Below are positions 1 to 64,000 of a DNA stretch of 64,000 nucleotides, in pieces. The notes under the pieces were generated by a model that saw only the letters and a program-made list of their open reading frames with translations, had not been told where the DNA came from and ran no database searches. The stretch is from a virus. Every line of letters starts with the position of its first letter. Positions within the stretch are counted from its first letter, which is position 1. Where the stretch lies: IMG/VR virus record IMGVR_UViG_3300003583_000001, positions 9,943 through 73,942 of that record; one strand, 5' to 3'. Position numbers and translations under genes: made by a program.

Positions 1-762
1 TTCTAGAAACGCAAGTTCTCCACCACCACCATAATCAACATCAACTCTGTTAATCATACACGGCTTGAGTACAAGCGCATCAACTCCTGTAATTAAAGGT
101 AGACAAACACTAGGATAAGATAAAAACGTTTTACCACCGGCACTCACATTACTCGCTTTAAAATCTTTATAGTAAGGAAGACTGTGATATTTAAAAAGTC
201 TTATGATTTCTTTAATCGCATTAGTTTCAGCACGAGATTTGGGTATAAATGTCCAATTGAAAGTAAACGTTCTTAAATCAACACCATCAAATAGTAATGC
301 TTGGAAAGGATTTCTTTTGGCTCCAGCACCAGCTTCAACACCTTGCATCACAGCGGGTGCCACTGCACTAGCAGCTTCATTAACAAAGTAAGAGGCTGCT
401 GCTCCAGCAAGCTCTTTCATTCCCACACCTCTTGCAGCATCTACCAATGCACTTATCCCATCCGATGCTAATGCACTCGTACCGATAGCAACAGCATTAC
501 CCACTAAACCAAGTTCTGTTGCAGAAACTCTTATACCTTGAGCATCGATTAAGGCATCAGGCAAAGAAAGAAAAACAGAATCTTGAATATTTGCTCTTGC
601 ACTTGTTATTGTGCCAGAATTTCTTTCACCATACGAATATTTCTTGAACATCAAGAGCATACCAACATTTCCTAAATCAGAAGGAAATTGTACTTGGTTC
701 ACTTGATTTTCTGCTTTCTTAATATTTCGTATAGCATCTGGTGAGCGAGGCACATTAGACAT
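1..762 (-). CDS. 48: baseplate tail-tube cap protein (T4 gp48-like), runs off the window edge
   Basis: Not in the ORF track. Manual translation from ATG at 762: MSNVPRSPDAIRNIKK...NPFQALLFDGVDLRTFTFNWTFIPKSRAE...YPSVC...KPCMINRVDVDY. The NP..F.G...R.F.F.W.F.PKS motif is typical of gp48, and the gene is divergent from gp4. Confidence 0.8.
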   Translation of the reverse strand, partial: MSNVPRSPDAIRNIKKAENQVNQVQFPSDLGNVGMLLMFKKYSYGERNSGTITSARANIQDSVFLSLPDALIDAQGIRVSATELGLVGNAVAIGTSALASDGISALVDAARGVGMKELAGAAASYFVNEAASAVAPAVMQGVEAGAGAKRNPFQALLFDGVDLRTFTFNWTFIPKSRAETNAIKEIIRLFKYHSLPYYKDFKASNVSAGGKTFLSYPSVCLPLITGVDALVLKPCMINRVDVDYGGGGELAFLE

Positions 763-773
763 GATTGAACCTT

Positions 774-801
774 TATAAATACTTATTTACACCTATTTAT
801 A
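774..801. promoter_or_regulatory. pair of opposed T4 late promoters (TATAAATA on + at 774-781; on - at 794-801)
   Basis: Exact T4 gp55 late-promoter consensus on both strands between the divergent gp48 and gp4 genes. Confidence 0.8.
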
Positions 802-812
802 ACGAAAACAAT

Positions 813-1265
813 ATGGCATACCGAGGAAAATTCAGACCTTCAAACTCTCATAAATATAAGGGTGACCACACTAAGATTATTTATAGAAGTCTGTGGGAAC
901 TAAAGTTTATGAGAAAATGTGATGAGAACACTGGTATCGTTCAGTGGTCGTCAGAAGAAATAATTGTGCCTTATCGCAGTTTAATTGACGGTAAGAAGCA
1001 TAGATATTTCCCAGACTTCTGGGTAAAAAAGCTAAATAGTGATGTAGTACTTGTTGAGATTAAACCAATGAATCAATCTGTGCCACCACAGAAGAAGTCT
1101 AAGGTGACAAAGCGATATCTCGAAGAAGTGAAGACATGGGGCACGAACTTATCCAAGTGGCGTGCTGCCCAAGAATATTGTGATGATAGAGGTTGGACGT
1201 TTATGGTTCTAACCGAAAAAGGAGAGGCAAGAAGTTGGCGACAGTATTTGACGAACTCTTATTAA
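813..1265 (+). CDS. 4: head completion nuclease (T4 gp4)
   Basis: MAYRGKFRP..KYKGD...IIYRSLWELKFM..CD...WSSEE...YFPDF...VEIKP; start moved to ATG 813, downstream of the late promoter. Confidence 0.92.
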   Translation: MAYRGKFRPSNSHKYKGDHTKIIYRSLWELKFMRKCDENTGIVQWSSEEIIVPYRSLIDGKKHRYFPDFWVKKLNSDVVLVEIKPMNQSVPPQKKSKVTKRYLEEVKTWGTNLSKWRAAQEYCDDRGWTFMVLTEKGEARSWRQYLTNSY

Positions 1266-1843
1266 GAGGTGTGAAGAAGGGTCAAATCCCTGCTCGCACA
1301 CAAACCGCACGAGAGTGGTATCGTGATGCCGCTAGAAGCACAGGTGCGCTTCAACCAGCAAAACTTGTAAAGTCTGACCCAGAACGTGGACGCTCACAGA
1401 TTCGTGTGGGCGATATGTATCTATATCATTACGATCCAAAGTACAAGAAAACACTACCTTATTATGACAGATTTCCTCTTGTATTTCCTTTTAAGAAAGT
1501 TCCAAAAGGTTGGCTGGGCATCAACATGCACTATCTACCGTTACAGCTTCGTGCAAAGTTGATGGACAATCTATATGATCTAGCGTCAAATAAAAAATAC
1601 GATGAGACAACAAGATTGCGTTTAAACTATGATGTGTTAAATGGGGCAGCGAAGTTTAGACTATTCAAGCCTACAATACATCGTTATTTGATTAGCCGTG
1701 TAGAATCTAGAATGATTTACATAAACCCATCTGAATGGGACATTGCGTTGTTTCTACCTCTTGAGAGATTTTATGAAAACAAAGGCCGTATCAAAAAAGG
1801 TCAAGTCTACAAAGACTCCAGACAAATGATTAGAGGAAGCTAA
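1235..1843 (+). CDS. 2: DNA end protector protein (T4 gp2)
   Basis: YDPKYKKTLPYYDRFPLVFP...GINMHYLP...WDIALFLP motifs; probable TTG start at 1235. Confidence 0.9.
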   Translation: MATVFDELLLRGVKKGQIPARTQTAREWYRDAARSTGALQPAKLVKSDPERGRSQIRVGDMYLYHYDPKYKKTLPYYDRFPLVFPFKKVPKGWLGINMHYLPLQLRAKLMDNLYDLASNKKYDETTRLRLNYDVLNGAAKFRLFKPTIHRYLISRVESRMIYINPSEWDIALFLPLERFYENKGRIKKGQVYKDSRQMIRGS

Positions 1844-1845
1844 TA

Positions 1846-2604
1846 ATGGCATTTAATGTAGCAGATTTCAGAGCGCAAATATCAAGCTCTAAATTTGGCG
1901 GTCTTGCGCTTGCAAATAAGTTCATTGTACGAATTACACCACCTTCTAAAATATTTGCTGGTGATGGTGATTCCTTTCCTACAATGGAACAGTTGACTTT
2001 CTTCTGCAACACCACAAGTCTTCCAGGAAAGACCATAAACACATTTGATTACAAGCCTATTGCTTACGGGCAAGTCAACAAGATGCCCATCTCACGGTCG
2101 AATGATACATTTACAACAAGTTTCTTTGGTGATTCGAACTATCTGATAATGGGCTTCTTTCAGCGATGGTTAAACTACATCGTACAAGATGGTGGTGAAG
2201 TTTTTGACGGTAGAGGTTATAGAGAGATTGGATATAAAGAAGACTATGCTTGTACGATAGAAATTATTGGATACGATTACGATAGTTCCGAAAAAGTTGT
2301 ATATACGTTATATGAAGCATATCCAACACAGATTGGTGCTGTATCGATGGGATGGGAACAAAACGATACGTTGATTCAGATTCCTATTGAGTTTACATAT
2401 GATGATATGTCGATTGATAGATCATCAGCAAACAGTTCTGACGTTAATAAGCCTAGAACACCAGTAGGATTATTCACTCGAATTGCACAAGCAGCATCTA
2501 TTGCTGGCGTAATAAATACAATTAACAGACCTCGAAATATACAAGATTTGATTAATCAAGGAACAACAATCCGAACTCTAGGAAGAGGACTCGGAGTACT
2601 TTAA
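1846..2604 (+). CDS. 54: baseplate tail-tube initiator (T4 gp54-like, tail-tube fold)
   Basis: GGLALANKFIVRI...C...SLPGK...L.EAYP..IG...FTY pattern; lies between gp2 and gp26. Confidence 0.75.
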   Translation: MAFNVADFRAQISSSKFGGLALANKFIVRITPPSKIFAGDGDSFPTMEQLTFFCNTTSLPGKTINTFDYKPIAYGQVNKMPISRSNDTFTTSFFGDSNYLIMGFFQRWLNYIVQDGGEVFDGRGYREIGYKEDYACTIEIIGYDYDSSEKVVYTLYEAYPTQIGAVSMGWEQNDTLIQIPIEFTYDDMSIDRSSANSSDVNKPRTPVGLFTRIAQAASIAGVINTINRPRNIQDLINQGTTIRTLGRGLGVL

Positions 2605-2620
2605 CGGAGTGATTTAAACT

Positions 2621-3316
2621 ATGGCATTACCTAAAATTGATACCCCTACATTCATGCTTGAATTACCATCTACAAAAGAGAATATCAAGTATCGGCCATT
2701 TACCGTCAAAGAAGAAAAAATTCTTCTAATGGCATCACAAGGCAAAGAAGAAAAAGATATTCAAAATGCGATAGAGCAAATTTTGACAAATTGCATTATC
2801 AGTGATATTAACGTTAAAACTCTAGCTCCATATGATATTGAATATTTGTTTTTAAATTTGAGGGCAAAGTCTGTAAACAATATTATCGAACTAAAAATTA
2901 CTGATGATGAAGACAACATCGAATATGACATTAGTATTAATCTAGATGATATTAAAATAACAATGCCCGAAAGAAACAACATTATTCAAATAAACGATAG
3001 TATCTCTCTGATAATGAAAGACCCAGATTATGCTACAGTGAAAAAACTTGAGAAAAAGTCAGAAGATCAGGTGATGAATAGTATTCTTATTGAATGTATT
3101 GATCAGATTTTAGTAGATGACGATGTTATTCTTTTGAAGGATCACACGAAAAAAGAACAAGATGAGTTTATCAATTCATTCAGTTCTAAAGACATGAGAA
3201 ATGTTGAAGAATATTTCAACTTGATGCCTAAATTATCCCACGACGTATCTTACACTAGAGAAGATGGAACAGAAGTAACGAAAACGCTCGAAGGGATGCA
3301 AAGTTTTTTTACTTAA
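2621..3316 (+). CDS. 26: baseplate hub assembly protein (T4 gp26)
   Basis: MALPKI..P...LPST...YRPFTVKEEKILL...DIEYLFLNLRAKSV...LEGMQSFF. Confidence 0.9.
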   Translation: MALPKIDTPTFMLELPSTKENIKYRPFTVKEEKILLMASQGKEEKDIQNAIEQILTNCIISDINVKTLAPYDIEYLFLNLRAKSVNNIIELKITDDEDNIEYDISINLDDIKITMPERNNIIQINDSISLIMKDPDYATVKKLEKKSEDQVMNSILIECIDQILVDDDVILLKDHTKKEQDEFINSFSSKDMRNVEEYFNLMPKLSHDVSYTREDGTEVTKTLEGMQSFFT

Positions 3317-3486
3317 TGATGATCCATAATAATATCTCTAATTATTATAAGGTCATCTTTTCCTTAGTCCAACATCATAAATATTCTATAACCGAAATTG
3401 AAAATTTGATACCATTCGAACGTGACTTATATGTTGAAATGCTTATTGATCATATTGAAGAACAAAATGCAAAACAACAAGGATAA
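3316..3486 (+). CDS. 51: baseplate hub assembly catalyst (gp51-like, 56 aa)
   Basis: Manual translation MMIHNNISNYYKVIFSLVQHHKYSITEIENLIPFERDLYVEML...; coupled to the gp26 stop (TAATG). Confidence 0.85.
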   Translation: MMIHNNISNYYKVIFSLVQHHKYSITEIENLIPFERDLYVEMLIDHIEEQNAKQQG

Positions 3487-3492
3487 CGTCAA

Positions 3493-3879
3493 GTGTCTGA
3501 AGAAGAAACTAACACCGTCACCATTGATGCAGCGGCTTTGCCTGGTGCTGATGCAAATGGTGATGGTCATGTCTCACAAGAAGAGATGGATATGTACCTT
3601 GAGTTCAAGCGTAAAGAGTTAGAAGACGCTGATGCTCGTAGAGATGCGATGAGGCAAATGACTTGGTTTGCTTTGTTTGGAATGCTTCTGTATCCGTTTA
3701 GTATCTTCTTCACTTCGTTATTTGGTGTAGACAAAGCAGCAGTGATTATTGGTAACATTGCACCAACATACTTTGTAGCAATCTCTGCACTTGTTGCTGC
3801 TTACTTTGGTGCTAATGCTTACAGTGATAAGAAGGGTAGTAAACCATCAGGTAAACCATCAACACCTGTTAAGAAATAG
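3493..3879 (+). CDS. membrane protein with N-terminal EF-hand-like loop and 2 predicted TM helices
   Basis: DANGDGHVSQEE loop; hydrophobic segments MTWFALFGMLLYPFSIFF and TYFVAISALVAAYFG. Confidence 0.7.
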   Translation: MSEEETNTVTIDAAALPGADANGDGHVSQEEMDMYLEFKRKELEDADARRDAMRQMTWFALFGMLLYPFSIFFTSLFGVDKAAVIIGNIAPTYFVAISALVAAYFGANAYSDKKGSKPSGKPSTPVKK

Positions 3880-3954
3880 CTTACTCTAAACATCATTAGC
3901 GATAACGCTATTATACCATGTTTGGAGAAAAAGTCAATAGGAAAATAGAAGAAA

Positions 3955-6039
3955 ATGGCTGAAGCAACATTAAATGACGTAATGAAGACGATGCGAGAAG
4001 AGGGTATGCAGACTCGTGATACGGGCGCTAACTCTCTTAGAGTTGCTATCGACTCTCTTAACATGACTGTCAACGCACTAGGTAATATTAATAACAGTTT
4101 AAAATTCTTTACCGAGACTTTTCTAGAAAATATGAAGCGTAGTCGTCGTGAAGCATTATTAGCCAATAATGCTAGACCAGAACTTCTTGCTTCGCTGGGA
4201 AAACAATCAGGTGAAGAAAAAGAGAAAGAAGTTGACGTTCCTAAAAAGAAAGGTGGTATTCTTGCTAGTCTTTTCGGTTCTCTAGGCGCTTTAAGTTTAA
4301 GCGGAATTGTAAAAAGTATAGGTGGTGGACTTCTTAGCTCATTTAAACTCTTATTCAGCCCAAAAGCACTACTTAAAATATTTGCTAAGTTTGCCTCTAA
4401 ATTTGGACCTATTGCTATTGTTGCAGGTATTATTGCATCGATAAGCGGCGCTATTTCCTCATTTATGGAAAGCGATGCGGACACATTATTTGGTAGAATT
4501 TATGATGGTTTTCTTGGTTCAATAGGGCAAGTGATAGAGTTCTTTACTTTTGGTTTTATAAAAAAGGAACAAATAGAAGAACTTCTAAAACCACTTAGTG
4601 ACTTCATGGATGATGTTGGAATTTTTGTATTGGAAATGATCGACCAGCCTGGAATAGCGATTGATACAGCTATTGCATCAATGAAAAAAGTTGGTATATG
4701 GTTCTCAGATGTGCTGGGTGATCTTTTTGAGAGTTTAGGTTTAGATGACTTAGCAAAAACTCTTTTTGGAACAAAAGTTTCAGGCGAAATGGTAGCTAAA
4801 TTTTTCAAGAATTTGTTCAACCCAAAACCAGAAGAGGGCTACTTCAGCATCGTAAAACTATTAACTGATGTGTGGGATACTTCTAAAAAAGCAGTCGAAA
4901 CTACTACTTCAAACGTGTCAAAGTTCTTCACTAACTTGTTTTCTTCAACGCCAGAAGATGGTTACTTCAGTATAGCAAAGGTATTGAGTGATTTATTTAC
5001 GTCTGCTAAGACCACGTTAATTGCTGGTAAAGAGTCCGTGTCGAAGTTTTTCTCTAGTCTATTCTCTTTGACACCAGACGAAGGTTATTTCAGCATAGCA
5101 AAAGTATTAAACGATTTATTTACGTCTGCTAAGACCACGTTAATTGCTGGTAAAGAGTCGGTATCAAAGTTCTTTACCAACTTATTCGCTGAGAAGCCAG
5201 AGGAAGGTTACTTCAGCATAAGAAAAGTATTATCTGATTTATTCACGAATGCTAAGACCACGTTAGTTGCTGGTAAAGACACAGTAGTAAAGATTTTTAC
5301 AAATCTATTTTCTTCAGAGCCAGAAGATGGTTACTTTAGCGTAGTCAAAATGGTTATAGATGCTTTTAATTCTGTTTCAAATTTAGCAGAAACGTTTTAT
5401 ACTAAAGTTCAGAATCTTGTTGCTGAGAATATAGTTGATCCAATAGGTAATGCGTTTACCAGTGCTGGCAAATTCATGTCATCCCTACCAGATAGGATTA
5501 TGCTTACGATTGAAGAAATTTGGATTAAGACTATGGCAGATTTGAAAATTGGTTTCATTAAGTTTGCAGGTTTTGTAAACACCCTTCCAGATAGGGTTTT
5601 GCTTGCTGCTGAGTCAGCATTAGCTAGTACCCGACTTGGCAGACGGTTTGTCGATGAAGAAGGTATTAAAGCGAGACAAGAAGCGCTTGATGCAAAAGCT
5701 GGAGGCGATCAAGCAAATATTGATGCAATAACCGCACAAGAAGCTGCTGATTTAGAAGCGCTTCGGCTAAAAAAAGCTGCGTTAAACACTGATGCAATAA
5801 CTGCGAAAAAAGATACCGATTTGGAAGCAGCCCGGCTAAAAAAAGCTGCGATGGATAAATTTGAAAGAGAATACGATGCTCAAGTGGCTGCTCCTGTTGT
5901 TGTTAGTGGTGGTAGTGTTGGGCAACAGATAACTGGTGGCACACATTATCATGGTCCAGTAACAAATGCCCCTTCAGTGACTCAGAGCGCTCCGGGTGGG
6001 TATAGCTCTCAGCTTCCAACACAATCAAGCTATATGTAA
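3955..6039 (+). CDS. putative tape-measure / baseplate hub protein (gp29-like) with internal repeats
   Basis: 694 aa, helical and amphipathic, G/A/S-rich hydrophobic stretches, tandem repeats; follows gp26-gp51. Confidence 0.6.
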   Translation: MAEATLNDVMKTMREEGMQTRDTGANSLRVAIDSLNMTVNALGNINNSLKFFTETFLENMKRSRREALLANNARPELLASLGKQSGEEKEKEVDVPKKKGGILASLFGSLGALSLSGIVKSIGGGLLSSFKLLFSPKALLKIFAKFASKFGPIAIVAGIIASISGAISSFMESDADTLFGRIYDGFLGSIGQVIEFFTFGFIKKEQIEELLKPLSDFMDDVGIFVLEMIDQPGIAIDTAIASMKKVGIWFSDVLGDLFESLGLDDLAKTLFGTKVSGEMVAKFFKNLFNPKPEEGYFSIVKLLTDVWDTSKKAVETTTSNVSKFFTNLFSSTPEDGYFSIAKVLSDLFTSAKTTLIAGKESVSKFFSSLFSLTPDEGYFSIAKVLNDLFTSAKTTLIAGKESVSKFFTNLFAEKPEEGYFSIRKVLSDLFTNAKTTLVAGKDTVVKIFTNLFSSEPEDGYFSVVKMVIDAFNSVSNLAETFYTKVQNLVAENIVDPIGNAFTSAGKFMSSLPDRIMLTIEEIWIKTMADLKIGFIKFAGFVNTLPDRVLLAAESALASTRLGRRFVDEEGIKARQEALDAKAGGDQANIDAITAQEAADLEALRLKKAALNTDAITAKKDTDLEAARLKKAAMDKFEREYDAQVAAPVVVSGGSVGQQITGGTHYHGPVTNAPSVTQSAPGGYSSQLPTQSSYM
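4798..5370 (+). repeat. five 123-bp (41-aa) tandem repeat units in the tape-measure-like gene
   Basis: K(F/I)FxxLFxxxPxxGYFS units start at 4798, 4921, 5044, 5167 and 5290. Confidence 0.9.
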
Positions 6040-6047
6040 CCAAATAA

Positions 6048-6073
6048 AAAGGGGAGCTAAAAAGCTCCCCTTT
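6048..6073. terminator. probable bidirectional intrinsic terminator
   Basis: AAAGGGGAGCT-AAAA-AGCTCCCCTTT between convergent genes. Confidence 0.85.
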
Positions 6074-6076
6074 CTC

Positions 6077-7009
6077 TTAGTCTTCAGCCAACTTCTTGAA
6101 GAACGATAAACTATCATCCTCCGCATCATCAACTGTATCCATTGCCCACGACGGCGATGAATCTTCAGTCTTGCGTTCAGGAGCAGATGCTTCCTTGAAC
6201 TGAGGCTTGAAGTCCATCACCGTCGGCTCGTCTTCCTGAGCGGTCGTTTTGGGTGCGTGTGAACCGCCATCAAGAGCGAGTACCCGATAGAGTTTAGTCT
6301 TCAGGTCATCATAGCTCTTGAAGTTCTTAGGATCGACGAGTTCTTGTAGGGAGTGCTGCGACTTCCAGATACGTTCCAACTCATCATCATCAGTATGAAG
6401 AGGAGTGGCAGAAGCAAAATCGGAACGGTCGTAGTTACGATATCCTTCTACATTACGAATCTTGAGATTGAAGTTTGCACCTTCCCAAAAGTCAAAAGGA
6501 TTCACTGGAGTCTCATCTTCAAACTGAGGATTCATTGCTTCGTTCAGCTTGTCGAAAATCTTCTTGCCATACTGATAGAGAAAGACCTTACCTTCGTTCT
6601 CAGGTTTAGCGGAATCCTTTACGATATAAACGTTAGAGTAATATTTCAGACGGCGCTTCTGCTTACGAGCAATCTCCTTATCAGAGTCAACACCAGAGTT
6701 CCAAAGTGTAGAGTTGTATTCAGACACTGGGTCTTCTTGACCGATTGATGTAAGGTTGTTCTCGATATACCAACCACCTGGACCTTGAAAGCCGTGGTTC
6801 CAGAGACGAACGAAAGGCATGTCTTCGCCGTCGGGTGCTGGTAGGAAGCGTAGTACAGCATAGCCATTACCAGCCTTATCGACTTGTGGCTTCCAGATAC
6901 GGTCATCACCGTAGGTCCGCTTTGCTTCACTACCGTTCAACTTTTGAAGTTGAGCGTTTAGCTTGTCAAAAGAGTTCTTTTGAGTCTTCAAGTTTGCGAA
7001 TGCGTTCAT
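6077..7009 (-). CDS. 32: single-stranded DNA-binding protein (T4 gp32)
   Basis: DDRIWKPQVDKAGNGYAVLRFLP...HGFQGPGGWYIEN...GKKIFDK...NPFDFWEGANF; acidic tail. Confidence 0.97.
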   Translation of the reverse strand: MNAFANLKTQKNSFDKLNAQLQKLNGSEAKRTYGDDRIWKPQVDKAGNGYAVLRFLPAPDGEDMPFVRLWNHGFQGPGGWYIENNLTSIGQEDPVSEYNSTLWNSGVDSDKEIARKQKRRLKYYSNVYIVKDSAKPENEGKVFLYQYGKKIFDKLNEAMNPQFEDETPVNPFDFWEGANFNLKIRNVEGYRNYDRSDFASATPLHTDDDELERIWKSQHSLQELVDPKNFKSYDDLKTKLYRVLALDGGSHAPKTTAQEDEPTVMDFKPQFKEASAPERKTEDSSPSWAMDTVDDAEDDSLSFFKKLAED

Positions 7010-7032
7010 TTGTATTTTCCTTGTATTGCGAT

Positions 7033-7623
7033 TTATCCAAAACGATCAAGTAATGTTTGCTTCATTACTGACCTATCATATTGTAGAAACGGTTTGTATT
7101 TACTACTCTTAGAGTATACAACCTCCCAGATGATTTGTAAAGCTATTTTTGAGTTCCAATGCTTAAAAATATCTAGAATGTCGTCGAGTATAATCAGTGA
7201 TTCCAGTGAAAAACGTTTAGCGATAACTTCGTTTAACAATGGCGGGTGCTGACCATTCACCACTTTAAAGTTAGAGTCAAAATCTTCGTCTAATGTTCGT
7301 ATCTCCTGTTTGAAGTGATATGTTAGTGATTGAATTTTCTTCGACCACTGCTTATATATATCGTCGCTTTCACTGTTTAGCAGGTCTCCAACCCATATCT
7401 TTTTGTCAGAGTTGACCATATTAGCAACGATATAATTCTTGTAATCGTTATGTTTTGATAACTTATAGAACTGAAACTTATCCTTTCGAATCTCGAACGA
7501 CTGCGGAGAAGCATTTACCTTGCCGTTGTACTTGAAGTAGTCATACGACGAGGTGAAATGCCTCTGTAGTGCTAGATACGCAATGTATGTTTCATATGCG
7601 TCTCTGGTCGAGTATGTGTTCAT
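7033..7623 (-). CDS. 59: helicase loader (T4 gp59)
   Basis: YLALQRHF...YDYFKYNGK...RKDKFQFYKL...KYKPFL; sits between 33 and 32. Confidence 0.9.
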   Translation of the reverse strand: MNTYSTRDAYETYIAYLALQRHFTSSYDYFKYNGKVNASPQSFEIRKDKFQFYKLSKHNDYKNYIVANMVNSDKKIWVGDLLNSESDDIYKQWSKKIQSLTYHFKQEIRTLDEDFDSNFKVVNGQHPPLLNEVIAKRFSLESLIILDDILDIFKHWNSKIALQIIWEVVYSKSSKYKPFLQYDRSVMKQTLLDRFG

Positions 7624-7847
7624 ACGGGCAGCTTGGCTGTTCTCTCCATTAGACGGAGGTCTTCAGCTTCGTCCTGAATGCGAGACTTGAGATTTGTATT
7701 TTTGCGAATGATATCACCTAGTGCTTCAATTTCGATATCATTCTTTTGAGCATAATCCAAGACAGCATCCATATAGTTGCTATCAGGCTGCTTTGCGAGT
7801 TTATGCACATAAGTCATAAAATCATCATATTGTAATGTTAGCGTCAT
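7620..7847 (-). CDS. 33: late transcription co-activator (T4 gp33)
   Basis: YMDAVLDY...IEIE...LKSRIQDEAEDL..M...LPV; synteny with 59 and 32. Confidence 0.85.
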   Translation of the reverse strand: MTLTLQYDDFMTYVHKLAKQPDSNYMDAVLDYAQKNDIEIEALGDIIRKNTNLKSRIQDEAEDLRLMERTAKLPV

Positions 7848-8005
7848 GGCAATCTCTCCTTCAAATGTAAAATCCTATTTTCAAAGTAATCTATGATTGA
7901 TGTTTCGTCATTATAAACAGTATCAACCTTGTTTAAACAAACCTTTAAACCCTCAACGTGACGTTGGAACACAGCAAGTTCTATAAGTTCAGCCGCATCA
8001 AGCAT
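7844..8005 (-). CDS. hypothetical protein (53 aa)
   Basis: Manual ORF MLDAAELIELAVFQRHVEG... with SD GGAG and ATGA coupling to gp33. Confidence 0.6.
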   Translation of the reverse strand: MLDAAELIELAVFQRHVEGLKVCLNKVDTVYNDETSIIDYFENRILHLKERLP

Positions 8006-8021
8006 TTGGTATCTCCCTGTT

Positions 8022-8246
8022 TTAGATTACGTCAAGACGAGTTAGAGCCATCTCTTGTTCCAAGAGTTGTTCGTATTCTTTCTCCGATATGATATAAGGG
8101 GATTGAGACATGAGCGATTGCACAGATTGATTCACAGAATCGTGAATGAAATCTTCTGCCTCATAGAAGTCTTCAAATTCTGTGACCTCTGGGTTTGGGT
8201 CAAGCGAGTCTACAGCGATTGTTACACGATATCTCATTCTACACAC
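8022..8246 (-). CDS. hypothetical protein
   Basis: ORF track; tightly packed early gene string. Confidence 0.6.
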   Translation of the reverse strand: MCRMRYRVTIAVDSLDPNPEVTEFEDFYEAEDFIHDSVNQSVQSLMSQSPYIISEKEYEQLLEQEMALTRLDVI

Positions 8247-8422
8247 TCCTCAATACAAATCTCCTTATGAATCTCATAACGGTAACCGTCGGCTGCTCGC
8301 CAAGTGTGCTTGACCGTATGCTCCAACATTGACAGATTGTCAGTGTCATAGTCTTGCTTTAACACCTGACGCTCTCCAGCTTTAGTACGCTTGTCTGTTT
8401 TGTAAATCTCTACAGTAAGCAT
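8234..8422 (-). CDS. hypothetical protein
   Basis: ORF track; SD AGGAG upstream. Confidence 0.65.
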   Translation of the reverse strand: MLTVEIYKTDKRTKAGERQVLKQDYDTDNLSMLEHTVKHTWRAADGYRYEIHKEICIEECVE

Positions 8423-8432
8423 TGTCTTCTCC

Positions 8433-8651
8433 TTATGAACGAATGCCGTGTTCTGCTGCTAACTCAGTTCCGTTGAACAGAGTGAAGCCATCCACATCGT
8501 TGATAGCAACCATCACTTCGAGGTCGATACCAGCTTTGGTACGAACGCTCTCAATGCGACCCCTACCAAGAGGAGTATCGATGAAGTTGCCTTCGGCACC
8601 CCAAAGGTCTTCCATGAAGGTCTTCATCTCAGGAGAAATAGTCTTGGTCAT
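8433..8651 (-). CDS. hypothetical early protein
   Basis: MTKTISPEMK... with SD AAGGA, directly downstream of the early promoter. Confidence 0.7.
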   Translation of the reverse strand: MTKTISPEMKTFMEDLWGAEGNFIDTPLGRGRIESVRTKAGIDLEVMVAINDVDGFTLFNGTELAAEHGIRS

Positions 8652-8679
8652 CTGTCTTCCTTTCATTCTCACTATACTT

Positions 8680-8708
8680 AATATAGCAACTCTGAAGACA
8701 AATGTCAA
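8680..8708 (-). promoter_or_regulatory. sigma70-type early promoter, repeated family
   Basis: TTGACA-17nt-TATATT with an upstream A/T tract. Confidence 0.85.
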
Positions 8709-8736
8709 GAGTTATTTTCACTTTTTTCAAAAAAAA

Positions 8737-8812
8737 TGGTGCTGCCACGAGGATTCGAACCCCGGACCTGAGGTTTACAAAACCCCTGCTCTACCGACTG
8801 AGCTATAGCAGC
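8737..8812 (-). tRNA. tRNA-Thr(UGU)
   Basis: GCTGCTATAGCTCAGTCGGTAGAGCAGGGGTTTTGTAAACCTCAGGTCCGGGGTTCGAATCCTCGTGGCAGCACCA; cloverleaf with encoded CCA. Confidence 0.95.
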
Positions 8813-10074
8813 TTAATATTCATATGTGTTAGCATATCGTTTGCTAGGTCACGAAACCAAACGCTATCGTGACCTCGTGTAGTCTCAGCGGCTGTCCCAA
8901 TACGAATACCACTTGTTTCTACAAAAGAGCGTGGATCGTTAGGCACACCATTCTTATTCACTGTGATGCCCTTTGCTTCAAGCATATCTGCTGCATCTCG
9001 ACCAGAACGATTCGTCCCACTGAGATTTAGCAAAACGATATGAGAGTCTGTACCACCAGTCTGTACGTTCATACCTCTGTTAGTGAATACATTACACATC
9101 ACTCTAGCGTTATGAATAACCTGCTGGCTGTATAGTTTAAAGTCATCAGTGTTAGCCTCAATGAACGCTTGTGCTTTTGCAGCAATCATATTCATCAGAG
9201 GTCCGCCCTGTGTGCCAGGAAATATAGCGCTATTTATTTGCTTCGTATAAGATGGGCGGTTCCATAGAATGATGCCGCCTCTGGGACCACGAAGCGTCTT
9301 ATGAGTTGTGCTTGATACTACGTCAGCAAAATCACATGGGTTTTCATAGGCACCACCTGCAATCAAGCCAGAGTAGTGAGCCATATCTACGAATAGATAA
9401 GCGCCAACACTGTCTGCAATCATCCGCATTGCTTCCCAGTCGATTTGTCGAGGATAAGCACTCGCACCAGCAACAATCATCTTTGGCCTGAACTGACCAG
9501 CCTTATCAGATACCTCTTGGTAATCGATGAAGCCATTCTCGTCCACACCATATGAATGTGCTTTGTATATTTTTCCTGAAGCAGTCATTGGCGCACCATG
9601 AGTTAGATGTCCGCCAGAAGCAAGGTCCATACCGAGGATCGTATCACCCGGTTTTAGGAATGCTTGATATACAGCCATGTTAGCATTAGCGCCAGAGTGC
9701 GGCTGTACGTTAGCATACTCACACCCATAGAGTTCTTTCAGTTGGTCAATCGCCAACTGCTCAATCGAATCCATATGCTCACAGCCGTTGTAATAACGCT
9801 TGCCTGGATAACCTTCCGCATACTTGTTTGTAAAGACGCTACCACAGAGTTGCATAACAGCATCACTAGCAAAGTTCTCACTAGCAATCAACTCAATCGT
9901 ATCATTTTGTCTAGTAACCTCACTTGATAAAATTTTATTGACCCTACTGTCAATTCCTGTACCGTGATACATTTCATCTCCATTATCTCTCATAAAGTCC
10001 CAATGCGACAATCGTTTTTCGTTCATTTTAATAGCATTCCAATAAACAGTTAGTAGATCATTATACTTTATCAT
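8803..10074 (-). CDS. glyA: serine hydroxymethyltransferase
   Basis: ELIASENF, NKYAEGYPGKRYY, SSTTHKTLRGPRGG (PLP lysine), GGTDSH, SGIRIGT. Start may be at a downstream Met. Confidence 0.97.
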   Translation of the reverse strand: MIKYNDLLTVYWNAIKMNEKRLSHWDFMRDNGDEMYHGTGIDSRVNKILSSEVTRQNDTIELIASENFASDAVMQLCGSVFTNKYAEGYPGKRYYNGCEHMDSIEQLAIDQLKELYGCEYANVQPHSGANANMAVYQAFLKPGDTILGMDLASGGHLTHGAPMTASGKIYKAHSYGVDENGFIDYQEVSDKAGQFRPKMIVAGASAYPRQIDWEAMRMIADSVGAYLFVDMAHYSGLIAGGAYENPCDFADVVSSTTHKTLRGPRGGIILWNRPSYTKQINSAIFPGTQGGPLMNMIAAKAQAFIEANTDDFKLYSQQVIHNARVMCNVFTNRGMNVQTGGTDSHIVLLNLSGTNRSGRDAADMLEAKGITVNKNGVPNDPRSFVETSGIRIGTAAETTRGHDSVWFRDLANDMLTHMNIKLL

Positions 10075-10246
10075 TATAACTATTCACAAATTTGTGGGCT
10101 AGTGATTCATTGTCATATTTATATTTTACAGCAAATTCTGTGTTGGAATTTTTATGATGAATCCAAATTTCATATCCATCATTATCAAGGTCATGAACTC
10201 TTGCAAATCCATCACGTTCATTCGAGGGCATTTTTGCAACCAACAT
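10061..10246 (-). CDS. hypothetical protein
   Basis: ORF track; SD GGAG. Confidence 0.6.
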   Translation of the reverse strand: MLVAKMPSNERDGFARVHDLDNDGYEIWIHHKNSNTEFAVKYKYDNESLAHKFVNSYNDKV

Positions 10247-10267
10247 AAAAACGACTCCAACAGAAAA

Positions 10268-10294
10268 ATAGAGGGGAGAACAACTCCCCTCTAT
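10268..10294 (-). terminator. intrinsic terminator
   Basis: Stem ATAGAGGGGAG/CTCCCCTCTAT followed by a T run on the - strand. Confidence 0.8.
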
Positions 10295-10302
10295 ATATCA
10301 CG

Positions 10303-10680
10303 TTAGAATTTAACTGAGGTTGTGAACCCCACAAAAGTATCTTGATATGCAGCGTCACCATCTGTCGTCATTTTAACATATGGCGTTACACCAACATTAA
10401 ACAATTCCAAATTGTATCCAGCTTCAAGTTCAACGCCGGTCAATTCAAACTCATCAACAAGTACTGTTGGCGTTACACCAACATAAATATTATTCCAATC
10501 GACGGTTGCGCTAGGCTCTGCTGTGATTGTGCCTGCATCGATTGCATATGCTACATCATTGCTGAGTGTAAGACCGAGACCATATGGCAATAGACCGCCT
10601 TCTGGTGCTGCTTCGCCATCTGCTAGTGCAGGCGAAGCAAGAAATGCTGTAACTGCTACAGCGGCTAGTAGCTTCTTCAT
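10303..10680 (-). CDS. small exported outer-membrane beta-barrel-like protein
   Basis: Sec signal MKKLLAAVAVTAFLASPALA, alternating beta-strand pattern, terminal Phe (GFTTSVKF). Confidence 0.7.
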   Translation of the reverse strand: MKKLLAAVAVTAFLASPALADGEAAPEGGLLPYGLGLTLSNDVAYAIDAGTITAEPSATVDWNNIYVGVTPTVLVDEFELTGVELEAGYNLELFNVGVTPYVKMTTDGDAAYQDTFVGFTTSVKF

Positions 10681-10704
10681 TTATTTGACTCCTTTAAAGT
10701 TAAA

Positions 10705-10965
10705 AATGACAGGAAGGTCCGAAGACCCCTTCTGTTTCCAAGCGTCCTGTCCCGCTCATAAGAATTATGCTGCTAGAGCATATTCCTGAGAAACGAAATT
10801 ATCGTTTGCATTTAGTTTGTTTTAGTCATATCGTGACCAATCGGTAACTCCAGTCCTCTATTATCTGCATGTCGAAACCTGTTTCGCCCCCATAAGGTTT
10901 ATGGTGGAGGCGTCCGGTACTGCCCCGGAGTCCATTACAGTTTTCAATTTCCTTCATCGTTACTT
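10705..10965 (-). ncRNA. ssrA: circularly permuted (two-piece) tmRNA; tag (A)ANDNFVSQEYALAA
   Basis: Acceptor piece ...CCGGGGCAGTACCGGACGCCTCCACCA ends at 10902; 10-nt spacer; 5' end GGGGGCGAAACAGGTTTCGAC at 10891; 7-bp acceptor stem with G3-U70; tag frame 10809-10765. Outer limits approximate. Confidence 0.95.
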
Positions 10966-11001
10966 CTGTATATATCTAATCCCAAAAGACTAGATATATA
11001 A

Positions 11002-11700
11002 CTATTTCTCTAGCATCTTTCTCTTGAATGCTAACCAACCAATGAATCGTTTTTCAAACCACCACTCAAGGTCTTTATATTTCTTGAACTGCTGGTCAAA
11101 TCCAGTAGGATCAAACGATGGCTTGGGATTGCGAACGTTTGTGCCAGGAATAATTTTGTTCGTGGAATACTTAGCATATTGCTTTTTACCCATAATCTTC
11201 TGCACGAACTCAGGCATATCCAATAGATAGTAGTATTCAGCATCCATTATGATTTCATTTTCTATCTTTTTGTTAGGCCAGTCGTGCTTGTATAGAGGTT
11301 TCAATTCATCAGGTCGAATGTCACGATTACTACCCAAATCTATCACATTAGGGCTCCAGTGAATAGTGAAGTTCTCTGGAGGAATTACCATGTGAAGTTC
11401 ACCAAAGATTGAGCTACCTCTTGGTATATGTGTGCAAAAGATAGGGTTTTTAATATCCATAGACAACAGCAGCTTTTGCTGATCAGCCATATCAGCACCA
11501 CCACGGGCAATCCCATCTGCTCTGGTAGAAGTAACCTTGTCTAGCAATCCTTTATATTTCTTATTGAATGACCGATAGAGAATAAACTCGTTCCTGACAG
11601 GTTTTAGCAATCTGATTGCCTTTTTGACCCTATTTTCCATATGGTCGATCTGTCTTGCACTGATAACATCTTCATTTAGGTATGACTTAAATGTTAGCAT
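11002..11700 (-). CDS. hypothetical protein with capsid-targeting-like N-terminus (MLTFKSYLNE)
   Basis: Start moved to ATG 11700, next to the alt stop; leader resembles T4 internal-protein leaders. Confidence 0.7.
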   Translation of the reverse strand: MLTFKSYLNEDVISARQIDHMENRVKKAIRLLKPVRNEFILYRSFNKKYKGLLDKVTSTRADGIARGGADMADQQKLLLSMDIKNPIFCTHIPRGSSIFGELHMVIPPENFTIHWSPNVIDLGSNRDIRPDELKPLYKHDWPNKKIENEIIMDAEYYYLLDMPEFVQKIMGKKQYAKYSTNKIIPGTNVRNPKPSFDPTGFDQQFKKYKDLEWWFEKRFIGWLAFKRKMLEK

Positions 11701-11701
11701 A

Positions 11702-13846
11702 TCAGTCTTCTTTTGATGGGTCAACTGGCACATCAACTTCGATATCACCGTCCTTGATAGCTTTAGTTACTAGGGCAGCAAGGTTCCAATCGTATGTACC
11801 ACCAAACTTTCCTTCAGGGTCGTAACCATCTTCTTTTTTCTCTTCGCTCATGCTAATCATCCTTTGAAGTGATAATAGTATTCTACGACTTTCTACTGCT
11901 TCTGTCAACCCTTTTTTCAATTTTTCTACAATACTTTTGTAAGCAAATCCCATGTAGACGCCTTGAAAGAATATTCTACTTGAACCATCAACTGTTCGTT
12001 CTTCTGCTTCTACAACTTTGATGATAGAAGTGGGTGGTAAAATAATTTCTTGCTCAGGTTCGTGTTGACTATGTTCTAAGATGGGTATAACCTTAGACCC
12101 TTTCGGTAAAAAGATTCTCATTCTATCTTTACCGCCGATAGTCACATCTGTTCTTAAAGATGCGCTTGTGAAAGCTGGGTCAACGTATTCATAGCCAGGA
12201 ACAATCGCTTCTCTCATTTCATATGGCACCAGAGTAGAACGATACACATACATGCTCTCTGGTAGAGGCTTTAGCGTTTCAAAAATTTTTGCCATTTTAG
12301 CAATCTTTTTCGTGCCGCTTGTCAATTCGTCAATTTCAGCCTTAGTAAGAGGTTCTTTTCTAAACAACTTACTCACAATTTTTCTAAGAGGATCGTTGAA
12401 AGAAGTATAACCCGAACCACTATAATGTACAACATTTTTATATACTGATTTGGGCAAATTCTCTATCTCATTATAATAATTGAGTCCGTCTTGACTTTGT
12501 AAGTGCTGGCGAATTGTACCAATATCATATTCCGAACTCTCTACAAAGAAAGTCCCTTTAATCTTTACTTCACTCGTACCAGTTCCAGGCATTGTTGATT
12601 TGAACTCTGTCATATCAATATCTAACTTAGGCTTCTTTTTTACCTTACTGGGCTTTGATACGGCAGTTTTTATAGAATCAAAAGCAGCTTCTTTCTTAGC
12701 ATTTCGATAAGCAATAATTGCCATCATATGTTTTTCGTCGCTGGCATCAACAGGCATAGCCATATACTTCAGAATCTCAATCCAAATTTGTCCAGTTGCG
12801 CCCTTGATATTACCCAAGTTTGCGTCAGGAAGACTACCGCCAGCAGCCATCGTATCTACGAGTTGTTTATTAAACGTACTCATTTGATTATACACATATT
12901 GTAAATTATCAAAATCTACTTTCTTTACATCAAATCCATTTACTCGTAATGCGTTTGCCATTTTAGCAAACTCTGGAATTGTTCTAAGAGCATTAGCAAG
13001 AGCGCCAACTGATGACATATCCTCTGGATCGAAAACTCCTGAAGAATCAATCTTTTTCTCTACTTCCACTTGCTTTTCAATATGCTTCGCTACTTCACCT
13101 GACATTTTAGTGGCCGCTAACTTATCAAGGAGTTCTGTATCAGAAGGCACATCTAAATCGTATTGACCAAAAGTGTATTTCTTTGATGGTGCTATTGTAT
13201 GTGTTTGCTGGACTGGCTTTTTTGGCTTCATAGAGTCTAGAGACTTGAGAAGAGCGTCTGAATTGTCATTTTTAGAAGGATCGAAACCAAACTCTTTGAA
13301 TTCTTTTGCTTTGAAAATTGCTTCAGGAGATAGTGCTTTTTTTCCTATAAAGACATAGCCATGATTGTATTTTTTAGTAAACTGTTTTTCGCCAACCTGA
13401 GTTACTTGAAACACCGTGAAGATATTCATCGAAGATTTTTTGAGCGCTTTAATGGCAATGCGTTCAGCTACTTTTCTTTTTCCTATCTGACCATGTAGAC
13501 GAATTGCTATACCAGTAAGTTTCGGACCAACTGTAGTTATTGCTTTTTTTGCAAAATCAAGCGTTGTCGCAATTACAGGCAAAATATCTGATGGATTATG
13601 AAACTTCCACCATCCAGCTTTGCCTCCAACCTTTTTAACTTTACCCACATCTAGAGTGTATATACCTTCGCCATTTTGCTCAACAAGACGTATGATATAT
13701 GTGCCGCCATTAATTGTAGTAGCACCATACATTTTGCTTGGTAAGACTGTATCATCAGTCATATAATATTCTTTGGGATTGTTCAACGCTTCTGCGAGAA
13801 GAATGTCCTCATTCAGATTGTTAAAAATATCGAATTTTTTCAGCAC
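11702..13846 (-). CDS. alt: Alt-like NAD:protein ADP-ribosyltransferase
   Basis: C-terminal ART motifs Y..SGY...N..LR, VYRS, FTSAS, EQEIILP (R-S-ExE class); 714 aa; late promoter upstream. Confidence 0.85.
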   Translation of the reverse strand: MLKKFDIFNNLNEDILLAEALNNPKEYYMTDDTVLPSKMYGATTINGGTYIIRLVEQNGEGIYTLDVGKVKKVGGKAGWWKFHNPSDILPVIATTLDFAKKAITTVGPKLTGIAIRLHGQIGKRKVAERIAIKALKKSSMNIFTVFQVTQVGEKQFTKKYNHGYVFIGKKALSPEAIFKAKEFKEFGFDPSKNDNSDALLKSLDSMKPKKPVQQTHTIAPSKKYTFGQYDLDVPSDTELLDKLAATKMSGEVAKHIEKQVEVEKKIDSSGVFDPEDMSSVGALANALRTIPEFAKMANALRVNGFDVKKVDFDNLQYVYNQMSTFNKQLVDTMAAGGSLPDANLGNIKGATGQIWIEILKYMAMPVDASDEKHMMAIIAYRNAKKEAAFDSIKTAVSKPSKVKKKPKLDIDMTEFKSTMPGTGTSEVKIKGTFFVESSEYDIGTIRQHLQSQDGLNYYNEIENLPKSVYKNVVHYSGSGYTSFNDPLRKIVSKLFRKEPLTKAEIDELTSGTKKIAKMAKIFETLKPLPESMYVYRSTLVPYEMREAIVPGYEYVDPAFTSASLRTDVTIGGKDRMRIFLPKGSKVIPILEHSQHEPEQEIILPPTSIIKVVEAEERTVDGSSRIFFQGVYMGFAYKSIVEKLKKGLTEAVESRRILLSLQRMISMSEEKKEDGYDPEGKFGGTYDWNLAALVTKAIKDGDIEVDVPVDPSKED

Positions 13847-13875
13847 GGTAAACTCCCAGTGTGTACGTTTACTCG

Positions 13876-13883
13876 TATTTATA
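13876..13883 (-). promoter_or_regulatory. T4 late promoter upstream of alt
   Basis: TATAAATA on the - strand. Confidence 0.75.
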
Positions 13884-14294
13884 TTAGATGTGAACTACGA
13901 GAACCTTGGGCGTTTTGTTGAGTTGAAAAGCAACATCGAGGCGAGTGTTGCCACCAAGGACACGCATCTTACCACTCTCTCTGAACATCAGAACGATGGG
14001 CATCGTCATTGGCATATCGTTACCAATGCGCTCATAGAGATTAGCAATCGTCTGCTCATTACGAAACTCAGGATATGAGCGATACGAGCGAATGAGATTG
14101 AGCAACTGCTCCTTAGAGCGAGTGTGTGACCTATACCCAATGTAAGCGTCTGTGACGCCATCAAGTTCAAGCACATCGCCTTCTGAAGCCGCCTGAAGAA
14201 AGGCTGCCTCGCTATCAAAGAAGTTATTACCCTTCAGTTCGATTTCAACGAAGTACTCTTGCTTGAGGTCTGCTTCAGAAGGTTTGATCCACAT
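13884..14294 (-). CDS. ParB/Srx-like domain protein
   Basis: PIVL....MRVLGGNTRL resembles the ParB N-terminal GxxR motif; start taken at MWIKPS. Confidence 0.55.
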   Translation of the reverse strand: MWIKPSEADLKQEYFVEIELKGNNFFDSEAAFLQAASEGDVLELDGVTDAYIGYRSHTRSKEQLLNLIRSYRSYPEFRNEQTIANLYERIGNDMPMTMPIVLMFRESGKMRVLGGNTRLDVAFQLNKTPKVLVVHI

Positions 14295-14295
14295 A

Positions 14296-14511
14296 TCAGT
14301 CTTCCCATTTAATAGTGAAAGGAACGATTGCTTCAGCATTACGCTTGGCTTCATCGAAATTATCGAATTTACCAATCATCCTTGGTCCAACCCAAAGCTC
14401 GAATTTGTCGAGTGTGGTCAAAACAATCTCCACTTCTCTACTGGCATTCGTAGCAACCCAACCACTCTTGAGTGTAGGTGCTGTAACGTGAAGCGTTTCG
14501 AAGTTCATCAT
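14296..14511 (-). CDS. hypothetical early protein
   Basis: ORF track; SD GAGG, downstream of an early promoter. Confidence 0.7.
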   Translation of the reverse strand: MMNFETLHVTAPTLKSGWVATNASREVEIVLTTLDKFELWVGPRMIGKFDNFDEAKRNAEAIVPFTIKWED

Positions 14512-14545
14512 GGTCTCGTTCCTCTTTCTTTCTGTCTATATACTT

Positions 14546-14574
14546 AATATAAGCATTCTAGAGGCAAATGTCAA
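14546..14574 (-). promoter_or_regulatory. sigma70-type early promoter, repeated family
   Basis: TTGACATTTGCCTCTAGAATGCTTATATT. Confidence 0.85.
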
Positions 14575-14603
14575 GAGTTTTTTTGATGTTTTTAAAACTT
14601 TTT

Positions 14604-14933
14604 TTATCGACCCCAGTACAGATTTTTCTGCACCTTGTACATGATTGACCAGATTGCAAGATAGGCATCATGTCGCCAGCTTTGCTTCACGCTATTTTTG
14701 AAGTTATCATAGTCGATATTCATAATCTTCGAATTCATCACGCCACAGAAAAACTGCTTGGTCATGAACAGACGAAACCTGTAATCGCTATCGGTGCTTT
14801 CGATGATCTGTTTTGCTAATCCTGGGAAAGCATTTTCCAAATCTTCTCGTACTCTTGCTCTCACAACCAAGTTCATTTTATTAGTGCGGTCCTGTACTGC
14901 ACTAATGTAACTGTCATTCATCACAATCCACAT
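14604..14933 (-). CDS. hypothetical protein
   Basis: MWI....YISAV.....LVVRAR...DYRFR...IDYDNFKNSV, a motif set recalled from phage hypothetical proteins. Confidence 0.7.
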   Translation of the reverse strand: MWIVMNDSYISAVQDRTNKMNLVVRARVREDLENAFPGLAKQIIESTDSDYRFRLFMTKQFFCGVMNSKIMNIDYDNFKNSVKQSWRHDAYLAIWSIMYKVQKNLYWGR

Positions 14934-14935
14934 AC

Positions 14936-15118
14936 TTACTTTTCCTTTTTAAATCCTACACCGTTGTCCATTTTTTCATGATACATACCATGCTTGACAA
15001 ACTCTTCCCAAACAGTCTTTTGAGAATAACCAGCTTCTACCTTGTATATCTTACGCCCGTCTCCATCATATTCCCATTCACGTTCTTCCGGGTCAAGTTC
15101 GATACGTTTCTTTTCCAT
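14936..15118 (-). CDS. hypothetical protein
   Basis: ORF track; SD GGAG. Confidence 0.6.
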   Translation of the reverse strand: MEKKRIELDPEEREWEYDGDGRKIYKVEAGYSQKTVWEEFVKHGMYHEKMDNGVGFKKEK

Positions 15119-15129
15119 GATGGAGACTC

Positions 15130-15348
15130 CTACTGAATTTCTTCTATTATGTAGTCTTCCATTACATCGTTATAAAACGACTTGACAATTTTTTCTATAT
15201 CATCGCCTTCATACTCAATCTCATACATCTTACCAATACGAACATCTTTCACTTCTGAAAATTCAAGAACCCTCAAAGCATCAGCCACTGCCGTTCCGGG
15301 ATTATCTTTGATCCCGGAACGAAGCATGGTAATAACACGATATTTCAT
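15130..15348 (-). CDS. purS: FGAM synthase subunit PurS (copy 1, divergent)
   Basis: DNPGTAVADAL...VKDVRIGKMYEI...NDVMEDY matches the PurS D(P)xG / VRxGK / N(P)VxE pattern with substitutions. Confidence 0.8.
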   Translation of the reverse strand: MKYRVITMLRSGIKDNPGTAVADALRVLEFSEVKDVRIGKMYEIEYEGDDIEKIVKSFYNDVMEDYIIEEIQ

Positions 15349-16010
15349 TAGTCTTGAACAAAATCCTCAATCATTGGAAAGACCTTATCAATCTCTCTAG
15401 CACACATCTTTGCTAACTCACGATGCTCCTTCTGAGTCGAAGGGTCCGTCCTCAATTCAATATAGTGAATCCAGCTACGAAGTGTGCCATTAACATACAA
15501 GCGTGACCACGTTAAACCCTCTGGTAGAATTGCTCGAACTTGCTCTTTAGCTATTCCCTTTTTTAAGGCTTGATCATATGTATCAAACGCTAACTTTGTG
15601 ATATCGTCTTGTTTATCCTTCCACCACTGGTCAAGTTCTTCATCATCACTCTCTAGTGAGTTCTGACGATTTTTCAAATCCTGCAAACGAGTTTCTCTAT
15701 AGTCTCCCACTGTTTCAGTGGCAGCATAACGCTGGCTAAATTCTTGAAACGAAAAGGAACGATGCCGAATCAGCTGCCTCCCGATATCACGAGTCGTATC
15801 AACCTGTAGGCAGATATTCACCATCTCGAAGGGCGACCAATGCTTATGACGCATTAGATACTTAATAAGCCCATCGCTCTTCAACGCTGAGATTTGACTA
15901 GTAGGATTACTGACCCTGGCGTAATAGGCTACTTGGTCCATCAGAGTTTCATTAGGACTAGCGCTCATACGCTGCGACCATCCTTCAAGTTTAGCGTTCT
16001 GACTAGGCAT
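15348..16010 (-). CDS. thyX: FAD-dependent thymidylate synthase
   Basis: HWSPFE, QLIRHRSFSFQEFSQRY, ELR...TQKEHR. Confidence 0.95.
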   Translation of the reverse strand: MPSQNAKLEGWSQRMSASPNETLMDQVAYYARVSNPTSQISALKSDGLIKYLMRHKHWSPFEMVNICLQVDTTRDIGRQLIRHRSFSFQEFSQRYAATETVGDYRETRLQDLKNRQNSLESDDEELDQWWKDKQDDITKLAFDTYDQALKKGIAKEQVRAILPEGLTWSRLYVNGTLRSWIHYIELRTDPSTQKEHRELAKMCAREIDKVFPMIEDFVQD

Positions 16011-16143
16011 TTATATCATATTCTCCTTACAAAAACATTTCTGGGCGTAGACCACTAAAGCCTAGCGCTAACCCAATGAGCGCTCCGATAGCGAACGCTT
16101 TTACAAAATCACTCATATCACTCATTATATATTCTCCTTGATT

Positions 16144-16220
16144 TGGCGGTCCCTATAGGATTCGAACCTATGACCCACAGCTTAGAAGGCTGTTGCTCTA
16201 TCCAACTGAGCTAAGGAACC
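16144..16220 (-). tRNA. tRNA-Arg(UCU)
   Basis: GGTTCCTTAGCTCAGTTGGATAGAGCAACAGCCTTCTAAGCTGTGGGTCATAGGTTCGAATCCTATAGGGACCGCCA. Confidence 0.95.
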
Positions 16221-16228
16221 ATTATTTC

Positions 16229-16456
16229 TCAGTCTAACTTCGATGCCCAATATCTGCGAGTAATGGGTTCTATGACGCCATCAGCAATAAGTTCATACTT
16301 ATTAAAACCAAAGGCTTCTTCGCCGAAGTCAATAATATCTTCCATCACCGAACGTTCGAAATCCGTCATACAAGATAAACGGTCATCCATCGCTTTAGCA
16401 TTCGCTTTGAGAATAGACTTCCATTCAAGAATTTCACCAAGCGTTTTAGTCATCAT
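16229..16456 (-). CDS. hypothetical protein
   Basis: ORF track; SD AGGAG. Confidence 0.65.
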   Translation of the reverse strand: MMTKTLGEILEWKSILKANAKAMDDRLSCMTDFERSVMEDIIDFGEEAFGFNKYELIADGVIEPITRRYWASKLD

Positions 16457-16464
16457 ATATCTCC

Positions 16465-16839
16465 TTAGTGTACCGCTTGAATATCAAGACCGAGTTTTTG
16501 ACCAGCATACTGACCAAACAGTTTGAACACATCACCGTGATTCACGGTCATGCATTCTTGAATTTGATAGGCGTGGATCATCTCATGAGCAAGAATGGTA
16601 CGAAACGATTCGTATGAGTCAAACTCATCAGTCAGACCAAGAATGGTACCTCGACCATCTTCTTCGTCTACACAATATCCCCACTCAGCGTCGAGGAAAT
16701 CGATGTCGAGTTCGATGGCATCAATGTCAAGAAGACCCTCAAACATCTCTTCGTTGAGAAGGTTCATCTCTTTCAGAGCGATTTCTTCAGTGACTTTGAA
16801 CAGACCCCAGTCTGCTGCGGTGATGGTAAGTTCTTTCAT
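16465..16839 (-). CDS. SprT-like zinc metalloprotease domain protein (early)
   Basis: ILAHEMIHAYQ...HGDVF (HExxH...H). The ORF-track N-terminal extension is promoter sequence. Confidence 0.75.
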   Translation of the reverse strand: MKELTITAADWGLFKVTEEIALKEMNLLNEEMFEGLLDIDAIELDIDFLDAEWGYCVDEEDGRGTILGLTDEFDSYESFRTILAHEMIHAYQIQECMTVNHGDVFKLFGQYAGQKLGLDIQAVH

Positions 16840-16869
16840 TTCTCTCTCTTTCGCTTTGTTCATATACTT

Positions 16870-16898
16870 AATATAAGCATTTCGAAGGCAAATGTCAA
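16870..16898 (-). promoter_or_regulatory. sigma70-type early promoter, repeated family
   Basis: TTGACATTTGCCTTCGAAATGCTTATATT. Confidence 0.85.
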
Positions 16899-16927
16899 GC
16901 ATTTTTTTCGCTTTTTGAAAAAAATGC

Positions 16928-17002
16928 TGGCTCCGTGGGTAGGATTCGAACCTACGACCGGTCGGTTAACAGCCGACTGCTCTACCACTGAGCTACCACG
17001 GA
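16928..17002 (-). tRNA. tRNA-Asn(GUU)
   Basis: TCCGTGGTAGCTCAGTGGTAGAGCAGTCGGCTGTTAACCGACCGGTCGTAGGTTCGAATCCTACCCACGGAGCCA. Confidence 0.95.
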
Positions 17003-17014
17003 TTAACTTGTCTC

Positions 17015-17257
17015 CTATTTCATCGCACGAACGAAGCGACCAACGTCACTGTCTTTGAACTGACCGCTCTTAGACCAAGTGCGGAACGCAGAGCATTCAG
17101 TGAACTTGGCAGCGCACGAATCAGCAAACTTGCAGGTATCGCAGGGAATGTCTGCATCGTTCAGCATCGCTTGGGGCGTCACTTCAATCGAACCAGCAGT
17201 GCTGGCATCGTAGTTGAAGTAGCTGTCATAACCAATCATATCCATCTTGCTTCTCAC
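17015..17257 (-). CDS. small Cys-rich (CxxC...C...C) early protein
   Basis: PCDTCKFADSCAAKFTEC. Confidence 0.65.
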   Translation of the reverse strand: MRSKMDMIGYDSYFNYDASTAGSIEVTPQAMLNDADIPCDTCKFADSCAAKFTECSAFRTWSKSGQFKDSDVGRFVRAMK

Positions 17258-17266
17258 TTTCGATCT

Positions 17267-17327
17267 AAGAGAGAACCCTTTCTCTCTTCCATATACTTAA
17301 TATAAGCATTCTGAAGCCAAATGTCAA
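17267..17327 (-). promoter_or_regulatory. early promoter (repeated family) followed by a stem-loop
   Basis: TTGACATTTGGCTTCAGAATGCTTATATT, then hairpin AAGAGAGA-AAGGGT-TCTCTCTT. Confidence 0.85.
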
Positions 17328-17390
17328 GGGTTATTTTCAAAAAAATGCATTTTTTTTCAAAAAATATGCTGAATCCACAGCGAAGATTTT

Positions 17391-17567
17391 CTAATCAGTA
17401 TTGGCTAAGCACTTCTGAACCAAAGTCTTGGCACTGATTATCGCATCAGCGCCAAATCTCAATTTGATTATATTATAATACACGACCTCATCAAAGTCAA
17501 TCATTTTATCCTCACAATGTTTAATATATCTCATTGTGTATTGTTCTAGTGTAATATTTTCTGGCAT
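17391..17567 (-). CDS. hypothetical protein
   Basis: MPENITLEQY... coupled to the purM stop (TAATG). Confidence 0.6.
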   Translation of the reverse strand: MPENITLEQYTMRYIKHCEDKMIDFDEVVYYNIIKLRFGADAIISAKTLVQKCLANTD

Positions 17568-18496
17568 TACACGACCTTCCCTAGTACCTTTGAACCCGGA
17601 ATATCCAGTTCTTCTTCTGCTATTACAAGCATACCCCACCCACAATTGAAAATGGATTGAAACTCAACAATACTCATCTTCGAACGCTCAAACAGTTTTT
17701 TCCACCATGCATTTTCTGTCAGAGTATTTGTTATCGCAAAGTCTAATTTATATGATAGCCCATTTAGCACTCTGGGTAGATTACCATGAATACCACCACC
17801 CGTAATGTGAGCGCAAGCGTTGATTCGATTTAGATTATTCATAATCTCATCAACATAGATTCGTGTTGGCATTAGAGGTATTTCGTCATATGTGAGTATA
17901 GAGCGCATCAAACTATATCCGTTAGAATGAGGACCAGAACTTGGAATACCTATGATGAGATTACCGGGCTTAACATTTACTGGTAGCTTCTTCTTCACGA
18001 TACCCATAGCAAATCCAGCAAGGTCAAACTCGCCCGTTGGATAGCAGTCCGGCATTTCTGCTGTTTCGCCACCAACAAGTTCACATCCTGCAAGAGCGCA
18101 ACCGTCTTTGATGCCTTTAATTATCTTCATAGATACGTCTAAGTCTAGTTTACCTGTTGCATAATAGTCTAAGAATGAAACAGGCTTTGCACCAACACAC
18201 AATAGGTCGTTGACGCACATCGCTACTAAGTCAATACCAATCGTATCATATTTCTTGAAGTGCTTGGCTACAAGCAGCTTAGTCCCAACACCATCTGTGG
18301 CAAGAGCAACAGTCTGAGGTTTAGGTAGACCACTGCGACGACCATGACTTGTTTGCGCTTTCCGCAAAGAAGTCGTTTCGTCTAACTCAAAAGGTATATC
18401 TACCAGTGCAGCATATTGTTTGTCAGCACCGATAGCTTGTGTGAACTTGTTAGCCAGTTCAACATCAACCCCTGCTTGTTTATATGTCGTTTTCAT
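17567..18496 (-). CDS. purM: phosphoribosylaminoimidazole (AIR) synthetase
   Basis: TYKQAGVD, TDGVGTKL, GIDLVAMCVND, GGETAEMP, SSGPHSNGYSL, HITGGG. Confidence 0.96.
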   Translation of the reverse strand: MKTTYKQAGVDVELANKFTQAIGADKQYAALVDIPFELDETTSLRKAQTSHGRRSGLPKPQTVALATDGVGTKLLVAKHFKKYDTIGIDLVAMCVNDLLCVGAKPVSFLDYYATGKLDLDVSMKIIKGIKDGCALAGCELVGGETAEMPDCYPTGEFDLAGFAMGIVKKKLPVNVKPGNLIIGIPSSGPHSNGYSLMRSILTYDEIPLMPTRIYVDEIMNNLNRINACAHITGGGIHGNLPRVLNGLSYKLDFAITNTLTENAWWKKLFERSKMSIVEFQSIFNCGWGMLVIAEEELDIPGSKVLGKVV

Positions 18497-18560
18497 AAGA
18501 TTTTTCTTTTCTTTAGAGTATAGTAGAGAGAGGCTACCTTATATGGAATAGGTGGTCCCA

Positions 18561-18803
18561 TTATGATCCCATTCCCCCTATCACACGATCAGTCTTTTCA
18601 TAGACCACAGAAAAATCACATCCATAAGCCGGGCAGATTTCAATTTTATCAGGTAGCCCATTGTTATCCTTGTTTCCAAGTTCATTAGAGATAAAGTAAT
18701 GACCAGAATTTTCTGGAAACACTTTACGCAAGAGGTTTTCTAATTTTTCAATATACTCCTTGGCGTCTTTTAAAGTATCAAGTCGGTTAGATATTTCGTT
18801 CAT
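18561..18803 (-). CDS. hypothetical protein
   Basis: ORF track. Confidence 0.6.
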   Translation of the reverse strand: MNEISNRLDTLKDAKEYIEKLENLLRKVFPENSGHYFISNELGNKDNNGLPDKIEICPAYGCDFSVVYEKTDRVIGGMGS

Positions 18804-18806
18804 TTT

Positions 18807-19433
18807 TCAATCCCACAAATGTTCATAATATTTACCAAACAGCCTAAACCCGTTGGTCATTCGTAGTTGATGTGCTTTGCAACCTTCGTCGTCAATCCAT
18901 TCAAAACGACCACTAAAAGGTCCACCGTCTTCGCCTTCGATGTATGGACCACGGTAATCTTCTTGCCAATGATCTCTACATTTTTGTTCGAATGCCCAAA
19001 TCATTTCATCTAGCACCCAGTCCCAACGCTCAAAATGTTTAGAATCAGCATTGCCACCTTTACAGTATTCATCAATATTCTCTTTAGTAGCTTGTAGTTC
19101 TTTTGGAACATCTGCATTAGTTACAAGGGGAGCGCCATGTTTTGTAGCTTTTAACTGTACAAGCATAGGCAGGATAATAGGAGCAAGGGTGTGATCCATA
19201 CTCCAAGTGTCCCAAGGATCAATACGCACTTCGAACCTTTGTCTTTCGAGTTTGTCTAAAATCTTGTTGATGGTTTTGTTGTATACCCACTGAAGACCAT
19301 CTTGAAGCGTCTCAAGTGTTTTTTCGAGTCGAGTGTTACTTTCAGTCCATTCTCGATTGTATTTTTTATCCATGTAGCGATTATGAACATAACTGACCCA
19401 GCAATCATTATAGGATTTAATCGACACTTTCAT
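18807..19433 (-). CDS. hypothetical protein
   Basis: IDPWDTWSMDHTLA.II.PML.QLK...HGAP...WDWVLDEMIWAF...G.RLFGKYY..LWD, recalled as a widespread phage family. Confidence 0.75.
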   Translation of the reverse strand: MKVSIKSYNDCWVSYVHNRYMDKKYNREWTESNTRLEKTLETLQDGLQWVYNKTINKILDKLERQRFEVRIDPWDTWSMDHTLAPIILPMLVQLKATKHGAPLVTNADVPKELQATKENIDEYCKGGNADSKHFERWDWVLDEMIWAFEQKCRDHWQEDYRGPYIEGEDGGPFSGRFEWIDDEGCKAHQLRMTNGFRLFGKYYEHLWD

Positions 19434-19842
19434 TTTTCATCTCACCATCAAGAACAACATACATATAAACAGGACATCCACTCGATTTAATATAAGCACG
19501 ACCACCATCAATCATATTGCCGTTCCCAAACATCTTGTAGTCATGTCGATGGGCACTATACTGTAGATTACCATCATCATCTTCGACACACCCAACCTCC
19601 TGTTTTTCAATCCTATCAGCATTAGTAATCATTAGATTGCCGCTCATTGGATGATAATAAATGCCAAAATACTTGTTACCAAAGTCAGGATGTGGCGTAT
19701 CACGATAGAAGATATCCATCGCTTGTGCTTCGTGTCCTAGTGCAGACGTACACACATACTTGACAGGAACTCCATCTTTCTCTGTATAGTGTTTGCAAAT
19801 CTTATCAGTATCAAATTGTGGTTCGTGTTTAATCATTTTCAA
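19417..19842 (-). CDS. hypothetical protein
   Basis: YSAHRHDY....MIDGGRAY motif. Confidence 0.7.
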   Translation of the reverse strand: MKMIKHEPQFDTDKICKHYTEKDGVPVKYVCTSALGHEAQAMDIFYRDTPHPDFGNKYFGIYYHPMSGNLMITNADRIEKQEVGCVEDDDGNLQYSAHRHDYKMFGNGNMIDGGRAYIKSSGCPVYMYVVLDGEMKNESVD

Positions 19843-20156
19843 TCACTCGTTTTGGCTAGAGCCTTGCGAATCCATTTGACCTTGTAATCCTTACTCCATT
19901 CTCTAAGATAATCATTGTCTTTATCGAACAGTTCCAGCATTTCATCTTCGTTCATGGTAGTAGTGTCTGTAATGTATTCTCCCATATGTTTTTGAGAGAA
20001 CTCTTCACAGTTGTCCTGCGTTACAGTGTCTTCAGCCCATTCAATTGCAGTGCCGTGCAGCTTAGGCAAATCATCCTTATGCATTACATAACGCATACGA
20101 TACGATGAAATACAAGTTACAACAACATAATCTTTTTCTTCTACATTATCAGTCAT
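19839..20156 (-). CDS. hypothetical protein
   Basis: ORF track; EEFSQKHMGE. Confidence 0.7.
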   Translation of the reverse strand: MTDNVEEKDYVVVTCISSYRMRYVMHKDDLPKLHGTAIEWAEDTVTQDNCEEFSQKHMGEYITDTTTMNEDEMLELFDKDNDYLREWSKDYKVKWIRKALAKTSD

Positions 20157-20158
20157 TA

Positions 20159-20524
20159 TTATCTCCTCATCTTTGCTAGTGCTTCAGCATCTTCAGTAGA
20201 AAACACTGGAACCATATTACTCTTGTGCATCGTTGCAATACCAAGTAGCTTACGCTTACCACTATATTGCATAGGTTCTTTTTTCGGTGCCACACCAGTT
20301 GGAATTTGATTAGAAAGCGTGGTGGGCCCGGCAGGATTCGAACCTGCGACAACGCCGTTATGAGCGGCGGGTTCTGACCGCTGAACTACAGGCCCGTTAT
20401 ATCCCATCTTCTTGAGAAACTTTGCATGAGCAGCATCTGTTTGTTGCTGCTTCTTTGACTTCTTCTGTTTTCGCTTCTTCGTACTCGTTGTACTGAAGTA
20501 AGCTGGAAGCATATGCATCGACAT
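20159..20524 (-). CDS. basic hypothetical protein with an in-frame embedded tRNA
   Basis: SD GAGGAG; promoter upstream; C-terminal YSG..LLGIATMHKSNMVPVF...A.MRR motif recalled from T4-like phage hypothetical proteins. Confidence 0.75.
   Translation of the reverse strand: MSMHMLPAYFSTTSTKKRKQKKSKKQQQTDAAHAKFLKKMGYNGPVVQRSEPAAHNGVVAGSNPAGPTTLSNQIPTGVAPKKEPMQYSGKRKLLGIATMHKSNMVPVFSTEDAEALAKMRR
20320..20395 (-). tRNA. tRNA with CAU anticodon, most likely tRNA-Ile2 (lysidine type)
   Basis: GGGCCTGTAGTTCAGCGGTCAGAACCCGCCGCTCATAACGGCGTTGTCGCAGGTTCGAATCCTGCCGGGCCCACCA; G1-C72 pair (not initiator); resembles bacterial Ile2 tRNAs. Confidence 0.88.
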
Positions 20525-20586
20525 CTCTGTTTCTCCTCATTAGTATTATTATATACTATACGAGAAGGGATATAAAGTCAACCTTT

Positions 20587-20940
20587 TTATGAGGGAATTT
20601 TTGGACCTTTATCTGCTGGTTCCGGGAGATTCTTTTTCATATCAAACTCCCACTCTAGTGCTTCATTAATTTCAACAATGAAGCAAGCATATCCTTCAGG
20701 GTCAACACCAAGAACGACCAAATCTTCCTTATGAGAGTATACACCTACGAATATATCACCCTTAGCGGTTTTCGTTAACCCACTTGCAACCAAGACATAA
20801 CCTTCGTCATCAATATACTGTTTAATATCTTTTGTATCGTCACACACCAGATTAACTGGCATGGTAAATATAGCCGATTTTGCGGGGGTTGAAATCATAA
20901 TAACAGCAGCGATAGTAATTGCAGATAGTAATTTAAACAT
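20587..20940 (-). CDS. exported hypothetical protein
   Basis: Signal peptide MFKLLSAITIAAVIMISTPAKS; SD AGGAG. Confidence 0.7.
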   Translation of the reverse strand: MFKLLSAITIAAVIMISTPAKSAIFTMPVNLVCDDTKDIKQYIDDEGYVLVASGLTKTAKGDIFVGVYSHKEDLVVLGVDPEGYACFIVEINEALEWEFDMKKNLPEPADKGPKIPS

Positions 20941-21607
20941 TATACTTCTCCTTGTATGAAACTCTGGCATCCACAAACCCTTCAATGAAGTTGTCTCTAT
21001 TTTCAACAAACACTTGTGGTTCAGAGCCATCGACCGCAATAATCACTACGGTGCGACTGACTGGGATTTCAGTTCGTTCCTCATACATCACAGCATAGCA
21101 GGACGCTTGCATAAAGTAGTTAGAAATCCATTCTTTCTTTTTGGGTTTACGAGATGTTTTGAAATCAATAATGGAGAGTTTCCCGTCGAACTCTGCGATA
21201 CAATCTACCCTACCTGCTGTTTTCAGAAAGTCAGAATACAGCGGTGCTTCTAGATATTGAATGTTATCAATATATGTGTCTAGGATAGGTTGGATTTGTT
21301 TGAACGTAAAGACGTTCGCTGGCATCTGACCATCAAGATAGTCAGGCTTATTGTTGAGGTAGTCTTCACAGATTTGGTGAACCTTCGTACCTCTAGAACC
21401 AGCTTGTGTAGAAATGCGATTAGCTTCTTCTGCGCCAACACGTTTTCTCCAAGCAGCAATGCCTGCTTTGCTTAGTTCTGATAGTATAGTCGTAACTGAC
21501 GGGTAGCGATTTCCGTCAGGCGTGTTGTACACCCTACCGCTACCCGTCGTTTCAGCAATTAGCTCCGTTAGAGTTGGAGCATTCACATGATTAAAGTGTT
21601 TCATCAA
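20933..21607 (-). CDS. PD-(D/E)XK exonuclease (phage exonuclease family)
   Basis: YPSVTTIL...WRKRVG...RGTKVH...AGRVDCIAEFDGKLSIIDFKTS...Q...YA. Confidence 0.9.
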   Translation of the reverse strand: MMKHFNHVNAPTLTELIAETTGSGRVYNTPDGNRYPSVTTILSELSKAGIAAWRKRVGAEEANRISTQAGSRGTKVHQICEDYLNNKPDYLDGQMPANVFTFKQIQPILDTYIDNIQYLEAPLYSDFLKTAGRVDCIAEFDGKLSIIDFKTSRKPKKKEWISNYFMQASCYAVMYEERTEIPVSRTVVIIAVDGSEPQVFVENRDNFIEGFVDARVSYKEKYNV

Positions 21608-22359
21608 TCTAGTCCCAGTTTGGACCTCGCTATAATATAGGACTTTACGAGGTCTGAGCGAACAATGTCTTCAGCAGTAAATTCGATAAAATCAAATTCT
21701 TCCATACTATCTATAATGCGTAAAAACTCTCTTAGTCCGCTCAGTTCTTTTTTTCGCTCGCTTGTCAAGTCATCTTGACGAACGTCTCCACAAAATATAA
21801 TCTTACAGTTTTCACCAACTCTTGTCATCACAGAATGCAACTCCATCGCATTCATATTTTGAACTTCGTCTACAATAATAACACAATCATCTAACGTAAT
21901 ACCACGAACAAACGAGGTTGACATAAACTCTACGATGTTCTTTGTCTTTAGTATCTCGTAAGCGTCACCACGGTTGAATAGCTTTCTAGCAATGTCCTGA
22001 TAAGGTGCTTCATACACCTTCATCTTCTCTTTCTGATTGCCGGGTAAGAAACCCATATCTCTCGTTGGTACTACTGATCTAATGACAAAAACTTTATTAA
22101 AAGATTTGTCTTCAAGCACAGACTTCAGTGCTAGATACAGACCAATGAATGTCTTTCCTGTACCAGCAATACCATGAAGCATTAGATGATAATCGTTGTG
22201 CCAAGAATGAAAAGCGTCTTCTTGTGCTATTGTTATTGGTTTGATTGAGTTGAGTTTAAACTTCTCTCCTACGTTCAGGTTTCCAGATTTGTCCAAGACT
22301 TTATCTTGGCGCAGTTTTCTTTTTTGTCTTTTTGTTAAGCGTTCTGGACTTGTGAGCAT
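21604..22359 (-). CDS. phoH: PhoH-like ATPase
   Basis: GIAGTGKT, MGFLPG, RGITL, IIVDEVQN, TRVG, GD..Q.DL, DIVRS. Confidence 0.95.
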   Translation of the reverse strand: MLTSPERLTKRQKRKLRQDKVLDKSGNLNVGEKFKLNSIKPITIAQEDAFHSWHNDYHLMLHGIAGTGKTFIGLYLALKSVLEDKSFNKVFVIRSVVPTRDMGFLPGNQKEKMKVYEAPYQDIARKLFNRGDAYEILKTKNIVEFMSTSFVRGITLDDCVIIVDEVQNMNAMELHSVMTRVGENCKIIFCGDVRQDDLTSERKKELSGLREFLRIIDSMEEFDFIEFTAEDIVRSDLVKSYIIARSKLGLD

Positions 22360-22367
22360 GGATTGTC

Positions 22368-22598
22368 CTATTTTGTTTGAATGTTTGATCCCCTATTGGC
22401 TTTTTTCACTCGCTGTAAAACGTCATTGAACCCGTTATCAATCCTACCAGCAACACTACCAGTACCTGATACGATAGCAGGTGCAGAGACTAACATTTTA
22501 TAGCTACCATCCTTAATAACTTCTTGTGCTTCCTCCCATGTACAAAAGGTTGTCATAGTGTCACCAGTTTCAATATGCTCAAATGAATATGTAGGCAT
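22368..22598 (-). CDS. FmdB-like small protein
   Basis: MPTYSF.....G...; precedes phoH as in other T4-like phages. Confidence 0.6.
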   Translation of the reverse strand: MPTYSFEHIETGDTMTTFCTWEEAQEVIKDGSYKMLVSAPAIVSGTGSVAGRIDNGFNDVLQRVKKANRGSNIQTK

Positions 22599-23206
22599 TA
22601 TTGTTCTCCAGTGACGATGTTATATATTTGTTTCCAATTTCTTGCAGTACGCATATTTGAAGTAATGTAGTTTTGATTGTGAGTGTGTCTCATAAGGATT
22701 GGATTGAGGTTAAACTTCAATCCACATTCTGCGTTCTCTACTTTATCTTCAATCCACCAGCATTCAGAATCCTGAAACTTCATCAACTCAGCGTCTTTAT
22801 CAGCACCTGTTTCAATACAAGTGATGAAGTCAAAGACATTTTCTCCAAATACTCTCACCAAGTTTTCTTCACGAAGGGCTGTAGCGTATGGATTAGTAGA
22901 GAGTGATGTAATCACGCCGAAGATATATCCATGCTCTTCGTTCAGCTTTTTTACATACTTCACTGCATCTCTAAGTGCGGGCAGAAACCCAATCCATGCG
23001 CTCTCATTAAACTCTGTTACAAGTCTACGACCATCATCCTTATCAACAACTTCATCGAATATCTTATCGATACCATAGGCGTGTTGATAGCCATCAGATA
23101 GCGTATATCCTTTTTCATCCATAAACTGGAAGAATCGATACGACCAGTCAAGTAGTACACCATCACAATCAGTTAGTATCAATTTAGAGTTCTTCATAAA
23201 CCTCAT
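22598..23206 (-). CDS. HAD-family phosphatase (T4 30.2-like)
   Basis: ILTDCDGVLLDW; ITS; WIEDK..N. Confidence 0.85.
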   Translation of the reverse strand: MRFMKNSKLILTDCDGVLLDWSYRFFQFMDEKGYTLSDGYQHAYGIDKIFDEVVDKDDGRRLVTEFNESAWIGFLPALRDAVKYVKKLNEEHGYIFGVITSLSTNPYATALREENLVRVFGENVFDFITCIETGADKDAELMKFQDSECWWIEDKVENAECGLKFNLNPILMRHTHNQNYITSNMRTARNWKQIYNIVTGEQ

Positions 23207-23354
23207 TCTCTCGAATCTTGTTTTTCTGACGACGCCGTTCTTGATAGGCGTGTTCTTTTGCTTTTTGAGCGCCTCTGCTTTTCTTTACTCTACGCTCAAA
23301 TCGATTTGGGTCGTCGTCCCAAACGTTTTTCTCTCGACGATACGTTTTACCCAT
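23184..23354 (-). CDS. small basic hypothetical protein
   Basis: MGKTYRREK... Confidence 0.6.
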   Translation of the reverse strand: MGKTYRREKNVWDDDPNRFERRVKKSRGAQKAKEHAYQERRRQKNKIRENEVYEEL

Positions 23355-23781
23355 TTTTAGCCTTAACATCCTCTGCAATTAAATTTGGAAATGCTTCGTT
23401 GATTGTCTTTACAGTCAATCCCTTAACATGCTTACCATCTTTCATATCAAGAAGAAGGAGCGCATCCTCCTTGTTGACAGTCTCAAGCAGTTGAATGAAC
23501 AACTGCTCTCTCTTCATCGGCTTGACGTTTGTGCCAGTGCCTTCATAGAAATATGGAATACGCTTTGAATTTCTATATAGCATACCATGGTCGTCTACTG
23601 CTTCTGATGGTGTGTATGGAGGAGCGCCTTCGGGTAAAAGGCATTTGAGAGAAGGACAATACATTGCTTTGAGGATTGTCTTCAATGGCTTTGCTTCATT
23701 CTGCTTGAGCCATTTTACTTTCTCAGCTTTGGATTTCATCTTAGATGCTTTGCCTAAGATTTCCGAAATAGATAGTTGCAT
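23347..23781 (-). CDS. conserved T4-like phage hypothetical protein
   Basis: LLPEGAPPY...KREQLFIQLLE...A.LL...KD...GLT...AFP; downstream of rnh. Confidence 0.75.
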   Translation of the reverse strand: MQLSISEILGKASKMKSKAEKVKWLKQNEAKPLKTILKAMYCPSLKCLLPEGAPPYTPSEAVDDHGMLYRNSKRIPYFYEGTGTNVKPMKREQLFIQLLETVNKEDALLLLDMKDGKHVKGLTVKTINEAFPNLIAEDVKAKNG

Positions 23782-24648
23782 TTAAAATTCACCTATGTTT
23801 TCAATAAGATTTTTCAATCGTTTTTCAATGAAGTAGTTAAAGAGTTTAGAGCGATCACCGCTCTCTTCATTGTATTTAGTCATCACTTCTTCTTGAATAT
23901 AATCAGGCACCATAGACAAGTCAATCATTGCCTTATTGCGTTGATAACCACGAAGAATTGTTTCGTCCGTCATACAATCATTTTTAAGTTCAGCAGTATA
24001 CTGTGCGATACGCTTTTGTGTCATAGGTCTCTGTCGAGTTCCCATAACAAGACAATCGTCTTCTGATAGCATGTTAGGCACACCATCGCCAGTATCACCC
24101 TTCATAATGTGTTCCATTATGTATTGATTAGGATTAGCATGACGAAGCCACCGCTTACGAATAGGATCGTATTGTGTTACATTAGCATACTTGTGCAGTT
24201 GAATAAAGTCTTTATCAGCAGAAAGAATCAAAATCTTTTCTGTTGAGCCAGCGTTCAATTCAACGCCAAACTTATGACACAGCGTACCGATTGCATCATC
24301 TGCTTCAGCACGGTCAACCTGAACTGTTTTGTATGGAAAAACTTCTTTGATTTCATCTCGCACAAGATTTAGGATACGAAAAAGTTCGTTCCAGTTGAGT
24401 TCAGAGGTCTCACGAGACTTCTTGCGATTTGCTTTGTAATATGGGAATATATCTCGACGCCAGTAGTTCTTATCATCGAAACAGAGAACAAGTTCTCCAT
24501 AATCTTTGACGAACTTCTGACGATACGAGCGAATTGAATTGAGAACCATATGTCGAATGAGACTTTCCTCAAACTCGACATTATGATGGTTGCCAATTTG
24601 AACCATGACGTTACTAATCATCACTTGGTTCATATCTACGAGAATCAC
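23782..24648 (-). CDS. rnh: RNase H / 5'-3' exonuclease (T4 rnh)
   Basis: MILVDMNQ, YWRRDIFPYYKANRK, EADD, SADKDFIQL, GDTGDGVPN. Confidence 0.95.
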   Translation of the reverse strand: MILVDMNQVMISNVMVQIGNHHNVEFEESLIRHMVLNSIRSYRQKFVKDYGELVLCFDDKNYWRRDIFPYYKANRKKSRETSELNWNELFRILNLVRDEIKEVFPYKTVQVDRAEADDAIGTLCHKFGVELNAGSTEKILILSADKDFIQLHKYANVTQYDPIRKRWLRHANPNQYIMEHIMKGDTGDGVPNMLSEDDCLVMGTRQRPMTQKRIAQYTAELKNDCMTDETILRGYQRNKAMIDLSMVPDYIQEEVMTKYNEESGDRSKLFNYFIEKRLKNLIENIGEF

Positions 24649-24652
24649 TTGT

Positions 24653-25027
24653 TTATCCTTTTCTATTTTTGAGACGTAGGCGTTCGTCTTTTACAGCATT
24701 GTAGTAACCTTTGTACCAACCATCGGCTTTGACTTCCATCATGCCTAGGCCCAAATCTTTGACCTGCCATAACTTGCTACCTGTAAAGAATTCACAAGCC
24801 TCACTCATCAGATACCACTCACCAATGTGAATGTTGGTGTGAATAGGCATATTCCGATGATCTAAGTTTGCAGTGAGTTTGTCAAATGCCTTTGAAAGTT
24901 CGCTGCGAGTGAAGCCTTTGCTTGGAAAGTTGTGATAGTAGCCTTCGCTCGGAGGGTTGCGCCAGTAGCCTTCAACGTAATGACCGTCTCGGTAGTGCGA
25001 ATCCACGTACACCTTATTTTTCATCAT
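24653..25027 (-). CDS. hypothetical early protein
   Basis: VDSHYRDGHYVEGYWR N-terminus; SD AAGGAG; downstream of a repeated early promoter. Confidence 0.65.
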   Translation of the reverse strand: MMKNKVYVDSHYRDGHYVEGYWRNPPSEGYYHNFPSKGFTRSELSKAFDKLTANLDHRNMPIHTNIHIGEWYLMSEACEFFTGSKLWQVKDLGLGMMEVKADGWYKGYYNAVKDERLRLKNRKG

Positions 25028-25052
25028 CTGCTCCTTCATTGTCTATACTTAT

Positions 25053-25081
25053 AATATAAGCATTCTGACGCCAAATGTCAA
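25053..25081 (-). promoter_or_regulatory. sigma70-type early promoter, repeated family
   Basis: TTGACATTTGGCGTCAGAATGCTTATATT. Confidence 0.85.
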
Positions 25082-25091
25082 CCCTTTTCTT

Positions 25092-26030
25092 CTAAAAAGA
25101 TGATAAAAATTGCGTCCATTCCTTTTGACGGCGAGACCAATTGAAAGTGTTGTTTGTATTGTGTATTTGTAAATTCATATCTAACACACCATATGTTTTG
25201 ATATGCTCTATAGCACTCTCCAAATACCTATGCGCTCTGTTAGCGTGAATCTGCACATCCTCATCCCACTGATACATAGTAGTCATATTAGCAGCAGTCT
25301 CAGGAAGAGCAGCATAGTTTGGATGGACACAGAGACACCCAGCAGACATGGCTTCAATCAACGCAATGCACGAAGTCTCTTGCCAGATAGACGGATAGGC
25401 GAAGATGTGAGCGCTTTGTAGCGCCTTTCTAACCTCTTTATTAGACACTGACCCATGATAGCGAATCTTCGGATGTTGCTTCAGTTGGTCGAACAGAGCC
25501 TTGTACGGCTCATCTCTTTGCTCCCAGCCATAAATCTTGAACGAACTATACACATCAAGTTCAATGTTATCATGCTGTTTAGATAGAGCGTCAAAGATAG
25601 GATACAATAGACCTAACCCACGATGAGGCGTCGTATGATAGATGATACGAATCTTACCATCATTCGGCTTCTTATGCTCAACAATAGGTTCAATAGCATT
25701 CTTGAGAATATGAGAGTGACTGTATGGCACACCCAGAAAATCATGATACTGTTGAAACTGCCACTGAGAGACGAACACCAGCTTATCATACTTCTTATAG
25801 CCGCCATCTTTCAAGTGGGCGACTTCAGGGTCTCCTGCTAGATCATGACATACAAGAATCTTTTTCAAATCATCTCGTAATTCACGAGTGCGAGAGTGGA
25901 TAATCTGAAAGTTCTTTAGCAACTCTTGAGGAATGCGTTGTTGCATTCCAATTGCCATCATTTCAGTTCCACCCATCGCATTCTGTGTCAACTCATTACG
26001 AATGAGTTCGCCTGCTACGATTTCGACCAA
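25092..26030 (-). CDS. glycosyltransferase, GT-B fold (GT4-like)
   Basis: GGTE, VFVS.WQ, P.RGL, YPSIWQETSCIALIEAMSAG...ALPE. Confidence 0.88.
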   Translation of the reverse strand: MVEIVAGELIRNELTQNAMGGTEMMAIGMQQRIPQELLKNFQIIHSRTRELRDDLKKILVCHDLAGDPEVAHLKDGGYKKYDKLVFVSQWQFQQYHDFLGVPYSHSHILKNAIEPIVEHKKPNDGKIRIIYHTTPHRGLGLLYPIFDALSKQHDNIELDVYSSFKIYGWEQRDEPYKALFDQLKQHPKIRYHGSVSNKEVRKALQSAHIFAYPSIWQETSCIALIEAMSAGCLCVHPNYAALPETAANMTTMYQWDEDVQIHANRAHRYLESAIEHIKTYGVLDMNLQIHNTNNTFNWSRRQKEWTQFLSSF

Positions 26031-26302
26031 TGGAAATCACTTTGATGTAAATAGCTGTTGATCTCGAATTTAACCATCGATTCAATACGGAAAGACCGCC
26101 AAGCCTCTTTCTCTAAATCCCATACAGCAATTGCTTTGGGTTCATCTTCTGGCTTAACTAGAACCTCTTCAATGTCCTGTTGCTCTGGCAAATACTCTTT
26201 TTGAAGAGTACACCACATCGTTCGCATATCGCCGTTTACCTTCTTAAAGGTAACCCAACAACGACTAGAGTGTAGCTTCTCTAGAATATCCAAATACTCC
26301 AT
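26015..26302 (-). CDS. SH3-like (WYL_2/DUF2693-type) phage protein
   Basis: VTFKKVNGDMRTM.CTL...VWDLEKEAWRSFR. Confidence 0.75.
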   Translation of the reverse strand: MEYLDILEKLHSSRCWVTFKKVNGDMRTMWCTLQKEYLPEQQDIEEVLVKPEDEPKAIAVWDLEKEAWRSFRIESMVKFEINSYLHQSDFHWSKS

Positions 26303-26510
26303 CATATCCTCCACTTGTTCCTTCCACATGGTCTAAAAATTCTATAAATTCTTCGAAGACAACATCATTAAAAGTTATGATGTGACTTCCGTCTGGAATT
26401 CTATTATACACGATTACATATTGACGCTTGTATGCTTTCACAATTTGCACAAATTGATCACGGATCGTATCATCAACATCACATTGTAATATGTACTTAC
26501 CCTGCATCAA
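26265..26510 (-). CDS. hypothetical protein
   Basis: ORF track. Confidence 0.55.
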   Translation of the reverse strand: MMQGKYILQCDVDDTIRDQFVQIVKAYKRQYVIVYNRIPDGSHIITFNDVVFEEFIEFLDHVEGTSGGYDGVFGYSREATL

Positions 26511-26757
26511 CCGGTGCCTTGTCTTTCATTGTCCAGCCACGTTTAATCCAATCACGATAAGTAGTTGCAGCAGTAACGCCAAACGACTTCTGAATAGATC
26601 GTGGAGTAGGAGAGCCTCGCTTCCAAGACTTGAGCGCCTGCATCGTCTTATCAAGTTCACTACGTTCACGCCTAACAGCCTTTGTAATGCTCTTATTCAC
26701 ACCCACTAAACCCTTAGACGTATAATGAACTCCAGAACTCTTCTTGCCTTTTCCCAT
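26497..26757 (-). CDS. basic hypothetical protein
   Basis: MGKGKKSSG.HYTSKG... Confidence 0.65.
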   Translation of the reverse strand: MGKGKKSSGVHYTSKGLVGVNKSITKAVRRERSELDKTMQALKSWKRGSPTPRSIQKSFGVTAATTYRDWIKRGWTMKDKAPVDAG

Positions 26758-27219
26758 TTATTTCTCCAAATGTATGATATTAAAACCGGGTGTAGTATAT
26801 AGAAAAGTGAGTGGTTGCTGATCTGTATAGAATTCAGAATACACTAATTTTTTAATACCACTTTGATAAATCAGCTTCGCACATTCAAAGCAAGGCGAAG
26901 TCGTAGTATATAGAGTTGCTCCATTTGCAGATGAACCATATTTTGCCAGTTTCATCAAAGCATTTGCTTCTGCGTGTAACACCTCTTTTTTCGTAGTGGA
27001 TACAGCACGAAGAGTATCATAGTCTTCACAGAGATTAGGCATTCCAGTTGGCATACCGTTCCACCCCATAGAGATGATACGTTCATCTTTGACGATTACA
27101 CAACCCACCTTACGACGCTTTGCGTGAGACATTTCTGCAACACGATATGCAATGTCCATATAGAGGCGATGGTATTTGTCTTCTTTGTATGCGACCTCTT
27201 CAGCCGCAGAATAAACCAT
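26758..27219 (-). CDS. cd: dCMP deaminase
   Basis: KVGCVIVK...GWNG.P.G...HAEANA...TTSPCFECAKLI.QSGI. Confidence 0.92.
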   Translation of the reverse strand: MVYSAAEEVAYKEDKYHRLYMDIAYRVAEMSHAKRRKVGCVIVKDERIISMGWNGMPTGMPNLCEDYDTLRAVSTTKKEVLHAEANALMKLAKYGSSANGATLYTTTSPCFECAKLIYQSGIKKLVYSEFYTDQQPLTFLYTTPGFNIIHLEK

Positions 27220-27224
27220 TTTTA

Positions 27225-27386
27225 TTATCCCTTCTCAATCAAGTTCCAGACTTGCTTCCTATCATATCCCATATTGCACATTTGGTCAACAAGTTCTTCA
27301 ATGGTAATCTTACCATAGTCGAAACTTTGGATAATCTTATTGACCTTAGCGGTCCAGAAAGCCTTTGCTTCTACAACGTTATTCAT
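27225..27386 (-). CDS. hypothetical protein (53 aa)
   Basis: Manual ORF MNNVVEAKAFWTAKVNKII..., ATGA-coupled. Confidence 0.55.
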   Translation of the reverse strand: MNNVVEAKAFWTAKVNKIIQSFDYGKITIEELVDQMCNMGYDRKQVWNLIEKG

Positions 27387-27601
27387 TCGCCTTTTCCAAT
27401 CAAATATGTTTTCAAATCGACGACGTTTTCATCATTGATCATTCGAATGATGATATTCGTTACATCGATATCCATTTGAAGCATCTTCATCTTCTCCTGT
27501 AGTTCCATTAACTCTTCTTGATAGTATTTCAACTCCTTCTCTTTTTTTAGACGAGATGCGATAAGTTTATCAAGAATGATTATGTTAGTTTCTTCAGACA
27601 T
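27383..27601 (-). CDS. coiled-coil hypothetical protein
   Basis: RLKKEKELKYYQEEL.EL...II.MI..E. Confidence 0.7.
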   Translation of the reverse strand: MSEETNIIILDKLIASRLKKEKELKYYQEELMELQEKMKMLQMDIDVTNIIIRMINDENVVDLKTYLIGKGE

Positions 27602-28173
27602 TAGCGACTATAGAAGAGGTGGGCACCAATGCGCTGCTGGAATGTGTATGCTGCTGCCCAATATGGCTGAACGTAATGAGCATGATACCAAAGAGAATTA
27701 TTAGTGTTATCGTATGCGTTATCATTATCTGGTCCTTCTTCTTCACGATTCATCATTGCGACTAGTGCGATAAGAAAGTCTTCCTCATAAGCAGCAGCAT
27801 CTTTAATTCTATCAGTCTTACCATCGCAGTACCAAGAGAATTGGCACTTGTTGCGAAGTGGGTTGCCGTTCGAATCTCTCACTGCTTGATAAACAACTCC
27901 ACAGATTGTATCTGGAAACGATTTATCTCTGGCACGATTGATGACCACGTTAGCAATCGCTTCTTTCTCATCGTCTTCTTGGTGCCTTGCTTCAAAGTAG
28001 ATATTAGTTGCAAGACAATGCGCTTGGTCAATCACAGATGCGTCAGTCGTTTCATATACTATATGAAATTGCTTATCTGGATTACCAGCAGTGCTTCTAT
28101 CAGCAACGAGAGCGTAGGTTACCGCAGCCACCAGAGCAATCACGGACACCTTGTATGCTTTATTCATCACCAT
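27601..28173 (-). CDS. SleB-like cell-wall hydrolase with N-terminal membrane anchor
   Basis: CLATNIYFEAR, V.NR, FPDTICGVVYQ, CQFSWYCDG, YHA.YV.P.W, IG.HLFY. Confidence 0.9.
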   Translation of the reverse strand: MVMNKAYKVSVIALVAAVTYALVADRSTAGNPDKQFHIVYETTDASVIDQAHCLATNIYFEARHQEDDEKEAIANVVINRARDKSFPDTICGVVYQAVRDSNGNPLRNKCQFSWYCDGKTDRIKDAAAYEEDFLIALVAMMNREEEGPDNDNAYDNTNNSLWYHAHYVQPYWAAAYTFQQRIGAHLFYSR

Positions 28174-28315
28174 ACCACCAATCCATTTTGTTGAGATAGT
28201 CGTTTATCTGTTCGAGGGTCACCTCGATGATGTTATCTACACACGCCACGCTCTTGATATACTTCTGCATACCAAGGTCGATTTGGTCGTGAGAGGTGTA
28301 GTTAAACTTCATCAT
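28160..28315 (-). CDS. hypothetical protein (51 aa)
   Basis: Manual ORF MMKFNYTSHDQ..., coupled to the upstream stop. Confidence 0.5.
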   Translation of the reverse strand: MMKFNYTSHDQIDLGMQKYIKSVACVDNIIEVTLEQINDYLNKMDWWYGDE

Positions 28316-28500
28316 TACGCTTTGTATCCCATGTTGTAAAGAATGTCTAGAATGCTATCAATCGTTTCTCTGTCTGTAGCGAGGAGCTTTTGCTCTGATT
28401 CGCTGATGACTTTCTTGATAGCAGCGATTTGATCGTAACGATCTTCGTTTCCCTTCAGGGTTGCTGCTACCTGTGTTGCGAATTGATTGTGGGTGAACAT
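28315..28500 (-). CDS. hypothetical early protein
   Basis: MFTHNQF...; SD AAGGA; downstream of an early promoter. Confidence 0.65.
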   Translation of the reverse strand: MFTHNQFATQVAATLKGNEDRYDQIAAIKKVISESEQKLLATDRETIDSILDILYNMGYKA

Positions 28501-28533
28501 TTTCGAATCCTTCTTTGCTGTGTTCATATCTAT

Positions 28534-28562
28534 AATATAAGCACTCTGACAGCAAATGTCAA
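28534..28562 (-). promoter_or_regulatory. sigma70-type early promoter, repeated family
   Basis: TTGACATTTGCTGTCAGAGTGCTTATATT. Confidence 0.85.
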
Positions 28563-28582
28563 GGGTTTTTTTCAAAAAAAGA

Positions 28583-28969
28583 TTATTTTTTTGCACCCCG
28601 TCGAAACGCTTCTCGCTCAAGGCGCTTCTGCTCTAAATGCTCACGATGCTTGATACCACGCTGACAAGCATCATATGCGCCAGGATTGGTTATATAGTCA
28701 TTGCATTCGTGTTCTTGAGGATGAGGCAGATGATGATAGACAACGGTGTTAGTAGTCTTAGGCTTGTCCATATTCTCGCCTACTTTAGACCCCACAATAG
28801 CACCGACTACAGCACCACCCACAGTGGCAATGCCTCTACCAGAACCTTTGCCGATAGTATTACCGAGAAGCCCTCCAGCAACGCCACCGATAACTGTACC
28901 GCTATCTTGGTTTGTCACACAAGCAGAAACTGCAAGAGCGAACGTAACAGTGAAAAATATTTTACGCAT
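28583..28969 (-). CDS. glycine-zipper 2TM lipoprotein (17 kDa surface-antigen-like)
   Basis: Lipobox VSAC; GTVIGGVAGGLLGNTIGKGSG...GAVVGAIVG. Confidence 0.85.
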   Translation of the reverse strand: MRKIFFTVTFALAVSACVTNQDSGTVIGGVAGGLLGNTIGKGSGRGIATVGGAVVGAIVGSKVGENMDKPKTTNTVVYHHLPHPQEHECNDYITNPGAYDACQRGIKHREHLEQKRLEREAFRRGAKK

Positions 28970-29214
28970 TAGATTTCCATTTCTATTTCGTAGTCTTCGA
29001 TTACAGAGTGAGCAAGCAATCCCTCACACATTTCTCTGACCCGCTGTTCAGCGATTGCTGGGTCATCAATATCAACATCAACTTCGATAAACTTGCCTTG
29101 ACGGATTTCATTTACACCAGTGATACCCGCTTGGCTAAGAGCCATTTCAACTCCTTTGCCATGCGGGTCACGAGTGACAAATGTCTTCAAACGAATAAAG
29201 ACATTTGCTTTCAT
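28969..29214 (-). CDS. purS: FGAM synthase subunit PurS (copy 2)
   Basis: V...LK....DPHGKGVE.AL...IRQGKFIE...MCE.LLA..VIEDY. Confidence 0.88.
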   Translation of the reverse strand: MKANVFIRLKTFVTRDPHGKGVEMALSQAGITGVNEIRQGKFIEVDVDIDDPAIAEQRVREMCEGLLAHSVIEDYEIEMEI

Positions 29215-30164
29215 TATTCAGCGTCAGCGTATTCTAACGCTTTCTCTAAAGCATTCATCTTCTTCTTCTGGTTCGCACCAAACCAAGCAGACTGCATACG
29301 AGTATCGTTTGAGCGACCAGCAACGTGGTCAGTGAAGTAGGTCACTGCATTGTAAGCAGTCCACCAGGAGCCTTCAGCATACTCAGCACCAGGCTGAGTC
29401 TCAACCAACTCACGAACAGTCTCACCCGTGCGAGTGAGGTCACCCTTCGTACCAGTCTTAGTACCGAACAGTTCAGTGAGATACTCATCAAGAGAAGGAG
29501 CGTTGTAACGCTTCGAACCAAGATACTGAGCCATCTCACGATACTGGTCCATCTTGCTGTGAGCGATACCAAGAGTAGCCTTGACGCTTTCAGCATCAAA
29601 CGCTTTACGGTGGTTCAACTTTACAGCATTCTCAGCAGTCTTGCCGAGAGAGTATGTCAGCGTATTGTTACACACCACACGAATAGGAGTGAAGCGAATA
29701 TCAATCGACTTACCATACTGATGAGGGTTAGAGAACAGCAGGAACGATTCAACCTTGTCTCCGTTGAAGAGTTCAAAATCATCTTCGACCTTGGCGAGCG
29801 CCCAGACAATCTGACCATCTTTGAGAGAGCCAGCAGTGTGCATTTTCATATCACCTGCTTCAACAAACTCATTGAAGAACTCAAACGCTTCAGAGTTCTG
29901 CACTGGGTTCCAGTTAGCACCAACCTGAGTTAGCACCTTACTGTCAATGTCACGCACGAGCGCTTTTGAACCAGTCGGAATCTTCTCACCGTTGAACTCG
30001 ACGAAAGATTCGAGTTCTTCAACACGCCAGTCGAGACCAGCGAGCGCCATCATATCCATAGCAGAAGTGTCTTCAGGCACTTTAACACCCAGACCATGCC
30101 AAGGAACATCCCCAACATATGCCATCTGCGCTTCACCGTTTACGATTTCAAGTTCGTGAGCCAT
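29214..30164 (-). CDS. DUF932 / TIGR03299 phage-plasmid family protein
   Basis: MAHELE...PWHGLG...AGLDW.V...VQN.EAF.FF...TAGSL..G..VW...TPIRVVCNNTL...W.AYNAVT...DH. Confidence 0.9.
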   Translation of the reverse strand: MAHELEIVNGEAQMAYVGDVPWHGLGVKVPEDTSAMDMMALAGLDWRVEELESFVEFNGEKIPTGSKALVRDIDSKVLTQVGANWNPVQNSEAFEFFNEFVEAGDMKMHTAGSLKDGQIVWALAKVEDDFELFNGDKVESFLLFSNPHQYGKSIDIRFTPIRVVCNNTLTYSLGKTAENAVKLNHRKAFDAESVKATLGIAHSKMDQYREMAQYLGSKRYNAPSLDEYLTELFGTKTGTKGDLTRTGETVRELVETQPGAEYAEGSWWTAYNAVTYFTDHVAGRSNDTRMQSAWFGANQKKKMNALEKALEYADAE

Positions 30165-30198
30165 TTTCTTTCTTCCTTTTCAATCATTCAATATACAT

Positions 30199-30227
30199 AT
30201 TGTAACAGTTTTCAAAACAAAAGTCAA
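30199..30227 (-). promoter_or_regulatory. sigma70-type promoter
   Basis: TTGACT-17nt-TACAAT upstream of the DUF932 gene. Confidence 0.7.
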
Positions 30228-30256
30228 CCACTTTTGTGACTTTTATTTCAAAAAAG

Positions 30257-30604
30257 TTACGCTGTATGCCAACTGTCTTCATGTTCGTATTCGACGTATT
30301 CAGCACCATCATATTCACTGGTGCCGTTGATGCGAAACTTTCGCCCAGCATCTACCCAGACTATATCTAGATGTCCGGCACCACTGGTGCAAACATACGT
30401 CCATTCATCGACCTCATAGACGCTATCTTCGGACTTGATATACGCTTCAATCTCGTCACGCTTATCTTCCAAAACCAGTTTGACAATCTCAGCGTCAAAC
30501 ATCATCCAGCCGCCATAGTCTTCGTTCCAGGTACTCCAACCAGCGGTGCCATGGCTCACTAGCACAGCAACCTTGCCGTCTTCACGGATATATTTTTCGA
30601 TCAT
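30257..30604 (-). CDS. hypothetical early protein
   Basis: GKVAVLVS.G.AGWSTWN...L.IVWV..G..FRI...EYDG.E. Confidence 0.75.
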   Translation of the reverse strand: MIEKYIREDGKVAVLVSHGTAGWSTWNEDYGGWMMFDAEIVKLVLEDKRDEIEAYIKSEDSVYEVDEWTYVCTSGAGHLDIVWVDAGRKFRINGTSEYDGAEYVEYEHEDSWHTA

Positions 30605-30631
30605 GTCACTTCCTTTCATTGTCATAACTAT

Positions 30632-30660
30632 AATATAAGCATTCTGGCGGCAAATGTCAA
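30632..30660 (-). promoter_or_regulatory. sigma70-type early promoter, repeated family
   Basis: TTGACATTTGCCGCCAGAATGCTTATATT. Confidence 0.85.
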
Positions 30661-30688
30661 GCACTTTTTTGAAGTTTTTTTAAAAAAA

Positions 30689-31126
30689 TTATTCCTCACC
30701 GTCTAGGATGGCTAGAAACTCATTATAGTATGTGATTGGGTCTGTATCAAACTCTTCCATTGGAATAACTTCTTCGATGTTATTGTGTAGAGGGTGGTGG
30801 TTTCCTTGCATTCTCATGATTAAGGCTTTCGTGCATTCTACCATCAGAGCAGCATCATACCCTAGTTTCTCATCCTTGTTGATATTGAATCCCATATCTC
30901 GTAGCGAACCCAGTGTCTGCACAAGAACTTCAGTAGCAATGTCAATCGCTACTTCTACCTGCTCCTCTCGAATTCGCTCGTGTAGTTGCTCTCTGTTCTG
31001 AGGAGGCTCAAAGTCTGATGACATTCGTTTTGGAAAGAAAATAACATTTGATGCGATGGCTTCATTGTCCAACGTAAACTCCACCTCGCCAATTTCTGGG
31101 TCATCTGGTGTAAAAGTAATATCCAT
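30689..31126 (-). CDS. acidic hypothetical protein
   Basis: NVIFFP...HPLH; SD AGGAG. Confidence 0.7.
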   Translation of the reverse strand: MDITFTPDDPEIGEVEFTLDNEAIASNVIFFPKRMSSDFEPPQNREQLHERIREEQVEVAIDIATEVLVQTLGSLRDMGFNINKDEKLGYDAALMVECTKALIMRMQGNHHPLHNNIEEVIPMEEFDTDPITYYNEFLAILDGEE

Positions 31127-31190
31127 TATTCTCTCCTATATCGCTCGTATGTAAAAGTAATGTTCATTATTCTCTCCTATATCGCTCGTA
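31109..31190. repeat. 41-bp tandem duplication (2 mismatches) of a stop/SD/start junction
   Basis: TGTAAAAGTAATATCCATTATTCTCTCCTATATCGCTCGTA followed by TGTAAAAGTAATGTTCATTATTCTCTCCTATATCGCTCGTA. Confidence 0.9.
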
Positions 31191-31875
31191 GTAAAACACA
31201 GTCGCCATTGATACGACCTGTTGCAATACCTGGCTTTGTTTTGATTTCACTAAACGCTTTGATAGAACGAAGTTTAGTAGATATTAGCACACTACTAAGA
31301 ATTTCGGGTTTGCGAACCTTCTTCTTGAATGATTTATCCTCATCGAAGTTCTGTAGGGTCGTACCCTTTACAGATAGCTTCTCACCTTCTTTTGCTTGGT
31401 AGATAAACAAGTCACGATACTTCGTATTGAAAACGAATAGTACCTCGCTCTGAGGAATGACGATAGGATCAATGCTATTCAGCTTGAAGTCGCCATCAGA
31501 CTGTTTGTATTTGAGTTTTGAAACAATCTTCTCGGATGACACCTTGCGCTTCACCCGCACCTTCTTCTTGCTTGCAGCATAAGAATTAGCGTCTTCGACA
31601 AGAGTAGTCACAAATGCGAGAAACTTCTTTCGTTGTGGGAGTTTGAGATAATCGTATGATTCAACGAGGTCAGGAGTTTTATCCTCAACCAACTCTCGTA
31701 GCTCTTCCTGCAAGCGAGAATAATATTCAGCAATCTTAGCTGCATACTTCTTTGCTGGCTTCAGAACAATCAGCCTACGATACAGACTGAATTTGGACTT
31801 AGCAAAATCGTCGATGGCATTTTCACATTCGCACATCAGTTGATCATAAGTCATCTGAGATTTGTTCATCGTCAT
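31177..31875 (-). CDS. conserved T4-like phage hypothetical protein
   Basis: V.KLKY...SI.P..I....L.VFNTK.R.L..Y...LSVKGTTL..FD...RKP...GRIN....LLR. Confidence 0.8.
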   Translation of the reverse strand: MTMNKSQMTYDQLMCECENAIDDFAKSKFSLYRRLIVLKPAKKYAAKIAEYYSRLQEELRELVEDKTPDLVESYDYLKLPQRKKFLAFVTTLVEDANSYAASKKKVRVKRKVSSEKIVSKLKYKQSDGDFKLNSIDPIVIPQSEVLFVFNTKYRDLFIYQAKEGEKLSVKGTTLQNFDEDKSFKKKVRKPEILSSVLISTKLRSIKAFSEIKTKPGIATGRINGDCVLLRAI

Positions 31876-31898
31876 TCCTTTTCGTTTCTGATATATCT

Positions 31899-31927
31899 AA
31901 TATAATCATTTTAGAAACGAATGTCAA
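31899..31927 (-). promoter_or_regulatory. sigma70-type early promoter (degenerate member of the repeated family)
   Basis: TTGACATTCGTTTCTAAAATGATTATATT. Confidence 0.75.
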
Positions 31928-32340
31928 CCCTTTTTTAAAGATTTTACATGAGAGCGGTGAATTTTGCAGTTGATGATACCATTGAGATATGAGTCATCTA
32001 GCAGAACGTTTCTATCAAACTGCTCTTTAGCCTCTAGATAACCCATCTCTCCCTTGGACATACAAAGGTAAAGAATATCACGGCGAAACGCCTCTCTACC
32101 ATTTTCTAGTAGAAGACTCTTCACCAACTCAGAACTACCAAAATAGTCTTGCCAATCGGACTCAACTATCTTACGTCTTTTGCGAGTCTTACCTTTGAGT
32201 GGAGGTAAGGTCTTCTTAGACCAAAATAGCTTCTTACCAACATACTTTTTATCAGTATCTAATTGTGTAATAATATAAACGAATCCGATATAATCTTCAG
32301 GTATATCTAAGAATTCTTCACCATTGTAAAACCATGTTAT
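31924..32340 (-). CDS. GIY-YIG-family endonuclease-like protein, apparent ATA start
   Basis: Open frame ITWFYNGEE...YIGFVYIIT......YVGKK...ESDWQDYFGSS...F.R.IL...E; no ATG/GTG/TTG before the motif. Confidence 0.75.
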   Translation of the reverse strand: MTWFYNGEEFLDIPEDYIGFVYIITQLDTDKKYVGKKLFWSKKTLPPLKGKTRKRRKIVESDWQDYFGSSELVKSLLLENGREAFRRDILYLCMSKGEMGYLEAKEQFDRNVLLDDSYLNGIINCKIHRSHVKSLKKG

Positions 32341-32480
32341 TCTACCGTCTCCTCGTCATCAATCAACGTATCATCGCCACAGAAAGGGCAATAGAGAACT
32401 TCATCATATAGTTCGTGTTTGATAGTGAATACCGCTCCACACGAATCGCAAGTATGCTCTACATTATATTCATCATCCAT
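32337..32480 (-). CDS. small zinc-ribbon protein (CxxC...CPFC, 47 aa)
   Basis: Manual ORF MDDEYNVEHTCDSCG...YCPFCGDD... Confidence 0.75.
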   Translation of the reverse strand: MDDEYNVEHTCDSCGAVFTIKHELYDEVLYCPFCGDDTLIDDEETVE

Positions 32481-33438
32481 TACTCTGTCCCCAAACATCT
32501 TCCCAAGAACCACTCAGTGCTGCGGTAGCGTAGTCGGTAGAACGATTCTCGAAGAAGTTTGTGTGAGTAGGAGCGTTAATCATTTCCTCTACCCACGGCA
32601 AAGGATTCTTCTTGACTTTGAAGATGCCTCTCATACCCATAGAAATCAAACGACGGTCAGCGATGTAACGAATATATTGCTTGACTTCTGCTGCTGTGAG
32701 ATTCTCCATCTCACCCATCTGAAATGCTAGGTCAACGAAATCGTCTTCAAGTTCTACCATCTTCTCTGCGATAGAATAGATTTGACCCTTCGTATCATCA
32801 TTCCAAAGTTCTGGTTTCTCTTCAAGGTATGAACGAAACAAAGCAATGATGCCTTCGGCGTGCATCGTTTCATCAACGATAGACCAAGTAACAATCTGAC
32901 CCATGCCCTTCATCTTACCATGACGAGGAAAGTTCAGTAGCATAATGAACGAACTGAATAGTGCTAGTCCTTCAGTGAATGCAGAGATTGCAGCCATCTT
33001 GACTGGTAGCACTGCTTCGTTATCTACCTTAGCCATAAAGTATTCATGCTTCTCACGCATAGCATCATACTCTAGGAACTCATTGTATGTGCTTTCTGGC
33101 ATACCAAGAGTTTCGATTAGATGTGAATATGCAGCGATATGGATTGCTTCACGAGCAGCAAATCCCATAAGCATCATACGGACTTCTGGTTGAGGAAAGT
33201 GTGGCAGGTAGTTTTTAACGTAACCACCTGCCACGTCGATATCGGATTGCGTAAAGAACCGAAAGATTTGTACAAGAAAATATTTTTCGGCGCTTGATAA
33301 ACGATTACGCCAGTCTTTGATATCTTCCATCATCGGCACTTCACCATGCAACCAATGAGATTGCTCGTGCTTTAACCATAGATCATACATTTTAGGATAG
33401 TTAAATGGCTTAAAATAAAGCCTCTCATCGGTTAGCAT
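32473..33438 (-). CDS. nrdB: ribonucleotide reductase class I beta subunit
   Basis: KPFNYP, W...E, FFTQSD, EAIH..AYS, EG..LFSSF, DETMH, NFFE. Confidence 0.97.
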   Translation of the reverse strand: MLTDERLYFKPFNYPKMYDLWLKHEQSHWLHGEVPMMEDIKDWRNRLSSAEKYFLVQIFRFFTQSDIDVAGGYVKNYLPHFPQPEVRMMLMGFAAREAIHIAAYSHLIETLGMPESTYNEFLEYDAMREKHEYFMAKVDNEAVLPVKMAAISAFTEGLALFSSFIMLLNFPRHGKMKGMGQIVTWSIVDETMHAEGIIALFRSYLEEKPELWNDDTKGQIYSIAEKMVELEDDFVDLAFQMGEMENLTAAEVKQYIRYIADRRLISMGMRGIFKVKKNPLPWVEEMINAPTHTNFFENRSTDYATAALSGSWEDVWGQSNG

Positions 33439-33445
33439 ATGTTTT

Positions 33446-33607
33446 TTAGCCTTTCATGATTAGTGTATATGCGCCATAGGCAAGAGCGCAACCGGCGACA
33501 ATCTTAACAACTGTTACTGGCAATAGAAGCAGTACAAGACCACCGACAACCATTACTGTGCCGTCTAGTGTAGTACGCTCTGACATTCGATCTTTAAACC
33601 ATTGCAT
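33446..33607 (-). CDS. small 2-TM membrane protein
   Basis: Manual ORF MQWFKDRMSERTTLDGTVMVVGGLVLLLLP...AYGAYTLIMKG. Confidence 0.7.
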   Translation of the reverse strand: MQWFKDRMSERTTLDGTVMVVGGLVLLLLPVTVVKIVAGCALAYGAYTLIMKG

Positions 33608-33618
33608 TGTAGTTCTCC

Positions 33619-33774
33619 TTACTTTTTGATTGGAGTTGGGGTTTCGGGTACTGTAGCTGCTGGTACTGACTTCTCTACAAAGGAACTTTTAATATCAGCT
33701 CCAAATATATACACAACACCAACAACGACTGCTACGAATACCAGTCCAGCAATAACGATTTTATTCATCGTCAT
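33619..33774 (-). CDS. small membrane-anchored protein
   Basis: Manual ORF MTMNKIVIAGLVFVAVVVGVVYIFG... Confidence 0.6.
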   Translation of the reverse strand: MTMNKIVIAGLVFVAVVVGVVYIFGADIKSSFVEKSVPAATVPETPTPIKK

Positions 33775-34006
33775 CTCCTTTCTTTAGGAGGTCTATGCTC
33801 TCTTTGAGACCAGTATAACCTCCCGCTAGTAAATTTTCATTAACAAAAATCTGAGGGACTGTACGAAGATTGTATTCAGCCATGAGGTCAAAACTATCAG
33901 CCAAGTCAACCTCGGTATAGTCTAACCCATTATCCCTCAGAAGTTTCTTTGCGGCTTCGCAATAAGTACACCAATCTGATGTAACTATTTTAATGTTCAT
34001 TAGCAA
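33761..34006 (-). CDS. nrdC: glutaredoxin
   Basis: WCTYCEAAK, RTVPQIF, GGY. Confidence 0.92.
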   Translation of the reverse strand: MLMNIKIVTSDWCTYCEAAKKLLRDNGLDYTEVDLADSFDLMAEYNLRTVPQIFVNENLLAGGYTGLKESIDLLKKGDDDE

Positions 34007-34484
34007 CTCTTTTATCGTCTTCAGAGCGAGGCTTCAATGCGACCCCGTTGAGGTTTTTAATCAACCTCTCAATCAAATATCTCTTCCATTTTGAAATAGG
34101 ATACTTCACTGTTTCGGAATCAACCATCATCAAAAACAGTTCGTTGATAGCTTCTTCTGCTTCCTTTGATATTTCGTTTACCTTATTAACTTCATTATAA
34201 CAACGAAGTTTCCACGCTAGATAGTCATATGTAACATACGCCTTCCTAGCAAAATCAATATCAAGCAACTGCTTCAAACCAGGAGCCATTGGCATACAGT
34301 ATGGTTTGTAGATGAATCCCTCTGGAACAGTGAGACGAACCCAACGATACGGATGCACACCAATTTCTTTGAGTACTGGCACAAACTTTTTAACAGCTTT
34401 ATCTTCAAACGATAGCTTCTCAGTTAGTTCATAACCAACCTTTGGTGTGTTCCACGAAGTCTTCGTATCTTCAGTCATAAACAT
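33990..34484 (-). CDS. hypothetical protein
   Basis: ORF track; SD AGGAG. Confidence 0.7.
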   Translation of the reverse strand: MFMTEDTKTSWNTPKVGYELTEKLSFEDKAVKKFVPVLKEIGVHPYRWVRLTVPEGFIYKPYCMPMAPGLKQLLDIDFARKAYVTYDYLAWKLRCYNEVNKVNEISKEAEEAINELFLMMVDSETVKYPISKWKRYLIERLIKNLNGVALKPRSEDDKRVANEH

Positions 34485-34503
34485 TATAACGCTCCTTTAA
34501 TCA

Positions 34504-36294
34504 TCAACCCTCACAGGCAATACAATCTTCACCCATAGCAAGGGCAGTCATATCTAGTTCTTGAATAACTTGCCTTTCAATACGACGAGACACTTTGTCT
34601 GCTTTACCAATCTTTTCAGACCGGCAATAGTACATCGTTTTCAGACCCTTTTTCCACGCTAAGAAATGAACAGCGTGTAAGTATTTCACATTTGCGTCTG
34701 GCCGAAAGAATACGTTCAGAGACTGTGCTTGGTCAATAAACATCTGTCTATCAGCAGCGTGTTCGATAACCCAACGCTGGTCAATTTCCATTGCTGTCTT
34801 ATATATATCTTTCTCGTAATCAGAAAGAAACTTCACATGCTGTACAGAACCTTCGTGTGCAATTATCGATGACCAAACTCTATCATAGTTGATTGAAGGG
34901 TCTTCGTCAATCTTTTTCTTGATTAAAGCGTCAAGAAACTTATTTTTATTTAGAAATGAACCACTTAGTGTGTCTTGCCTGTATGCATTAGCTCTCCAAG
35001 GCTCGACAGAAGGAGATGTATTGCCCATAATGATGGAAGAAGATGCATTAGGAGCAACAGCCATAACGTGACTGCAACGACGACCAGTACCCTTAGCATC
35101 AGGTGCTTCTCCTCTGCTCTTACCCAGCTTCAAATTTGCTACGTCTAGGCCTTCTCTGATATGCTTGAAAATACGCATGTTGAGAGACTTAGCAACAGCA
35201 GATTCGAATGCAGTATTTCTCTTCTGAAGATATGCATGGAACCCAAGAGCGCCTACACCAACTGACCGTTCTCGCATAGCAGAGTATTTAGCTCTTGAAA
35301 CAAAATCAGGTGCATCATTGATAAACTTTTGTAAGACGTTATCAAGCATCTCTAGAACATCTTCTAGAAACTGTTCATTCTGAGACCATTCATCATAATG
35401 CTCCAAATTCAAAGACGATAAGCAGCAAACAGCAGTGCGGTCATTGTCTGTAGGTAGTGTAATCTCAGAGCAGAGATTTGATTGTCTAACCTTCAAACCC
35501 TTATCTTTGAGCCAAGATGGAAGATAGCGATTTGACGTATCAATATAGTGAATGTATGGCTCACCAGTTTGCATACGCATTTCAAGAATACGCTGCCACA
35601 ACTCACGAGCAGGCACAACTTCTCTAACTTCATCAGTCTCTGGTTCTTTGAGTTCCCAACTATCATCTGCGTTTGGATCAAGCATAGACTTCTCTACAAG
35701 ATTCATAAACTTGTCAGAGATATTGATGCCGTGATGAAGATTGAGACAACGAAAGTTCTGGTCGCCAGTAGGCTTTCTCATCTCAAGGAACAACAGAATA
35801 TCTGGATGGTCAATATCAAGATAAGCAGCATAAGAACCACGACGAGTCTTGCCCTGACGATACGCAAGAGAAGAAGCGTCATACATCTTTAGATGTGGGA
35901 GGACGCCCGTAGACTTATCACCAGCAGAACGAATGCCAAACCCAACACCCACGCCACCGCCAAGCATACTAAGCCAGTTAGTTTCAGAAAGCGTATCAAC
36001 TAATCCCTCCGCAGTATCTGGAATCCAATTCAAGTAGCATGAAATAGGTAATCCTTTCGATGATTTACCATAAGATAAAATAGGTGTAGAATAACTTAGC
36101 CAATGATTTGATGAGTATTCATATAGCCGTTGAGCATGTTCAGGATTCGAACCAAATGTTTTAGAAACAAAAGCAAATCGTTCTTGTGGGCTTAATTCAT
36201 CATCAGCCATGTATGACTCTTTAAGACGACGAATACCCAACTCATCAAATAGTTGGTCTTTATTTGGGCTAACTGTAATTCCCATATGTTCCAT
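34504..36294 (-). CDS. nrdA: ribonucleotide reductase class I alpha subunit (short, no apparent ATP cone)
   Basis: LPISCY, GGGVG, RRGSYAAY, QSNLCSEI, AVCCLSS, APNASSS, DQAQS, YYCR, C-terminal CIACEG. Confidence 0.97.
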   Translation of the reverse strand: MEHMGITVSPNKDQLFDELGIRRLKESYMADDELSPQERFAFVSKTFGSNPEHAQRLYEYSSNHWLSYSTPILSYGKSSKGLPISCYLNWIPDTAEGLVDTLSETNWLSMLGGGVGVGFGIRSAGDKSTGVLPHLKMYDASSLAYRQGKTRRGSYAAYLDIDHPDILLFLEMRKPTGDQNFRCLNLHHGINISDKFMNLVEKSMLDPNADDSWELKEPETDEVREVVPARELWQRILEMRMQTGEPYIHYIDTSNRYLPSWLKDKGLKVRQSNLCSEITLPTDNDRTAVCCLSSLNLEHYDEWSQNEQFLEDVLEMLDNVLQKFINDAPDFVSRAKYSAMRERSVGVGALGFHAYLQKRNTAFESAVAKSLNMRIFKHIREGLDVANLKLGKSRGEAPDAKGTGRRCSHVMAVAPNASSSIIMGNTSPSVEPWRANAYRQDTLSGSFLNKNKFLDALIKKKIDEDPSINYDRVWSSIIAHEGSVQHVKFLSDYEKDIYKTAMEIDQRWVIEHAADRQMFIDQAQSLNVFFRPDANVKYLHAVHFLAWKKGLKTMYYCRSEKIGKADKVSRRIERQVIQELDMTALAMGEDCIACEG

Positions 36295-36317
36295 TTTTTC
36301 CTATTCCTTTATGTCTT

Positions 36318-37334
36318 CTAGTTTGCTAGTTTATTTCTAAGTATTTGCAAATTATTACTTTCTGGCGCTTCTCGTAACAATCTAGCAAACTCCATCATCA
36401 TCAAATCTCCATCATTTTCAATTGGCGTCAAATCTCTATCATTTGCAGCATCAACAAACGACGAATTCGATTGTCCGACTTTTTGAAATTCTGTGTATCT
36501 CCACACAATGTCTTCAGCTTTATCACCAATAACATTTCGTATTTCATCTCTATTTGTAATTAAAAATGACGATTGGTATATTTTATGGTACAGTATAGCA
36601 TTTATTTGACTCGTAGTCAAGTTAAATTGTTTCATTGCCTCATCAGTAATGTCGTAAAAATATTGAAACCAAGACACATTCGAATGTAGTTTAATATCGA
36701 ATTCGTTTTGAATCATATATTTAATGGCAGGGTGATTGATGTTATTTTTAATAGTTTTAAATACAAGAACAAGTCGAAGATCATTACACATTCTAGATAA
36801 TGGTCTAGCACCATGCAGAGCATTCGAATCGAATATAAACAGTCGCCCACATTTCGGCAAAATTGAATAATCGATATCCTTCGTATCACGATTAATGATT
36901 ACAGTTTCGCCGCCCCATTGATAGTTCCATTGCGTATTTAAATAAACCATACATGTTTCAGATGGCTCATGATATTCCCGTCCTATCCACGGGTCATCTG
37001 TATGGATATATCCATCAGTGCCATATGTATATCCATTAAAATATAGTCTATTGACGCCCGTATTGTCACCGTCGGGTAGATGTGGTTTTATGTTTTCCCA
37101 TATATCAAATAAGTCTGAATAAGTATCCTTGTAATAACTTAGCTTAGATATATCATACGGAAGATATCTAGATATGTTCTTAGAACGATTATCTGGACTA
37201 CAGTTCCAATGTCCATGTGAGTCGACAGAATTATTTGCTTTCCATCCATATTTCATACCTTGTAATGGATACTTGTTTCTTATATATCTAACACTATGAT
37301 CGTCGATAAAGTTATCTATAGTTTTATACAACAT
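36318..37334 (-). CDS. 2OG-Fe(II) oxygenase (prolyl-hydroxylase-like) fused to a degenerate copy of the neighbour's helical domain
   Basis: HTD...YLN..W...WGGET...GRL.IFD...H.....R; C-terminal H....../..LYH.IY...R.EI..VIG..AE.IV. Confidence 0.85.
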   Translation of the reverse strand: MLYKTIDNFIDDHSVRYIRNKYPLQGMKYGWKANNSVDSHGHWNCSPDNRSKNISRYLPYDISKLSYYKDTYSDLFDIWENIKPHLPDGDNTGVNRLYFNGYTYGTDGYIHTDDPWIGREYHEPSETCMVYLNTQWNYQWGGETVIINRDTKDIDYSILPKCGRLFIFDSNALHGARPLSRMCNDLRLVLVFKTIKNNINHPAIKYMIQNEFDIKLHSNVSWFQYFYDITDEAMKQFNLTTSQINAILYHKIYQSSFLITNRDEIRNVIGDKAEDIVWRYTEFQKVGQSNSSFVDAANDRDLTPIENDGDLMMMEFARLLREAPESNNLQILRNKLAN

Positions 37335-37791
37335 TCAATATTACCCCCAATTTGTTAATGTTTTCGCTAGATAAGTCAAAACCATTAACGATTGTATCAC
37401 TTCTCATAGAAGGCCTTTGCTCTAAGAGGTTAGCAAACTCTATCCATCTTAGTTGTGTAATCCATGGGTCAGATAAAACATTATTATTAATAATAGAATT
37501 TATCCTATCTTTCTTTTTACAAAATATATTAACAAGAACTTCAGCCTCGATACCAATTATACTCTGAATTTCTTCTCTCTCTACTAAAAATGATTTGGAA
37601 TCTTTGTAATAAGTAGTACCGTAAATAGAATGAAAGAGTCCTGCTTTTAGTTCAACAGCAGGACGACCAAAATTATTCAAAATATTAGAGGTGCCAATCA
37701 AATGTTCTAATAGTGTTCTTTTAGAATGCCGCAATTTATCAGCACCAATTGAACAAAGATAATTAATTGGTCTTTCTAACTCTTCTATCAT
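37324..37791 (-). CDS. His-rich HD-like helical protein (DUF6817-like)
   Basis: HSKRTLLEHLIGT..IL...AGLFHSIYGT...R.EI..IIG.EAE.LV..FC...EFAN.LEQ. Confidence 0.75.
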   Translation of the reverse strand: MIEELERPINYLCSIGADKLRHSKRTLLEHLIGTSNILNNFGRPAVELKAGLFHSIYGTTYYKDSKSFLVEREEIQSIIGIEAEVLVNIFCKKKDRINSIINNNVLSDPWITQLRWIEFANLLEQRPSMRSDTIVNGFDLSSENINKLGVILNVV

Positions 37792-38837
37792 ACTTTTTTC
37801 CACGTGATTAATTCCATTTCTGCTTCAAGACCGCTATATGAACTACTATCTATAATGAGTTGAATGTCAGCAGATTTCATCCCGCTGATTATCATATCAT
37901 TTATATCTTTGCCTGGAGTGTCTGGCCAGAAGCATACTTTATATCCCTCTTTAACACACTTCTCCATCTTCTCAACGATTTGCTTATTTCTCGGTTCATT
38001 GTCAAATACGATAGTAGCATTCTCAGTACGCATCAAACTCTTGAACGACGCACCAGCCATCGCAATAGAATTATCAAGGAACAAACTATCGATTGGTCCC
38101 TCAACGACTGTATATTTACTATTATAGTCTAAATCTTGTAGCCCGTATACCTTTTCTTTGTCTTCATCTAGCATTATAGTTATATATCTAAGCTGGTCTT
38201 TATCGAACGCTCGACCTTGAAATCCAAACACCTCTCCTCTAGCATCTATAAATGGTAGTACAAGTCGAGAGTGTTCTTTCATCTCTAGTTTGCCTGGTAC
38301 TAGAGAGTTGACGTACTCAACAAACTTGGAAGCGTAGTATAATTTATAATGTTTATTTGTGGGGATTTTTCGTGATTCAGCATACACTCGTGCCTTGTGA
38401 TTAGGCATGAGTTGAGAAATCTTTTTGATTTTGAGGAGAGGAGAACCACGCTTGCGAAACTTCGGTGTCTTGAAGTTTAGTGCTGTAGGCTCTTTCTTCT
38501 TAGTTGATAGCTTCTCTAGACCATGCTCAGAAACATAGTCGTTGTATAGCATAGGGTCAACCAACTTTAGAAAGTGCCTAAGATTATGACTCGCATTGCA
38601 ATTATGACAATAGAACACAGTCAATTCATGACTCTTTTCGAGTATCCACCCACGAGCCTTCGTCTTCGATTTTTGGGAATCACCACAGATAGGGCAACGA
38701 CAGTTGACCCTGTATGGGTGCATAGACTTTACGCTAAATCTCTCTAGTCTATTTGACAAGAGATTAGCAAACTTCATATCAATAGGATTCAATAACTTAT
38801 TCCTTACATCAACAGCGATAAAGCTATTATACAGCAT
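37788..38837 (-). CDS. 61: DNA primase (T4 gp61)
   Basis: NCRCPICGDSQK...CHNC, GFQGR, YITI, VEGPIDSLF, DNEPRN, KDINDM. True start probably downstream of the TTGACT-17-TATAAT promoter at 38826-38854. Confidence 0.96.
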   Translation of the reverse strand: MLYNSFIAVDVRNKLLNPIDMKFANLLSNRLERFSVKSMHPYRVNCRCPICGDSQKSKTKARGWILEKSHELTVFYCHNCNASHNLRHFLKLVDPMLYNDYVSEHGLEKLSTKKKEPTALNFKTPKFRKRGSPLLKIKKISQLMPNHKARVYAESRKIPTNKHYKLYYASKFVEYVNSLVPGKLEMKEHSRLVLPFIDARGEVFGFQGRAFDKDQLRYITIMLDEDKEKVYGLQDLDYNSKYTVVEGPIDSLFLDNSIAMAGASFKSLMRTENATIVFDNEPRNKQIVEKMEKCVKEGYKVCFWPDTPGKDINDMIISGMKSADIQLIIDSSSYSGLEAEMELITWKKV

Positions 38838-38854
38838 ATGTAGGAAAAGTCAAC

Positions 38855-39271
38855 CTAAAATATGGCAGAAATATCAACCTTGGACATTAAAAATCCTATA
38901 GCAGCGGCAGAGGCGATTACGCCATACTTCCACTTTTCAAGCATGATGATACGTTTCTCGTGCTTTTCGAACATTAATCTTACAACTTTAAACTCTGCTA
39001 CAATCGAGTCGTAGTTGCGCTCCATCGTATGATTGAGGTCATCACGAAGTTCAGAAATTCTCTTATGAGTTATACTGATGCTTTCGTCTTGATTTTCAAT
39101 ACGAGTTTCATGCACCGCCAGCAACTTTGAAATATGACCAGATACCTCAGCCATTTTTTCAATTGCTCTATCTAGTCTATCAACTAGAAGTCTGTTGGTC
39201 TCAACTGTAGTTTTGATGTCACTCACTTCATTTTGAAGTTTGCTCAGTTGGTTCTGATTCTGATCCGTCAT
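38855..39271 (-). CDS. coiled-coil protein with C-terminal TM helix (holin candidate)
   Basis: LLAVHE.RI...LEKWKY followed by a hydrophobic tail; follows the spanin pair. Confidence 0.55.
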   Translation of the reverse strand: MTDQNQNQLSKLQNEVSDIKTTVETNRLLVDRLDRAIEKMAEVSGHISKLLAVHETRIENQDESISITHKRISELRDDLNHTMERNYDSIVAEFKVVRLMFEKHEKRIIMLEKWKYGVIASAAAIGFLMSKVDISAIF

Positions 39272-39641
39272 CTGCTGGTTTAATCGCTTTCTCGTAATAG
39301 AGGATAACTTCCCTTTGTTGGCGAATATATCGTTCCAACTCAGATACGTTTAGTGCTAAGTTTTGATATCCACGAATAGAAAATGCAACAATAGCGAGTT
39401 GACCGTTTTCGTCTCTAAACTCTTCTAAGAACTCATCGATGTTCTTTTCGCTTACAACTCGAATATCAACGTCATACAGTTCAATTGGTTTTGGCGGGGC
39501 CGCTTCCTGAATCTGTTTTGACTGGTACTCCGTCTGCGTTACTATCTTTGCTGGCAGCGGCTTTCTCCCGCTGGAGCATCCGCTGGCGAGCATCGTTACC
39601 GCTAAGAGACTCAATACGAGCCCAAACTTTTGTAGTTGCAT
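39228..39641 (-). CDS. outer-membrane lipoprotein spanin (o-spanin, Rz1-like)
   Basis: Lipobox ASGC, Pro-rich segment, Y.NLALN..EL.RYI.QQ...I.YY; overlaps the upstream gene. Confidence 0.75.
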   Translation of the reverse strand: MQLQKFGLVLSLLAVTMLASGCSSGRKPLPAKIVTQTEYQSKQIQEAAPPKPIELYDVDIRVVSEKNIDEFLEEFRDENGQLAIVAFSIRGYQNLALNVSELERYIRQQREVILYYEKAIKPADDGSESEPTEQTSK

Positions 39642-39969
39642 TTTTCATCCTCTCTTCAAGATTCTGTGGGTCTTTCAGCGCATCTTTCGATAGGTCACGC
39701 TTCGATAGAACCTTTCGCAGCTTGTCTTGCTGCTCAGTTGCTTTTGTGAGATTGCTTTGAAGTTCTTTGTTTAGTGCTTGTTGCTGTTGAATATCAGAAT
39801 TCATCTGTTTGATTGTCGCTTGAGAGGTTTCAACAGCCTGTTCTAGCTTCGCTTGGTTCTCAGCATAGATAGCAAGGCGCTCTTGCGTGTCCTCATAATA
39901 CATGAAACCACCGTAACCGATACCACCTAGAACACCCATAAGAACAAAGATTAAAATGAAGATAGGCAT
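39481..39969 (-). CDS. inner-membrane spanin (i-spanin, Rz-like)
   Basis: N-terminal TM helix, then a long periplasmic coiled coil; its 3' end overlaps the lipoprotein gene by about 160 bp. Confidence 0.72.
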   Translation of the reverse strand: MPIFILIFVLMGVLGGIGYGGFMYYEDTQERLAIYAENQAKLEQAVETSQATIKQMNSDIQQQQALNKELQSNLTKATEQQDKLRKVLSKRDLSKDALKDPQNLEERMKNATTKVWARIESLSGNDARQRMLQREKAAASKDSNADGVPVKTDSGSGPAKTN

Positions 39970-40457
39970 TATTTAACTCCTTCAAGCTCTTTTCGCTTCA
40001 ACAGCTTCTTCTGTGATTTCTTAGATACTACTGGATCATCAGGTGGCAATCCAGCGACATTACCACCACCAGCAGCATTAGCAATCTCTTCAAAGCGAAG
40101 ATTGATATCATTGTTCTCTGAGAGTGTTGTGTAGTGCCTCATGAATCCTTCTCGAAGAACCTCATTGGAAGTTTCTTCAGTGTAGTCCTTACCTTCTTTG
40201 ACAAGATACAAAGCAGCCGCATACGAACCCAATCTTGTTTTACCGCCAGGAATCTTCTCGACTAATCTCTTTAGATTTAAAATCATTAAATCGTATAGAC
40301 CAAACGCATCTCGTTCTTTAATTGTACGCAAGTCTTTTCTGCTCTTTAGAATATTACCACGCTCATCAATTATTCCACGTTTGTACGCTTCCCACTCATT
40401 GAAAGGAGTGGCAAGTCGTTTAACCATGTTGTATACGAGGAATAAATCGACAATCAT
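39969..40457 (-). CDS. conserved T4-like phage hypothetical protein
   Basis: D....Y..VKRLATPF..W.AYK.GIID..G...NLKRL...S.AAAL.L.KE. Confidence 0.8.
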   Translation of the reverse strand: MIVDLFLVYNMVKRLATPFNEWEAYKRGIIDERGNILKSRKDLRTIKERDAFGLYDLMILNLKRLVEKIPGGKTRLGSYAAALYLVKEGKDYTEETSNEVLREGFMRHYTTLSENNDINLRFEEIANAAGGGNVAGLPPDDPVVSKKSQKKLLKRKELEGVK

Positions 40458-40831
40458 TAGATGTTCCTAATCTTCTCTATTACATTTGAATCCATACCAA
40501 TGTCTGTACTTAATACACGCTTCTTATTATATACCACAAAATCTGGCATAAAATTAAGTTTCAGGAGGAACGGCTTTAGAACTTTTGAATGTTCTTCTAG
40601 CTTTAAAAATAAGATATTAGTTGCTGCTAAACCAAAACAGTTATAGAGAACTATAATATGATTGAGTATTAGCCGTTCCTTTAACTCGCCTGAACCTTCA
40701 TAACGATTGAAGAGTCGCTTGAGATACTGTATACGTTTCAGATCATCCTCGAACTCTTCATAGCTTGAACACTGTGGGTTATCATAGTGCTTTGACGCAT
40801 AAATTAAAAAAGTTTGTTCAGTTAATTCCAT
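40457..40831 (-). CDS. conserved T4-like phage hypothetical protein
   Basis: L....F..YA.K.YDNPQC...EF.DDL.R..YLKRL...ERLILNHII.LYN.FG. Confidence 0.8.
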   Translation of the reverse strand: MELTEQTFLIYASKHYDNPQCSSYEEFEDDLKRIQYLKRLFNRYEGSGELKERLILNHIIVLYNCFGLAATNILFLKLEEHSKVLKPFLLKLNFMPDFVVYNKKRVLSTDIGMDSNVIEKIRNI

Positions 40832-40856
40832 GATAAATCCACAGTGTTACAAAAAA

Positions 40857-41432
40857 TTAAGATACGGTAATTGTACCTGCTGCTGTTCCGATAGCACTTG
40901 AGTTAGTGATAGTGGAAACAGTAGAAGTACCAGCATCCTTGATAGTACCACTATTTAGAGCAGTAGCGTTAGCGCCGATAGACACTACGTCTGTTGCAAG
41001 TAGTTCGCCTGATGACCATGTATGCGTAAATACAAGTTCGTTTGTACCTGTACCAGAAGCATATGGCAGAACGATATTAACACTGGTGCTTGTACCAGCG
41101 CTATCATTCGTTACAGTTAGCTGTGGTGTACCACTAGTGGTATCAACATCAACTGCTTCGTTGAAACGAACACGAACTGAGAGAGGAGCAGCAGTAGCTG
41201 CTGCAATTGCAGTTGTGATGAATTCGATTTCAGTAATATCAGCAGCACCAATGCCAACAGCTTGAGCGCCGATAGCAACTAGAACTTCTGGTTGGGCGCT
41301 TGCATTGCCGTTACCAGAAAGACCAGGCTCTGCGACCCAACCAGCGGATGTAGCATAGACCTGCTTCTTCTGTGCGTCTGTTAAATACTTTGGTTTTGCT
41401 TCGTCAGCATCTGATGTACCCCAGAGTGCCAT
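40857..41432 (-). CDS. putative virion structural / decoration protein (Ig-like, T/S/A/G-rich)
   Basis: MALWG..D...KP..L; V.FNEAVDV....P.L; Y.SGTGTNELVF. Confidence 0.65.
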   Translation of the reverse strand: MALWGTSDADEAKPKYLTDAQKKQVYATSAGWVAEPGLSGNGNASAQPEVLVAIGAQAVGIGAADITEIEFITTAIAAATAAPLSVRVRFNEAVDVDTTSGTPQLTVTNDSAGTSTSVNIVLPYASGTGTNELVFTHTWSSGELLATDVVSIGANATALNSGTIKDAGTSTVSTITNSSAIGTAAGTITVS

Positions 41433-41460
41433 GGCGTATCTCCTTCTTGAGTTTGTGTAA

Positions 41461-41661
41461 TTACTTTTTAGCTTCTTTTTTAGCGATAGCCTTACCGATT
41501 GCCTTACGGCGCATTTTAAGATACTTATCAGAATCGTCTACGTCACCATCATTATCGATATCAGCATCTGCTTTTCCAACAGGGTCCATACCATCACCGT
41601 CATCAGTCTTTTTACTGACCTTTGCAAATTTCTCTAAAAGTTCTAAAGCGTCTTCAACCAT
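41461..41661 (-). CDS. small protein with Ca-binding-like DxDxDG loop
   Basis: DPVG..DADIDNDGDVDDSDKYL..RRKAI; late promoter TATAAATA at 41752-41759. Confidence 0.7.
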   Translation of the reverse strand: MVEDALELLEKFAKVSKKTDDGDGMDPVGKADADIDNDGDVDDSDKYLKMRRKAIGKAIAKKEAKK

Positions 41662-41923
41662 CTGAATATTCCTTTATCTTAATTTTTAATTTGTTCTTAC
41701 CTTTATGAAGACGATGAAACGTTTCTTTAGGTATGAATATTGTATTTGAACTATTTATACTAAATGGTAAGTCGTTGTCGTATTGAAACATCCAACCATC
41801 ACCTTCAATAACTTCTACAAGTCTATCTGTCTCATCACGGTGCCATTCAAGTTCAGTCGTATCATCGTCGAACTCACGAATCCAAACACCACCTTCTTTT
41901 TCATAATCTATATAAGGCTTCAT
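41654..41923 (-). CDS. cupin-fold protein
   Basis: WHRD..DR.V....G.GW..Q.DN..P......IPK...HR..KG. Confidence 0.75.
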   Translation of the reverse strand: MKPYIDYEKEGGVWIREFDDDTTELEWHRDETDRLVEVIEGDGWMFQYDNDLPFSINSSNTIFIPKETFHRLHKGKNKLKIKIKEYSDG

Positions 41924-41926
41924 ATT

Positions 41927-42463
41927 TTACCACCAAGAGCTAGGGTTATCAACTTGCATACCAAGCATCTTAGCGTATCGTGGTAGACGACACGCCCAAT
42001 AAGATGGCTTTGTTTTATCGTTTCTTGTATCACATTTATGTCTTGCAGCGAATGACTTTCTAGCAGCAACGTCATTGATCTTAGCTTTAAGACCCGTTGT
42101 ATCACCCCAAGTAACTTTCTTTACATTGCCTGTAGACGGGTCTTTGACATACACATAGAACTTCTTTGGACCACCACGCTTTGGCTTATTGAGTTCTGGT
42201 TCATCTTCTTCGACAAGCGGGCAATCAAGAGGAACTTCTTCCCCTTGATAGTCAGCCATCTCGCCAAGATTGGTCTCTAGAATTTGAGCATCAAGCGGAG
42301 ACACATTCAATTTACCATCTTTATAGTATTGTCTTGCTTCACGAAAGAATTCAAAATAGCTTTCTGAAAGCGGACGATACACATTATCTACAAGTGGAAT
42401 ATCATTTGCCTCCATAAACCACATAGCTTTTTCTACATCCGCATGTTGCTCAAACTTCATCAT
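41927..42463 (-). CDS. conserved phage hypothetical protein
   Basis: LNKPKRGG.KKF.VYV.....NVKKV..GD...RKSF.ARH.C...YWAC. Confidence 0.8.
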   Translation of the reverse strand: MMKFEQHADVEKAMWFMEANDIPLVDNVYRPLSESYFEFFREARQYYKDGKLNVSPLDAQILETNLGEMADYQGEEVPLDCPLVEEDEPELNKPKRGGPKKFYVYVKDPSTGNVKKVTWGDTTGLKAKINDVAARKSFAARHKCDTRNDKTKPSYWACRLPRYAKMLGMQVDNPSSWW

Positions 42464-44535
42464 TGGCCGGGTGTGTCCTTCTTATACTTAGCGTTCAACT
42501 CATCTGTACCCTCTTCACCTGCACCATATTCTTCATCAACCATTTTAGCAAGCGTTCTTGCGTCAAGTTTGAGACTATTCATGCGAATGACTTCTGCTGC
42601 CCAATAACCCACACTATGAGTCTTGTCTTTAGCTCTTTCTTTTTTAACTAATTCGACAGCTTTTTTATATTTATCTTTGTTCAACATAAGTCCTAATTTA
42701 GACTCGTCTACATCTGAAGATTCTACGACTGATGGAACGAATCCATCCTTTGCTGTTTGTTCCGAGAATTTATTAGCAAACATTGTATCGTTAAGCATAT
42801 CAGTAAACGATTCGTTCACATCATCTGTTGTGGTATCACATTGACCACAGCATTCCGGTGTTCCACAGTTATCATGAACAATTTCTTCACTACGAACTTT
42901 AGCGGCTAGGTCAGCGTCAGCTTTACCCCATGTACCCTTTCCTTTTGTAATGAAAGAGTTTACACGAGCATACGCCCACTGCTCTTGACCAGCGCCTGGG
43001 CGATGACCAGTTCTCCAAGCAGCCATACCTCTATCATAGACCTTCTTTAGAATGCCATAGGAGATACCAGACTTTTCAGATTTTTTTTTTAATCCCTCAA
43101 GAGATTTTTCTACAATCACTTCTTCGAACATCTCGTTCAAAACATCATTGAGCATATAGTCAACTTCTTCGATGAAACCCTTCTCATCAAGTTCAACTGG
43201 CTTTGCCATGTTGACTCTATAACGCTTGAAACGTTGGTCATGCTTGACTGTGCTTTCTTTGCCAAACATCTGATGATAGCGCTTTGTATGCGTTGAAGTC
43301 TTTGTTACAGCATCAGAGTCGCCTGCGTGTTTGTCTGGATAAGCAGATGCATCATCGCTATCTTTCTCTGCTGCTTTGCTAAACTGAGCATCACGCTTTT
43401 GCTTTGTAGATTTAGCAAGACCACTATGATACTTAGCGGGCTGAGAACCCTTCTTATCACCAATATCTTTATCTTCTCTTTCAAAAAGATTTTCAAACTC
43501 TTCATTGACGCTTTCTTCAGCTGGGCCTTGTCTAACCTTTGCAAGTCTTTCTTTCTCAGCTTTCTTTACTCCTTGGAATTGCTTTTTAGCAATCTTTGCA
43601 ATAGCACCTTTCTTTTTTTCAACCTTCTTGTCAATCGCCATCTTTTCTGATGGACCGAGGTTTTTATAATCTAAACCTTTGGCACCAGCAACTTTCTTTC
43701 TGATGATCTCAATTGCTTTTTTACGAGAACGAAGTTTCAACTTCTCAGGTGATGCCATCTTCTTTGCAGCAATCTTACGACCACGCATAATCTTAGCTTT
43801 GGCTTTCTTGAAAGACATTGCTCTCTTTTTACGATCAGCGACACTGAGAACAGCTTCGAACATCAAGTCTTCGCCAAGCTCTTGTTCCATCTCTTCAGCA
43901 ATCTTCATACCATCTCTGACTGCTTGGTACACCTTACTTGCAGAACTCTGTAGCTTCTTAGGAAGACCAGACTTGAACGCTTTCTCATCACCCGCAGAAG
44001 CAGCGGCTCGCATCTTAGACGCTGACATGCCAGCAGCGCCTTCAGCATCTGGATCACGTTCGCCAGCAGATACGACTTCAATAGAGTCGAATGTGTAGTC
44101 TTTACCGTTGTATTTGTTGAGTAGGGTTTTAAACTCTTCAACTCTGTCTGAACCAGCAATCATAATCAGTTTTGTATGACCCATGTCTTCTAGCTCTTTA
44201 GCAACCTGCATAAGCGTTTTTGAGCGAGACTTTGTGACCATATTACCAAATGCTTTCTTTGCGAGAGCAATCTTAGTAGCATATGGTAGTGGGTTCTTCT
44301 TTGAGTCGTATGATTGTGAGAGATAGAGGTGTGACATCGCATTGTTCTGTTTTGCGACTGCGTTGATCTTGTCAACGAGTTTTTCATGCCCAATCGTGGG
44401 AGGATTCATCCTTCCAAACGAGAATACCGCTGTTGGTGATACGGCCTCTTCTAACGATGGATTGATATCAATCGTATTCTTTACGACAGCATCGTTCTTC
44501 TTCTTGTCCTTTTTGGACTTCTTTTCGTCTTCCAT
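42460..44535 (-). CDS. multidomain protein with N-terminal cytidylyltransferase-like (HIGH-family) domain
   Basis: FGRMNPPTIGH, KNPL, AGSDRV, SAG.RDPD...MSASKMR; later L..K..KSG.....L.KVY.RG..AW...QWA.ARV.SF domain. Confidence 0.85.
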   Translation of the reverse strand: MEDEKKSKKDKKKNDAVVKNTIDINPSLEEAVSPTAVFSFGRMNPPTIGHEKLVDKINAVAKQNNAMSHLYLSQSYDSKKNPLPYATKIALAKKAFGNMVTKSRSKTLMQVAKELEDMGHTKLIMIAGSDRVEEFKTLLNKYNGKDYTFDSIEVVSAGERDPDAEGAAGMSASKMRAAASAGDEKAFKSGLPKKLQSSASKVYQAVRDGMKIAEEMEQELGEDLMFEAVLSVADRKKRAMSFKKAKAKIMRGRKIAAKKMASPEKLKLRSRKKAIEIIRKKVAGAKGLDYKNLGPSEKMAIDKKVEKKKGAIAKIAKKQFQGVKKAEKERLAKVRQGPAEESVNEEFENLFEREDKDIGDKKGSQPAKYHSGLAKSTKQKRDAQFSKAAEKDSDDASAYPDKHAGDSDAVTKTSTHTKRYHQMFGKESTVKHDQRFKRYRVNMAKPVELDEKGFIEEVDYMLNDVLNEMFEEVIVEKSLEGLKKKSEKSGISYGILKKVYDRGMAAWRTGHRPGAGQEQWAYARVNSFITKGKGTWGKADADLAAKVRSEEIVHDNCGTPECCGQCDTTTDDVNESFTDMLNDTMFANKFSEQTAKDGFVPSVVESSDVDESKLGLMLNKDKYKKAVELVKKERAKDKTHSVGYWAAEVIRMNSLKLDARTLAKMVDEEYGAGEEGTDELNAKYKKDTPGQ

Positions 44536-44645
44536 TTTTCTCTCCAGGTTTTCCGTAGACTTGACTGGTCTATGATATGTTGATTATTTATACGAAATAA
44601 GTATTGACTATCTCTTCAAACATGATATAATAGCGTTATCGCTTA

Positions 44646-45344
44646 TTATGCATTAGTAAATGTTGTTGATTTTAATCTTTGTGTATCAGTATAGTATGTC
44701 TTAGTGACACCAAGAAATGGAAAGAGTTGTTGACATATCAATGCATCATTGGGCCACATTCCATGATCATAAGCAGCACCGATGATTTGATCTGCTCCTT
44801 CTGGTTTAATGACATATGCTGAAGCACCAGCGATACCCTGTGGAACTTCCATACTATCAATCACTGGGCAGTCAACAAGTGGTCCAGGTGCTGTTTGCAC
44901 CACAGAATGAAAACGACCATCCATACGAGTGTTTCCTCTTGGCTCGTTGATACCAATCACTTCATAGTCTGAGTCAATCACATATTGAGCGTCAAACTTA
45001 CGAAGAAACTTAGCATCGTGTTCTAGAATTAGAATTGGTTCGCTCTCTTCTACACACTTCTTCCACAGATAGTAGTGACTCATAGCACAAGCATAACGAC
45101 GCTTTGGTGGACCACCATAATAATGAAACTTCATCTTGAGTTCCTCGTTGTATACACGACCGCTGTCTGGCCATGTCCACTTCAGACCTTCTTTCTCCAT
45201 ATGCTCATCGACATTATCTGCTACGATAGCATCAAACCTTTCGATTGTAAAGTCATTTCCAACATTTTCTGATGACTCAACGAGAGTTTTGTATCCCCCC
45301 TCAGATAGAGCGTGGTCTTTCATTACGATTGCAAAACATTTCAT
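44646..45344 (-). CDS. glycosyltransferase family 25-like
   Basis: RFDA...AC.MSHY.LW..C......LILEHDA...AY.I.P..A. Confidence 0.8.
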   Translation of the reverse strand: MKCFAIVMKDHALSEGGYKTLVESSENVGNDFTIERFDAIVADNVDEHMEKEGLKWTWPDSGRVYNEELKMKFHYYGGPPKRRYACAMSHYYLWKKCVEESEPILILEHDAKFLRKFDAQYVIDSDYEVIGINEPRGNTRMDGRFHSVVQTAPGPLVDCPVIDSMEVPQGIAGASAYVIKPEGADQIIGAAYDHGMWPNDALICQQLFPFLGVTKTYYTDTQRLKSTTFTNA

Positions 45345-45955
45345 CTTTCTATCCTTACAATGTAACTGTCTGGTATACGAGATGATTTCCTCAAATCAAT
45401 ATTCGTTACCTTATATTGATTTATTGCTTTCGCAAAACCGCCCCAAAGTTCTAAGTTATAACGATCTGGTCTATCTTTAACCCACTGATGTGACCACTCA
45501 TTTTCTGTCATGATATCAAGAGGCCAAACGTCTTCCACATAGAAGATGCCGTCGTCTTTTAGAAAACCGATAAGATTTTCAAACGTCTTTGTGTTTGCTT
45601 CTGGTGTGTGAAGACCATCATCGATGATGAAATCGAACTTAACATCACCCCAAGCAGATTCGATAGCACTCTTCATTTCTGGCAAGGTAGAGTCTGCTTT
45701 CATCCAATGAACTCTATCATGTTTTAAAATGGAGAGTTCTTCTGGCGTAATTCGAGTGAAGATATCAACACCATAGACTTGAGCATTAGGAAAATATTCA
45801 ATCCAAGATGAATGACTTGTACCCTTCCAAATACCAACCTCTAAGATATTGATGGGGTCGTTTCTCCGTGTCTCAAAGTCTTTAGCATATACCTCATAGT
45901 AATGATGCTTGTCTTTATCACAAGAGTGTTTTCTGAAGATTTCATTAAGTTTCAT
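45341..45955 (-). CDS. SAM-dependent O-methyltransferase-like protein
   Basis: DK..H.Y..VY...LEVGI..G.S...W..YFP...GVDI...FD.IIDDGLH...G..YVED. Confidence 0.85.
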   Translation of the reverse strand: MKLNEIFRKHSCDKDKHHYYEVYAKDFETRRNDPINILEVGIWKGTSHSSWIEYFPNAQVYGVDIFTRITPEELSILKHDRVHWMKADSTLPEMKSAIESAWGDVKFDFIIDDGLHTPEANTKTFENLIGFLKDDGIFYVEDVWPLDIMTENEWSHQWVKDRPDRYNLELWGGFAKAINQYKVTNIDLRKSSRIPDSYIVRIER

Positions 45956-46637
45956 TGCTCAAAGCCCAATAGTTTTTGGTTGGTCCAGTATCGAAATCGT
46001 ACCCCCATGTGTTGATATCAACATCATACCAGTCAGCAACGATTTGAATAGTCTCTGGTGTGTACATATCTTTATATGAGTTGGGGTTGAGCGCTGTCAC
46101 ATTACGGGCCCGAGTCATTTCTTTGATATCAAAATATTGGCAAACATCTTCATTATAATTTTCAAATCGGAGAATGTCTGTCATAACATTGCCAGCATCA
46201 TTTCGAACGTGTTCAAATGCAGGATACCAATTTCTAACGGCTCTATGCCACATCAGAGGAACATTGCCCCACTTGAATCGCTCCTCAAGAAACGCTTCAA
46301 ATGATGACACATCTGCATAAGTAGAGTCTTCCTTCTTCTCTACTTCAATGACCTTTTTAGCAAACCAATATCGTGACACAACTCTATCCCAAGGATTTCT
46401 AATGATTGCAAAGAATTTATGAGATTGGTGATATTTGCTATCAATATCACGCCATCTTGCGTGTTCGTATCCCTGATGGTCTTTGGTTTCAGCCATCTTC
46501 TTTTTAACAGCATCAGCATGACCTTCTTTGTGTGTATTGGGTGTGGCTATAGACACTCTGCCTTTCAACAAGTTTGAACTGCGAATTGTCATACCTCCAT
46601 TTTTGCCTATATGAATGAAGAAAAGTGGTTTAGACAT
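45945..46637 (-). CDS. sulfotransferase (family 2-like)
   Basis: FIHIGKNGG.TI (5'-PSB), F.IIRNPWDRVVS (3'-PB), RFE, D...WGY.F. Confidence 0.85.
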   Translation of the reverse strand: MSKPLFFIHIGKNGGMTIRSSNLLKGRVSIATPNTHKEGHADAVKKKMAETKDHQGYEHARWRDIDSKYHQSHKFFAIIRNPWDRVVSRYWFAKKVIEVEKKEDSTYADVSSFEAFLEERFKWGNVPLMWHRAVRNWYPAFEHVRNDAGNVMTDILRFENYNEDVCQYFDIKEMTRARNVTALNPNSYKDMYTPETIQIVADWYDVDINTWGYDFDTGPTKNYWALSNET

Positions 46638-46689
46638 AATAATAATCCTTAAATTTTATCATTCTTTGGTATGTGAATAAACAGTTTCT

Positions 46690-47493
46690 TCATATCCCAA
46701 GGATTCCTTTGATAGCGTTCATATCTTCGCCCTTATCACCCAGATGATCCTTGAGAAAGAAGTGAACGAAGTGTGCTTCTGGAATCTTACTGTCTTCAGC
46801 ACCACGATACAAAGCATTCCATCGCCAGTCCATATGCTTGACATTAGCACCGTCTTTACGAAGCCAATAGTTCAACAGCACTTGGTCTGTCGAGTAGCGA
46901 AATAATCCAACACCATCTACAAGGTCTTTGAACATTGGTCGATGAATGAATTTATCAGGTTCTTTGTACTCAGGAACATACTTGCGAATCGAGTTGTTGA
47001 ATAGCATCATACCCATATTCATAAATCCAGCGCCGTCTTCGTTCCACTGCCAGTCAACATCATTGCATGGTGCTTTCTTGAACATATCACCAGAGTATCC
47101 ACGAATCTTTCTTCGATGATTATGAGAGAGTGGTAGGTCTCTTTCTAGCACACCACCCCAATCATATTCTGATGGCAAGTCATCAAAGATGTTTGGTGCT
47201 GATTCACGAATGAAAATATCAGAATCGATAACAGCAATCTGGTCATAATCATCTAGATATGTGAATGCCCACTCCTTCTCGAAGATTGGTAGATAGCCTG
47301 CTTCTTTCATCAATCCAATCTTGTTACGCCCAGTACGAGCCATCTCTGGATTGATACGAAGTTTTGGCTCTCTCATAATCACATGGTCGATGCCATACTT
47401 CTCGCAATACTTCGCTGCTGACTCTGTACATAGATCATACAGATTACTTTGCCCACGAATAGGAATATAGATTTGAAATAACAATCGTTTCAT
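46690..47493 (-). CDS. GT-A fold glycosyltransferase (GT8/GT34-like)
   Basis: Y.EKYG.D, YDQI.VIDSDI, NMG..LF, DQ.LLNY, WN, FVHF. Confidence 0.8.
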   Translation of the reverse strand: MKRLLFQIYIPIRGQSNLYDLCTESAAKYCEKYGIDHVIMREPKLRINPEMARTGRNKIGLMKEAGYLPIFEKEWAFTYLDDYDQIAVIDSDIFIRESAPNIFDDLPSEYDWGGVLERDLPLSHNHRRKIRGYSGDMFKKAPCNDVDWQWNEDGAGFMNMGMMLFNNSIRKYVPEYKEPDKFIHRPMFKDLVDGVGLFRYSTDQVLLNYWLRKDGANVKHMDWRWNALYRGAEDSKIPEAHFVHFFLKDHLGDKGEDMNAIKGILGI

Positions 47494-48216
47494 TTAAATA
47501 CCACCACCTTTTTTCTCGCCTAGATTTTCGTTTGATTTGTAGTTCTCTTTGAAAGACTCTAATATAGGCTGATAATTATCAACTGCTGTTTTACCCCAAA
47601 TTGTCGATTCTCTCAACCAACCAATACCGGCTATTGGGTCTGTGATAAACAACTTAACATCGCCACGACTATTATCTGTTAGAAAGAACTGATTGTCAAT
47701 ATGATTGATTCTCTTACCACTGTTTACGTTCTCTAGCAATGTGTTTGCTGTAGCCGCAGTGAGAGCATATGCGTGAGCGCCACCGTGTCTTCGCCTCTCC
47801 TCTAATCGTGAGGGAGGTCCAATCTGTTCGTGATTATAGCTTTCGGGGTCTTTGACTTTATATCCTAGACAAACGAGTGCGTTGTCCGGTATGTCTATAT
47901 CTACTTTGTGATATAGAAGTGCGTCATGCTCTAAAATAATCGCACAATCATTCTCTTCTCTTATCTTGTGCCACAGAAGAAAGTGACCTGCTGTTGCCAT
48001 AGCAGCTTTGCCTTTTGTGCTTGGCTTCTTATTGTCAAACTTAACGCCTTGCTTTTGAACGTATTCCCAAGGGCTATCATTGTCTTCGGTTGGCTGAAGA
48101 CCCTCAAAATACTCCCAAGGCATTCCTATTTTATCACAGGAATCAGCAGCAGTCTTTGCATACTCGTTTGATATATCAGTATCGATTTTTAATATATACG
48201 CTTTCGTTGGTTTCAT
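47494..48216 (-). CDS. glycosyltransferase family 25-like
   Basis: GH..LW..I......ILEHDA...GAHAYALT..TA..L...D. Confidence 0.78.
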   Translation of the reverse strand: MKPTKAYILKIDTDISNEYAKTAADSCDKIGMPWEYFEGLQPTEDNDSPWEYVQKQGVKFDNKKPSTKGKAAMATAGHFLLWHKIREENDCAIILEHDALLYHKVDIDIPDNALVCLGYKVKDPESYNHEQIGPPSRLEERRRHGGAHAYALTAATANTLLENVNSGKRINHIDNQFFLTDNSRGDVKLFITDPIAGIGWLRESTIWGKTAVDNYQPILESFKENYKSNENLGEKKGGGI

Positions 48217-48264
48217 AACAATCCTCACATACAAAAATAGGGCTGACACATCAAGCATCAACCC

Positions 48265-48272
48265 TATTTATA
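48265..48272 (-). promoter_or_regulatory. T4 late promoter upstream of the glyco-modification operon
   Basis: TATAAATA on the - strand about 50 nt before the GT25 start. Confidence 0.75.
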
Positions 48273-48291
48273 GTTCTTCATGAAAGATATT

Positions 48292-48456
48292 TTATCGGCT
48301 TCTGCGTTCTGCTAATAGTCTACTATAAATCTGTTCTACCTCTTTACGATGAGTTGGACCCAGTGCATACATACCTAGCATTTGATTGCAAACATTAATC
48401 TGACGATCTACTACCCAGTTATCCATTTTCTTTTTGAAATATGTTTTTACTGACAT
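48292..48456 (-). CDS. hypothetical protein (54 aa)
   Basis: Manual ORF MSVKTYFKKKMDNWVVDRQ...; strong SD AGGAG. Confidence 0.65.
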   Translation of the reverse strand: MSVKTYFKKKMDNWVVDRQINVCNQMLGMYALGPTHRKEVEQIYSRLLAERRSR

Positions 48457-48598
48457 GGTTAAAACTCCTACGTTTTCAATATTAAAAAAGCAAGAAACCC
48501 TTTCGGCGTCTCTTGCTTTTATTTAGTGTGTAGGAGTCATAATCAGATACTACATTTTTGCTTATCTGATAGAACTATTTATGCGATGTGACATACTG

Positions 48599-49828
48599 TC
48601 ATTTCTGCCAACCTTTCTTCACATCAGCAGAGAAGTTAGCGTGACTGAACTGAAGTCTATCAATTAGCTTTACAGCATTGCCTTTCATTCTATCTACAGC
48701 AACGAAGCCTTCTTGACCCGTAACTTTGTATCCATCTTTTGTAGAGAGTAGCGTGTTGATTGTAGCTGCTTGGTCCATCTTCTTGATGATGATTTCCTTC
48801 GCTTGCACAATCTTATCCATCAGGTCAAAAATCAATTTGATTTTTCTGCTATCAGTCTTTGTAAAATAGTCCATAACAGATGCTTGACGATTACGAACGC
48901 CAGACTTACCCTTGTCCGTAATACGCTTGCCTTCTTCTTTTCCAAAGTAATCCATGAGATACTTCATAAGGTCTTTGGTTAGCTTTGTCGTGTTTCCCAT
49001 TCTCTCACCAGCACGAACCTTTGTGTTGAGGAAGGTTTTTGTTCTCATAAGAAGTTCATCGTTGTCCGAAATGCCATTGAGTGTATCACGGTCAATCTTA
49101 TTGAAAATCTTACCAGCGTCTGATAGGATTGCTGTAATCGCAGCAGTCTCTTTTTCAGTCATCATAGCTTTGCCAGAAACATCACGATATACGGCGTCGG
49201 TAGAGAATACTCTAGATGTGTCTGTCAGAGTTTGTGCAATTGGCTTCGCAAAACTTGCCCGCATTGTTTCAAATGAGTCACCCGTGTAAGTAGTATGCCA
49301 TACGACACCGATTCTGGCTCGTGCAATCTGACGACCCAATGGAGTGTCTTTTGGTACAGCGTAAACAATGGTATTAGGATGAAAAGTAATATGCTTGACA
49401 CCATTATAGGTAATGTCTTTCGTGTCACCTTTGGTAAAGAGAAGGTCACCTTGAATGACACCTGTGATGCCCAGTTTCGAAAACTCTTGTAGCGCAGCCT
49501 TAAGTTTATCTGCCAAATCACCAGACGTATCTGCATCAATATCAGCTTCTGTCTTATATACCTTAGCGTTCTTGTTAAAGATACCCTTCTTGGCAACGAA
49601 AAATTTGTTATCATTTGGATCAATCCCTGCAAATACGGCTGGAGCGCCGTCCCATTTCACCGTAGCGTCTACTGTAGTCTTAGCATCGCCTGAGAGCATA
49701 TCACGAAGCGAACGTAGAAAGTTAATCGCTTCACGAGCGCCATTCACGCCGCCATTGAGAACGTTGTCCTCAATATGCTCCATATGAGTATTCTTTTGTT
49801 CTATGAGATAGGAGTTAAAGTTTTTCAT
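48599..49828 (-). CDS. conserved marine myovirus protein with ligase-like KxDG motif (DUF6267-like)
   Basis: MKNFNSYLIE leader; H.EH.ED; TVKWDGAPA; QGDLLF; F.PNTI.Y; EGFV; VKL.DR..FS..NF. Confidence 0.8.
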   Translation of the reverse strand: MKNFNSYLIEQKNTHMEHIEDNVLNGGVNGAREAINFLRSLRDMLSGDAKTTVDATVKWDGAPAVFAGIDPNDNKFFVAKKGIFNKNAKVYKTEADIDADTSGDLADKLKAALQEFSKLGITGVIQGDLLFTKGDTKDITYNGVKHITFHPNTIVYAVPKDTPLGRQIARARIGVVWHTTYTGDSFETMRASFAKPIAQTLTDTSRVFSTDAVYRDVSGKAMMTEKETAAITAILSDAGKIFNKIDRDTLNGISDNDELLMRTKTFLNTKVRAGERMGNTTKLTKDLMKYLMDYFGKEEGKRITDKGKSGVRNRQASVMDYFTKTDSRKIKLIFDLMDKIVQAKEIIIKKMDQAATINTLLSTKDGYKVTGQEGFVAVDRMKGNAVKLIDRLQFSHANFSADVKKGWQK

Positions 49829-49838
49829 ATTACGTTCC

Positions 49839-50969
49839 CTACAACTTAATCTTAAATCCAACACGGGTTCCAGCAGCAGATGGACCACCATATGTTGATA
49901 ATCTAAATTCTTTAAATACAGGTAAAGTCTGCATTTTCAATATATCATTTTGTTTATTTACATTATATACTTCAAAAGTATCACTTGACCTATCGTGAAT
50001 TACAAAATAATCATCCCCACCTTTTGTAAAATGTTCTAATATCTTTACATGAATCTTTACCATTAATGATTTATTTGTAGTTTTAAATACAGAGGGGAGT
50101 TTACCAGATTTAACTACTCCTTTGTCTCCAGCATATCCAATGGTAGAGTCCATGCTTTTAGCATACTCCATTATAGCATGGAAGGCACCACCTTCATTTC
50201 CTTTCTTTTTACGAATACTATTCCAAGTATTATTTGGTTTTTCAAATACTTTTTGAAGCTCTGGAACATTCTCAATATATAACTCTGCCGTGGCATCTAA
50301 TTCTGCTTTACCCGCTTCTGATTTAGCATTTTGCTTTCTTCTTGCAGTTATATCAAAAAAAGTAATTTCATTAGCTCTAGCGTTAGTTCCCTTTATCTCA
50401 AATTGAATTCTTTTTTTACCAATTGTCATTACCAAATCTGGTTTTGTTGAGCTACTAGGTGCAACTGAATACTCAGACTTAAATGATATTTTTTCTTTTA
50501 AACACAACTCTTTTATAAACGCCGCACATTCTTCTTGAGTTTTAGTTCCAGAGGCAACTCTTTTCTGACTTTTGCCGCCCGGTTTTTTAATATTACCAAT
50601 TGGAACATATCCATCAAAAGGTTTATCATAACCTTTTAATGATACTTTTGCGAAAAATCGATCTAAAGGAACTTTACCACCGGGAATTCCTGATATCTGT
50701 CTCTTGTACAGTGTAGCTGGGGCAGTAAACCAAACAGTTGTTCCAGCCGAGAGACTTTTAATTACCTCTCCATTTTTATCTACCAAATCTGTTTTACTTA
50801 GTGTTGGAAATCCCTCTGGATATGAATAATCCTTACCAGCAACTGGAGCATAAATGGTTCTTGTTCCCTGTTGAGGTTTATCTCCTCCCACTCCATTTGG
50901 AAAATTATTCGGCCCAAATTTTGCTTCAGAGAGCGTATTTCTATTAATAAACTGTTTTAATCCAAGCAT
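49839..50969 (-). CDS. putative PD-(D/E)XK nuclease with capsid-targeting-like leader
   Basis: QE...PDL.......FEIKG; leader MLGLKQFINRNTLSE. Confidence 0.6.
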   Translation of the reverse strand: MLGLKQFINRNTLSEAKFGPNNFPNGVGGDKPQQGTRTIYAPVAGKDYSYPEGFPTLSKTDLVDKNGEVIKSLSAGTTVWFTAPATLYKRQISGIPGGKVPLDRFFAKVSLKGYDKPFDGYVPIGNIKKPGGKSQKRVASGTKTQEECAAFIKELCLKEKISFKSEYSVAPSSSTKPDLVMTIGKKRIQFEIKGTNARANEITFFDITARRKQNAKSEAGKAELDATAELYIENVPELQKVFEKPNNTWNSIRKKKGNEGGAFHAIMEYAKSMDSTIGYAGDKGVVKSGKLPSVFKTTNKSLMVKIHVKILEHFTKGGDDYFVIHDRSSDTFEVYNVNKQNDILKMQTLPVFKEFRLSTYGGPSAAGTRVGFKIKL

Positions 50970-51761
50970 AGGCGTGTCCTTTTATTTTCCTGCAATAACT
51001 TTTATAACGTCTGACTTATTACTTTTCCAATGCGAAGTCAACGCTTTAAAATCTTCTGGTTGTATTGCAGACCCACCACCTACACCAGCCTTCTTAAATT
51101 TTCTCTTGACAGGTAATGTGTGGTGGAGATTTGTAGGAGCAACGCCAATCATAACAATCTTATATTTCTCGACTAGACGTTTTTCATAACTGTCGAAATG
51201 GTCTATAATTTCATCTTTCTGATTCTTCACACTCTCAGTATATAGATGAACATATGCGCCCATCTGCTTATTGACATATAAAACTATAAGATGATTCTTC
51301 TTCTTTTCTTTCAGTGTAGAATTTAATCCCAGACTATCCATCGCATCAGTCATGGGAATATCAATCTTCGACTTTTTACTAATCTCTTTTCGTTTCTTCT
51401 CAAACTCTGGGCCATGATGTTCAACACTTCTTAGCACTGCTGCAACATACACATGGACCATTTCGTGCAACAATATAGCAACGACACTCTTCTTATCACG
51501 CTCAAGGATATTAGATATCTTCAAATGTCCTACACGCACAACTTCTCTAGAAGGGCCACGCCCCTTTACCATAACTGCAACTTCCCCGCCTAGACGTTTA
51601 TTTTTATACCAACTAATAGGAAAATCATTTGGAAGTTCGTTATTAAAGTATAATTTGTTAAATGTGGTATACATCTTTTTGAGGTCGAGGTCAAGACCAG
51701 AGGCTTCAGAGAGCGTATTTCTATTAACAAACTGTTTTAATCCAAGCATAGGTGTGTCCTT
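50923..51761 (-). repeat. 59-bp direct repeat (50923-50981 and 51703-51761) covering the SD and first 16 codons of two adjacent genes
   Basis: AAGGACAC(A/G)CCTATGCTTGGATTAAAACAGTTT(G/A)TTAATAGAAATACGCTCTCTGAAGC; 2 mismatches. Confidence 0.92.
50982..51749 (-). CDS. SprT-like metalloprotease with capsid-targeting-like leader
   Basis: FN.LYF...L...W...LGG...LLHEMVH...HHGPEF; leader MLGLKQFVNRNTLSE; late promoter TATAAATA at 51779-51786. Confidence 0.8.
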   Translation of the reverse strand: MLGLKQFVNRNTLSEASGLDLDLKKMYTTFNKLYFNNELPNDFPISWYKNKRLGGEVAVMVKGRGPSREVVRVGHLKISNILERDKKSVVAILLHEMVHVYVAAVLRSVEHHGPEFEKKRKEISKKSKIDIPMTDAMDSLGLNSTLKEKKKNHLIVLYVNKQMGAYVHLYTESVKNQKDEIIDHFDSYEKRLVEKYKIVMIGVAPTNLHHTLPVKRKFKKAGVGGGSAIQPEDFKALTSHWKSNKSDVIKVIAGK

Positions 51762-51777
51762 GCAATCTCTCTTTCGT

Positions 51778-52011
51778 CTATTTATACGAACATACTTTCT
51801 TACCCAGAGCCTCTGCTTCGTGAAAAGTCTTACGAGTGTGTAGTGCAACTAGATTATCGTTCTTATAGATGAACGTGTGAAAGACTTCTGGTTTAGCCCA
51901 CATCATCGTCCTGAGTGTTTGCACCCAGTTTAGATTATACTTCTTCAGCATCTCAGCATCTTTATGCCATTTGAGATTGTACTTGGCTTGTTCGACCCGA
52001 TATGTTTTCAT
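51778..52011 (-). CDS. hypothetical protein
   Basis: ORF track. Confidence 0.6.
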   Translation of the reverse strand: MKTYRVEQAKYNLKWHKDAEMLKKYNLNWVQTLRTMMWAKPEVFHTFIYKNDNLVALHTRKTFHEAEALGKKVCSYK

Positions 52012-52175
52012 CGGTTAATCCTTTCATATACATCCTTGACCATGAAGTATGGCACACCAGAGAGAAGTTCAGCAGTCTCTAGCATATGAGTCTCACTAAA
52101 TTCTTCACGACCACTCTCTAGAATACGAGCCTCGTCAATCGCTTCAATAGCCATGTCTTTTATCGTTTTTTCCAT
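52008..52175 (-). CDS. hypothetical protein (55 aa)
   Basis: Manual ORF MEKTIKDMAIEAIDEAR...; SD AAGGA; ATGA-coupled. Confidence 0.6.
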   Translation of the reverse strand: MEKTIKDMAIEAIDEARILESGREEFSETHMLETAELLSGVPYFMVKDVYERINR

Positions 52176-52239
52176 TCGTTCGTCCTTTTTGATGTATTCT
52201 TATACTACACGATTTATCACACTGTGTAAAGTCTTTTTG

Positions 52240-52247
52240 TATAAATA
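52240..52247 (+). promoter_or_regulatory. T4 late promoter for the + strand exported-protein operon
   Basis: TATAAATA 40 nt upstream of ATG 52288. Confidence 0.8.
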
Positions 52248-52287
52248 AACACATGAAGTAGAAATAATTTGTATTAGGATTGATGAG

Positions 52288-52833
52288 ATGAATAGATTTA
52301 TCATTGCTTTGTTTGCTTTAATTTTTGCATCTACAAGCGCATATGCACAAACAGAAGATAAGATAACGACGGATAATACCAGTAGAATTGACTCTACGAC
52401 TACGGTTAAGTCTCCTCCGCCGTCTGCTATTTCTCCCACTATCAATACCTCAAATTCTGATTTGTGTACGATTGGCGTTTCCGGCGCTGTTCAGACACAG
52501 ATTCTAGGTCTGTCTGCTGGTAAGACTGTACGAGATATGAATTGTGAGAAGTTGAAGAATGCTAAAACGCTATATGATATGGGAATGAAAGTTGCTGCTG
52601 TATCTGTGATGTGTCAAGATAAACGAGTGTTTGATGCTATGATGCACGCCGGAACACCCTGCCCGTATGATGGTAAGATTGGAGTTGAGGCTAAAGCAGC
52701 GTGGCAAGACGATGAAGCGATGCAGCCAAAAGAAGAAAATACAGTTAGGAGTGTAATGGATGACGATAGCACGATTACCCTTATTGGTGGCGGCATTGTT
52801 CTCGGTTTGCTTACCATTCTCAGCTTACTCTGA
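52288..52833 (+). CDS. exported Cys-containing protein with amphipathic beta-hairpin and C-terminal TM anchor
   Basis: Signal peptide (AYA); C..GVSGAVQTQILGLSAG...NC...C...PCP; hydrophobic tail. Confidence 0.8.
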   Translation: MNRFIIALFALIFASTSAYAQTEDKITTDNTSRIDSTTTVKSPPPSAISPTINTSNSDLCTIGVSGAVQTQILGLSAGKTVRDMNCEKLKNAKTLYDMGMKVAAVSVMCQDKRVFDAMMHAGTPCPYDGKIGVEAKAAWQDDEAMQPKEENTVRSVMDDDSTITLIGGGIVLGLLTILSLL

Positions 52834-53611
52834 GACAAAGACTGCTACGTCTGGAAATGCAGCAGACGGTCAAACAGTATGGGACATGCAAACGATACTA
52901 CCACCTGAAACTGGTCTTATCGTAAATCAAGTACATTATAACTATACAGTAACAAAGGTTAGAGAAGACGACTTTACAGTAACGATTCAAAATGAAAGAG
53001 TTGGCGGTGGTGAAAACATCTTTGAAAGCACAGATGATTGGTCTGGATTAGACGGTAACACGATTGATAAGAATATACCCGTTGCAAATCTACCAAGAGA
53101 AATATGGGGGGATGGAAGTCTGACTACAACTGGCGAAGGAACTATAACAGACGCTAATGTTCGTTATAGCTATATATTTGACGACTGTCTTGACCCACTG
53201 ACGAATCCGTTATGCCCACAAGATGAACCACCAGAATTGCCTGTAATTATAAATCCATTTGATTCAGATGAAGTACAAAACGCTCTTGCAGACAAAGCAG
53301 ATGTAGATGATGAAGATGATGAACGTAAAGATGATGAAGAGAATAGTTTAGAGGACAAGGAAAAGAGAAGACAATTAGCACAAGAGAACAATCCACTACT
53401 AAACAATGCAGCACAGCTTGCTGCTTTGTTTGATCAAATGTCTCTTGTTCCTAAATTTGATTCGTATTATGCTGCTGATATACAAGGCGGCACCTATGAA
53501 GAAACTATTGAGTTAAAAGATGGTACATTACCTGATAACAGAAGGGCAATGAGAAGCCTCGCTAAAGACCAAAAGTTTGAAACAATCATTAGGTCACAGT
53601 ACGACAAATAG
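52760..53611 (+). CDS. exported beta-rich protein with CxxPxxxPxCP linker and acidic stalk
   Basis: Signal peptide; beta-strand-rich N-terminal domain; CLDPLTNPLCP; D/E-rich region; ends in SQYDK. Confidence 0.8.
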   Translation: MTIARLPLLVAALFSVCLPFSAYSETKTATSGNAADGQTVWDMQTILPPETGLIVNQVHYNYTVTKVREDDFTVTIQNERVGGGENIFESTDDWSGLDGNTIDKNIPVANLPREIWGDGSLTTTGEGTITDANVRYSYIFDDCLDPLTNPLCPQDEPPELPVIINPFDSDEVQNALADKADVDDEDDERKDDEENSLEDKEKRRQLAQENNPLLNNAAQLAALFDQMSLVPKFDSYYAADIQGGTYEETIELKDGTLPDNRRAMRSLAKDQKFETIIRSQYDK

Positions 53612-53622
53612 GAGATAAGAAT

Positions 53623-54135
53623 ATGGCTAAGAGAACGATAGGTTATTTTTTAGCAATCGTTGGAGCAGTATTTGCAAGTCAAGCACTCGCAAACGAAAAT
53701 GCACCAATCACAGGAACAGTAGAATCTAAGTGTGTAATCTTTACTGAAACACAAGGTGTATATGGCACACCACTTGCAAGCAGACTTTCTACTACTGCGG
53801 CAGATGGTGGTGTTCAACCAATCATTCGTTATGACGTAGCGCTTGCTGATGCGTTTAAAGGAAAAATAACATTTCCAAGTGAATTTTCAAGTTCACCAAG
53901 CCTAACAGATACTCTAGCATTCACAGGGAATGTTGAAGTTCATAGTGTATCTGATACTGGAATGGCGGACTATGACACTAACAAAATAACATTCAACAAC
54001 ACTCACGAATATGATTTGACGGTTGCTGGTACAACTAAGTTCAAAATCTCTTCACAGGTAGACTACGGTAACAGTAAGGCTCTCCCTGCTGGTACATATA
54101 CAACACTTGTAAATGCGGAGTGTATCGCAAAGTAA
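53623..54135 (+). CDS. putative fimbrial subunit (Csu/SCPU archaic chaperone-usher pilin-like)
   Basis: Signal (ALA); N-terminal ITGTVESKC strand; C-terminal LPAGTYTTLVNAEC; about 148 aa, all-beta mature chain. Confidence 0.6.
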   Translation: MAKRTIGYFLAIVGAVFASQALANENAPITGTVESKCVIFTETQGVYGTPLASRLSTTAADGGVQPIIRYDVALADAFKGKITFPSEFSSSPSLTDTLAFTGNVEVHSVSDTGMADYDTNKITFNNTHEYDLTVAGTTKFKISSQVDYGNSKALPAGTYTTLVNAECIAK

Positions 54136-54146
54136 GGTAAGATATT

Positions 54147-54518
54147 ATGAAAATTGCAATTTTAGCAGCAGCGTTATTGTTTTCCTTTAGCGCTGCTGCT
54201 CATGAAATGACACCGGCATATTTAAAGATTAAACAATCTGAAGTGACTGATGTATATGCTACAGAGATTAAGATGTACAACAGAAGAAGTGATGTTGATT
54301 ACTATCAAATATCTGTATTTGATGGTCAGTGGAACAGGCTTCCATTTGCATCGTTTCAACGACTATTCAAACTTCCTTATACGAAAAGAAAAACGATTAA
54401 GGTGTATTTTCAAAAAGAAGTTGCTAATAAAGTCGTATATGTTTGTACAAAATCTAAGTTATATAAGGGAGCGGGAACATTCGTATCCTCAAGAATATGC
54501 TCTAAAGTAAAACGATGA
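54147..54518 (+). CDS. putative single-domain PapD-like periplasmic pilus chaperone
   Basis: Signal (AAA); HEMTPAYLKI...IKMYN.....YYQISV.D...F.L.....K.I.V...SRI resembles PapD N-domain strand order. Confidence 0.5.
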   Translation: MKIAILAAALLFSFSAAAHEMTPAYLKIKQSEVTDVYATEIKMYNRRSDVDYYQISVFDGQWNRLPFASFQRLFKLPYTKRKTIKVYFQKEVANKVVYVCTKSKLYKGAGTFVSSRICSKVKR

Positions 54519-54898
54519 AATACGTTATAGCATTGCTCGCATTGCTATTCAGCTTTAATGCATATGGTCAATCTTTGAACTTGAGTATTCCAAGTGCGCC
54601 AAGCAACTTTGGAAGTGATAGATTTCGTGCTGGGGATTTAGATTGTCAAAACTCTATTGGCTCTGCAACAAACCTTGAGTTTGGTGTTACAGGCATTCAA
54701 AGAGGTGATCCACAATTTGATGACAGTTCGCCAGACGTTGGTGTGTATGCAAGAATTGTGATACCACTTGGCGCAAGACCAAGGTCAAGGGTCAACTGTA
54801 ATACTCTTTATCAACTAGAACTATCAAAGAAACGATTAGAAATACTCAGACTTGAGAGGGAACTCAACCAACTAAAAGCATTACAGTTTGAGGACTAG
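54515..54898 (+). CDS. exported protein with Cys-flanked amphipathic beta-hairpin and C-terminal coiled coil
   Basis: Signal (AYG); DC...NLEFGVTG...DVGVYARIVIPL...NC..LYQLEL...LE..RL..EL. Confidence 0.8.
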   Translation: MKYVIALLALLFSFNAYGQSLNLSIPSAPSNFGSDRFRAGDLDCQNSIGSATNLEFGVTGIQRGDPQFDDSSPDVGVYARIVIPLGARPRSRVNCNTLYQLELSKKRLEILRLERELNQLKALQFED

Positions 54899-54907
54899 GA
54901 GAGAATA

Positions 54908-55387
54908 ATGGCAGAAGTAGAAATTGCTGGTATGAAGTTGAAAGGGGGCAAGATGATGGTCCTCTTTACAGTTCTATCTACTCTTGCAGGTGGTTTATGG
55001 GCTGGTTTTGAGTTCTACAAAGACTACATGGACATGAAAGAGATTGTTGAGAACATCGACATACAAGCCATTAAAGCAGACAATGCTCTTGTAGTGACGA
55101 AACTAGAAGAGGCAATAGACTATACCAGAGATATTAAACAAGGGTTGAAAGACGACATCATTCGTATGGAAAAGGTGACGGATGATACCAATCGTAGAAT
55201 GAAAGTTCTTCAGAGAGATATTGACCTTCGTATGAGAGAACTGTCGGACCTTTCTCGTGAGTCTGAGAAGGACGCTAGAGATACTATGCGTGAAACAGAG
55301 GATCGTATAGATGGTAAGATGGAAAAGCTCGATGCGAGTCTAAGAAAGACCCTTCAAGAAGCACTTGACAACCCACTAACAAAATAA
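54908..55387 (+). CDS. inner-membrane-anchored coiled-coil protein
   Basis: N-terminal TM (MMVLFTVLSTLAGGLWAGF), long heptad region, ends in ALDNPL. Confidence 0.8.
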   Translation: MAEVEIAGMKLKGGKMMVLFTVLSTLAGGLWAGFEFYKDYMDMKEIVENIDIQAIKADNALVVTKLEEAIDYTRDIKQGLKDDIIRMEKVTDDTNRRMKVLQRDIDLRMRELSDLSRESEKDARDTMRETEDRIDGKMEKLDASLRKTLQEALDNPLTK

Positions 55388-55430
55388 ATTTAAAAAAGTT
55401 TTGTTTTGAGTAAGTTTTTCGTATAAATAG

Positions 55431-55562
55431 ATCACTAGGGTGCGTGTTAGTGTATTCAAAGGAGTACAAGAGGCAAGTGTTAAGATCAAGTCGATCCAAA
55501 GCAAGGAAAAGTCGTTGTCGCCCATATGGGCCGCTGGGGTTGCGTTCGACCACGTTACTAGG
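55431..55562 (+). ncRNA. candidate late structured ncRNA (about 130 nt)
   Basis: TATAAATA at 55422-55429; closing stems CTAG/CTAG and CGTG/CACG; hairpins TGTATTC/GAGTACA and GCCCATATGGGC; terminator follows. Confidence 0.55.
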
Positions 55563-55567
55563 AAAAT

Positions 55568-55597
55568 AAAAGCCGCTTCTTACGAGGCGGCTTTTTT
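55568..55597. terminator. probable bidirectional intrinsic terminator
   Basis: AAAAGCCGCTTC-TTAC-GAGGCGGCTTTTTT between convergent units. Confidence 0.88.
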
Positions 55598-55600
55598 AAT

Positions 55601-56035
55601 TCATCGATAATTTGATTCTTCCTCAACTGCATAGTGGTGTCTACCAAATTTACCATCCAATGTGTATATGAGGGTGGGAATTTTATGATCTAATATGCAT
55701 TCTTGACAACCAGCGCATGGTTGAGACAGTCCAAATATCATATTTTGATGAACATCATTCTTCACACGACACACATAGATACTACATTTCTTCAAAATAT
55801 TAGTATCAACGACTTTGAGTGCGTTGTAGATAGCATTAGTTTCTGCGTGCCAGAAGATTGCTTCATCATTCTTTGCATATCTAGCTTGAAACGGATGACT
55901 CTTCATGTGACTAGTACCGAAAGAAACTATCTTATTTTTATAGACAATAGCAGCAACGTGGCGAGGCCACACATTCGCAAGGTCGAGTGCTGCTGGCTTC
56001 AGTATATTAAAAACTTCACTGTGTTTCATCTTCAT
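55601..56035 (-). CDS. second zinc-dependent deaminase-family protein
   Basis: H.AAIV.K..IVS.G...HAE..AI...SQPCAGC. Confidence 0.8.
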   Translation of the reverse strand: MKMKHSEVFNILKPAALDLANVWPRHVAAIVYKNKIVSFGTSHMKSHPFQARYAKNDEAIFWHAETNAIYNALKVVDTNILKKCSIYVCRVKNDVHQNMIFGLSQPCAGCQECILDHKIPTLIYTLDGKFGRHHYAVEEESNYR

Positions 56036-56219
56036 CCATTAAATAAGGGGCTATACAATATGTGAAAAAATTGGGTGTGTTACCGTTAAATCCTTTACCA
56101 AGATTTAATCCTCTACACACCTCATTCGCTCGCCTTCGACTTTTAAACGTCATTATGACGGTTTGCTCATTTTCTATTAACGCATATTCTCCATCTCTGT
56201 GATTTATTTCGTACGACAT
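56016..56219 (-). CDS. hypothetical protein
   Basis: LN.G.GF.G.TP.FF; coupled to gp41. Confidence 0.7.
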   Translation of the reverse strand: MSYEINHRDGEYALIENEQTVIMTFKSRRRANEVCRGLNLGKGFNGNTPNFFTYCIAPYLMDEDETQ

Positions 56220-57634
56220 TACGCAAAACTAGCCTTCCATATATTTTTACCAAACTTTTTAGGAAGGGTTGAGTCTTTCTCTTGTTCATCCCATCGTTCA
56301 CCATATGAACTATTGCTCATGACTGGTGTATCATCTACCATACCATCTTGTGCTGATTGTTCTACGTTATAGAACCTCATTCTCGAACGGTCGATGCCAA
56401 TCACGAAACGCTTGTTCGAATTTGGATCGCCCCATCGATTTTTCAACTGCTTAATCATAATCTGACCAAGTTGTTCTAGTTCTTCAGTAGCAATCAGAGC
56501 GACCATAAAGTCAGCGGTAGCAGGCAGACCAAACGATTCAGAAGTATCTTCAAGACCAACATCAGAACTGCTGAAGCCAGAGCGTGTGGTCTGAGTAGCA
56601 GATACAATAGGAACATCATACTCTACAGCAAGACCACGAAGTTCTTCAGCAATGGACTTGATTAGTGTGTACGAGTTTGCCATAGCGTTTGCTTTGATAC
56701 GACTGCTTGTACAGATGTTCAGATAATCAATATAGATGATATCTGGAGTGAAGTTCTTCTTGAGTTTCAGTTCGTTCAGTAGATGACGGAAATGACCTGA
56801 CCCAGCAGATGCTGTTGGATATTCTTTGACAATCAGCTTACCTGGAGTTTTTGACTTCAGTCGATTGACTTTCTTTTCAAAAACATCTTTAGGCATCATG
56901 TGGATTTCATCAATAGAAGCATCAAGCAGATTTGCATCAATGCGTTCAGCGATTCGTTCTTCAGCCATTTCTAGTGTAATATACAATACGTTCTTGCCGT
57001 GCATGAGATTGCTCGCAGCAAAATGACACATAGCAAGAGACTTACCCACGCCAGTACCAGCAAGAATGATATTGAGAGATTTACGAGGAAGACCACCCTT
57101 CGTAATGGTATTTAGCAGTTCGATATCAAACTCAATTCTGGCTTCTTTACGATGGTAGAACTCATATCGTTCATCAACATTCTCAAGAAAATCATGCCCG
57201 ACGCTATTGTCGAATGACACACCCAAAGCATCTTGAAGTAGCTTGGGTATAGAGCCTTTGTCTAGCTTGCTATCATTGGAATCCATAACACCAATCGATG
57301 TTCGAATCGCATTGTAGAGTGCTTTGTCTTGACAGAAGGTCTCGGTCTTATCAAGCAGCCAGTCTTCGCTGTTCTTATCATCATACGACAGTTCATTGAT
57401 TGTTTTAGAAACAACTTCAAACTGTTCTTCTGATACACTACGAGACTCTTCCAACGAAAGACGCAGAGCATCCTTCGTTGGCACAGAGTTGTAGTCTTTG
57501 ATATAGGTATCAATAGTGCGATAGATTAACTTGTTCTCTAAACTATCAAAATATTCTTCTTCTAAAAACGGTAATACTTTCCTCGTATATTCTTCATTAT
57601 GTAATAGACTCCCTAGAATGAGAGGTTCAATCAT
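56219..57634 (-). CDS. 41: replicative DNA helicase (T4 gp41)
   Basis: AGTGVGKS, ITLEMAEE, KEYPT, IDYLNIC, IAEELRGLA, ATQTTRSG, SESFGLPATAD, KQLKNR. Confidence 0.97.
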   Translation of the reverse strand: MIEPLILGSLLHNEEYTRKVLPFLEEEYFDSLENKLIYRTIDTYIKDYNSVPTKDALRLSLEESRSVSEEQFEVVSKTINELSYDDKNSEDWLLDKTETFCQDKALYNAIRTSIGVMDSNDSKLDKGSIPKLLQDALGVSFDNSVGHDFLENVDERYEFYHRKEARIEFDIELLNTITKGGLPRKSLNIILAGTGVGKSLAMCHFAASNLMHGKNVLYITLEMAEERIAERIDANLLDASIDEIHMMPKDVFEKKVNRLKSKTPGKLIVKEYPTASAGSGHFRHLLNELKLKKNFTPDIIYIDYLNICTSSRIKANAMANSYTLIKSIAEELRGLAVEYDVPIVSATQTTRSGFSSSDVGLEDTSESFGLPATADFMVALIATEELEQLGQIMIKQLKNRWGDPNSNKRFVIGIDRSRMRFYNVEQSAQDGMVDDTPVMSNSSYGERWDEQEKDSTLPKKFGKNIWKASFA

Positions 57635-57651
57635 GTAATATTCCTTCTATA

Positions 57652-57924
57652 TTAACCACCAACAAACACGTTGGTCACACCAGCATTTCGTTCATGCCCA
57701 CAACTATCCGCATCACCCTTTCTATTTACAGGCTCGCCTTCAGCAATCACTGTCGAACTTCCATTCTTAGTAACTGGTGCCGCATGAACACCAATGCCAT
57801 GACCAGCTACAGGGTCGTCATCAGTTGCCACAAGTTCTCCCGCTGCATACACAGTTTGTACGCTTGTTGACGTAACAGCAGCACCCGCTGTATTTTTTAG
57901 AGTGAGAGTATGTATCTCAGGCAT
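57652..57924 (-). CDS. PAAR-like spike-tip protein (T4 gp5.4-like)
   Basis: H....H......GSSTV.AEG.PV.R.GD..SCGH...G..NVFVGG. Confidence 0.8.
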   Translation of the reverse strand: MPEIHTLTLKNTAGAAVTSTSVQTVYAAGELVATDDDPVAGHGIGVHAAPVTKNGSSTVIAEGEPVNRKGDADSCGHERNAGVTNVFVGG

Positions 57925-58969
57925 CTATTGTTTCCTCGTCTGGTGCAAACATTGCTGTTTCACCAATAGTGTACCGACTCTTAATATACTCTGAAAAGTC
58001 GGTGGTTGTAAACATATTTGTCCAAAATTTTCCATTATCTTGAATATCTTTTGCTCGCTTCTTCTCACCAACAAGTTCACCCGTCTCACGATCTACAAGT
58101 TGATACCAACCATTTGAAGGCTTCGCTAGATAGTTCGCTTCAAGAGCCAGAGCCATCAAACCAGACCACTTATTGATACCACCTTCCCATGTCACTGAGA
58201 TTGGAATCTTAGACTTCTCTTTGATGTAACGAGATTTTTCTACGTTGATTACAAAGTGATAACCAGCAATATCAGTACCATCTTTCTCTTGTTGGCGACC
58301 AATAATCCAGATGTTATCAGCGGAGTAGTAGATGCCAGTACCACCAGAAACAACTGCTTTAGGAAACATACCAATTTCCATATAGGTATGATTCACAGCA
58401 ATCAATGGGATATCTTTGAGTGTAAGATGTGGTGTTACCATACGAAACAAAGACTTCATCTGCTTTGCACGAGACATATCAGCGACTGACTTCTCGTTCA
58501 TAGCATCTTCGACTTCTTTCTTAGACGCTAGATTGCCTACAGAATCGATGATGATACACACACGGTCACCTCGTTCGATACCGTCAAGTTGCTTCATGAT
58601 ATCAAACTTCAGTTGCTCAACATCCATAATAGGAGTGTGAACAACACGATCCATATCAATATCAAATGATTCAAAGTAGTTTTGAGGCGTACCAAACTCA
58701 GAGTCATAGAACAACACAACAGCATCATCATACTTCTTCAGATAAGCACTCGCCATTAGTAGAGAGAATGCAGTCTTGAAATGCTTCGATGGTCCAGCAA
58801 GCACTGTAAGCCCAGGTGTCAATCCACCATCAACTCGACCAGACAATGCGACATTGACCATAGGCACCTGTGTTGGCACCATCTCTTTCTTACCATAAAC
58901 TTTCGAGTTGGAAAGCGTAGCAGTAAGTTTGACTGTACTATTTTTAGTCAGTCTATCAAGTAGGCTCAT
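57917..58969 (-). CDS. uvsX: RecA-like recombinase
   Basis: AGPSKHFKT, FYDSEFG, IDSVGNLASKKE, NHTY, SGGTG..YSAD, KSR..KE. Confidence 0.97.
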   Translation of the reverse strand: MSLLDRLTKNSTVKLTATLSNSKVYGKKEMVPTQVPMVNVALSGRVDGGLTPGLTVLAGPSKHFKTAFSLLMASAYLKKYDDAVVLFYDSEFGTPQNYFESFDIDMDRVVHTPIMDVEQLKFDIMKQLDGIERGDRVCIIIDSVGNLASKKEVEDAMNEKSVADMSRAKQMKSLFRMVTPHLTLKDIPLIAVNHTYMEIGMFPKAVVSGGTGIYYSADNIWIIGRQQEKDGTDIAGYHFVINVEKSRYIKEKSKIPISVTWEGGINKWSGLMALALEANYLAKPSNGWYQLVDRETGELVGEKKRAKDIQDNGKFWTNMFTTTDFSEYIKSRYTIGETAMFAPDEETIDA

Positions 58970-58972
58970 AAT

Positions 58973-59239
58973 TTATCCTCTATATATTTCTGTCAACTTA
59001 TCACGAAACTCTTCAATCTTATCTAAACGATTAGGCCAGTAAATATAACTCTTATCTGGGTTCGCTGCTAGATTGTTAAGCAACGGTAATACAGAAGAGT
59101 ATAGCACATCTAAACGCTCTTGTATACCTAAAGCCTCTACAGAAGCAGAACTTTTTTCTTGTTCTAGCTTCTGTACGGCTTCAAGTTCATCTTCATCGAC
59201 TGCTGTAAATCCAAAGTCAAATGAATAATCTTCTACCAT
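58973..59239 (-). CDS. conserved hypothetical protein
   Basis: FDFGFTAVDEDEL...PLLNNL..NP.K.YIYWP.R. Confidence 0.8.
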   Translation of the reverse strand: MVEDYSFDFGFTAVDEDELEAVQKLEQEKSSASVEALGIQERLDVLYSSVLPLLNNLAANPDKSYIYWPNRLDKIEEFRDKLTEIYRG

Positions 59240-59240
59240 G

Positions 59241-59519
59241 TTATAGTGCTGCTACTGCTGCATTGAAAGCCGTTTGATCCACTGCTACTGCATCTTGTAG
59301 AGGAGTCAAGTCTTCAGTTGTCCAGTAACCCGTTTTATTGAGATAGATGTTAATATGCTCAATGTTGCGAGTTAGAGAACCAGCGTCCGTTGCATGGTCA
59401 GCAGGTGCTGCGACGACCATATTAATATGTGCAACGGATGCGAGACAGCCTGCATATACATGAGCAATCCTTGCTGCTTTCTCTTCATCTGTCATACCTT
59501 CAAAATCTGTATCTGACAT
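59241..59519 (-). CDS. hypothetical protein
   Basis: RNIEHI.I......W..EDLTPL..A; CTAAATA late-like promoter upstream. Confidence 0.7.
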   Translation of the reverse strand: MSDTDFEGMTDEEKAARIAHVYAGCLASVAHINMVVAAPADHATDAGSLTRNIEHINIYLNKTGYWTTEDLTPLQDAVAVDQTAFNAAVAAL

Positions 59520-59563
59520 TATTTTACATCCTTATTGTTTCGGTTGTTGTATAGTATTTAGTA

Positions 59564-60535
59564 TTAATATCCATTCGGAATGATAACGTAATGAATCATC
59601 AGAACGATACCGACGCTAACGCCGAGACCAATCATCATCTTCATAAAGTCTTTTGTAACAAGCGGAAACACTTGCTTCATCTTTGTATTATGAACCGTTG
59701 CGATTGCAAGTTCACGACCAGTCAATAGACCAACAAAGACCCAAGTAGTAGACATTGGAATGTTATTCAACTCTTTGAAGAAGTATAGAACAACGAAGTA
59801 TGCTAGGTCAATCAGACAAGCGCTTCGAATATACTTAGTCGAAGACTTTTCAATAACAATCTTCTGAATCTTACCACCACGCTCTCGGAACATCCAGCCA
59901 AGCCCAGCAACGAAGATAACGCTAATAACAAGCATCATATCGACAGGCACTTCACGAGGCAAGAACACAGCGATGTTAGCCATATCGTGAGACAACCAAG
60001 TCCACCACAGAAGACCTGTAGTACACCACTGAGCGAAACGCCAGTATGGACGAGACCAGTGATTACCAATCGACTTTCTTTCGTCAATCGCTCGGCTAAT
60101 CAGATGCCACAGTAGATACGCTGCTACTGCTGCTACAGCATAACCCATAATCGACTTCATCAACATCTTTTCTAAAACAAAAGTAGATGCAAATGCAGAG
60201 AGTACGAGGAATGATGTTGATACAGGAACACCAACACGAGTTAGACATAGTAGAATGGCTGGTGCTACTGCATGATACCATTGTATCTCTTGAAAGGGAA
60301 TCTTACTGAGACGTTCGTATGAAATGTCTCCGCCATTGATATGCCAACCATACCAGAGAGTTGCAAGCAATACAACTGAGGCAGCACCCCATAGAACTTT
60401 CCAATGAAAGCGTTCGTTGTTAGAAGCGATCCATGTTCCAAGTGTTTGAACAGAGTCGTTAGCGATAACTGAATAAGCAGCAAAAAGAAATCCAACTGCC
60501 ATCCAGAGAGTTAGTTGATCCATATTGTTCTCCAT
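59564..60535 (-). CDS. PiT-family-like inorganic phosphate transporter (multi-TM)
   Basis: About 10 TM helices; duplicated signatures IANDSVQ / SHDMANI and PVSTS / PMSTT. Confidence 0.7.
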   Translation of the reverse strand: MENNMDQLTLWMAVGFLFAAYSVIANDSVQTLGTWIASNNERFHWKVLWGAASVVLLATLWYGWHINGGDISYERLSKIPFQEIQWYHAVAPAILLCLTRVGVPVSTSFLVLSAFASTFVLEKMLMKSIMGYAVAAVAAYLLWHLISRAIDERKSIGNHWSRPYWRFAQWCTTGLLWWTWLSHDMANIAVFLPREVPVDMMLVISVIFVAGLGWMFRERGGKIQKIVIEKSSTKYIRSACLIDLAYFVVLYFFKELNNIPMSTTWVFVGLLTGRELAIATVHNTKMKQVFPLVTKDFMKMMIGLGVSVGIVLMIHYVIIPNGY

Positions 60536-60612
60536 TGTGTGAGATAGTAGAAGAGATTTCTCCCTCCTACTATCTATTCAAATATTCACTGTTGTAATGA
60601 AAGTTTAATATT

Positions 60613-61038
60613 TTACTTGATTTTCACTTTGCGAGGCTTTTGCTCGTCTGGAATAATGTCTTCCAACCAGACTTTGAGCATACCATTTACCATCTCAGCA
60701 CTCATTACTTCGACAGTTTCAGCAAGCGTGAATTGACGGGTAAACTTTCGTAGACCAATTCCACGATGAATCCACTCTTCGCCATTAGGCTCTTTCGTCT
60801 TTACGTCAGACTTGATGGTAAGTGTGGAATCTTTGTGTTCAATGTCGATATCCGCTTTGTCGAAACCCGCCACTGCGATTTCGATGACATACTTATTGTA
60901 GTCAACCTTTTTAACGTTAAAGGGAGGATACGACTGTTGACTGAATTGTTCTGTGGTAGTTTTGATCCGCTTAATCATATCTTGATAGCCAATAAAATAT
61001 GGCTGATAGATTGGATCGTTAAAAATGGATTGTACCAT
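60613..61038 (-). CDS. hsp20: small heat-shock protein (Hsp20, IbpA-like)
   Basis: YPPFN, IEIAVAGF, HRGIG.RKF.R.FTL, NGML.V.L...PDE.KP..I. Confidence 0.95.
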   Translation of the reverse strand: MVQSIFNDPIYQPYFIGYQDMIKRIKTTTEQFSQQSYPPFNVKKVDYNKYVIEIAVAGFDKADIDIEHKDSTLTIKSDVKTKEPNGEEWIHRGIGLRKFTRQFTLAETVEVMSAEMVNGMLKVWLEDIIPDEQKPRKVKIK

Positions 61039-61142
61039 GTTACTTTACTCCTTGTAAGCAAGTTAAGTGTTTAATAAAAAAGTATGAGACCCGTTTGGCA
61101 TCTCATACTTTTATTTATATCATATTGACTGTGATTAGTCAA
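61039..61142 (-). promoter_or_regulatory. hsp20 leader: overlapping TTGACT-17-TATAAA and TATAAATA promoters, 5' hairpin, ROSE-like SD hairpin
   Basis: CUUGCU-UACA-AGGAG (61048-61062); hairpin AAAAGTATGAGATGCC-AAAC-GGGTCTCATACTTTT. Confidence 0.65.
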
Positions 61143-61185
61143 CCTTTTTTCTATTTTTCATTTTAGTTTAACTAGGGTCGTTCTC

Positions 61186-62214
61186 TCAATTGTTTGCATA
61201 TAGATACTCCTCTAATGTGCTGATACTTTGTGTTTTTTCCGTACCATATCCCAAATCAAATAAACACTTCTCTATAGCATATTTACGAATATGTTTACAA
61301 CTGTTTGTCGCTAATGAAGAATAATCATTCCATTCTATATTATCTATTTTGTTAAGTATGTCCTCTTTATCTTTCTTTAATATGACACCATAACCAGAGC
61401 CATATTTTACATCTTCAAAATTATAAACTGTTGGGAGACTTTCTCCAAAAAATGAAGATGACACATAAAAATCATACTTTTCTAGATTGGTATTTTGGTC
61501 ATATTGTGCATCTATTCTGCACCAAGTACCAGTTTTTTCCAACCCACATAACCTATCTGGTGATGAACAGACAGTATATATATCTGCATACTTTGATATA
61601 TCATAGTCTGGGAATATTCCTTTACCTTCTCCTTTTTTCCACACTTGAAATAATGTGTTGACTTTAATTTCTTTATTGTTGTCTGGTGAAAAGAATAGTT
61701 CGCCCATAAGAATCTCTGAATGAATTAGATGTCCATTCTTGACTCTTTTCATGTTACTCCCTTTACCATTGCTATGAAATGACATTGGTAATATAAACGC
61801 AACATAGTCTGCAAATAATAAGGAGCGATTGATAAATGCAAGAGCTATCGCACCCCTAACACCAAAAGGTGGATTACCAATCACAATATAATTATTATTT
61901 TCTTTGGGATACCATGTTAAGTAGTCAGCTTGTTCAAACTCTGATCTTTTACGATCATGTAGTTCTATACCAATGCGATTTTTAACTGGTAGTAAATCGT
62001 AAAATACTCCTTCCCCAGCAGATGGTTCAATATAGGTATAGTCACCAATTGGTATCACCCGATTGGCAATGTCAACACATTTCTGAGCCGTTTCTGATGA
62101 CGTAAAGTAGCTATCGGCAGGCAAACTTTTGTTTATTGCATAATGTGGTAGTTCTGTTTTCTCTTTATTGTTTACTAAACCATCCCATGCACTAGACAAT
62201 CCTTGATACCTCAC
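61186..62214 (-). CDS. amino (N6-adenine) DNA methyltransferase
   Basis: YFT, IEPSAGEG.F (motif I), GIEL, DYL, IGNPPFG (motif IV), AFILP. Confidence 0.88.
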   Translation of the reverse strand: MRYQGLSSAWDGLVNNKEKTELPHYAINKSLPADSYFTSSETAQKCVDIANRVIPIGDYTYIEPSAGEGVFYDLLPVKNRIGIELHDRKRSEFEQADYLTWYPKENNNYIVIGNPPFGVRGAIALAFINRSLLFADYVAFILPMSFHSNGKGSNMKRVKNGHLIHSEILMGELFFSPDNNKEIKVNTLFQVWKKGEGKGIFPDYDISKYADIYTVCSSPDRLCGLEKTGTWCRIDAQYDQNTNLEKYDFYVSSSFFGESLPTVYNFEDVKYGSGYGVILKKDKEDILNKIDNIEWNDYSSLATNSCKHIRKYAIEKCLFDLGYGTEKTQSISTLEEYLYANN

Positions 62215-62707
62215 GTTTAAAATTTTCGGGTGTAAGTGGCATTACACTATATTTGGCACGAGGAGATTTTCGAGCAGACAGTTTAAAACTGTCCTCACCA
62301 TCTTTTGTCATAGAAACAGTTAGTCCTTCCACTTCTTTTTTAGTCCAAATACCAAACCACAAATCATTGGGCGAAACACCAAGACAGAAAGCATAGTCAT
62401 AATCTACATCTTTTTTCAACCCATTGAACTGAAACCCACCACTAGTGTCTTCAGTGGCAAGTTTGTTTTCAAATGTAACTTTGGACTCAGTAAGAATATC
62501 AAATTCTCCTTTACCACCGTTGATAATCTCGGCGGGCATACCAACAAGTTTTTTTATCAAAGTGGCAGTAACCTCTTCTCCGAAATCACCTTTAGGCGTC
62601 ATTGCAGCAGCCTTAACTACTTCATATTTAGAATTAATCCATTTATCTTCAACTCTAGTGGCAAGACGTTCCACCAAAGGCGCAATCATTTCATCAATAG
62701 TATTCAT
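62192..62707 (-). CDS. putative type II restriction-endonuclease-like protein
   Basis: KGDFGE...FDI......ENKLA......FQF.GL....YD...CLG; PD-(D/E)XK-like; overlaps the MTase start. Confidence 0.55.
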   Translation of the reverse strand: MNTIDEMIAPLVERLATRVEDKWINSKYEVVKAAAMTPKGDFGEEVTATLIKKLVGMPAEIINGGKGEFDILTESKVTFENKLATEDTSGGFQFNGLKKDVDYDYAFCLGVSPNDLWFGIWTKKEVEGLTVSMTKDGEDSFKLSARKSPRAKYSVMPLTPENFKREVSRIV

Positions 62708-62762
62708 AACAAAGTCTTCCTTTCACATCACAGAGAGAGCGTTCTCTCTATTTCATAATCCT

Positions 62763-62791
62763 ATTATAGACTGATCAACAGTCGCTGTCAA
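62763..62791 (-). promoter_or_regulatory. consensus sigma70 promoter for the nuclease-methylase pair
   Basis: TTGACA-17nt-TATAAT followed by an AGAGA...TCTCT stem-loop. Confidence 0.8.
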
Positions 62792-62798
62792 CCTTTTT

Positions 62799-63191
62799 TT
62801 ATCGTTTTCCACCAATATTATATTTTGCTACGAGTTCCCATTCGCTCTTCTCTTTGTATGGAAGAATTTTAATCTGTGCTAGTGGCGCAATATTGCCTTG
62901 TGACTTTTCTGGTTCTACAATTTTGACCAAATCCCACTCTTCAAGCAGGTTAGCAATCGTGTTACGACGCCCTTTATCTTCTTCTGAAAACGAAGAACTC
63001 TTACCGTCTAGAGTGAACAGTTCCTTGAAGTGAACGATATAATACTTACCCTTCTTATGTAGAATATGACAGGATTGATATAGCTTCTTGTCTTTTCTGG
63101 ATGCAACACCGATACGAGTCAGAGTTTCCTTTACTTTTAGAAATGCTTCTTCGTTACCTAGTTCCACTTCCACTAATGTTTCAACACTCAT
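62799..63191 (-). CDS. regA: translational repressor RegA
   Basis: FLKVKETLTRIGVAS...LYQSCHILHK.G.YYIVHFKELF.LDG...RRNTI..LL..W. Confidence 0.97.
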   Translation of the reverse strand: MSVETLVEVELGNEEAFLKVKETLTRIGVASRKDKKLYQSCHILHKKGKYYIVHFKELFTLDGKSSSFSEEDKGRRNTIANLLEEWDLVKIVEPEKSQGNIAPLAQIKILPYKEKSEWELVAKYNIGGKR

Positions 63192-63586
63192 TTCACGCCA
63201 CCTTTTTCTTGTTTTTGTTTGATACGCCCTATTTGATCCGCTGATAGAATCTTTAGGTACTGTAGAGCAACTTGTTTATTGCAGCCATAATAACTGGATA
63301 TGATATTTATATTTTCATCATCTTCAGGTTTAGACCACTTAGCAAAGCGTTTCCGGCGACGAAGAACGCTATGATAGTAGTCAAACTGCAATTTGTTGTC
63401 AAGATGGTGTAGCGTATTCATCTCATTTGCGTGTAGTATTGCATCTGGATGATATGAGAGCGCTCTATTAGAGAGAAAGGCGTTGTAATTCTTCTCAGCA
63501 AGAGCATCGTTCTCTGTGCCTCGCATGAGGTCTTTCTTTGTGTCTGATACTGCTTTGACGTAATCAAATGGGTTACTCATTTCCAA
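63188..63586 (-). CDS. 62: clamp loader small subunit (T4 gp62)
   Basis: PFDYV..I...K...Y..F..NRALS...D....ANEMN...Q..Y...RKRFAKW...YY.....A..Y..IL...GG. Confidence 0.92.
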   Translation of the reverse strand: MEMSNPFDYVKAVSDTKKDLMRGTENDALAEKNYNAFLSNRALSYHPDAILHANEMNTLHHLDNKLQFDYYHSVLRRRKRFAKWSKPEDDENINIISSYYGCNKQVALQYLKILSADQIGRIKQKQEKGGVK

Positions 63587-64000
63587 GTGACCTCAAACAT
63601 GATAGCAGTGAGAAACGCCATGATGTTGATTTCAGGGTCAGCAGCAAACGAGTGCTTGTATTGATACTCACCAAGAGTAATCACAACACCAGGAACAGAA
63701 TTATCAGACACTTCTTCCCATGCTGTATCATAGAATGCACGGAAGAACTGTGAAGCATCCATATCACTATTCTCGCCAACCCACTTACGAACAGATTGAT
63801 ACTCTTTCGCTTTCATGTGAGTAATGAGTTGTTTGAACGACTCTTGGTTTAGATTTGCTAGTATGCCAGAATCAATACGCCCAGTAGAAGCGTAACGCTG
63901 GCACTCGTTGATAACCCTACGCCAATCAGGAAAGTGTAGATTAACCAGTTCAGCAACGACTTTATCTTCAAATTCAACATTTTCATTCGTGAGAATATCA
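63577..64000 (-). CDS. 44: clamp loader large subunit (T4 gp44), C-terminal part
   Basis: HFPDWRRVINECQRY...G.ID.GIL...RKWV..N...YQYK..F.AD.EIN; runs off the window edge. Confidence 0.93.
   Translation of the reverse strand, partial: DILTNENVEFEDKVVAELVNLHFPDWRRVINECQRYASTGRIDSGILANLNQESFKQLITHMKAKEYQSVRKWVGENSDMDASQFFRAFYDTAWEEVSDNSVPGVVITLGEYQYKHSFAADPEINIMAFLTAIMFEVTWK

Follow-up and report, generated by a model that had tools for sequence, protein, structure and literature searches.

Genomic Setting of the RNA Gene

On the plus strand of the phage DNA analysed here, a late promoter motif and an intrinsic terminator enclose an independent gene for a structured, non-coding RNA of ~160 nt. 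The DNA originates from a 73.9-kb IMG/VR viral contig (completeness estimate, 43%) of an uncultured, T4-like marine myophage, and the 64,000-nucleotide stretch that was analysed is referred to as the window, whose numbering is used throughout. Directly upstream of the RNA unit is a gene for a 159-aa protein with no Pfam match (54908-55387, plus strand). On the other side, the minus strand encodes a gene 41-type DnaB helicase (56219-57634; Pfam DnaB_C), which is a convergent neighbour and not part of the RNA, followed on the helicase side by the UvsX gene (57917-58969, minus strand). The gene 41 helicase and UvsX proteins share only ~59-66% identity with those of the closest cultured phages.

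ARAGORN and Rfam also identified four tRNAs and a two-piece tmRNA in the window. The genes for tRNA-Thr, tRNA-Arg, tRNA-Asn and tRNA-Met are located, in that order of listing, at 8737-8812, 16144-16220, 16928-17002 and 20320-20395 (the last on the minus strand), while the permuted, alpha-type tmRNA with the tag ANDNFVSQEYALAA is encoded at 10674-10996 on the minus strand. The same tRNA and two-piece tmRNA features have been described in phage Melnitz and the pelagimyophages (PMC9004378; PMC7029224).

Gene 41, with its 3' end towards the RNA, is downstream of the RNA and, like uvsX, convergent with it in 69 of the 74 loci having at least 700 nt of flank, with a median of 342 nt between the RNA core and the gene 41 stop and with zero to four small genes in between. 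On the side away from gene 41, gene content varies among loci, and no other protein gene was a constant neighbour across the loci inspected. A partner gene was sought among the ~140-aa neighbours and rejected, as these represent three unrelated families. The RNA occurs once per contig, and in many loci the flanking genes on both sides are opposite to it in strand, indicating that it constitutes a unit of its own.

A preliminary description of the sequence had placed the RNA directly after an exported-protein operon. That position applies to the window's own subclade only; elsewhere, the conserved neighbour is the convergent gene 41. Relatives of the 159-aa protein are encoded at more than 500 IMG/VR loci, and one with 38% identity occurs in Pelagibacter phage HTVC115P. 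Of the IMG/VR loci, only the closest carry the RNA element, and a covariance-model search of 70 other loci sharing the upstream gene found no RNA. Farther upstream in the window are four consecutive small ORFs (52760-54898, plus strand) that have signal-peptide-like N-termini, no Pfam match and their own TATAAATA motif at 52240; pelagimyophages reportedly possess a curli-like cluster.

Promoter, Terminator and Transcription Unit

The unit begins with TATAAATA, a T4-type late promoter motif at 55422-55429 (plus strand) that is conserved among the homologues. It is kept in 71 of the 72 distinct loci with full flanks and, in 65 of those 71, lies 7-9 nt before the invariant sequence GGGUGCG of the RNA. 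The window contains 13 occurrences of the motif, versus 4.5 expected. By the geometry of T4 promoters, where the motif is positioned about 6 nt upstream of the start, transcription is predicted to begin at ~55435, and the nature of the motif likewise suggests that the RNA is expressed late.

The 134-nt RNA core (55434-55567, plus strand) runs into an intrinsic terminator made up of an A-tract, a GC-rich hairpin and six T residues (55563-55597, plus strand), which is usable in both directions in this window. The hairpin and T-run, GCCGCTTC-TTAC-GAGGCGGC-TTTTTT, occupy 55572-55597 with a folding energy of -15.3 kcal/mol. A hairpin and T-run were found 3' of the core in all loci inspected, and promoter and T-run are oriented for the plus strand throughout. 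The original reading of the locus, namely, a self-contained unit with a late promoter motif, about 130 nt that are GC-richer than the flanks and a strong terminator, is thereby confirmed in the sequence, with the qualification that the GC excess of the core is modest (0.46-0.48 versus 0.32-0.44 in the flanks).

The stop codon of the 159-aa gene, a short distance before the RNA promoter, lies within an AU-rich inverted repeat, AACAAAA...TTTTGTT (55378-55405, plus strand). A similar repeat is present in locus L084, and it may serve as a weak terminator or a processing site.

Contigs from the marine RNA libraries of three studies also contain the RNA stretch, and one of these contigs, 180 nt long, is identical to the window over 55404-55583. 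Such contigs, taken from Logan, attest to presence only and not to ends, strand or level, and DNA carry-over is possible. Some RNA-library contigs extend across the promoter, or across the terminator. In one study, two contigs have ends at 55433/55434, near the predicted start, and these were considered as start-site evidence; this was rejected, since strains differ at 55430-55432 and a branch in the assembly graph explains the ends.

A Family of Homologous RNAs

Homologues were retrieved using conserved blocks of the RNA element as anchors, with two covariance models being constructed in the process. Each invariant block was left unanchored in at least one retrieval, and members with altered blocks could still be missed. 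The resulting family comprises 94 matches in viral and metagenome contigs, with 56 distinct cores and covariance-model scores of 74-127 bits. The 56 distinct cores form the basis for counts on structure and coding, the 72 distinct loci with full flanks for those on promoter and terminator, and the 74 loci with at least 700 nt of flank for those on gene 41. Among carriers, the helicase next to the RNA drops to as little as 62% amino-acid identity, whereas the invariant RNA blocks are unchanged.

Searches beyond these contigs were negative, and the RNA was found in none of the cultured phages tested. When the region was compared by blastn with 50,697 phage records, no match was returned, and the cores of two diverged members gave terminator matches only. 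Covariance model R2 found no homologue in the complete phages C48C1, Melnitz, HTVC008M, T4, DLP_6, S-IOM18 and AG-345-F15, with a best E of 0.9 against the whole T4 record. In 151 sampled Alphaproteobacteria, a model search yielded two weak, partial matches that lack the whole 3' domain and were judged to be chance, and a pattern scan of bacterial genomes gave 29 matches, approximately the number we estimated for chance, none of which fits the model.

The Rfam comparison that the preliminary description had proposed as a check likewise produced no family match, either for the window or for diverse members. At the gathering threshold, Rfam 15 identified only the tmRNA and tRNAs in the whole window, all located elsewhere; in the region 55300-55700, with E up to 10, only weak, terminator-driven matches appeared, and among 11 diverse members no family recurred at the RNA. 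No published account of the RNA turned up in the literature searches. As judged by comparison of sequences, then, the RNA is a member of a real, previously undescribed family of structured phage RNAs that has been kept by many related, uncultured phages.

Secondary Structure, Helix by Helix

The architecture supported by the aligned members consists of a closing stem, P0/P1, leading into a four-way junction with P2, a variable P2b and P5, the last of which opens into P3 and P4. All of the elements described below are on the plus strand.

P0 pairs CUAG at 55435-55438 with CUAG at 55558-55561, and its partners are clade-specific: CUAG/CUAG, GCAU/GUGC or GCAU/AUGC, UGUAG/CUACA, and GUAA/UUAU. Among members, the duplex energy of a leader with its own tail was better than in 200 of 200 permutations, and P0 is weak or absent in some clades. 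The invariant GGGUGCGUG follows at 55438-55446 and includes the 5' strand of P1 (GCGUG, 55442-55446), which pairs with CACGU at 55551-55555. This 5' strand is invariant, and changes in the 3' strand are wobble-compatible only. The pairing of the two ends was first noted as CTAG at 55435 with 55558 and CGTG at 55443-55446 with CACG at 55551-55554, and it stands, given that P1 tolerates nothing but wobble changes and that the two strands of P0 covary from clade to clade.

P2 is a hairpin, UGUAUUC-AAAG-GAGUACA, at 55451-55468 (strands 55451-55457 and 55462-55468) in which six of seven pairs have changes on both sides. A competing ACAC/GUGU pairing was rejected, being unsupported by the variants. 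At the junction of P2 and P2b is the invariant, unpaired strand AGAGGCAAG (55469-55477). P2b, within 55478-55503, is a hairpin of variable length and sequence, with a distal GAUC/GAUC helix in the window. Its base pair covaries, being G-C in 40 members and U-A in 10, and the remainder is unalignable between clades. A conserved AGGAA-N-A strand then leads into the 5' strand of P5, GUCG(UU), at 55504-55516, where GGAA-N-AGUCG is invariant.

P5 joins 55511-55516 to UUCGAC at 55545-55550, and its position 5 covaries (A-U in 26, G-C in 18 and G.U in 8). Within it, P3 (GCCC-AUAU-GGGC, 55520-55531; strands 55520-55523 and 55528-55531) has both-side changes in four of four pairs and is paired in 98.7% of cells. 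P4 (CGC-UGGGGUU-GCG, 55532-55544; strands 55532-55534 and 55542-55544) covaries in three of three pairs, is paired in 100% of cells and accounts for the top mutual-information scores. The 3' strands of P5 (UUCGAC), P1 (CACGU) and P0 (CUAG) follow P4 without interruption at 55545-55561, apart from an insert of 0-3 nt between P5 and P1 in some clades.

The three hairpins originally proposed, TGTATTC-AAAG-GAGTACA (55451-55468), GATC-AAGTC-GATC (55484-55496) and GCCC-ATAT-GGGC (55520-55531), are all present as read. A further suggestion, a GCAA/TTGC helix, proved to be unsupported; TTGC is instead the end of the invariant UGGGGUU loop together with the 3' strand of the covarying, 3-bp CGC/GCG stem.

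The continuous strand on which P4, P5 and P1 are built is reminiscent of the acceptor and T arms of tRNA, complete with a cap in the form of a 7-nt loop, and an invariant U after P1 resembles U8. Since the phage encodes tRNAs and a tmRNA, it is conceivable that the RNA could be a tRNA-like processing or decoy substrate. This is very unlikely, however, as the RNA has no T-loop sequence, CCA or D-loop GG, and its 3' end runs on into P0 and the terminator. The five genes found by ARAGORN are all elsewhere, and neither the tRNA nor the tmRNA model of Rfam matches at the RNA, in agreement with the earlier remark that it is not tRNA-like.

Statistical Support, Strand and Coding Potential

Folding of the single sequence gave z = -1.09 without the terminator and z = -3.3 with it. 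The fold without the terminator is thus no better than chance, and the case for a structured RNA rests on the comparison of homologues. In the 56 distinct sequences, standard pairs occupy 96.0% of pair cells, versus 24-56% when partners are slid by 1-3 columns. Changes on both sides were seen in 15 of 25 pairs, and the observed covariation was reached by none of 500 shuffles, with the same picture when 25 sequences were used. Moreover, the column pairs with the highest mutual information are exactly the proposed base pairs, and an alignment of four sequences by MAFFT and RNAalifold, independent of the covariance model, gave the same helices. The preliminary description had called the RNA a multibranch non-coding RNA and had named covariation as the test, and covariation is abundant in four helices.

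The composition of the pairs also bears on what kind of molecule is folded. G.U pairs number 64 and A.C pairs 8, which indicates that the folded molecule is plus-strand RNA rather than DNA or the minus strand. A DNA-level element, such as an origin, a packaging site or a recombination site, or else a minus-strand structure, could be envisaged because the site lies where convergent modules meet and where strains recombine. This is extremely improbable, given that the helices work only as plus-strand RNA and that promoter and T-run share that orientation in all loci.

A small protein gene is an even more remote explanation, with a probability that is close to negligible. Two candidate frames, a 30-codon GTG ORF at 55477-55569 and a 56-codon ORF from 55440, are open in the window and its closest relatives. 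Among the 56 distinct members, however, the GTG ORF has a stop (TGA) at codon 2 in 39 and a start other than GTG in 7, while the frame from 55440 contains stops in 37. The same invariant nucleotides fall in all three frames in different members, and substitutions between the window and L084 have no third-position bias and include compensatory pairs in the hairpins. With no frame conserved among the 56 members, the original view that the unit has no convincing ORF is upheld, and the protein conservation of the GTG ORF that would have argued otherwise is not seen.

Invariant Unpaired Blocks

The most strongly conserved parts of the RNA are not its helices. In well-occupied columns, 28 of 80 unpaired positions are at least 97% identical, as opposed to 9 of 48 paired ones, and the invariant unpaired blocks are GGGUGCG, AGAGGCAAG, GGAA-N-AGUCG and the loop UGGGGUU. 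GGGUGCG is identical in 56 of 56 distinct cores, including sets retrieved without anchoring there. AGAGGCAAG and GGAA-N-AGUCG were also invariant in the retrieval sets left unanchored on each, and the UGGGGUU loop was unchanged in 38 loci retrieved without anchoring on it. This pattern of constraint, as read from the alignment, is that of aptamers, ribozymes and ribonucleoprotein RNAs and not that of seed-type sRNAs.

Invariant single strands could nonetheless act as seeds, and a base-pairing, possibly Hfq-type sRNA directed at host or phage mRNAs is the first alternative to consider. The RNA has its own promoter and an intrinsic, Rho-independent terminator, its unpaired 9-nt blocks are invariant, and Hfq might bind the U-tail and AGG-AAN-AGU, the latter of which we take to be an (ARN)3-like Hfq motif. 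We regard this alternative as rather doubtful. Five covarying helices and ~37 near-invariant positions spread over the junctions are far above what seed-type sRNAs keep. In addition, sites complementary to AGAGGCAAG are no more frequent in the window than chance predicts (17 versus 13.3 expected), the one further exact site does not coincide with a gene start, and complementarity to the tmRNA and tRNAs of the phage is unremarkable (z of -1.25 to +0.18). The target search covered the phage window.

The invariant junction nucleotides surrounding covarying stems would also be compatible with a new ribozyme, self-cleaving or otherwise, or with an RNA-only assembly; phages and marine metagenomes commonly contain large, ornate RNAs as well as ribozymes of several classes. 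Such a role seems quite improbable here, considering that no Rfam 15 ribozyme family matches, that the context is neither repeated nor circular, and that the sequence gives no indication of a cleavage site.

Comparison with Known RNAs

Orphan structured RNAs of phages are a kind already known, and what is new in the present case is the family itself and its late, stand-alone arrangement beside gene 41. GOLLD, ROOL, manA, wcaG and PhotoRC provide the closest parallels; they too are phage-borne, were defined only by covariation and conserved junctions, are abundant in uncultured marine viruses and were of unknown function at discovery. The RNA differs from all of them in lacking any sequence or structure match to them in Rfam 15 and, moreover, is much smaller than GOLLD or ROOL. 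In addition, manA, wcaG and PhotoRC are 5' leaders of genes, whereas this RNA stands alone, between a late promoter and a terminator that belong to it.

T4 produces stable RNAs, species 1 and 2 (rnaC and rnaD), that are small and non-coding and whose role is unknown. The present RNA is similarly a small, non-coding RNA of a T4-type phage. While rnaC and rnaD are processed from the transcript of the tRNA cluster, it has its own late promoter and is beside gene 41, not near the tRNAs of the window.

Within the same broad phage group, phage Melnitz and the pelagimyophages possess units made up of a glutamine riboswitch and a terminator (PMC9004378). The RNA resembles these in being a conserved, multi-helix RNA directly before an intrinsic terminator. 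It is unlike the Melnitz riboswitch in having no same-strand gene downstream, no conserved antiterminator and no match to the glnA model or to that of any other riboswitch, and it is absent from Melnitz and HTVC008M; conversely, no glutamine riboswitch was found in the window at the Rfam threshold.

A related possibility is that the RNA is a riboswitch-like sensor that gates its own terminator, where failed termination would send an antisense transcript into gene 41 and uvsX and thereby shut down the replication genes. The RNA has an aptamer-like fold, with covarying helices and invariant junctions, directly upstream of a terminator, the placement against gene 41 is convergent in 69 of 74 loci, and relatives in this phage group do carry riboswitches (PMC9004378). 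However, no shared antiterminator pairing was seen by inspection, and a candidate in L101 is not kept in L099. The terminators are unrelated between clades and are separated from the core by an A-rich spacer, there is no same-strand ORF downstream, and no known riboswitch class in Rfam 15 matches. On this evidence, a sensor of this sort is unlikely.

Finally, 6S RNA, Y RNA and CsrB-type RNAs correspond to the working model proposed here, as stand-alone genes for stable, trans-acting RNAs in which conserved, unpaired elements bind protein. The RNA has no homology to any of them and a different architecture, and membership in these groups is not claimed.

Possible Functions

With a probability that we put at roughly 50%, the RNA is a stable, trans-acting molecule in which an invariant, purine-rich junction and loop, held in place by the covarying stems, offer a protein or small ligand a surface to bind. 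In such a scheme, T4-type late machinery would transcribe the RNA from ~55435 to the U-tract at 55597, and the paired 5' end and the terminator hairpin would make it long-lived. The folded RNA would then act in trans. Its stems would be scaffolding, as suggested by their free covariation, while the junction strands GGGU, AGAGGCAAG and AGGAA-N-A, together with the UGGGGUU loop, would form the binding surface. In late infection, it would thus serve as a scaffold, a decoy or a sensor and not as an antisense regulator or an mRNA. The strict convergent placement beside gene 41 could instead point to a cis or antisense role.

More speculatively, and with little expectation on our part, the RNA might represent a new functional class, namely, a ribozyme or a sensor of metabolites or proteins, working in trans at a late stage of infection. 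Four invariant G-runs (GGGU, AGAGG, AGGAA and UGGGGUU), joined at the junction and possibly arranged as G-quartets or some other purine-rich platform, would make up its core. If this were true, abundant ocean phages would be using RNA for an activity with no characterised counterpart. Few ocean viruses are as abundant as the T4-like phages of streamlined marine bacteria, and their hosts rely heavily on RNA-based regulation.

Retention of the blocks while the neighbouring helicase drifts to 62% identity implies that the RNA has a function under strong selection in late infection, one missed by annotation pipelines and RNA databases. The RNA offers a well-defined target for structural and binding work in vitro, and candidate late processes in which it could conceivably participate include host takeover, evasion of defence and the timing of replication shut-off.

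Probable Recombination at the RNA Locus

Near-identical strains differ at the terminator. The hairpin is present either as GCCGCTTCTTACGAGGCGGC or as its exact reverse complement, as seen when 55572-55591 of the window is compared with L082:1950-1975, L001 and L091. The flip coincides with different downstream genes, specifically with the presence or absence of a deaminase-like gene, and suggests that recombination breakpoints fall within a shared, bidirectional terminator. In the window, this gene is at 55601-56035 (minus strand) and encodes a 144-aa cytidine/dCMP-deaminase-like protein (PF00383, E = 6e-7); among cultured phages, its best relative is encoded by Caulobacter phage Cr30 (41%). 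It adjoins the RNA in some strains and is elsewhere or missing in others. In another example, a metagenome copy of the RNA (L200:1666-1801) is chimeric, being of the window type up to P3 and of the L093 type from P4 on, which implies recombination inside the RNA gene itself.
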